28,843 bases of DNA from a virus (Duplodnaviria > Caudoviricetes): the IMG/VR virus record IMGVR_UViG_3300043449_000705, positions 1-28,843 of that record. One strand, 5' to 3'. The position numbers and the translations under genes were made by a program. This document shows, piece after piece, positions 1 to 28,843 of the stretch (the stretch's first letter is position 1; the number at the start of each line of letters is the position of its first letter). Below the pieces are notes generated by a model. That model saw nothing but the letters and a program-made list of their open reading frames with translations. It had not been told where the DNA came from and made no database searches.

Positions 1-3000
1 AAGCCCGGGGTGTTGGTGGCGTACCAGGTCCAGCCAATATTGCCGCTTGGACTGTCGCTTGCGCCATAGATGAGGGAACGCGATAGCTTTCCGCCTCCGA
101 CCACAGCCCCGTGCGTGGTGGCGTGCTGAACAACAATGCGGTCGGCGTCGAAGTAGTTCGTGCCACCAATGGAGCCATAACCAGAGTTCGAGCCAACCAG
201 ATGCAAACCTTCTATCTGGCCGTCTCGACTGTAACCAAACCAATCGGATGGCTGAAGTCGGCTCACCACCTCGTAGCGGTAGGTTCCAGAGCCCGGTGCA
301 AGGCTGTCCGAAGGGCGGATTGTGGCCTTCCACTGGTTGCTGCCCAGACTTTGGATAAAGGAAGTCCCAGCGGCAGCGGCAACAGCAGGGGCGCTTGCCA
401 ATTTGCGCATACGCTTGGCCGCGCTGATCGGCGAGCGTCCAGTGGTTGCAGTGTTGATTTCAACGATGTAGACGTTTGAGTAACCGTCATCGAGCAGTGT
501 TTCGGCTCCCGTCCAGGTGTAGCTGTAAGTGCCGTCACCATTGTTCACAAAACTGCCGTTGGGTGCGGGGTCCAGCGCACTGATGATCGGCAGCGCAGTC
601 CCGGCTCGAGACTGTCGAATGTCACGAACGAGGACCCCCTTTCGGTTTCCGCCCGATCCGCCAGAATCATTTGCCCCGCCGGTTTTTCCCTTCTCGCGGA
701 AAACCGAGCCGCGCCAAAGACCCAGCGTTACGTTGTCGGATGCAAAGGTCGGCAGGCCGGTGATGGTCTGCTTGGGTGTGTTGACGTTCGTGCCGTTGTT
801 GGCGTTTGAACCGCTGACACTATCAACCGCATAGGTGATCTGGCGTTCGCGCCAGTTGCGGTCGCCAGCGGGAGAACTCGGAAACGACCACTTCCAGTCC
901 CGCACAGGCAACTGTTTGGGCGGCTCGGGCAGGTTGAACGACTGCAACAGACCGAACGGAACAGTTCCGGCAAAAGGTTGCAGCACGGTGATGCTGCTGC
1001 TACCTGTGTTTGATACGACCAGTGCAGCCAAAATATTGGTCTGGCTTCCGACCACCCACTCGCCTTGCCACAGGCCTGGAGCGGTTTGCGTCCAGGTAGC
1101 AAGGTTGTTACTGGGGGCAAAACCCTGCACCTTTAGTGACAGCCCCGCCACCGTGGGGTCGGGCTGGTAAACGGCAAAGTACCGGCTTGACCCTGGCCCT
1201 GGCACCAAGACGCCACCACCGTTGGGCTGCGCCCACGGACCATACGGCGCACGGCTAGCGGTGTGCGAAGATAAGTCCCACGTTACGCTACCGCCAGCGG
1301 GAATGGTATAGCTGCCATCCGCGTTTCGAGTCGCCCCGCCGCTGTAGTAGATTTGAAATTTACTTGCGAGCGTGGAAAGTTCCTGAATCCAGTTTCGAAT
1401 GGCGTAACGGTTGGTTTCAAGGAACTTCTGACGCAGCACCTGATGGGCTTGGTGATTGTAGGCTGCACTGTTGATGGTGCTTACCAGCGTGGCAACACTG
1501 GCAACGTTTTGGTAAAGCTGGAACCCGCCGTAGGTTGCTGGTAGCGGGACGGAAAAATACTCGCCGATGTCCACGTTGTTGGCGATGACCGCCGTGGCTG
1601 ATGCACCCGTCAAGCCAGAACTGGCAGCAAAGCTGATCGTCGGTGCGCTGGTGTAGCTGTCGCCTGTCGCAGTGATCGTGATGCTGGTCACCGCGCCCCC
1701 AGCCACCACAAAACGTCCTGCTGCACCAGACCCCGCGCCTCCAGAAAAAGCCAGGTCGAAGGTGCCGTTGGTGCCGCCGCTGCCACCGACCAGGCTGGCA
1801 ACGGATGCAACACCCCTGCTTAAGGCTTTGGCAGTCGTGGCGAACACTCCACGACTCAGAAGCGCTGCATCACGGGCGGATTCAGCTGCGACCTTTGCTG
1901 AAGTAGCCAGGCCTGCTTGTGTTGTGGCAACGCCTGCCTGGGTGGTTGCCGTAGTGGCACCCGTTGTGGCTGTCGCGGCTTTGGTTGTGACATCTGCCTG
2001 GATCGCCGACAGGTTGCCAAAAGCCACGGGCGTGGCGATGACGACCTCGATGTTGCTCGTGCCCGAGGGCGGCGCTGCGGTGAACGTCAACGCCGTGCCC
2101 AGCACGCTGTACTCGGACTTCTGCTGGTAGACACCGGCGATGAACACCTGGGTGTTGGTCTTGTCCAACGGGTTCGTGGCCAGTGTGAACACGGTCTGCG
2201 ACCCCGTCCCACTGAAGCTCTCAACAACCACCGAGCCTGCGTTTGACACCGCGTCGTCCCAGACGCCGAACACCCGAATGCGCATGCGGCCCAGGGTCGT
2301 GTTGAAGTACAGGTCGCCGGACTGCAGGGCGCTGCCGTCATTGCGCACGGTGGGGTCGGCGGTCTTGCCGCCCTGGTAGACGTCGGCAAAGTTGTTGATG
2401 TCGGCCACGTTGGCGGCGGCGATGCTGACAGCGTCGTCGATCGCGGCCACGGCGCTCACGTCGGCCGAGATGCCCGCCACCGTGGGGATGCTGCTGGCAA
2501 CGCTGGCGACAGCGGGCACACTCGCAGCAACATCGGCCACAAGGCCAACGTCGGCGATGTTGGTGGCCACCGTGTTGACGTCGGTGATGTTGTTGCCGAC
2601 GGCGTTGACGTTGGCGATGTTAACCGCAACCGTGTTGATTTCGGACACCGGCTCGTTCAGGTCGCTGGCCACCGTATTGACGGCGGCGATGTTGGCGGCC
2701 ACGGTGTCTAGGTTGTCGGCGCTGTCAGCGATGCGGATCAAGTCCGCAGACAGCTGGTCGACCGAGTAGTCGCTGGTCACGGGGACCTGGGCGGCGCGGT
2801 CGACCTCCTCCTTCAACTGCTGGATCTGCATCGTCGCGCGATCCAGCTGGTTTTCGAGCGCGGTCGGGCTGAAGTTGCCACCGCTGGGCAGGTCCAGGGG
2901 CTGGTCGTAGTCAAGGTCACCCACAATCGAGAGCTTGCTGCCCGAAGGCAACGCGGCCCCGCTGATCGGGTAGGTGATCGTGCCGCCGGGGCTGGTGTCC

Positions 3001-3185
3001 TGGTTGCTGTTCAGGGTCACCGAGTAATCGGTGTTGAGCACCAGGGGGGTTTCGACACCCGAGCTGTTGGCGATTGTGACCGCGACGTCGGCCGCAGCGA
3101 ACACTTTGAACGTGAACGGAAAGGCCGTGGTCGAGCCGTTGCCCAGAAGGGGTCCGGCCTTGCGGGCGGTGGAAGGTGTGGTCAT
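1..3185 (-). CDS. Tail fibre/tailspike protein (>1061 aa, 3' end outside window), with a probable C-terminal right-handed beta-helix receptor-binding/depolymerase region
   Basis: Not in the ORF track because there is no stop in the window. ATG at 3185 after SD AGGAG. My translation found no stop down to base 1: MTTPSTARKAGPLLGNGSTTAFPFTFKVF... It has a podovirus fibre N-terminal anchor (..ALENQLDRATMQIQQL), TVAxNIxxV coiled-coil repeats, a GDLYFNT motif, an FSGTGSQTVFTL..VFIAGVYQ module, and TYAVDSVSGSNANNGTNVNTPKQTI, typical of the start of pectin-lyase-like beta-helices. It lies right after the ejection genes. Confidence 0.88.
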   Translation of the reverse strand, partial: MTTPSTARKAGPLLGNGSTTAFPFTFKVFAAADVAVTIANSSGVETPLVLNTDYSVTLNSNQDTSPGGTITYPISGAALPSGSKLSIVGDLDYDQPLDLPSGGNFSPTALENQLDRATMQIQQLKEEVDRAAQVPVTSDYSVDQLSADLIRIADSADNLDTVAANIAAVNTVASDLNEPVSEINTVAVNIANVNAVGNNITDVNTVATNIADVGLVADVAASVPAVASVASSIPTVAGISADVSAVAAIDDAVSIAAANVADINNFADVYQGGKTADPTVRNDGSALQSGDLYFNTTLGRMRIRVFGVWDDAVSNAGSVVVESFSGTGSQTVFTLATNPLDKTNTQVFIAGVYQQKSEYSVLGTALTFTAAPPSGTSNIEVVIATPVAFGNLSAIQADVTTKAATATTGATTATTQAGVATTQAGLATSAKVAAESARDAALLSRGVFATTAKALSRGVASVASLVGGSGGTNGTFDLAFSGGAGSGAAGRFVVAGGAVTSITITATGDSYTSAPTISFAASSGLTGASATAVIANNVDIGEYFSVPLPATYGGFQLYQNVASVATLVSTINSAAYNHQAHQVLRQKFLETNRYAIRNWIQELSTLASKFQIYYSGGATRNADGSYTIPAGGSVTWDLSSHTASRAPYGPWAQPNGGGVLVPGPGSSRYFAVYQPDPTVAGLSLKVQGFAPSNNLATWTQTAPGLWQGEWVVGSQTNILAALVVSNTGSSSITVLQPFAGTVPFGLLQSFNLPEPPKQLPVRDWKWSFPSSPAGDRNWRERQITYAVDSVSGSNANNGTNVNTPKQTITGLPTFASDNVTLGLWRGSVFREKGKTGGANDSGGSGGNRKGVLVRDIRQSRAGTALPIISALDPAPNGSFVNNGDGTYSYTWTGAETLLDDGYSNVYIVEINTATTGRSPISAAKRMRKLASAPAVAAAAGTSFIQSLGSNQWKATIRPSDSLAPGSGTYRYEVVSRLQPSDWFGYSRDGQIEGLHLVGSNSGYGSIGGTNYFDADRIVVQHATTHGAVVGGGKLSRSLIYGASDSPSGNIGWTWYATNTPG

Positions 3186-3212
3186 TGCGCGGGGCTCCTG
3201 CGATTACCGGGG

Positions 3213-3244
3213 ATGGTAGGGGCAGGGTCCCCGCTCACGGACAC
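3213..3244 (-). promoter_or_regulatory. Putative phage late promoter copy 5 (tailspike): GTGTCCGTG-N17-TACCAT
   Basis: One of five copies of the same 9-mer at gene boundaries, each exactly 17 nt from an nAnnnT hexamer. Followed by a short leader with AGGAG. Confidence 0.75.
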
Positions 3245-3245
3245 A

Positions 3246-6200
3246 TCAGCGCTGCTTGCTCTCTGGGCTCGCGGTGCCTGTCACCAGGCCTCGCGCCAGG
3301 TCTGCCGGGCCGGTGGGCTCGATGTTGCCGCCCGCGATGCCCGCCAGGTAACCGATGGGTCGGGCGACGCCATAGATGGGCAGGCCGGTGATCATCGTTG
3401 CAGCCGCTGCCACGTCGCGCACGGCGCGTTGCTTGTTGCCGTCCTCGACGATCGCCTTGTAGACGCTCGAGGGCGCGCTCACCGTGGACTCGATCAGCGA
3501 CACCGCAGGCGACAGGCTGAACTTGTCATCCGCTGGGTTGTCGTTGAAGCGGTTGATCACCAGCTGGCCCGCCTGGCCCACGATCGGGATCTGCGCGGTC
3601 AAGCCCTTGAGCGTGCCCAGGCCGAACACGGCCAGCAACCAGTCGTCCAGCCAGCCGTCTTTGTCCTCGTCCTCGGGGCCGCCACGAAAGACCTGGGCGA
3701 TGGCTTCCGCCACCCAGATCGGGGCCAGCAAGCCCGCGATGGCCACGTACAGCACCTTGCCTGCGCCCTTCTTCAGGCCCACCTCGTCGGCGATCTGCTT
3801 GACCGCAGTGGCGTTGGTGTTGGCCATCATGTTGAAGTAGCTCACGAACTGCGTGAACAGTCGCGCGTAGCCTGGGCCGGATTCAAAGCGGCTAATGTCC
3901 TCGGGCAGGGTGGTGCCCTGGGTCTGGCGGATCACACCGTCGGCAAAGCGCACGGCTTCTTTGTTCTCCAGCCCCTGCTCGATCGCCTGGTTGTAGGCCG
4001 CCGTCCAGATGATCGGGCTCATGGTGTTGTCGACCGCGGCCTGCATGAAATACGCGTGGCGCTGGGTCCAGGCCTGGCCACGCTCGAGCAGCGTCGGGTC
4101 GATCAGGATCTCCTCGATCGCGTCGTTCATCGCCCCGACCTCGTTCAGCATGCGGTCCTTCATGTAGGGCGAGGCCTCGGCCACGGTGGTCTTCATGGCC
4201 TTGGGGTCGGCCATGAACCGGGCGGTGGCGCTCATCATCAGGCCGGGCTTGATCTTGACGCTGGCCAGGGTGAAGCCGGTGATCTGCTGCACGGTGTTCG
4301 ACAGGTTGGCAAACATCAGCGCCATGCCCGCACGCGAGCGCGCAGCCGACAGGAAGCGCGAGATCTTGCGATCCCCGACCACGGGGGTCTCGACCACTTG
4401 GCGCGCCGAGCGGTTGAGCCAGGGGATCAGCATGCCCTCGTAGGCACCGGGGTCGATGCGGTCGAGCGCATAGCTCACGCGCTTATTGGTGAGCAGGCGG
4501 CGCACGTCGGTGACGGCACCTTGCATGTGCGAGAACAGCAGCACCTTGTCCATGTGCTGGCCCAGCGCGCGCAGGTCCAGCAGCAGCGGCTGGTTGTACT
4601 CGACGCGGCCCTTGGTGAACCCGCTCGGCGCGGACGGAAAGGCGTAGGCCATGGACTCGTTTTCACCCTCGGCCAGCTCGCGCAGCTTGGCGTCCTTGAC
4701 CAAGCGGCTGTCGGTCTGGGCGGGCACGTAGCCGCCACGGTAGGTGCCGAACGGTGTCACCACCTCGTTGGCGGTGACCTCGGCAAAGTAGCGGCCCAGC
4801 ACCTTGCGGTGGGTCTCCTGGGCCAGGGGCTTCATCTCCTCGAGCAGGTCCCACACGCCCTGGGCAAAGTCGTAGTGTGCTTTGTTGACCTTGCCCTCGG
4901 CCTGCATGCGCTGGATGAACGCGTCCCACTGGGTCGTGTCCAGGTTGCCCTCGGCGTCTTGCGTTGCCCAGCCGCGACCGAGCAAAAGCTTGCGCTTGTT
5001 GCTGTCGTTGCCGGTGTGCAGGATCGCGTGCAGCAGTTCAGCCGCGCCCGAGTCGCGGGCGTTGCCGAAGGTATAGCCGAGCTCGGGCGCTTCGATCGGG
5101 CCTGCGGGCAGCGATGGCGCGACGTTCTTGACCAGTTCGGCAAACTTCTTGCGGTAGGCCTGCTTGTCGGTGCGGTAGCGGTCGGCGGCGTCCTTGATGG
5201 GCTGGAACACCAGGCGCAGGAACGGTCCGCCGAACTTGCCGTCCAGGCGCTCGGACCATTGCTCGACGCGCGACAGGATCGCCTTGGCAAACTGCAGTTT
5301 GATGCCGCGCTCTTGCTTGTCGGTGATTGCGCCCTTCTCGCCCGGGATCGTGTCGGGAATGCCGATCTCGCCCATGCGCTCGACCAGCTGGTCGGCGGCG
5401 TCCTCGATGTCCAGTAAGTTGCCGTCGACTTCCATCTGGCGCGAGCGCTTGGCCAGCACCCACATGGCGCGCAGCTCGTCGTTCAAACCGCGCAGCTCCT
5501 CCATGGTCATCTCGACCATGGGCTTGGCGTTGAGCATCGCGCCCTGCACGCTGGGCTGCAGCGCGGCATACATGGCGGGGTCGTTCTTGGCGACGGTCTC
5601 CATGTAGGCCAGGGCGGTTTTCTCGAGACGGGGGGCGACGTCGTAGGCGGCCAGGATGGCGCGCATGGCGTTGACCACATCCGGGTCGCGGCCACGCTCG
5701 ACGACCTTTTCGTCGTTGCCCTTGGTCACGCGCTTGAAGAACTCAACGATCTTGCGCACTTCCAGCTGGGCGTCTTGCAGCGCCTTGACGGCGGCGTTGT
5801 TGAGCACCTGGTCACGCTTGGCTTGCACGGCGGCCTGGGTGTCAGCCTTGGCGGTCGCAGCCTGCCAGGCCTTGCCCGCGCGGGCCTCGGCGCTGCGGTG
5901 CTGCCAGGCGGCGCTTTTGAGGTCCTTGATGCGACGGCGCGCGGCCAGGTTCTCGGCGAACTGTTTGGCCGCGGCGGTGATCGCATTGACGGTGATGGCC
6001 CGGCCGTTGCTGGCCGTGCGCCCGGTGTCCTGGCGCGGGTTCAGCATCTCGGCCTGGGACTTCAACTCGGTGGCCAGGCTGCGGGCGCGGGCCTCGTTGT
6101 GCACGGCCTCGTTGGCGGCCGCCTCGCGCGCCTCGGGCGTGGCCAGGTCGCCGTGGCGCTCGAGCATGCGCTGGTCGGTCATGCCCTCGATCACGCTTGC

Positions 6201-9200
6201 GATCGGCTCGGCGTCGAGGATGGCGCGCACCAGCTTGTCGCCCGACTCGAAGCCGAACATGTCGGCCACCATGTCGGGGTGCAGGCCTTCCTTGCCGGTC
6301 ATCCCGCGCAGGCCGGTGAGGTCTGGGCGGGCCAGCATGGTGTCGGGGTACATCTCGGCCAGGGCCGTGGTCTGCAGGCGGTAGCCCTTCTCGGCCTTCA
6401 CGACGTCGCCGGTGGCGGGGTCGGTGGTCTCGCCCTTCTTGAGCCAGTTCATGGCCTTGTAGAGCGGTTGCTGCTCGACCTCGGCCCGCACCTCAGCCTC
6501 GACCTCTTTGCGCAGCGTCTTGGCTTCCTTCTCCAGGGCCTTGAGCACTTTGCCGCGGGCCTTGACGGTCCACTTCAGGTCACGCAGCGAGCGCGCCTGC
6601 AGCTGCTCGATCGCCTCGTTGGTGGCGTCGAAGTCGGGCAGCATGCCCGCGGCCTCTTCGGCCTGGGCGATCTGCTCGTCGGTGGCCACCAGGCGATCGA
6701 ACACCTGGCGCACTTCGTCGTTGACCTTGAGGTCGCGCGCACGCATGAACTGCGTCAGCGACTGGTAGACGTTGACCAGCCAGGAGCGGAACCGACGGAA
6801 CAGCGGCTGCAGCTCGGGGCTGGGGGCCTTGCCCTCGAACAGGTACTGCTCGAAGGACTCGGCCCAGCGCTCGTGGTAGGGGCGCTTCTGGTCCAGGGTG
6901 TAGCCGTTCCAGGTGGCCAGGTCCGGCACGCCAAACCACTTGAGCGTGGCGGCCATGTCGTCCTGGATCTGCTGGGGCGCGTTGGGCTGGCTTGACAGGT
7001 CGGCCAGCACCTCGAGGAAGAAGTGGCCAGACTCGTGCAGGAAGGTGGAGAGGTCGGCGTTCTCGTTGAGCGTCAGCAGCAGCTGGCTGGGGCTGAACGT
7101 GCCACGGGGGCCTTGCTTGTAGATGTTGGGGTCGGCCGGGTTGAAACTGCCGAAGTTTTCGACCGACTTAATCTGTGTCGGGTCGAACGCGACGAACACA
7201 TCAGAGGGCTCGCCCATGTAGGCGCTATTGCCGCCGCCGTCGTCCACCACGCGGCGGATCACCGCGCCGTCGTTGCCGTTGCGGCGCGCCTCACGCACTG
7301 CGTTGTCGGTGGTTTCGTAGCCGTCAGGCGCAGATTCAACTTTGCCACCGTTTTGGCGCGCAAACGTGTTGGCGTCGTCGAAAAGGTCGAAGTACATCGT
7401 GCCGTCGTCGGTCGACAACTGATCCCCGTTTTCGTCCAGCACCACGTACTGGCCAAGGCGCTCGCCGGTCCACATCGCGCCTTCAAAGTCGGTCTCGTAA
7501 GGGTTGCGGATGTTGACGAACAAGGGGTACACGCCGCTGGCGGCGACGCCCGCGTCATTGAATGTCAGCACCTCACCGCGTGACAGATTGGTGCCACGTC
7601 CGCGCTTTACGTAGCTGCGGGCCATCTCGCGGTTGGGTGTCAGAAAGACGCCCAGGTCACCGCGTTGGCTGCCGCTTGGGGTGTTGAACTCGGTGAAGCC
7701 GCCTTTGTCGGTGCCGTGGTAGACCACCAGGGGCTCGCCGTTTTTGTCGACCGCTTTGGAGACTTCGCCGTTGGCGTCGTTCCACACGCCGCCTTGCATG
7801 CCTGCGAAGGCTTCCCAGTCGCCGAACCAGGCCTTGAACTCAGGCGTGCGGACCAGGGCGTAGAGCTCGGGGGTGAGGTTGCTGGGCTGGCCGTTGGGGG
7901 CCAGCAGCGGGCCTTCCTGGTTTAGGACACCGTCTTGGGAGCCGACGCCAGTTCCGCCGTCTTGGCCGCCAAATCGTCGATTTTCTCGGGCATCAGCGCT
8001 TCCAGAAACTGGTTGTACTCCACCTGGTCCAGGTTCTCCTGCTGTGCCGGTTGCGGCTCTGATTGCTGCGTCGAGTTTTGCTTCATCAATGCCATCCTTA
8101 AGAAGAATCTTCTTGGCTGCGCCAGCATAATCCTGACTGGTGACTGCCAATTTTACACCCAATGCGCTCCAAAGTTCCTGTTCTGGATACCAGATTAGAG
8201 CCTGCAAAGCGGCGGGCGGGATTCGCTGCCCGTACTGCTGTTCCACTTTAGCAACAACCTGGCGCACCACATCCCGCAGCAGTTGACGCTCACCGCCCGA
8301 GCCAGGCACATCCCGTGGCTTGTCCATCGACAAAATCATGGTGTCGGCAGCGGCGACCATCTCGCTCTTGGCCCGCTTGCCAGCGTCGTAGTCGGCGCGG
8401 TTGTTTTTGAAGTCGCGCTCGTGTGCGCTCTTCACCTGGCGCGCCAGCTTCATGGCTGCGTCCAGATCGGTCTTGGCCAGCTTGACCAGGTCCTTGTCGA
8501 ACTGGCTGGAGAAGATGCCAGCGGTGGCTTTGCCGCGCACAGTCAGGCCTGCGCGAAAGCGCTCAATCTGCTTGTCGAACTTGGCCTGGTTGAATGCTGG
8601 CAGCGTACCGGACAGCCGCCCGATGGTACGCATGAACCACATGTCCATGGTCACCGGCTCAAAGTTGCCAGTCAGATTGGTGTAAAAGCCGAAGCCGATT
8701 TTCGGCCCAAATATGGAGCTGCCCAGCACCATCTCGTCCATCTTCTCGCCGCCGATCTCGTAGCCCATTTCAGTTAGCTGCTTGACGGTGTAGGGGGTTT
8801 TCAGAAACTCGATGAACGCGGTGTGGCCCATCTTCTCGATGAGCTTGTTGGCCACGGCAAAACTGTTGGCCATAGCCGCCGAGCTTTCTCCCTTGCCAAT
8901 CTCGGGGAACTTGCCTGTCTTCCTGAACTCGGCGTATTGCTCCTGGGCAAACGTCAGGTTGGTCTCGACGTTCATGCCCTGGCTGCCAATCGCGGTGGCC
9001 AGGATCAGTGCGTTGCGCGCGTTGGGGTCGGTGTCTAGTTCGGGGTACTTGACGGCCATCTGCGCAAGCATTGCGTTGATGGTTTTGTCGTACCACTGCA
9101 GCGAGTCGCCTGCGTTCTGGATTGCGGCCAGCGCCTCGGCAGAGATCAAGGTCGCCAGCTTCTCGCGGTCTGCCTCGTTCTTGATGTCGAGCACGGGCAA

Positions 9201-11603
9201 GCCGCTGGCCAGACGCCGGTTGTGCAGAAACTGAACGACCTCTGGGATGCCGTCGAAAGTCGGGGTGACAAAGGCCTGGTCCTTCGCCTGCCCCGTCATG
9301 AACTCCAACACCGTGGAATTTGTCTCTGCTTCGGTGAGGCCCAGGCCTTCAATAACGCCGCTGAATACCTGCTTGCCGTAGGGCTTGGCCATTGCGGCTT
9401 GGTTCAGGACTTGCTGCGGCTCGCGGGCCATCGCAGTGTCCTTGAACGGTTTGCTCACCGGCGCGCTGCGCGGCTTGCGTGCAAACCCGAACCGCTCGTA
9501 GAACTCAACCAGTCGGGCTTTGTCGCCGCCCAGTTGGCTGGACGCACCAAGCTCGATACGCTGCCCTGTCGCGTCGGCGTAGGCGACCAGTGCCTGCATC
9601 GCCTGCGTGCCGACACCTTGCGAGCGCTGCCCTCCTGGCACGACGATCTGTTTAAGCGTGATGACGCCGTTCTTCTCAGAAACGGAGTTGCGGATGCCAG
9701 CGGCGTCCCACTGCGCGGTGACGTCGGCCAGGGTGCCCCCGGCGTTCAACACACCGCCCTGCCCCACCTGCTTGGCTGCAACCTTCAGGCTGTAGCGCTG
9801 GTAGAGCTCGGTGGGCGTCATGCCCGTGCGGGCGGCCATGGTCGAAAAGAAGTTCGACTGCAGCGTGGCGTAAGCCTCGTTCACGTCAGCCGTGAACCGG
9901 CCGGTGCTGCTCAGTTGGCCCAAGATCTCGGTGCGCACAGCCTCGCTGCTTTGCTGCCAGGCCTGGGTGTCGGCGGCCTGCTGCATCACGCGGTCGGCTT
10001 CTTGCTGCAGGTACTGCTCGGCTTGCTTGCTGGCCTGGTCAGCATCGGCCAGGGACATGGCGTCGGGCGCGCTGCGGGCGTTCTGCAAAAACACCTGCTC
10101 GAGCGGGGTGCCCGGCAGGTAGGTCAGGGCCTCGGCCACGGGCACTTCGATTGTGCCGTTGCTGGTCGCCGCTTCCTGCAGCTGCTCGACAGTGGACGGC
10201 AGGATCTGTGCCAGCTCCTCGGCGGTGGCGGATTGCAGCAGCACTTGCGCGTCGATGTACACCGACTGGGGCGTGCCGTCGGCACCCTCGCCCATGGCGG
10301 TGACCAGTTGCTCGAATGTTTCGGGGTTGCGGTCGCGCAGCTTGGACTGCGACGCGGTTTGCAGTGCTTCGGTCAGGCGCTGGCCTTCGGTCTGGGCGCG
10401 ATCGATGGCGCTCTCGCGTTCCACCAGCTTGCGCTGCAGGGTGGCCCCGGCCTCACTCACGGCCTGGAAGCCACCGCCCATGGACAGGCCCGCCAGCAGG
10501 CCTTGCGCTGCGGCCTTGCCCACGCCCTCGCCCAGGGGGCGATCGGTGGCCCAGTTCTGCCACAGCTGTTCCTGCATGGACTGGGGCAGTTCTTCAAACA
10601 CCCCCTCAGAAATACCGGCCCCGGCGATGCGGCTGGCGAAGCCACGCTGCAGCGTCTTGGCCATCGCGCTGTCAACGCCGCGCGCGACCAGGGCAGTGTC
10701 AACGTCAGCCAGGCCCAAGCGCTGGGCGGCACGTCCACCAACAGCACCAAACAGCGCGGTGCCTGCGCCCGACATGGTCGAAGCAAACACCTGCTTTGCG
10801 GACAGCAAACCGTCGTCGGTCTCGCCGCGGATCTGTTCGGCGGATGCGCCCGCGCCCATCAGGCCCTCGCCGAACGCAGCGGCCAGCCAGGGGGCGAGCT
10901 TTGGTGCGGCGGCCAGTAGGCCACGGCCCAGCGCTGCGCCGCCCAGCATCTGCGGAGCGGACTCGCCCACGGTGGTGGCAATCGTGCTGGGGTTGGACAG
11001 CATCGCACCCAGCGTGTTGATGAAACCATCGGCCTCGCGCACGGCCTCGTTGGACTGCTGCTGGGCGGGCGAGAACAGTGTGTCGAGCAGCTTTTGCGTT
11101 TCAGCAAAACGCACGCCCGTGGCCTCGACGCCTTTACCGGCATAGCCGCCGGTCAAGATGTCGGCCAGGCCAACGAAGGCTTGAGGCAGGCCGACAGCGC
11201 CCTTCAGCGCCACGACGCCGACGTCACCCAAGGTGCCCAGGGCCGTGCGGTCCGCGCGTGCGCCCATGGTGGACTCGATCTTTTTGAGGGGTTGCACGTC
11301 GTCGTGCGCCTGGCTTGCCAGGTCTTGACGGTTGCGCATCTCGCGCAGCAGCACGGGCGATGTCTTCACCTGCTGGTCGATGTCCTCGACCATGGCCTGC
11401 ATGCGCACGTCCATGAGGTTGCGCGCGACCACGTCTTGCGGCAGGCCCATACGTTTGGACAGTTGGCTGGCTTGCGCCGCCTGGTCGGGGTTACCGGGCA
11501 CGGCCCGCTCAAGCACCGTGCGGATGGGTGGGCCTGAGTCCGGCAGAGCCGACAGCGGGTCAAATTGCGTTGCAGGCGTTGCGCTGGTCGGATCAAAAGC
11601 CAT
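3246..11603 (-). CDS. Large polyvalent internal virion/DNA-ejection protein (about 2785 aa): LPD22-like N-terminus, hydrophobic Gly/Ala-rich region, GNAT, HhH-GPD glycosylase-like, ART-PolyVal-like ADP-ribosyltransferase, HExxH zincin-like domain, long helical C-terminus
   Basis: Start placed at 11603 (TGATG overlap with the upstream stop) rather than 11618. Motifs: QRSQGVGTQAM..LVEFYERFGF (GNAT); GPKIG..VTMDMWFMR..LQALIW (HhH-GPD-like); VRTPEFKAWFGDW..GEPLVVYHGT..GVFLT..NIRNP..VAFDPTQIKS (ART-PolyVal-like); TFLHESGH..HERWAESFEQY (zincin). It occupies the position of the third ejection gene before the tail fibre. Confidence 0.88.
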   Translation of the reverse strand: MAFDPTSATPATQFDPLSALPDSGPPIRTVLERAVPGNPDQAAQASQLSKRMGLPQDVVARNLMDVRMQAMVEDIDQQVKTSPVLLREMRNRQDLASQAHDDVQPLKKIESTMGARADRTALGTLGDVGVVALKGAVGLPQAFVGLADILTGGYAGKGVEATGVRFAETQKLLDTLFSPAQQQSNEAVREADGFINTLGAMLSNPSTIATTVGESAPQMLGGAALGRGLLAAAPKLAPWLAAAFGEGLMGAGASAEQIRGETDDGLLSAKQVFASTMSGAGTALFGAVGGRAAQRLGLADVDTALVARGVDSAMAKTLQRGFASRIAGAGISEGVFEELPQSMQEQLWQNWATDRPLGEGVGKAAAQGLLAGLSMGGGFQAVSEAGATLQRKLVERESAIDRAQTEGQRLTEALQTASQSKLRDRNPETFEQLVTAMGEGADGTPQSVYIDAQVLLQSATAEELAQILPSTVEQLQEAATSNGTIEVPVAEALTYLPGTPLEQVFLQNARSAPDAMSLADADQASKQAEQYLQQEADRVMQQAADTQAWQQSSEAVRTEILGQLSSTGRFTADVNEAYATLQSNFFSTMAARTGMTPTELYQRYSLKVAAKQVGQGGVLNAGGTLADVTAQWDAAGIRNSVSEKNGVITLKQIVVPGGQRSQGVGTQAMQALVAYADATGQRIELGASSQLGGDKARLVEFYERFGFARKPRSAPVSKPFKDTAMAREPQQVLNQAAMAKPYGKQVFSGVIEGLGLTEAETNSTVLEFMTGQAKDQAFVTPTFDGIPEVVQFLHNRRLASGLPVLDIKNEADREKLATLISAEALAAIQNAGDSLQWYDKTINAMLAQMAVKYPELDTDPNARNALILATAIGSQGMNVETNLTFAQEQYAEFRKTGKFPEIGKGESSAAMANSFAVANKLIEKMGHTAFIEFLKTPYTVKQLTEMGYEIGGEKMDEMVLGSSIFGPKIGFGFYTNLTGNFEPVTMDMWFMRTIGRLSGTLPAFNQAKFDKQIERFRAGLTVRGKATAGIFSSQFDKDLVKLAKTDLDAAMKLARQVKSAHERDFKNNRADYDAGKRAKSEMVAAADTMILSMDKPRDVPGSGGERQLLRDVVRQVVAKVEQQYGQRIPPAALQALIWYPEQELWSALGVKLAVTSQDYAGAAKKILLKDGIDEAKLDAAIRAATGTAGEPGPGGVQPVSGSADARENRRFGGQDGGTGVGSQDGVLNQEGPLLAPNGQPSNLTPELYALVRTPEFKAWFGDWEAFAGMQGGVWNDANGEVSKAVDKNGEPLVVYHGTDKGGFTEFNTPSGSQRGDLGVFLTPNREMARSYVKRGRGTNLSRGEVLTFNDAGVAASGVYPLFVNIRNPYETDFEGAMWTGERLGQYVVLDENGDQLSTDDGTMYFDLFDDANTFARQNGGKVESAPDGYETTDNAVREARRNGNDGAVIRRVVDDGGGNSAYMGEPSDVFVAFDPTQIKSVENFGSFNPADPNIYKQGPRGTFSPSQLLLTLNENADLSTFLHESGHFFLEVLADLSSQPNAPQQIQDDMAATLKWFGVPDLATWNGYTLDQKRPYHERWAESFEQYLFEGKAPSPELQPLFRRFRSWLVNVYQSLTQFMRARDLKVNDEVRQVFDRLVATDEQIAQAEEAAGMLPDFDATNEAIEQLQARSLRDLKWTVKARGKVLKALEKEAKTLRKEVEAEVRAEVEQQPLYKAMNWLKKGETTDPATGDVVKAEKGYRLQTTALAEMYPDTMLARPDLTGLRGMTGKEGLHPDMVADMFGFESGDKLVRAILDAEPIASVIEGMTDQRMLERHGDLATPEAREAAANEAVHNEARARSLATELKSQAEMLNPRQDTGRTASNGRAITVNAITAAAKQFAENLAARRRIKDLKSAAWQHRSAEARAGKAWQAATAKADTQAAVQAKRDQVLNNAAVKALQDAQLEVRKIVEFFKRVTKGNDEKVVERGRDPDVVNAMRAILAAYDVAPRLEKTALAYMETVAKNDPAMYAALQPSVQGAMLNAKPMVEMTMEELRGLNDELRAMWVLAKRSRQMEVDGNLLDIEDAADQLVERMGEIGIPDTIPGEKGAITDKQERGIKLQFAKAILSRVEQWSERLDGKFGGPFLRLVFQPIKDAADRYRTDKQAYRKKFAELVKNVAPSLPAGPIEAPELGYTFGNARDSGAAELLHAILHTGNDSNKRKLLLGRGWATQDAEGNLDTTQWDAFIQRMQAEGKVNKAHYDFAQGVWDLLEEMKPLAQETHRKVLGRYFAEVTANEVVTPFGTYRGGYVPAQTDSRLVKDAKLRELAEGENESMAYAFPSAPSGFTKGRVEYNQPLLLDLRALGQHMDKVLLFSHMQGAVTDVRRLLTNKRVSYALDRIDPGAYEGMLIPWLNRSARQVVETPVVGDRKISRFLSAARSRAGMALMFANLSNTVQQITGFTLASVKIKPGLMMSATARFMADPKAMKTTVAEASPYMKDRMLNEVGAMNDAIEEILIDPTLLERGQAWTQRHAYFMQAAVDNTMSPIIWTAAYNQAIEQGLENKEAVRFADGVIRQTQGTTLPEDISRFESGPGYARLFTQFVSYFNMMANTNATAVKQIADEVGLKKGAGKVLYVAIAGLLAPIWVAEAIAQVFRGGPEDEDKDGWLDDWLLAVFGLGTLKGLTAQIPIVGQAGQLVINRFNDNPADDKFSLSPAVSLIESTVSAPSSVYKAIVEDGNKQRAVRDVAAAATMITGLPIYGVARPIGYLAGIAGGNIEPTGPADLARGLVTGTASPESKQR
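7922..8086 (-). CDS. Nested +1-frame small acidic protein (54 aa) inside the polyvalent gene; candidate antidote/inhibitor
   Basis: TAAGGA-8 nt-ATG. MKQNSTQQSEPQPAQQENLDQVEYNQFLEALMPEKIDDLAAKTAELASAPKTVS*. By hand count 43/54 codons end in G/C, against 18/55 in the host frame over the same bases. Confidence 0.65.
   Translation of the reverse strand: MKQNSTQQSEPQPAQQENLDQVEYNQFLEALMPEKIDDLAAKTAELASAPKTVS
8095..8150 (-). promoter_or_regulatory. Internal expression signals for the nested ORF: weak sigma70-like TTGGCA-N15-TATGCT, 15-bp palindrome AAGAAGA-N-TCTTCTT (8100-8114), SD TAAGGA (8100-8095)
   Basis: Locally AT-rich patch in a GC-rich gene. The palindrome and SD are directly visible. The promoter spacing (15 nt) is suboptimal, so that part is weak. 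Confidence 0.4.
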
Positions 11604-13168
11604 CAGAGGTTTTCCCATTTATCGTTGCCAAGGTACCTGGCACGGTTACCGTTTTTGTCGACGTAAGTTTTACCGGTCTCAAACTGGGCGACCGGTGGCT
11701 TGCTGGCGTTGGGACCAGGTACGAATTTGGCGTTGGCGCGATCTGCGTCAGACAGCTGCCACTTCTTGACGTCGGAGAACTGATACCACGCGTTGTCGCG
11801 GCGCATCATCAGGTCGTCGATGATGGCCTTCTGCTCTTTGTCGGTTGGGTTGCGCGAGTTCTTTTCCTTGAACTCAAACAGGCGGTTATAGAACACCTGC
11901 TCAAACTGGCCCTTTTTGTCGGCCTTCATGTCCTTGGTGTACGAGCCCACGAGCTGCGCGCTCGTCACGACGTTCTTGTCTTTGGTGATCGAGCGCTGCA
12001 AGGTGGCGATCTGCTCGAGGTCGCTGCCGCTGATCCTCTCGGTCATCGTGACCAGTTTCAGCGTGGCGAACTGGTCAGGGTTTTCGCGCGCCATGTCGTA
12101 GATGCGGGCCAACTCGTCGGGGTTGGTCTTGACCGGCTTGCCCGCAGCCAGGCGCTCGGAGCGAGTGCGCTGGGCTTCTTGCAACTGCACGCGCTCGCGG
12201 CCCGACATGGCGCTTAAGATCGCCTCGGGCGTCTTTTGCCCGGTTGCAAAGTTTTGCCAGGCCTTGTCAGCGGCGGCGTTCTCCCGCTCCTGCTCGGCCT
12301 GCTTGACCAGGGCGTAGTTGTTGCGCACCTGGTTGAGCGTCTTTTCGCGGCGCTGCGGGTCGGTGATCTTGGCGGCCTCGGCCAGCTGCTCGCTCAGAGG
12401 TTTGCCCGCCATGGCGGCGGCCGTCTGCGTGGCGAACTGGTTGTCGGCCTCACCTTTGAGCACTTGCTCAACGCGGGCCTGGTTCTGGAACCCGACCTCG
12501 GCCTTGTTGGCGTCGTAGTAGGCCTGCGCGGCCTGGGCGTTGTTTTCGGCCAGCTTGCTGATCTGCGCCAAGTGCATCGCCGACAGGTTTTTGCCCGCCT
12601 CGGCCTGCACTTGCTCGGTGGTCCAGCCCTTGCGCGCGCCGAGCACGGCGGCCTTGTCGCGGATCTGCACGGCGGTGCTCGCCACATCGCCCGAGGTCAC
12701 CCCGAACTGGATCGTGGTCGCCACGTCGGCGCTGTAGGTCTCATCGGCGTGGCGCTCTTTCTCGGCCATGGTGAACGTCTGCACGTTGCCCAGGGCGGCG
12801 GTCTGCTTGGCGCGCAGGCTTTGCGAGGCGAGCGACTTTGCGCGGGGGTCAAGCTCCTTGCCCGCGTTCTCGGCGGCGCTCTTCCACCAGGCCTCGGCGG
12901 CGGGCACGTAGCCGTCGGCGTTGGCCCCGCGGTATTTGTTGCGGTTTTCCGCGTCCCACTTCATCCACTCGCTGGTGATCTGCGACTCAGCGGTGGCAGC
13001 CTTGGCCTGCGCGTCGCGCAGGTCGATGCGGTCGGCAACCTCGGCCACTTGGCCCAGGCCTTGCGCGAGCGCGCGTGCTCCCGAGCTGACGTCGGGCGTT
13101 TGCTGCATGACAGGCTGCAGCGCCTGGGTGCGGAGTTGGCGGTCGCCGTAGACAGGAACCTGTGGCAT
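11603..13168 (-). CDS. Internal virion/ejection protein (T7 gp15-position analogue), 521 aa
   Basis: Helical, Ala/Gln-rich, with an MPQVPVY N-terminus. Lies between the gp14-like gene and the giant ejection gene and abuts both. No recognisable lysozyme motif. Confidence 0.7.
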   Translation of the reverse strand: MPQVPVYGDRQLRTQALQPVMQQTPDVSSGARALAQGLGQVAEVADRIDLRDAQAKAATAESQITSEWMKWDAENRNKYRGANADGYVPAAEAWWKSAAENAGKELDPRAKSLASQSLRAKQTAALGNVQTFTMAEKERHADETYSADVATTIQFGVTSGDVASTAVQIRDKAAVLGARKGWTTEQVQAEAGKNLSAMHLAQISKLAENNAQAAQAYYDANKAEVGFQNQARVEQVLKGEADNQFATQTAAAMAGKPLSEQLAEAAKITDPQRREKTLNQVRNNYALVKQAEQERENAAADKAWQNFATGQKTPEAILSAMSGRERVQLQEAQRTRSERLAAGKPVKTNPDELARIYDMARENPDQFATLKLVTMTERISGSDLEQIATLQRSITKDKNVVTSAQLVGSYTKDMKADKKGQFEQVFYNRLFEFKEKNSRNPTDKEQKAIIDDLMMRRDNAWYQFSDVKKWQLSDADRANAKFVPGPNASKPPVAQFETGKTYVDKNGNRARYLGNDKWENL

Positions 13169-13750
13169 TTAGGTGGTCTTTCGGGTGTAGGTGTTCCACT
13201 TGTCGGACACCATGCCCGCGCCACTGAGCAACGAGCCCCCGGCCTGCATCATGGCGTTGGTGGCATCGGCTCGGCCTTGCGACAGCATGGCCTGGCCACG
13301 GGCGCGCGAGTTCCAGGCCTCGCGGCCAGCGTTGGTGCGGGCGGTGGCGACGTCGGACTGGGTGAAGAAGTCGGTCTGGTCTTGCAGGTCGGCGGCGGTG
13401 CCATAGCCCAGATCCAGGCCCTTGCTGGTCAAGCTCACGCGCTGGGCCGACTTGAGCGCTGCACCTTTGCGCTGGATTGCGGCGGCGTCTTCCTCGCCCC
13501 GGCGCTGTGCGTCCTGGGCGGCGTACTCGGCCATCTGCGCGTTGTTGGCGGCGGTCTGCTTGGCGACCTGGCCCTGCTGGTAGGCGCTGCTGGCCGACAG
13601 CACGGTGCCACCGACGGTGGCCCCCAAAGCGATCGCTTGCGCGGCGGTCAGTGCCGAGGTCATGCCGAGGGCCGTAGCGCCCGCAGCGGTGCCGGTGCCA
13701 ATACCGGCCGCGGCAGAAGCCAGGGCGGCGAGTGTTACGGGTTCACACAT
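13169..13750 (-). CDS. Internal virion protein B-like (T7 gp14-like ejection protein), 193 aa
   Basis: MCEPVT N-terminus, hydrophobic Ala/Gly stretch, and coiled coil followed by Q..SLTSKGLDLGYGTAADL, typical of this family. Follows the GNAT gene. Confidence 0.78.
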   Translation of the reverse strand: MCEPVTLAALASAAAGIGTGTAAGATALGMTSALTAAQAIALGATVGGTVLSASSAYQQGQVAKQTAANNAQMAEYAAQDAQRRGEEDAAAIQRKGAALKSAQRVSLTSKGLDLGYGTAADLQDQTDFFTQSDVATARTNAGREAWNSRARGQAMLSQGRADATNAMMQAGGSLLSGAGMVSDKWNTYTRKTT

Positions 13751-13752
13751 GG

Positions 13753-14214
13753 TCAGGCTCGCATTTCAAAACGGTGGAAGGGTTCGCCGAGCGCGCCGAA
13801 CGGTGCGGCTTCGTGCAAGGTGAACCCCAGACGGCGCAACCAGCGCACGCTGGTGGTGTTGTGCGCGTGCACGAAGTTCACCAGGTGGGGGAACGCCTTT
13901 AGCATTCGGGCAATGTACTCGGGGGTGCTGCGGACAAGGACACGCTGGTGCCGATCGAGCACGGGCGTGCCGAGCATCCAGGGCGAGCCGATGCCGGTGA
14001 GGATGTTGATCGGGGCGCAGCCCAGGATCGCGGCCAGCTCACCATCAATGAACGCGCTCCAGCACAGCACCGAGCGGTTGACGCTCGCCTCGATGCCTGC
14101 GGCGATGTCGCCCCGGTCGTAGGCCCGGCACTCGGCCAGGTCGGAGGGGCGAAGGTGGGCGAAGAGCTCGGCGGCGTCGCCGGGCTTGGTGGGTCGGATC
14201 AGGACCTCACCCAC
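13753..14214 (-). CDS. GNAT-fold internal virion protein A-like (T7 gp13/DUF2833-like), 153 aa
   Basis: LRPSDLAEC, GSPWMLGT and LVNFVHAHNTTSVRWLRRLGF motifs. GTG start overlapping the nozzle stop. Synteny fits. Confidence 0.82.
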   Translation of the reverse strand: MGEVLIRPTKPGDAAELFAHLRPSDLAECRAYDRGDIAAGIEASVNRSVLCWSAFIDGELAAILGCAPINILTGIGSPWMLGTPVLDRHQRVLVRSTPEYIARMLKAFPHLVNFVHAHNTTSVRWLRRLGFTLHEAAPFGALGEPFHRFEMRA

Positions 14215-16519
14215 CGCTCTGCATTTCCAGGGTCATCGACAGCACCGTGAGGGGCAGTGGCAGGTCCTGCCGCACGCACAGCGCGCCGTCCTGGTTCCAG
14301 CTCGGGTCGATCGTGAGCGCGAGCTCACCGTCACGCAGCGCGGGCGGGGAGCCGTAGGGGTCGGACACGGCGCGCGCGGGGTACTCGCGCAGGCGCGTGA
14401 AGTCAGGCCCGGCCTTGACGATCGAGGACTGGCTCACGCGCAGGTGCACCTTGTTGATGTTCTTGACGGTGCCTTGGCCCGCGGCCTGGGCACCTTCCAT
14501 GGTGAGTGGGAGCGTGCGCAGGTCGGCGGTGATCGGCAGGCCGACGTGCACCACGCTGGCGGCGGTGGTGAGCGTGATCTGGCCGCTGGTGACGACCTTG
14601 GGCGGCTCGACCGCACCGTCGGCCAGGATGTTGACGGTCTTGCCCTCGAGGTGGCCCAGGCCACTCAGGGTGGTGACCGGCGTGCCGCGGTAGGTCAGGC
14701 CTGAGTCAACGAAGAACGCGTCTTCCTGCGCAGTGAAGATGCGCGAATGCAGGCGCTCGACGTAGCGCAGCGCGGTGCCGCCGACGGTGCGGCGCACCAC
14801 GACATAGAGCACGTCCTCGTTGCCCTCGGAGACGACGCACACCGACTCGAACGTGCCGTCGGTGTCGTGGGCGTGCCAGCCATAGACCTGCTGGTCGGGC
14901 ACGTAGGTCATGCCCAGCAGCGTGCCGTCGTCGCGCACGGCCCAGAGGGTCGCATCGGGCGCGCGGGTGAACGCCATCTGCGTGAGCGCATAGCCGTTGA
15001 ACCTGTGCGGGGCCATGATCGACACGTCGGTGGTGCGGTAGGCGTTGGCCTCCCAGGAGTAGGCGAGCTCCCGCACGCGCGAGCCCTGCGCCTGCACGTA
15101 GAGGATCGAGCCCGAGGTGACGACGGGCTGCACGTTGCTGGCCCCGGAGTAGCCCTGGGGCTTGATCGTCACGCTGGTGGGCGTGATGGCGGGCGCGCCC
15201 TCGGCGTAGATGCGGAACTCCCCGCCCGCGGTGAGCGCGATCAGGTCGGACAGTGCCACCAGGTGGCGGATCTGGTTGAACTGGCTGGCCGCGATGCGCA
15301 GCTCCATGCCGTCGGCCTCGCGGCTCGGGATCGAGCTGGTGAGGTTGGACTCGGTGCCGGTGCGCGTGGCCCACAGCACCTGGGGCTTGGCGTTGGTGCC
15401 TGCGAACCAGCGGCGCTGCTCGTGGTAGGTGGTGGCGGCCGGGTAGTCGTTGGCCCCTGCGTTCAACGCAATGATGTTCTCAGGCGGGGACTGGCTGGTG
15501 TCGGCCAGCACGTTGTCGTCGACCAGGGACAGGGTCGGCGTGCTTGCGGTGCCGGTGTTGACCGTGATCGGGAACACCGTTTTCTTGGCGTAGTTGAACG
15601 TGGTCGAGTTCTCGACCGTGACCTGGAACAGGCCGTCGTAGAACGTCGTGCCCGCGATCAGCACGCGGTCGCCGGTCGTGTAGCCGTGGGCGGAGCTCGT
15701 GACCACGCGCACGCGCTTGAACTTGAACAGGCCATCGCTGTCGTAGGCCACCGCGCTGCTGATCGTCTTGGGCGAGGCCCCCGAGGGCGTGACCTGGCCG
15801 ATGTAGCCGTAGATGCCCCCGCGCAGCTTGTAGACGTTGTAGCGCGCGGCCCCGTCAACACCGTCCCAGGTCAGGGTGTTGAAGTTGCCCGCCAGCGTCA
15901 GGTTGTTCAACGCGCTCACGCTGGCGCTGACCAGCGACTCGGTGACGCCGTCGGGCTGCACCGCGGTGACCACGTACTTGGTCTGGGTCAGGTTGGTGCT
16001 CACGGCCACGGTGGGCGTGGCCACGACGTTGGTGGGCACGCCACTGGGCGGGGCGAACGTGATCGCGGTCAGGGTCCAGTCGGTGGCTCCCCGGCGGGCG
16101 AGCTCGCGCGCGGCGTAGCCGGGATGCGTGATGGTGATGATGTCGGCCGACTGCGCGTGGTGGAGGTCGAACAGGTCGGCGCTTTGGTAGGGGGTGGCGA
16201 TGCTGTAGGGCAGGCCGGTGCCTGGGTCCAGGAGTGTCGCGCCCTCGATGTGAAAGCGGATGTACTCGTGCCCGAACTCCAACACGACGGTTTGGGTGGC
16301 GCTGAAGGCAAACGGGATCAGGCGCACGGCGCGCGTGGAATCCCCCGCAGCCCGGATGAACTCAAAGCCTGGACGGCGTGCGGCGGGTCCGTGCGGCAGC
16401 GTGATGAAGTTGCGGGCGAGCGAGAGCCCGGTCTGGTACTTGGTCAGGTCCAGGCGTCCGGCGAGCTCGGGCGTGATCTCGCCCCCGGCGAACGAGCGGA
16501 GCAGGAACTTGGCACTCAT
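14207..16519 (-). CDS. Tail tubular protein B / nozzle (T7 gp12-like, BPP-1-type), 770 aa
   Basis: SFAGGEITPELAGRLDL N-terminus, NF..LPHGPAARRPG, RLIPFAFS, YPAATTYHEQR, C-terminal QDLPLPLTVLS. ATGA overlap with the adaptor gene. Confidence 0.88.
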   Translation of the reverse strand: MSAKFLLRSFAGGEITPELAGRLDLTKYQTGLSLARNFITLPHGPAARRPGFEFIRAAGDSTRAVRLIPFAFSATQTVVLEFGHEYIRFHIEGATLLDPGTGLPYSIATPYQSADLFDLHHAQSADIITITHPGYAARELARRGATDWTLTAITFAPPSGVPTNVVATPTVAVSTNLTQTKYVVTAVQPDGVTESLVSASVSALNNLTLAGNFNTLTWDGVDGAARYNVYKLRGGIYGYIGQVTPSGASPKTISSAVAYDSDGLFKFKRVRVVTSSAHGYTTGDRVLIAGTTFYDGLFQVTVENSTTFNYAKKTVFPITVNTGTASTPTLSLVDDNVLADTSQSPPENIIALNAGANDYPAATTYHEQRRWFAGTNAKPQVLWATRTGTESNLTSSIPSREADGMELRIAASQFNQIRHLVALSDLIALTAGGEFRIYAEGAPAITPTSVTIKPQGYSGASNVQPVVTSGSILYVQAQGSRVRELAYSWEANAYRTTDVSIMAPHRFNGYALTQMAFTRAPDATLWAVRDDGTLLGMTYVPDQQVYGWHAHDTDGTFESVCVVSEGNEDVLYVVVRRTVGGTALRYVERLHSRIFTAQEDAFFVDSGLTYRGTPVTTLSGLGHLEGKTVNILADGAVEPPKVVTSGQITLTTAASVVHVGLPITADLRTLPLTMEGAQAAGQGTVKNINKVHLRVSQSSIVKAGPDFTRLREYPARAVSDPYGSPPALRDGELALTIDPSWNQDGALCVRQDLPLPLTVLSMTLEMQSGG

Positions 16520-17151
16520 GCGCGCACCGCCAGCAGGGTGGGCTGTGGCGCGTTGTCGGCGCTCGAGGCATTGGCCGAGCTGGTGGCCGACAGGTCTGCC
16601 AGGGCCTGGGCACGCTCGCGCATGGCATCGCCCACGCGCACGCCCTCGTTGCCCTTGACGATCGGTCCGGCCACGTAGGCGGCCAGCAGGTACGACAGCG
16701 CGCTCACAAAGCTGGCCGGGAACTTGGTGGTGTCGGTCACGTCGCGGGTGTAGACCAGCACCGCGTCGGGCTCGTTGCTGTAGAGCACCTCGCCCTCGAC
16801 ATCGAACGGCGCGCTGTCGCGGTCATCGGTGTGCGGGTAGGCGATGCGGTCCTGGGTGAACACCGTCACGGCGACACTCGGGCGCAGGATGCGCAGCGCG
16901 CGCTGGCAGTCGGCGGGTTTGGTGTAGGCGTAGGCCCAGGCGTTGCTGGTGTTGGTGACCTGCGCGAGCAGCTGGCGCTTGAGCGCAAAGGCCCAGTTGC
17001 CGGGCTCGAGCATCTCGGTGCGCGCCTGGTCGTAGAACGTCGCGCAGTGGCCCGCCTCGACGCTGCCATCCGGCGGGCTGATGCTCGAGACGCGCGCCTC
17101 CGAGCCGATGTGGCTCAGGGCCATGTTGCAAATTTGTACGACTGAGGCCAT
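16516..17151 (-). CDS. Tail tubular protein A / head-tail adaptor (T7 gp11-, P22 gp4-like), 211 aa
   Basis: Start moved to ATG 17151 (SD GGAG). MASVVQICNMALSHIG..WAFA..YAYTKPADC..FVSALSYLLA is the typical adaptor signature. Confidence 0.85.
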   Translation of the reverse strand: MASVVQICNMALSHIGSEARVSSISPPDGSVEAGHCATFYDQARTEMLEPGNWAFALKRQLLAQVTNTSNAWAYAYTKPADCQRALRILRPSVAVTVFTQDRIAYPHTDDRDSAPFDVEGEVLYSNEPDAVLVYTRDVTDTTKFPASFVSALSYLLAAYVAGPIVKGNEGVRVGDAMRERAQALADLSATSSANASSADNAPQPTLLAVRA

Positions 17152-17172
17152 GGGGGTTCTCCAATGCCAGCG

Positions 17173-17204
17173 AGTGTAGGGGGCACGTTCAAGGCCACGG
17201 ACAC
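17173..17204 (-). promoter_or_regulatory. Putative phage late promoter copy 4 (tail/ejection operon): GTGTCCGTG-N17-TACACT
   Basis: Conserved motif immediately after the capsid-operon terminator and about 20 nt before the adaptor ATG. Confidence 0.78.
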
Positions 17205-17209
17205 GCAAC

Positions 17210-17242
17210 AAAAAAGGGCACCCGTTGCGCGGGTGCCCTTTT
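17210..17242 (-). terminator. Intrinsic terminator ending the capsid operon (possibly bidirectional)
   Basis: AAAAGGGCACCCG-5 nt loop-CGGGTGCCCTTTT perfect inverted repeat. T6 tract on the minus strand, T4 on the plus strand. Confidence 0.88.
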
Positions 17243-17263
17243 GATGCAGTCAGCGACCGCCGA

Positions 17264-17506
17264 TCAGGCCAGGTCGGCCTTCTCGCTGTGGGCCTGGATG
17301 AAGGTTTTGTCCTCACCCTTGCTCAGTTGCGACAGCGCTTTAGGCTGCGGGCGCGAGGGCTTGGCAGCACTCACGACCTTGGCCGCTTCAACGCTCTCGG
17401 CTTTCACAAACCAGGAGCCTTTGAAGTCGTCAGCCACTTCCAGCTGGTCACCCACGCGAACGCGGGCACCGTTATGGAAGGCTGGCTTGATGGCGGTTAC
17501 CTTCAT
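17264..17506 (-). CDS. Small hypothetical protein of the capsid operon, 80 aa
   Basis: SD AGGAG, GC3-biased codons, and a conserved position after the cement gene in BPP-1-like phages. Confidence 0.72.
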   Translation of the reverse strand: MKVTAIKPAFHNGARVRVGDQLEVADDFKGSWFVKAESVEAAKVVSAAKPSRPQPKALSQLSKGEDKTFIQAHSEKADLA

Positions 17507-17518
17507 GCCGGGCTCCTA

Positions 17519-17965
17519 TTACAGCTGGAACGGCGCGTCAAACGACTTCCAGGTCGCCGGGGCGTTGGTCAGGAAGGCGTTGATCTTGCCTGCCGTCAAC
17601 GCGGCGGTGCCGACGTTCTGCAGGATGCCCAAGTAGCGCTCGTACTGGCCCTTGGGCAGTGCGACCACAAAGGCTGTGTAACCTGCCACCAGGGTGGCTT
17701 TGGCGATTGCAGCCGACTTGGCATGCACGGTGGCGCTGCCGTCGACCGCGATGGCGGCCTGGGCGTCGGAGGCGAGCTGGAACTCCACGGTGGCGCTGCC
17801 ACCCGAAGTCACGGCGGTGTCGACCGTCACGACCAGGTACATGCCTTCAACGTCGTTGACGCCGTCGGTGCCCAAGTCGATCACGTCGCCCACCAGGGCC
17901 AAGCCGGTGGCGGCGGTGCTGAGTGCCGTGGCATCAGCGAATTCATTGCGTTCGTCGAGAATCAT
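17519..17965 (-). CDS. Capsid cement/decoration protein (Bbp16-like), 148 aa
   Basis: MILD..F....DVIDLG..GGSATVEFQL..YERYLG..LTAGKINAFLT jelly-roll signature. Directly after the major capsid gene. SD GGAAGGA. Confidence 0.85.
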   Translation of the reverse strand: MILDERNEFADATALSTAATGLALVGDVIDLGTDGVNDVEGMYLVVTVDTAVTSGGSATVEFQLASDAQAAIAVDGSATVHAKSAAIAKATLVAGYTAFVVALPKGQYERYLGILQNVGTAALTAGKINAFLTNAPATWKSFDAPFQL

Positions 17966-18004
17966 TTTGATGTCCTTCCAAAGGGATTGAGGGTTAGCCG
18001 GGGA

Positions 18005-18028
18005 AGGGTCGGGGATGAGCCCCGACCC
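18005..18028 (-). other. Intergenic hairpin after the major capsid stop (mRNA stabiliser, processing site or weak attenuator)
   Basis: AGGGTCGGG-6 nt-CCCGACCCT 9-bp stem with no U tract on the coding strand. Confidence 0.5.
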
Positions 18029-18038
18029 TCGCCTCGTC

Positions 18039-19046
18039 TTAGACCACGCGGGTTTCGGTGTTGACCAGGGCGTCGGTGCGACGCACGGGGATGTCGTCGA
18101 ACGTCATCACGCGCTTGCCTTCGACGGTCTCCCACGACAGGTTGTTGGAGGTGCGCTCCAAGATGCCCAGGCGCAGGTTCTCGCGGATGTTGCGTGGCAC
18201 GTAGAACGCGGCACGGCCCTTGCCCAAGGCAGGGATGCGCTCGGTGGCCTTGATCATGGCGGTGATCAGCGCCTTCTGTGCGGTGATCGCACCGGCATCG
18301 CCCGCGTTCAACACGCTGAAGTCGATGTTGGCGATGCGCACAAAGTAGCGCCAGTCACGGATGGTCAAGCCGCAGTCCCAGCGGTAGTGGGTGCGGTAGC
18401 CTTCCATACGGCCGCCCGCGCCATCGACGTTCTCGATGGTGACCTGGCCCTTGTCGGTCATCTGCAGACCGCCGATGGAGCCCTTGGGGTAGATGCCGTG
18501 GCCGGTGTTGGGACCCCACACGCACAACCAGATCGACATGTTGTCGGAGCCGGTGCCGCCGAAGTCGATGATGTTGTCGGAGTTCTGCGCAGACAACGAG
18601 TTGAAGCGTGGAGCGAGGCCGGTGAAGGCTTCAGGCTCGGAGCCTTCGTTGCCGTAGAACAGCGTGGAGGCCATCTCCTGGCTCATGCCTTCGATGTGGG
18701 CGGCGTCCTCGGACAAGCGGAACGCAGCGCTGTTGCCGTTCAAATCGGCCAGGGCCTTGTCGACTTCAGCGTAGGCCTCGAGCATACCGGCCGAGTCGGT
18801 CACCTGGGCGGTGGTCGACTTGGTGGGCTGCACGCCGCCGTAGAGCTTGCGCCAGGTCGGAGTGGGCAGGCCGGTGCGGATGGTGGTGCGGTGGCCGGTG
18901 GGCAGGTTGCCTTCGACGAACGACATGTCCTGCAACACGTCGTTGGACGCGTTCAGGATCTCGACGATCGAGGCGATCTTGCCATCGGGGTCCAGACGCT
19001 TGGAGACGTCCAGGAGAGTGGGGTTGTTTGCGGCGAGGGTAGCCAT
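18039..19046 (-). CDS. Major capsid protein (BPP-1 Bbp17 / epsilon15 gp7-like), 335 aa
   Basis: PTLLD..IVEIL..N..LQDM.FVEGN..TGHRTTIRTGLP..WRK..EVDKALADLNGN..FRLSED..IRDWRY.VRIANID..IPVRRTDAL. SD AAAGG. Confidence 0.93.
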   Translation of the reverse strand: MATLAANNPTLLDVSKRLDPDGKIASIVEILNASNDVLQDMSFVEGNLPTGHRTTIRTGLPTPTWRKLYGGVQPTKSTTAQVTDSAGMLEAYAEVDKALADLNGNSAAFRLSEDAAHIEGMSQEMASTLFYGNEGSEPEAFTGLAPRFNSLSAQNSDNIIDFGGTGSDNMSIWLCVWGPNTGHGIYPKGSIGGLQMTDKGQVTIENVDGAGGRMEGYRTHYRWDCGLTIRDWRYFVRIANIDFSVLNAGDAGAITAQKALITAMIKATERIPALGKGRAAFYVPRNIRENLRLGILERTSNNLSWETVEGKRVMTFDDIPVRRTDALVNTETRVV

Positions 19047-19056
19047 GGTGTGCCTT

Positions 19057-19659
19057 TCAGTTCATGTTGGGAAACAGTTTTTTGGCCATGTCGGTCTCGG
19101 CACCTTTGGGGCTGCCGGTCACGAAACGGTCTTCGCTGATCGCTTTGCCGACCTTGAACGCCAGCTTCACGACTTCGGGGTGGTTGCCCAGCCCGGTGCT
19201 GTTCAACAGCGCCTTCAACTCAGGGGAGCCGAAGGTGTCGATGGCTTTGCGTGCGATGCCCAGGTTCTGATCGAGCTTGTCGCCACCGATCTCTTTGTCG
19301 GTCTTGACCTGCTCGGTCCAAGTTTCGACGAGCTGGGCGTGCGCTTCTGCCTGACGGGTGGCCATCTTGGCCCCGATGTCAGCCAGCTTTTGCGCCGCGG
19401 CCTGGTCGAGCTTGAGCTCCTTGGCAATCGCGGTGAACTCCTCGGCAGCTGCCGAGTCGAGCTGAACGCCGTCGGGCATCTTGAGCTCGTACGACTCGGG
19501 CACCACGGGTTCCGTGGGTTTCGGGTCGGTCGTGCTTGCAGTGGTCGACGTTGCCGTCGTGTCCACCATGCCTGCGGTGCTCGCAGCCGTGCTATCAGTC
19601 GTTGTCGGTTCCCCAGCGTCGGTGGAAGGTGTGCTGGTTGCCGCAGTCGTATCAGTCAT
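19057..19659 (-). CDS. Capsid assembly scaffolding protein, 200 aa
   Basis: Thr-rich disordered N-terminus, PESYELKMPDG, AKELKL.Q..AQKL, GLGNHPEVVK...GKAISED. Immediately upstream of the capsid gene. Confidence 0.82.
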   Translation of the reverse strand: MTDTTAATSTPSTDAGEPTTTDSTAASTAGMVDTTATSTTASTTDPKPTEPVVPESYELKMPDGVQLDSAAAEEFTAIAKELKLDQAAAQKLADIGAKMATRQAEAHAQLVETWTEQVKTDKEIGGDKLDQNLGIARKAIDTFGSPELKALLNSTGLGNHPEVVKLAFKVGKAISEDRFVTGSPKGAETDMAKKLFPNMN

Positions 19660-19975
19660 CTTTGGTCTTTCCGTACTCTTTGAGCACTTTCATGAACCCG
19701 TCGGGCGCGGCTTCGAGGAACTCAGCCGTGAGAAACAGGCCGATGTGTCGCTTGCCTTCGTTGAATGCCATGACGCTGCCGCTATGGTTGAACGAGGACC
19801 GATACACGCCCGCCTCTTCCAGCAGTCGCATCGAGATGCGGCGACCTTGGGGGTGACCGAGCAACCACCGAAGATCCTCGAGTTCCTTGCGCCTGAGCTC
19901 GCGCGCCCCCAGCTCTTCGCTTTCGGCCTCGCGTTCTTGACGTCGCAGATCTGTTGGGTCGTTGATAGTTGCCAC
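19652..19975 (-). CDS. Bbp19-like protein, 107 aa (probable leaderless GTG start at 19975)
   Basis: EDLRWLL..PQGRR....LL..AGV...SF......MAFNEGKR.IGL family signature. The ORF-track extension to 20101 overlaps the upstream gene and looks non-coding. Confidence 0.8.
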   Translation of the reverse strand: MATINDPTDLRRQEREAESEELGARELRRKELEDLRWLLGHPQGRRISMRLLEEAGVYRSSFNHSGSVMAFNEGKRHIGLFLTAEFLEAAPDGFMKVLKEYGKTKDD

Positions 19976-19981
19976 GCGGCG

Positions 19982-20013
19982 ATAGTAGTGCCGCGCGTTT
20001 AGCTCACGGATAC
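19982..20013 (-). promoter_or_regulatory. Putative phage late promoter copy 3 (scaffold/capsid operon): GTATCCGTG-N17-TACTAT
   Basis: Conserved motif with one variant base, overlapping the stop of the upstream gene. The -10 is followed by 6 nt and then GTG. Confidence 0.75.
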
Positions 20014-20279
20014 GAGACGATTTCGGCGGCGCGCGCCTCGACCTCGTAGGGGTTGTTGCGGTAGCCGTAGCGCAGTAGCCACCAGCCGTAGCGCAGCGCA
20101 AAACGCACGCGCCCGTCGCGCTCGATCTGCTGCAGGTGGCACAGCTCGTGACGGATCAGGCGGGTGTCGTGTTCGTAGCCTGGCAGCACGTAGACCGCGC
20201 GCCAGAACGAGGCCCAGCCCTCAAACCCGCAGCGGCGCATGTACCAGGCGATCAGGCCGGTGGCGGTGCGTACGGGCAT
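20004..20279 (-). CDS. Small HExxH zinc-metallopeptidase-like protein, 91 aa
   Basis: LIRHELCHLQQ...Y..NPYEVEAR (HExxH plus downstream ExEA). SD AAGGA right after the portal stop. Confidence 0.72.
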   Translation of the reverse strand: MPVRTATGLIAWYMRRCGFEGWASFWRAVYVLPGYEHDTRLIRHELCHLQQIERDGRVRFALRYGWWLLRYGYRNNPYEVEARAAEIVSYP

Positions 20280-20288
20280 GGGGTTCCT

Positions 20289-21977
20289 TTACATCGGTGC
20301 GGGGCTGGCATTGCTGTAGCCCTGCAACGAGGTGAGCACGTCCTGCAGGTTGCCGGTGTCGATCTCGCTGGCGGTCTTGGCCGACTCCACCACCTGGGGG
20401 GCGGTGGCGGCGGCTTGCTGGGCCTGCATCGCGGCGGCGCGCTGCTGGCGGAGTGCTGCGACCTCGCTGTCGGGCACGATGATCTTCGGGTTGACGCCGT
20501 AGGCATCGCCGTAGTCGTCGACGATCTGGTCGAAGTTGAGCTTGTCCAGCACCTCGGGGCGCACGGCAGCCATCTGGCTGACGGTGCCGAGCAGTCGGTC
20601 CATGCCTTGGGTGGCGACCGCACGTTGCGCCTGGGCCAGCACCGAGATGAACTCGACACTGAGCTCCATGCCCTCGAGCTCGGGCGGGGCCTCGGGCAGG
20701 ATGCCTGCACGGGCCGCGTAGTCGAACGTGGTGTCGATCAGCGGGCTCAGGAGCTCGTTGTGCAGGCGCTCGAGCACGGGGCCGAGCATCAGCAGCTTTT
20801 CTTCATGGCGTTCGGCCACCTCAGTGGCGGTGATGCCAGAGCGGGTGTCGTTGGCCAGCATCAGGAACAGATCGGCGTAGTAGGCGCTGCGGATGCGCTC
20901 GCGCACGTCAACAATGTCTTCACGCAAATGCTGCAGGTTCAGGTTGACGTCGAACGCCGAGCGCACGCCCTGGTTGGGACCCATGCTGTCGACGTAGAAC
21001 ACGCCGCCCGGCAGGCGGGCCTTGGCCGCTTCCTTGTACTTGGTGGGCACTTGCAGGGGCGGGTTGACCTGGTAGTCGATCGCCTGGCCCTTGCGCAGCT
21101 GCTGGTGCTGCAGCTGCTTGACATCGCCCAGGCACTCCATGCCGGGGCTGGTGCCGTAGACGTCGTTGCCGGTGACCACCCAGCGCGGGGCCAGCACCGG
21201 GAACTTCTGGAACCCTGACTCGGACAGGAACTGGTCGTTGTTGTCCTTGCCGGGCTCGAGGTAGACGGAAGCAAAGCGCATGTTGCGCCCGTCGCGCTTG
21301 GTGGTGTCGCGGTCCTTGCGCGGCTCGACCAGGTGCAGCACGTCGACCCAGGCGTCGTAGTTGGCTTTGTGGAAGAGGTCGCGCACGGTCTGGCTGCAGT
21401 TGGCCAGGCCAAACTGCTCGACCATTTGCGCGACCGTCATCTGGAACTCGCGGCACAGCGTGTCGACCTCGCCCTCGGCGTTGGTGGCCAGGGCGTACTC
21501 ACCCACGGTGAGCGGGTAGTGGTGGATGACGTTGTTGAAGTTGGGCAGCACAATCGAGGACGCGGTGCCAAAGAGGCCGAGCTCCTCATAAATCGTGTGC
21601 AGGCTGCGGTACGTGTTGGAGCTGGCGAAGATTGCGCGCAGGAGGGTGGCAGTGTCGTGCAGCCAGGTCTTCACCGGGCCGGACTCCATCAGCTCCTTGT
21701 CCTTGATCTCAAGCCGAAACCAGGGGCGCGCAGGGCTCGTGACACCCGACATCAGGCCCGCGGCCAGGGTGCGGGCACCGAACACGGCGGTGTTGTCCGG
21801 GATGTGGTTGGCGCGCTTGTCGCCGCGGTTGCGATCGGTGACGACAAAGCGCCCGGCGCGGGGCTGCTGGTAGTCGCTGATCTCCCGCCAGTGCGTGATC
21901 CAGCTCGAGCGCTCGTTCCACAGCGCGCTCTTGCGCGCCAACAGGCGCTGTCGGCGGTTGATCGGCTGGCCGTCCAT
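20289..21977 (-). CDS. Portal (head-to-tail connector) protein, about 562 aa
   Basis: LAAGLMSGVTSPARPWFRL, RW....DVYG.SPGMECLGD.KQLQ, TATEVAERHEEKL..LGPVLERL..ELL.PLI, EFISVLAQAQR. Start is ATG 21977 (TGATG) or GTG 21980. Confidence 0.93.
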   Translation of the reverse strand: MDGQPINRRQRLLARKSALWNERSSWITHWREISDYQQPRAGRFVVTDRNRGDKRANHIPDNTAVFGARTLAAGLMSGVTSPARPWFRLEIKDKELMESGPVKTWLHDTATLLRAIFASSNTYRSLHTIYEELGLFGTASSIVLPNFNNVIHHYPLTVGEYALATNAEGEVDTLCREFQMTVAQMVEQFGLANCSQTVRDLFHKANYDAWVDVLHLVEPRKDRDTTKRDGRNMRFASVYLEPGKDNNDQFLSESGFQKFPVLAPRWVVTGNDVYGTSPGMECLGDVKQLQHQQLRKGQAIDYQVNPPLQVPTKYKEAAKARLPGGVFYVDSMGPNQGVRSAFDVNLNLQHLREDIVDVRERIRSAYYADLFLMLANDTRSGITATEVAERHEEKLLMLGPVLERLHNELLSPLIDTTFDYAARAGILPEAPPELEGMELSVEFISVLAQAQRAVATQGMDRLLGTVSQMAAVRPEVLDKLNFDQIVDDYGDAYGVNPKIIVPDSEVAALRQQRAAAMQAQQAAATAPQVVESAKTASEIDTGNLQDVLTSLQGYSNASPAPM

Positions 21978-22171
21978 CACTGACCGAGCAAACTCGTTCT
22001 AGCGGTGGTCATGGCACCGGTGGCCACGCCGCTCGGGCCGGTCAGCAACGAGCCGCCCACCATGCCCGCGCGGTTGCGCTTGGCCTTGTCGGTCATGGCC
22101 GCGCTGTCGGGCTGCTTGATCTCTTGTGGAGGTGGGGGTGGTGGCGGAATGTTGGGCGAGCTCATGCACAT
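21977..22171 (-). CDS. Small Pro-rich virion protein upstream of portal (T7 gp6.7/7.3-position analogue), 64 aa
   Basis: MCMSSPNIPPPPPPP...SLLTGPSGV...TSLLGQ. SD AGGAG. Typical pre-portal gene. Confidence 0.78.
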   Translation of the reverse strand: MCMSSPNIPPPPPPPQEIKQPDSAAMTDKAKRNRAGMVGGSLLTGPSGVATGAMTTARTSLLGQ

Positions 22172-22195
22172 AGGGATCTCCTGGGAGTTGCGGGC

Positions 22196-22227
22196 ATTGT
22201 GCTGCGCGTGCTTTGCAACACGGACAC
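22196..22227 (-). promoter_or_regulatory. Putative phage late promoter copy 2 (portal operon): GTGTCCGTG-N17-CACAAT
   Basis: Conserved motif in the terL-to-pre-portal intergenic gap. Confidence 0.75.
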
Positions 22228-22234
22228 CCCAGGG

Positions 22235-23839
22235 TCACATGCGTGCGTAAGGGTCGTAGTCCAGGCTGGGCCGGTCGTTCTCGCCCAGCGCGCGGATGTC
22301 GCGGATCTTGGGTGTGTCCATCAGCGCCAGGATCACGGCGCTGGCTCGGTCGGGTGAGCGCCCCACCCGCTTGACGATGTCGTCGCGGCTCTCGACCTTG
22401 AGGGTCATCCCTGACAGCTCCCAGCGCGGTGCGCATATCTCGGCCAGCAGGTCCTTGTCGGGCGGCAGGGCGATGCCGTTGTCGGCCGCGGGGTCGAGCG
22501 CCTCGCGCAGCTGCCACCACAGCTGTGAGCGCAGGTTGAAGAACGACAGGCGGCCCGACTTATCCAGGCTGGTGGCGCGCTCGGACACGTTGACGCCATA
22601 GACCGGCTGGTTGGTGTCGACCAGCACGTCGTAGGGGCTCGCCCCCACGCCGATCACGTCGATGTGGATGGGCGCATGGTCGCGGTGCCCGGCGATCACC
22701 AGGCCTGCCACGGTGCGCCCGTTGGGGGTCTCGCTGCCGGGGTGCATCTGCAGGCGGTCGAACCACAGCGTGCTGCGCTCGTTGCGGTGGCGGTTGGCGA
22801 TCACGGTCTGGTCCTTGCCGCCCCGGGCCACGTCCACGCCCATCGACAGCAGCTCACCCTTGGGCGAGCGCTCGCGCCAGCGGGCCTGCGCCGCCTCGAC
22901 CCAGGCGGTGGGCACCACCTGCCAGGGATCGTCGCTGATACCGGCCTGGAAGTCGCCCAGCAGCATCTGGCTGCGCAGCGGCTCGGGCAGGGCCTGCAGC
23001 TGCGCCATGTAGCCGGTGGACACCAGGAACGGGTTGTCGGTGATGCGCGAGGGGATGAACGTGCGCGACTCAGGGCGCACGATGTCCTCGGGGCGGTGCG
23101 CCAGGGGGTCGAAGTCATACACCCGGTCATGGCCCCGCAGCACGAACGGCCGTGCGTCGTTGTCGCTGATCCACACGTCCTCGCCCGTCACTGGGTCGAC
23201 GTAGACGTAGCGCAGCGCGCCCGGCTCGCTCGGATACAGCGGATGCTTCTTGTCCAGCCAGGGGGCGAAGAACGAGATCACCCAGCGGCCCTCGGCCGAG
23301 GTCGGTGGGTTGAACGTCAGCAGCGTGCGCGTGCGTTGGCCGGGTCGCGTGGTGCGCACCCAGCCCTTCACAAAGCGCACCTGCTGCTCGAGGAAGTTAG
23401 CCGCCTCGTCGATGACCAGCAGGTCCTTGGGTCGGCCCTGGTACTTGGTCTCATCGCCCAAGTTGGGCATGGAGTTGAACTCGATCTGCCGGTCGTCGTC
23501 GTCGCGGTACACCGGCGGGTTGCCGTTGATGTTCTGCCTCGAGCCCAGGATCTCGGCCAGGCGGTCGATGATGCCCTTGAGCTGCGGACCCTCGCGCCGA
23601 AACACCTGGGTGCGGTGGTGCTGGGTCGTGGCCATGCCGATGGCGAGATCCGTCTTGCCGCCACCGGCAGCGCCCCCGAACCCGATCACGTCGGCCTGGG
23701 AGTGGTAGGCCATGGTCTGCGGGCCAGGCAGTGGCCGCCAGCGGTGCTCGGCCAGGTCGGCGGTGATCAGTGCGTTGAGCTCCTCGCGCTCGGCCGGGGT
23801 CAGGTAGCGCTCGAGGTCGCGCGCTTGGCTCGGCGTCAT
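22235..23839 (-). CDS. terL: Terminase large subunit, about 534 aa
   Basis: PLPGPQ adenine-binding motif, Walker A GGAAGGGKT, Walker B LLVIDEA, TFNPP coupling motif, RNase H-like nuclease GVDVARGGKD..IDVIGVG..SPDRASA. Start set at ATG 23839 (ATGA overlap with the upstream mini-ORF). Confidence 0.93.
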   Translation of the reverse strand: MTPSQARDLERYLTPAEREELNALITADLAEHRWRPLPGPQTMAYHSQADVIGFGGAAGGGKTDLAIGMATTQHHRTQVFRREGPQLKGIIDRLAEILGSRQNINGNPPVYRDDDDRQIEFNSMPNLGDETKYQGRPKDLLVIDEAANFLEQQVRFVKGWVRTTRPGQRTRTLLTFNPPTSAEGRWVISFFAPWLDKKHPLYPSEPGALRYVYVDPVTGEDVWISDNDARPFVLRGHDRVYDFDPLAHRPEDIVRPESRTFIPSRITDNPFLVSTGYMAQLQALPEPLRSQMLLGDFQAGISDDPWQVVPTAWVEAAQARWRERSPKGELLSMGVDVARGGKDQTVIANRHRNERSTLWFDRLQMHPGSETPNGRTVAGLVIAGHRDHAPIHIDVIGVGASPYDVLVDTNQPVYGVNVSERATSLDKSGRLSFFNLRSQLWWQLREALDPAADNGIALPPDKDLLAEICAPRWELSGMTLKVESRDDIVKRVGRSPDRASAVILALMDTPKIRDIRALGENDRPSLDYDPYARM

Positions 23840-23922
23840 AGGTCGAACAGTGACGCGATCCACATGCCCAGCAGCACGCAGGCCGCCAGCACCGGCAGGG
23901 TTTCAAGGACCACCAGGATCAT
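23836..23922 (-). CDS. 28-aa hydrophobic single-pass membrane peptide between terS and terL
   Basis: MILVVLETLPVLAACVLLGMWIASLFDL*. ATGA overlaps with both the terS stop and the terL start. Confidence 0.62.
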   Translation of the reverse strand: MILVVLETLPVLAACVLLGMWIASLFDL

Positions 23923-24464
23923 GCGAGGTCCCCAAAGTCCTTGCGCTGCTGCGCCAGTGCCAGCAGCTGCGCCACGCGCGCTGCCTTGGCGGTCTCGTCG
24001 ATCACCATCGGTGCACCCTCGGGGCCGGTCAGCTCGGTGCGGTCGGCATAGACCTTTTTGCGCCTGCCCTTGAGCACCAGGCCCAGCATGGCGTCGCTGT
24101 GCTTGCGCACAGTGAGCGGGATGGGCTGGCCGTGCTCGTCCAGCGCCATGCGCCAGCGCTCCTCCTTGTGGCCGTCGATGTCCTCGACCTCGTAGCGCTC
24201 GTAGCGATAGGCCAGGCGGCCCTTGTCGATCACAGGCTCCTCAAAGCCCACCACGCCCCGCCTGAAGGCCTCGGCCTCGGCGCGGTCGATCCCCTCCTCC
24301 ATGGCCTCGCGCTCGGCCTCGGCGAAGGCCTCATCGTCACGGGCACGCCAGGCGGTGGTGCGGTCGATGCCAGCCGCCTCGCAAGCGTGCTTGATCACCG
24401 GCACCTGGCGCAGCGCGGCCAGGTAGGCGGGTTTCCAGTCAAAGGGTTTGGTGGTGGTGCTCAT
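23919..24464 (-). CDS. terS: Terminase small subunit, 181 aa
   Basis: N-terminal HTH (ACEAAGIDRTTAWRAR..DEAFA), D.AEAEAFRRGV.G.EEPV, RKHSD.ML..LKG, ELTGPEGAP. Upstream of terL. Confidence 0.85.
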   Translation of the reverse strand: MSTTTKPFDWKPAYLAALRQVPVIKHACEAAGIDRTTAWRARDDEAFAEAEREAMEEGIDRAEAEAFRRGVVGFEEPVIDKGRLAYRYERYEVEDIDGHKEERWRMALDEHGQPIPLTVRKHSDAMLGLVLKGRRKKVYADRTELTGPEGAPMVIDETAKAARVAQLLALAQQRKDFGDLA

Positions 24465-24470
24465 GGTTTT

Positions 24471-24502
24471 ATCTTCGCGCTAAATCATCAGGACACGGAC
24501 AC
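24471..24502 (-). promoter_or_regulatory. Putative phage late promoter copy 1 (terminase operon): GTGTCCGTG-N17-GAAGAT
   Basis: Motif embedded in the last codons of the HTH gene. Weakest -10 of the five. Followed by 6 nt and then the terS ATG, with no SD. Confidence 0.62.
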
Positions 24503-24721
24503 GCGCACCGTGCGCTCGACCGCTTGGCCGCGACGCCTGCCCGTGGCGATGTGGGCCACACAGGACTTCGAGACATCGAACTTGAGCGCCACCTCGGCGT
24601 AACTCAGCCCAGCCTCCAGCAGCGCCAGCACCTGATCGACTTCACTGTCCAGGAGTTTGGCTCGCGGGTGCGATTGGCCAATTCGCCTTCCGTTTTCATT
24701 GAGTGCGACCAGTTTCTGCAT
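24488..24721 (-). CDS. Small helix-turn-helix DNA-binding protein, 77 aa; candidate late-gene activator
   Basis: Start ATG 24721 after SD AAGGAG. GQSHPRAKLLDSEV..GLSYAEVALKFDVSKSCVAHI is an HTH resembling the DNA-binding tail of HNH homing endonucleases and sigma region 4. Confidence 0.78.
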   Translation of the reverse strand: MQKLVALNENGRRIGQSHPRAKLLDSEVDQVLALLEAGLSYAEVALKFDVSKSCVAHIATGRRRGQAVERTVRVSVS

Positions 24722-24789
24722 TTTTTGCGCGCTCCTTCCAGGCCAGGGATGAATCCGCATGGAATGTTGACTCAGCATGTATTGACCCC

Positions 24790-24930
24790 CGTTACTTGCA
24801 ACAAATGCAATGTCTTCTAGACAGACATTGCATTGCATTGCAGTTTTTGTAACTCCGCAACACTGCAACAAATTGCAAGTTGCACAAAATGTTGCAGTGT
24901 TGCACCGCCCAATCCGCAAAATGTTGCACG
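24790..24930. repeat. AT-rich iteron/palindrome cluster, putative replication origin
   Basis: 11 TGCA cores in about 130 bp; 12-bp inverted repeat 24804-24815/24823-24834; 14-bp inverted repeat 24857-24870/24890-24903; direct repeat CAAAATGTTGCA at 24885 and 24917. Just downstream of the primase-helicase and glutaredoxin genes. Confidence 0.7.
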
Positions 24931-24931
24931 T

Positions 24932-25171
24932 TCATACCTCACCCCCGATCTGGTCCAACGCAGCGCGCAACCCCGCCAGGCCACCAACGCGCTGGCCTTC
25001 GATAAAGACCTGGGGCATCTGGCGCACGCCTGCGTGGGCGTCGATGAAGCTGGCGCGCTCGGCGTCGCTGTCGAGGTTGACCTCGGAGTAGGTCAGGCCC
25101 TTGGACTTGAGCAGCGCCTTAACCGCCACGCAGTTGGGGCAGTTGCTCTTGGTGTAAATCGTGATGTTCAT
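24932..25171 (-). CDS. Glutaredoxin / NrdH-like redoxin, 79 aa
   Basis: MNITIYTKSNCPNC..RQMPQVFIEGQRVGG (CxxC, cis-Pro and GG motifs). Start at 25171 after SD AAAGGA. Confidence 0.88.
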   Translation of the reverse strand: MNITIYTKSNCPNCVAVKALLKSKGLTYSEVNLDSDAERASFIDAHAGVRQMPQVFIEGQRVGGLAGLRAALDQIGGEV

Positions 25172-25184
25172 CTGTTCAGTCCTT

Positions 25185-27191
25185 TCAGCACACGGCGATG
25201 CAGCCATCGTCTGCCAGCCAGTAGGGTGAGTCATCGCCCGAGCACAGCGACTCGAGCGCCTTGCGGGCACGAATCTTGCGGGTGTCACGCTTGCCATCGG
25301 TGGGCGGGTCCATGCGCTTGACCGCCTCGACCAGCACGGGGCCGACCTCGATGCCCTCGGTCTGGGCGACCGCGAACTCCTGGATCACGCCGTTGACCAC
25401 CTTCTCGACCACGCCCATCTTGCGGGCAGGCCCGGCCCCGATCACTGGCATGGCCGTCTCGATCACCACGCAGCTGGTGATGGGCTCCAGGTCCTCATCC
25501 ACACCGATCTGCACCACCTCGAGATCGAACCCCCACTCCAGCTGGTCCTCGCCGTCCTTGCTCTTGGTCAAGCGCAGCGCGCGCCCCGTGGCACCGCGCA
25601 CCACCTCGAGCTCGGCGTCCGCTGCAGCGCGCAACCCTGACCAGCCCCTGGCCCCCTTGGTGGGGTCCTTGCCCGCGTGGTGCACCAGCACGACCACAGC
25701 GCCCGTGGCGCGGTGGATGCCCTTGCAGTGGGCCAGGGCCTTGCCCATGTCCTCGCCTGCGTTCTCGTTGGCTCCAGGTGTTGTCTGGGCAAAGGTGTCG
25801 ACGATCACCACGTCAGCACCCCCGCTCGCCTTGATGGCCTTGGCCACGTCGAGCGCGTCGTCTTTCAGGATCAGGTTGGGTGCGGCGTGGATGACACCGA
25901 TGTCGAGCTCGGCCAGATCCACCTGGTGCTGGGTGGCATAAGCCTGCATGCGGTTGCGAAAACCCCCGGCACCCTCGGCGGCGATGTAGACCACCCTGCC
26001 CTGCTTGACCTTCTTGCCCCGCCACGGCAGGCCCCGGGCGATGGCCCCGGCCATGTCCAAGGCCATGAAGCTCTTGCCCGCCCCGCTGGCACCGTAGAGC
26101 ACCACCAGCTCGGCCTGGGGCAGGACGTGCTTGATGATCCAGGTGGGCGCGGGGCGGTTGGTGAACTCTTGCGCGGTGAGCACCTGGAAGCGCATCGGCT
26201 TCTCGGGTACATGATCGCTCGACATGTCGTAATTCTCGAATTCCTGCGACACGTCATCGACCAGCGCCTCGAACTCCTCCATCGCAGCTGGACCGTTCAG
26301 GGTGAGGCCTGCGCCGTGTTCGTTGGCCAGGTGCACCAGGCTGCGGGCCGTCACGGTGCGGTCGTGCGTCTTGCCAAAGGACGACCAGCGGTGCAGCAGC
26401 ACCTCGCGCCCTGGGAACTTAGACCCAAGCTCGGACCAGTCGGCCCACAGGTCGAACCCCTCGCCGCGGGTCTCGTGGTGCAGCGCCATGCCCACACTCA
26501 ACCACTCGTCGTGGCCGATGTCGGCGTCGATCACGCTCAGGCAGCGGTCGATCTGAGCCAGGGTGAGACCCAACGGCTCGCCCGCGCTGACGCCGGTCTC
26601 AGGCAGCTCACGCGTGAAGCGCTTGGCGCACAGGGCACGCACCGGGGCGTCGAGCTCGGCAATGGTGTTCTCGTTGCCCAGAATGTCGACGATGTCCAGG
26701 CGGTTGCCGGTGACGGTGACAAACCCCTTGGAGCTGAACACCTCGAACCCGTAGGGCTCGCCGCGGGCTTTTGAATTGCCGTACTGGCCTTTGACGAAGG
26801 CGCGCACGCCGGTGCCGCTCGGACTGTACTCGGCATAGGTGCTGGTGACGATCGCCTCGAGGTCGGGGTGCACTTGGCCATTGGTGACGCAGTGGTCGAA
26901 GTCGAGCGCGCAGATGTTGAACTCGGGCATGGGCACGAAGCCCACGCCATCAAATCCACGGCGAGCGGCAGCGGTGCGCGCCGCGTCAAAGGTGGTCAGT
27001 TGCTGAAGGTCTTGTGGTGACCCTTGCTTGCCGTGGCGCTTGGGTCCGCCCGTGTAGTAGGGGATCTTGCGGGGCCGTTCCTCGCCCTCGTGGTACTCAA
27101 AACGCCACACCAGCCAGGCGGGCAAATTGCGCATCTCGTCGGGGGCGGTGATGCTGGTCAAATGAGGTTTGATGGTGGCCACTGCATTCAT
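25185..27191 (-). CDS. Primase-polymerase/helicase fusion (AEP primase + PriCT-2 + AAA_25/RepA-type helicase), 668 aa
   Basis: ALDFDHC and EYSPSGTG (AEP); HDEWLSVGMALH...W.DWS (PriCT-2); GASGAGKS, VVYIAAEG, VVIVDT, LVHHAGK, RGWSGL (RepA/DnaB-like helicase). Confidence 0.9.
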   Translation of the reverse strand: MNAVATIKPHLTSITAPDEMRNLPAWLVWRFEYHEGEERPRKIPYYTGGPKRHGKQGSPQDLQQLTTFDAARTAAARRGFDGVGFVPMPEFNICALDFDHCVTNGQVHPDLEAIVTSTYAEYSPSGTGVRAFVKGQYGNSKARGEPYGFEVFSSKGFVTVTGNRLDIVDILGNENTIAELDAPVRALCAKRFTRELPETGVSAGEPLGLTLAQIDRCLSVIDADIGHDEWLSVGMALHHETRGEGFDLWADWSELGSKFPGREVLLHRWSSFGKTHDRTVTARSLVHLANEHGAGLTLNGPAAMEEFEALVDDVSQEFENYDMSSDHVPEKPMRFQVLTAQEFTNRPAPTWIIKHVLPQAELVVLYGASGAGKSFMALDMAGAIARGLPWRGKKVKQGRVVYIAAEGAGGFRNRMQAYATQHQVDLAELDIGVIHAAPNLILKDDALDVAKAIKASGGADVVIVDTFAQTTPGANENAGEDMGKALAHCKGIHRATGAVVVLVHHAGKDPTKGARGWSGLRAAADAELEVVRGATGRALRLTKSKDGEDQLEWGFDLEVVQIGVDEDLEPITSCVVIETAMPVIGAGPARKMGVVEKVVNGVIQEFAVAQTEGIEVGPVLVEAVKRMDPPTDGKRDTRKIRARKALESLCSGDDSPYWLADDGCIAVC

Positions 27192-27901
27192 GCCAAGTCT
27201 CCGAACTCAAGCGCTGGGCTCCATTGCGCGCCCATGGCGTCAGCGACGCCCTGATAGGTGCGGCTTCGTTCCTTCCAGCGATCCGCGGAAGGACCCAGGT
27301 TGTTCTGGCCACTGTTGGTCTGATTGCCGTAGACGATCTTGGCGGGGCCGCTGTCGCCGCAGCAGTTGGGGCAACCATGCGCGCCAAGTTCAACAGGAAA
27401 CCGTTGGCCGCACTTGCAGCCGTATCGGCCCGGGTGCTCGTTCGTCGGGGCCAGCAGGGGCAGGTTTTTCAGCCAAAGGCACGTCGCCTTGCTGGCATCC
27501 TCGCCGAACCACCACGGCTGGATGGTTTGATCAGGCTTGCGGATGCGGGTGGAGATGCACCCGATCGGGTTCTCCAACGCGATGCGTTCTATCGGCACGG
27601 ACAACAGGGCGCGAATGAAATCCAGCGCCTCTTCGGTCTGCTGCGCCCGGCCTGGCACGCGTTTGTTCCAGTGCAACCCGGAGCTCGCAAGATAGGTGCA
27701 CGGGGGGTGGGCGATCATCAAGTCCCAGTGTTCGCCGTGCGCTACCTCGAGGGCATCGCCGGTGTAGTGAAACGGGCTGTTGTCTTCAGCGGGCTCGAAC
27801 AGATCACAGGACCACGCGTCGTGGCCACGGGATCGAAAGGCTTCGCGGACTCTGCCGCTGTATTCGCAGGCCACAAGGACCCGCAGTTGGTGTTGAGACA
27901 T
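27188..27901 (-). CDS. Phage DNA (cytosine-5) methyltransferase-like protein, 237 aa
   Basis: VLVACEYSG (variant motif I), AWSCDL, DLMIAHPPCT (catalytic PC), ALENP (motif VI), IQPWWFG..K.TCLWL, RSRTY.G.ADAM..QW. Start set at ATG 27901. Confidence 0.75.
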   Translation of the reverse strand: MSQHQLRVLVACEYSGRVREAFRSRGHDAWSCDLFEPAEDNSPFHYTGDALEVAHGEHWDLMIAHPPCTYLASSGLHWNKRVPGRAQQTEEALDFIRALLSVPIERIALENPIGCISTRIRKPDQTIQPWWFGEDASKATCLWLKNLPLLAPTNEHPGRYGCKCGQRFPVELGAHGCPNCCGDSGPAKIVYGNQTNSGQNNLGPSADRWKERSRTYQGVADAMGAQWSPALEFGDLA

Positions 27902-27917
27902 TTGGCGCTTTCTGAAA

Positions 27918-27987
27918 GCACCTAGGTGGAGGCTGGGCGAAGCGCCAACCTCCCTGCGTGTACAGGTCCCAGCCCCCACCTAGGGGC
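27918..27987 (-). ncRNA. Structured RNA element (long stem closing a branched loop) upstream of the methyltransferase/primase genes
   Basis: CCTAGGTGG-G-GGCTGGG pairs with CCCAGCC-T-CCACCTAGG (17 bp, one G-U only on the minus strand), enclosing CCTG-TACACG-CAGG. No U tract. Family not recognised. Confidence 0.5.
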
Positions 27988-28016
27988 ACACGATTTTTAC
28001 TTGGTTGGCAGGCTGA

Positions 28017-28034
28017 ACTTTAGCAGAAAGTAAA
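28017..28034 (-). promoter_or_regulatory. Extended -10 promoter (TG-C-TAAAGT) overlapped by operator-like TTTAGCAG-AAA-GTAAA
   Basis: 13/16 identical to the site over the cro promoter (28688-28703), in the same register relative to the -10. Confidence 0.55.
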
Positions 28035-28037
28035 ACG

Positions 28038-28211
28038 TCACACCTGACGAGCGTAGGTGCGCAGGAATCGGCCAGTGAAAACGACCTCACCCCGGGCCTT
28101 GGCCTGCTCGGTGTATTCACAGGTCCACTCGGCACGATCGCGGCGCAGCAGGACCACGACGTTGCCGCTGGGCAGCATCAAGCGCATGCCCGTGGCCAGC
28201 GTCTCAATCAT
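28038..28211 (-). CDS. Hypothetical protein, 57 aa
   Basis: MIETLATGMRLMLPSGNVVVLLRRDRAEWTCEYTEQAKARGEVVFTGRFLRTYARQV*. Overlaps the upstream stop, GC3-biased, below the ORF-track cutoff. Confidence 0.65.
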   Translation of the reverse strand: MIETLATGMRLMLPSGNVVVLLRRDRAEWTCEYTEQAKARGEVVFTGRFLRTYARQV

Positions 28212-28353
28212 CGGTCAACCCTGCCGAACGCAGGGCCTCGAGGTTGTGCTCGCGGATCAGTTCATCGTCGCGCGCAGCGGCCATCAGGGCGGCCGTGGCG
28301 AAGCCCGCCATGTAGCAGGCCCAGCACAGGATCAAGACTTGCCACCAGCTCAT
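28204..28353 (-). CDS. Small membrane-anchored hypothetical protein, 49 aa
   Basis: MSWWQVLILCWACYMAGFATAALMAAARDDELIREHNLEALRSAGLTDD*. ATGA overlap with the cro-like stop. Confidence 0.65.
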   Translation of the reverse strand: MSWWQVLILCWACYMAGFATAALMAAARDDELIREHNLEALRSAGLTDD

Positions 28354-28679
28354 AGGGTCAACTCCAGTTGTCGGGCGTCCACGATCGGAAACTCAGAGAT
28401 CACCGCCTGGCCCTTGAGGCACTTCTGCGCGTATTCACACTGCAGGCAGGCCTCGGACAGGTCGGTGCGGTAGATCTTGGGCAGTCGGCCTTTGCTGGCC
28501 TTGTGCATCTCGGCGGTGGAGCGCTCGATGGCTCCGGCGCGTTCGGCGCTGGCCGTGCGGTGCCCGCCCGCGTACTGGTAGAGCATGCCGCGGGTGGTGC
28601 CCACGCGCTCGGCCAGGAGCTCTTGTTCGTCAACGGTGGCGGCGGCCATCCAGGCCTTCATGGAGGTAATGGTTTTCAT
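28350..28679 (-). CDS. Cro-like HTH regulator with C-terminal Cys cluster, 109 aa
   Basis: QELLAERVGTTRGMLYQYAGGHR..SAERA..IE..T (Cro/YdaS-type HTH). Divergent from the repressor-like gene. Confidence 0.8.
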   Translation of the reverse strand: MKTITSMKAWMAAATVDEQELLAERVGTTRGMLYQYAGGHRTASAERAGAIERSTAEMHKASKGRLPKIYRTDLSEACLQCEYAQKCLKGQAVISEFPIVDARQLELTL

Positions 28680-28745
28680 CCGCAGATTTTAGCAGGGTGT
28701 AAAGGTATTGCAGCAAGCTGCGTCTGTTTGCTACCCTGCCGGGCC
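28680..28745. promoter_or_regulatory. Divergent immunity switch: leftward TG-C-TAAAAT (28686-28694), rightward TTGCAG-N18-TACCCT with TG extension, operator-like TTTAGCAGGGTGTAAA (28688-28703)
   Basis: 66-bp gap between divergent HTH genes. Near-consensus extended -10 six bases before the cro ATG. No SD before either start. Confidence 0.65.
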
Positions 28746-28843
28746 ATGAGATCCGTCTACGACCAACGCCGGGACAACCTGCGCGCCCTGATGACCCAGT
28801 GGGGCGGGCCGACCTCAATGGCCAAAAAGCTCGGCCACACCAA
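28746..28843 (+). CDS. CI-like repressor, 5' fragment (runs off window)
   Basis: MRSVYDQRRDNLRALMTQWGGPTSMAKKLGHT... matches the R..NL..L...GG...A..LG start of phage repressor HTH domains. Divergent from the cro-like gene. Confidence 0.72.
   Translation, partial: MRSVYDQRRDNLRALMTQWGGPTSMAKKLGHT

Follow-up and report, generated by a model that had tools for sequence, protein, structure and literature searches.

The linker behind a DNA-glycosylase-like domain of a giant phage protein very probably encodes a second protein in another reading frame. In the 28,843-nucleotide stretch of viral DNA analysed here (the window), a 54-codon ORF lies in the +1 frame of a polyvalent protein gene, and we regard it with high confidence as a conserved overlapping gene under selection, real and functional. 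The best explanation, to which we give a probability of roughly 0.4, is that the product of this selected overlapping gene likely binds and restrains the adjoining domain, here called domain X. Polyvalent proteins are multi-warhead proteins that phages and plasmids deliver together with DNA, and for the survival of the cell that produces them the nested gene offers a concrete candidate. Polyvalent "linkers" can be dual-coding, so that neither the domain maps nor the gene counts available for such phages are complete.

The host gene (3246..11618, minus strand) encodes a polyvalent protein of 2790 residues according to the ORF listing; the first-pass annotation had rightly placed the nested ORF in this giant protein but gave it 2785 residues. 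T7-like phages have a gene order that includes a large internal (ejection) protein, and the polyvalent protein gene appears to occupy the corresponding slot, so that an ejection role is suggested by gene order. Its neighbours are, according to PHROGs, internal virion proteins, tail proteins and one tail fibre. Within the protein itself, Pfam identifies LPD22 (residues 40-119), GNAT (649-715) and ART-PolyVal (1291-1488), and PHROGs identifies phrog_2206, the virion RNA polymerase N-terminal region, at 177-560 and phrog_9880 at 1504-2785. The ART-PolyVal ADP-ribosyltransferase (7155..7748, minus strand; Pfam 1.8e-19) follows downstream as the next module of the host frame. No nested ORF accompanies the enzymatic modules other than domain X (ART, GNAT, zincin), a point against the restraint of domain X proposed below.

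The nested ORF (7922..8086, minus strand) consists of 54 codons plus TAA and has the translation MKQNSTQQ...APKTVS. Its ATG (8084..8086) is formed by the host codon GAT (Asp) and the G of GAA, and 8 nt before it lies a Shine-Dalgarno-like AAGGA (8095..8099) supplied by the host codons K-D-G. The stop TAA (7922..7924) combines the host Leu codon CTA with the A of AAC and falls within the host codons for VLNQ (7917-7928), the junction at which the module had been said to end. All of these elements were present as first described. Upstream of the start, an AT-richer and weakly folding stretch (8087..8240, minus strand) has a GC content of 0.53 compared to 0.65 for the gene; the AT-rich patch reported earlier is therefore real, but the promoter-like pair placed in it is not recovered, as a consensus scan of positions 7700-8500 found no sigma-70-like promoter. 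The 15-bp palindrome AAGAAGATTCTTCTT (7+1+7; 8100..8114, minus strand), verified by script, abuts the Shine-Dalgarno-like sequence. It is retained only in the closest relative and is therefore probably incidental. An inverted-repeat search reported one imperfect pair, at 8216-8277. The predicted RNA folding energy of the 60-nt window around the nested ATG is -6.7 kcal/mol, compared to -16.7 +/- 4.7 in other windows.

Conservation among relatives provides the first line of evidence for a gene. The first-pass annotation had named as a check whether a Shine-Dalgarno sequence and a +1 ORF persist behind homologous glycosylase-like modules, and they do: at 74 of 79 related viral loci, a homologous +1 ORF is found at the same place with its ATG at the aligned position. 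These ORFs, mostly 47-63 residues long, comprise 59 distinct nucleotide versions and 16 clusters at 50% amino acid identity, in sequences with a GC content of 0.39-0.68; a profile built from them matches the window itself at 1.5e-14. Five loci lack a counted ORF. Three of these (L039, L044 and L047) terminate before or inside the nested region, one (L058) has a nested ORF with no ATG in which the profile match is still present, and in the last (L078, 29% host identity), the nested homologue is absent. The nested ORF is also present on three further MAG contigs, and distant copies of domain X (29-36% identity) in Pararhizobium, Mesorhizobium, Limnohabitans phage DC33 and an uncultured podovirus are likewise trailed by a +1 ORF. 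Since the Limnohabitans phage is cultured and carries the arrangement, the question is open to bench work. A blastn search of a phage collection with positions 7600-8700 gave no match, and none of the runs recorded as RNA contains the stretch, while two runs merely guessed to be RNA contain shares of 0.14 and 0.07.

The translation signals of the nested gene are conserved as well. The host codon that supplies the start ends in T (GAT, AAT or TAT) in 53/53 distinct versions and across 7 host dipeptide contexts, compared to a background share of 0.36 for NAT among NAY codons. An SD-like tetramer is present at -17 to -5 in 52 of 53 distinct relatives, and RNA folding around the nested ATG is weak in 50/50 loci (mean z +1.49). 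The length of the linker is nearly constant, with 53 of 59 versions free of gaps across 34 codons.

To compare selection on the two frames, we made Nei-Gojobori counts on 18 independent close pairs, not a tree-based overlap model; close pairs were used instead of entropy over the 59 versions because the sequences are saturated (50% nucleotide identity). Counted by position in the nested codon, the differences number 70/71/116 (chi-square p 3e-4), and substitutions peak at host codon position 1. The nested frame has a pN/pS of 0.43 (95% CI 0.31-0.54), falling to 0.28 in the nested core, whereas the host frame over the same overlap has 0.97 (0.74-1.30), and in 5000 bootstraps, the nested value was never as high as the host value. 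In the upstream control region, the host frame has a pN/pS of 0.12 and the +1 frame 1.80, as expected. The host pS drops approximately fourfold, from 0.314 upstream to 0.079 in the overlap, and the nucleotide divergence of the linker is not above that of the enzyme domain. Among close strains, 13 of 13 changes in domain X are synonymous, and the overlap has 7 changes that affect both frames (altering 5 host and 4 nested residues), with none in the first 28 nested codons, although these numbers are small. The frame-specific contrast, together with the presence of the ORF at 74 of the 79 loci, bears out the earlier proposal of an independent gene as opposed to a chance ORF.

The nested gene and domain X also move together, as had been suggested. 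The flanks of domain X vary among relatives, being Zeta_toxin, Acb1, ART-PolyVal, LPD38 or the end of the protein, and the nested ORF always lies behind domain X. In the window, a module boundary is visible 11 nt before the nested stop codon, at position 7935, where contigs of three other runs that match from 8400 downwards continue into unlike sequence. Judged by eye from loose-end letters, these related strains have a differing junction, yet a TAG occurs two codons past 7935. Their sequence past this point resembles, in the host frame, the window's own ...QGPRGT... segment approximately 20 residues upstream of HESGH (7023-7037), and on this by-eye likeness, those strains would lack the ART module. 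Co-inheritance of the nested ORF with domain X is forced by their physical overlap alone.

Domain X (8087..9416, minus strand; residues 735-1177) is predicted to be a 440-residue, all-alpha domain. An AF2 model (pLDDT 88.7, pTM 0.80) was compared with known structures by a wide VIA-align search, in which ranks 1 to 23 are all HhH-GPD glycosylases or relatives (Z 10.3 to 5.9), in keeping with the glycosylase-like domain that the first-pass annotation had placed upstream of the nested gene. The best match is 3n0u_A, with 195 of 209 residues aligned at an rmsd of 3.9 and Z of 10.3, a score that in helical models can arise from arrangement alone and is not proof. The HhH-GPD match spans model residues of about 80-430, and an inserted four-helix element occupies residues 275-365 (VIA-align ranks 24-50). 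Foldseek returned nothing for domain X at E<=1e-3. Domain X has no matches in Pfam, NCBIfam or PADLOC, with 0 Pfam families (HhH-GPD included) even at E<=10, and no matches to PDB sequences (phmmer; profile at E<=10).

In the HhH-GPD signature, a helix-hairpin-helix precedes a Gly/Pro-rich loop and a conserved Asp. A candidate for this catalytic signature (8643..8711, minus strand) comprises an FGPKIGFGF hairpin (8685-8711), a Gly/Pro loop and Asp 992 (8643-8645). Eight residues are invariant in 41 domain X sequences (G971, P972, K973, G975, G977, G984, P988 and D992; alignment positions 237-258), and the model places them between helices 232-236 and 240-248, with a loop and helix 259-269 coming next. 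The pattern G-P-K-x-G ... G ... P ... D falls on a helix/hairpin/helix/loop/helix, which may correspond to the signature, and D992 may be the equivalent of the catalytic Asp of HhH-GPD enzymes. At the level of the fold, domain X matches the HhH-GPD superfamily, which includes endonuclease III, MutY, AlkA, MagIII, OGG/AGOG, the nucleoside glycosylase QNG1/DUF2419 and gp46 of phage PaMx11. It differs from these members in having no sequence-profile match, in its four-helix insert and in being embedded in a virion polyprotein. Instead of a glycosylase, domain X could be an enzyme that modifies bases, as gp46 does. It would add to the phage counter-defence repertoire a branch of the DNA-glycosylase fold that is an orphan in sequence and previously undescribed.

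The nested product is predicted to have a disordered polar N-terminus, a core N-L-D-Q-x-E-Y-N motif and one long amphipathic helix at residues 19-48 (pLDDT 73), in agreement with the amphipathic helix anticipated from the sequence; the helix shows a heptad-like hydrophobic pattern. The product had also been described as acidic, which holds for the window copy (9 D/E, 4 K and no R; net charge -5) but not for the family, in which the net charge has a median of 0 and ranges from -10 to +6. None of the 59 versions contains a Cys, and nothing resembling a signal peptide was seen. The nested family is matched at E<=1e-3 by 115 clusters (50% identity) among 1.84 billion representatives. Searches with the peptide family in Pfam, PHROGs (35 members), NCBIfam, PADLOC and the ESM Atlas gave 0 matches, antitoxin and immunity families included, making this a small-protein family that is nameless in every library searched. 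Gene callers mostly miss it, as had been predicted, and in the cultured Limnohabitans phage DC33 it is unannotated.

The core motif is one building block in a larger small-protein family, which mixes short motifs in varied order: motif A (MPVRKMT..FG.G.VIFG), core B, and C-terminal motifs such as PLDLxNLPFDPA, EEDGIRAEA.RRL and ..EMArALGF-COOH. C-terminal motifs of the long nested ORFs recur in small proteins that are called separately, and database proteins with motif A fused to the core motif exist, for which the genomic context yielded nothing useful. At 19 loci, motif A opens another +1 ORF, located behind a host domain other than domain X, a setting that would suit a general adaptor and a specific antidote alike; the pN/pS values for this second nested ORF are near-equal in the two frames (0.69 nested and 0.80 host). 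Counts for the C-terminal ..ALGF motif against the absence of a domain Y are few (3, 0, 14 and 23). The peptide was also considered as a mimic of a segment of domain X, but weak tblastn matches (E 0.18-6) were not upheld by hhalign; the comparison of the two profiles gave a probability of 0.4% and no similarity, which has no bearing on binding.

How might such a protein work? In the mechanism we propose, the nested ORF would be translated from its own Shine-Dalgarno sequence and ATG on the polyvalent-protein mRNA, its helical product of about 55 residues would likely bind the adjoining HhH-GPD glycosylase-like domain X, and the bound peptide would hold domain X in check within the producing cell. 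Here, translation, binding to domain X and inhibition are what we infer, as are the glycosylase activity and the toxicity of domain X. We consider it roughly an even bet that domain X is the partner of the nested product, and that the product is specifically an inhibitor or antidote is a tentative assignment with the odds against it. A broader scenario, in which a family of small modular +1 proteins resides in polyvalent linkers, the member behind domain X is a cis-encoded inhibitor silencing a DNA-acting warhead from the same mRNA, and the linkers are read across older small genes, strikes us as unlikely. In the overall reading of the first-pass annotation, the overlapping gene, the glycosylase-like fold and the cassette have thus stood, while the promoter has fallen away and acidity is limited to this copy.

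That the gene is real without being an antidote is a serious contender, which we would put somewhat short of even odds. The nested product could then be a small, modular protein with an adaptor or docking function, or else an effector directed independently at the host, residing in a tolerant linker; it might, for example, aid folding, packaging or release of the giant ejection protein, or target the host. The occurrence of motif A behind another domain, and its fusion to the core elsewhere, suggests a shared adaptor or docking role over a module-specific antidote. The recombination of motif A, core B and the C-terminal motifs in different orders fits such a role, as do a mostly disordered peptide with one heptad-patterned helix, the unconserved net charge and a host-frame linker that varies freely. 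Against this, each locus has a single core-B ORF, invariably placed directly behind domain X, with no second copy in the 79 profile-matching sources, and the pairing persists even where domain X forms the C-terminus of a 658-residue bacterial protein. In addition, our analysis suggested no partner other than domain X.

A further possibility is that there is no second gene at all, and that an open +1 frame with its ATG and Shine-Dalgarno sequence arose incidentally from a hydrophilic, Gly/Ala/Pro-rich linker together with the host motif K-E-G-(F/Y)-(D/N)-E, whose conserved codons contain the bases of both the Shine-Dalgarno sequence and the ATG. Judged from the window alone, the nested ORF is within chance expectation (P about 0.07): when the host protein was kept fixed and codons were resampled according to the codon usage of the gene, the +1 frame was open in 0.73 of trials, the ATG was present in 0.11 and both occurred in 0.074. 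Across loci, the corresponding recodings gave medians of 0.23 for the open frame, 0.38 for the ATG and 0.106 for both. The per-locus probability of an open frame from the +1 stop frequency is 0.001-0.24, and only 16 of 59 versions have no +1 ATG-ORF longer than the nested one. Single-locus ORF statistics are therefore not significant, and we dropped them as evidence. Codon composition is ambiguous too. As described earlier, G/C-ending codons make up 43/54 in the nested frame versus 18/55 in the host frame over the same bases, and host GC3 falls below 0.5 nowhere else in the 8.4-kb gene (67 of 2736 sliding windows, confined to 8237-8039). This contrast is, however, partly a by-product of the Gly/Ala/Pro-rich host linker, and nested-frame GC3 is 0.71 even in low-GC relatives with a GC3 of their own of 0.41, so that we rejected GC3 as sufficient proof of a nested frame.

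What makes the absence of a gene highly improbable is the comparative evidence. The open +1 frame and the ATG are both present in 53/53 versions from 16 divergent groups, for which the joint chance is far below 1e-10 even when only groups are counted. The ATG persists through all 7 host dipeptides, including one with a one-codon shift (TAT-GGx), the substitution peak lies at host position 1, and host synonymous sites are fourfold less variable than upstream. The constraint on the nested core, the near-constant linker length and a linker divergence no greater than that of the enzyme domain also argue against a by-product. Frameshift products are frequent in phage structural genes, and the +1 stop coincides with the module border, but programmed ribosomal frameshifting into +1, yielding a truncated polyprotein with the peptide as its C-terminal tail, has a negligible probability in our view, given that most loci have a +1 stop merely 1-25 codons upstream of the ATG (in one case, the frame is open from 3800 and the ATG is at 3815), that the conserved ATG and Shine-Dalgarno sequence would be superfluous for shifting, that peptide similarity starts at the Met (MKQ.STQQ / MEN..AQQ) and that the aligned upstream 20 nt contain, by eye, no common slippery run.

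Among known arrangements, the closest parallel in gene layout is provided by embedded spanin genes, such as Rz1 inside Rz of lambda and 18.7 inside 18.5 of T7. These are likewise small +1 genes wholly inside a longer phage gene, with their own ribosome binding site and start on the same mRNA, and are often missed. Rz1-type proteins are, however, secreted lipoproteins with a lipobox Cys, and we rejected an Rz1-like, embedded o-spanin identity because a family without cysteines can have no lipobox. Moreover, the host gene here encodes a polyvalent ejection protein, and the overlap is an inter-domain linker in which the host frame is neutral. In viruses generally, overprinted accessory genes are described as encoding short, largely disordered proteins in an alternative frame, according to part of a review (PMC8227390). 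Here, the small frame is constrained and the frame of the long ORF is neutral, and the linker may therefore be younger, a read-through across an older small gene. In Pararhizobium (L085), domain X is the C-terminal domain of a 658-residue protein in a bacterial genome, and a 75-residue +1 ORF overlaps that gene partly, an arrangement that fits the order with an older small gene.

The nested gene also resembles toxin-immunity and type II toxin-antitoxin pairs in being a small gene behind a putative enzymatic effector domain, the two being kept as a cassette across architectures. It differs in that it is overprinted on the effector ORF and not placed after it. If the inhibitor reading is true, no earlier case would exist of a toxin-antidote pair overprinted on a polyprotein; excerpts of the account of polyvalent proteins by Iyer et al. 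2017 (PMC5512222) contain 0 occurrences of 'overlap' or 'frameshift'. With respect to function, Ugi of PBS1/2 and p56 of phi29 are small phage proteins that block a DNA glycosylase, and p56 is similar in size to the nested product, as far as the sections available of the two sources go (PMC3711442, PMC3239192). Ugi and p56 are acidic DNA mimics directed against the host uracil-DNA glycosylase, which has another fold, whereas the nested product is predicted to form one helix and would target the phage's own HhH-GPD-like domain. The unconserved net charge of the family argues against a DNA-mimic mode, and as a conserved, strongly acidic surface is lacking, we rejected a Ugi/p56-like mimic. To our knowledge, HhH-GPD enzymes have no described protein inhibitor, and a literature search found none; the inhibitor reading, if true, would make the nested product the first.

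On its minus strand the window carries a podovirus-type structural module, comprising small and large terminase subunits, portal, protease, major head protein, tail tube proteins, two small internal virion proteins, a tail fibre and a 521-aa protein that matches an endolysin family. The viral contig, of 28.8 kb, is approximately 65% complete (CheckV), and the DNA runs containing the record are freshwater or lake metagenomes. The 2790-aa ORF at 3246-11618 (minus strand) encodes a polyvalent protein, with Pfam matches to LPD22, GNAT and ART-PolyVal, a HESGH zincin motif at 7023-7037 and a C-terminal stretch of 1280 residues that falls into phrog_9880 (PHROGs). Residues 177-560 (10047-11090) match PHROG 2206, virion RNA polymerase (1.4e-16), in a region N-terminal in both proteins, and may represent an encapsidation or ejection region in common with N4-type vRNAPs. 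The gene lies after the internal virion proteins and ahead of the fibre, where T7-like phages have the gene for their large, ejected core protein, and an ejection role is inferred from this order.

The first-pass annotation had proposed that a 54-codon ORF (8086-7922, minus strand), nested in the +1 frame of this gene, encodes an antidote to the glycosylase-like domain directly upstream (domain X; 8087..9416, minus strand). The ORF and its translation are as described, with AAGGA 8 nt 5' of the ATG, a TAA stop within the VLNQ codons, a nearby palindrome (7+1+7) and a product containing 9 D/E, 4 K and no R. By contrast, a consensus promoter scan gave no support for the promoter-like pair. The counts behind the coding argument are also right (43/54 G/C-ending codons in the nested frame versus 18/55 in the host frame), and nowhere else in 8.4 kb does host GC3 drop below 0.5, but the open frame and the GC3 contrast weigh less as evidence than they appear to. 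Because few residues of the host linker have a codon with T in second position, +1 stops are rare anyway; when the host protein is kept fixed and its synonymous codons are redrawn, the +1 frame of the window is open in 0.73 of trials, and open with an ATG in 0.074. Moreover, nested codon position 3 is host position 1, which is G/C-rich within a Gly/Ala/Pro linker, and in relatives with a GC content below 0.50 the nested-frame GC3 is 0.71 versus their own GC3 of 0.41. Judged from the window alone, the ORF could therefore have arisen by chance.

A search of viral contigs, with the part of the host protein that surrounds the site as query, confirmed 279 relatives. Among the best 80 of these 279, domain X is present in 79, and 74 of the 79 have a +1 ORF with an ATG at the aligned place, mostly of 47-63 codons. 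Five lack an aligned ORF, three of them (L039, L044 and L047) being loci that end before or inside it. One locus, L058, has no ATG, yet its +1 frame matches the family profile at 4e-14; another, L078, is a 29%-identical copy in which a homologue is absent. The set comprises 59 distinct nucleotide versions and 16 clusters at 50% peptide identity, at GC contents of 0.39-0.68. The peptides can be aligned from the Met onward and have a common core, approximately QQPNLDQ-D/E-x-H/F/Y-D-K-W-L ... S/T-P-E-Q-L ... L-A ... L ... L-A-R-S-K, with M1 and a single Gln invariant and a single Asn conserved in at least 90%. The start signals are conserved as well. In 53/53 versions, the "AT" of the start comes from a host GAT, AAT or TAT codon, and this T-ending codon is kept across seven host dipeptides (DG, NE, DE, YG, DA, YD and DD), whereas T is the last base of only 36% of such codons in the rest of these genes. 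In 52/53 versions an SD-like tetramer is found, and folding over 60 nt around the ATG is weaker than in other windows of the same locus in 50/50 loci (mean z +1.49; the window itself has -6.7 versus -16.7 +/- 4.7 kcal/mol).

Selection was assessed on 18 phylogenetically independent close pairs using Nei-Gojobori pN/pS. Within the overlap, differences at nested codon positions 1/2/3 number 70/71/116 (chi-square p 3e-4), with the peak at host codon position 1, while in domain X upstream the host positions have 282/160/1139. The nested frame has a pN/pS of 0.43 (95% bootstrap CI 0.31-0.54), its first 42 codons having 0.28 and its tail 0.76; the host frame has 0.97 (CI 0.74-1.30), and in none of 5000 bootstraps did the nested frame come up to the host frame. 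The controls upstream are in line with expectation, at 0.12 in the host frame and 1.80 in the +1 frame, and host synonymous divergence, 0.314 upstream, is down to 0.079 within the overlap. An RNA element or a constraint on the host protein only would not yield the observed codon periodicity, which is why we take the nested ORF to be a real gene, with a probability of about 0.9.

Phages are known to have embedded out-of-frame genes, such as Rz1 in Rz. In the full-text literature, with most subscription journals outside the search, we found no report of an out-of-frame gene inside a polyvalent or ejection protein, or of any such protein with a glycosylase-like module; given that coverage, this is not proof of absence. 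In passages of Iyer et al. 2017 (PMC5512222), the terms "overlap", "frameshift" and "glycosylase" occur 0 times.

For domain X (residues 735-1177), no sequence match was found in Pfam, NCBIfam, PADLOC or the PDB. Its fold is predicted with confidence (pLDDT 88.7 from 41 sequences), and Foldseek gave no match for the model at E<=1e-3. A structure search independent of Foldseek returned exclusively HhH-GPD-type enzymes at ranks 1-23, headed by a Thermotoga 8-oxoG glycosylase (Z 10.3) and including QNG1/DUF2419, NTHL1, MagIII, ROS1, endonuclease III, MutY, AGOG, OGG1, AlkA and gp46 of phage PaMx11. In the model, an invariant G-P-K-x-G ... G ... P ... D, its Asp being residue 992, is placed on helix, hairpin, helix, loop and helix, a pattern that may correspond to the HhH-GPD signature. 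The "glycosylase-like" label is thus supported at the level of the fold; a gp46-like base modification and base excision are equally possible.

The peptide itself is predicted to have a disordered N-terminus and a single helix at residues 19-48 (pLDDT 73), with hydrophobic residues in heptad-like spacing, as would suit a protein that becomes ordered on binding a partner or one that assembles into a coiled coil. As an antidote, the nested peptide, made from the shared mRNA, would bind and restrain the adjoining domain X in the producing cell. The immunity-like place behind an enzyme-like domain and the strict co-inheritance speak for such a role, as does the predicted co-expression of both from one mRNA, and we tentatively regard inhibition of domain X as the single most likely mechanism, albeit at a low probability. 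A general adaptor or an independent effector, taken together, are somewhat more plausible while still short of even odds. Two points are against, or neutral for, an antidote: the core motif belongs to a wider, modular small-protein family, and the acidity is a property of the window copy, the family having a median net charge of 0.

Whatever the neighbours of domain X in relatives (Zeta_toxin, Acb1, ART-PolyVal, LPD38 or the protein end about 120 codons on), the nested ORF always follows it. Upstream domains include an Acb1 anti-CBASS domain (residues 676-816 of the L013 host protein, 6e-27) and a Zeta_toxin domain (residues 597-675 in L007, 1.9e-12), which supports the idea that polyvalent proteins carry counter-defence cargo. 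Contigs of three other runs (X2-X4) agree with the window between 8400 and 7935 and part from it beyond that point; by eye, they continue past 7935 with the sequence that stands ahead of the zincin motif in the window, and their nested frame ends at a TAG two codons further. Because the end of the nested ORF joins that sequence, the ART-PolyVal module (7155-7748) seems to be missing from these closely related strains. The tetrapeptide VLNQ occurs at each border of the domain X module (9399-9410 and 7917-7928); such short common junction motifs may guide module exchange or be cleavage sites.

Distant copies of domain X (29-36% identity) likewise have a +1 ORF at the same spot, in a Mesorhizobium chromosome, in an uncultured podovirus and, unannotated, in the cultured Limnohabitans phage DC33. 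In DC33, a phage of Limnohabitans sp. DCL3, the +1 ORF has 70 codons and lies at about 4110-4320 of our locus L089. The taxonomy line of the DC33 record (PQ492659.1; L089) reads Inoviridae, which looks wrong given a 39-kb genome and a podovirus-type polyvalent protein of 3126 aa. For a further distant copy of domain X, in a Pararhizobium chromosome, a 658-aa gene is followed by a 75-codon +1 ORF that overlaps its last 122 nt, and this partial overlap suggests an earlier state with two genes, across which polyvalent proteins may have come to read later.

Searched against 1.84 billion representatives, the family profile matches 115 clusters (E<=1e-3), and it matches 21 proteins in a word-indexed collection, all either unnamed or annotated as "hypothetical protein", with two NCBI MAG annotations among them; 0 of 35 family members match a PHROG. 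The core motif is one module within this wider small-protein family. Database members variously combine it with an N-terminal motif A (MPVRKMT.EE.E..FG.G.VIFG) and with PLDLxNLPFDPA, EEDGIRAEA.RRL and a C-terminus ..VGSFtDE.lEMArALGF (P0029, P0047, P0048, P0057, P0058, P0063, P0078, P0084 and others), and some of the same C-terminal motifs close the longer nested ORFs in L037, L038 and L040. In 19 loci (L002-L004, L006-L008, L010, L012, L031, L035, L036, L042, L043, L046, L050, L051, L065, L081 and L083; for example L008:4592-4789) the first +1 ORF is followed, about 780 nt downstream, by a second one that begins with motif A and is absent from the window. It has 48-81 codons and its own AGGAG-like SD, and it comes after another conserved host domain (VVFEVAPDPNN ... 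AFPEKxEYDYA), of which AFPEKxEYDYA is the end; its pN/pS (nested 0.69 versus host 0.80) does not tell the frames apart. The C-terminus of P0029 (..VGSF.DE..EMAKALGF) resembles a stretch of the downstream domain in the host frame at L008:4171-4269 (QVGSYLDDTNPSF...VEVAKTLGF) at E ~1, a likeness that may be due to chance. Finally, P0116 (116 aa) starts as the nested peptide and goes on as host-frame sequence (..RRKKVVFEVAPDPNN..), probably owing to an indel in its assembly.
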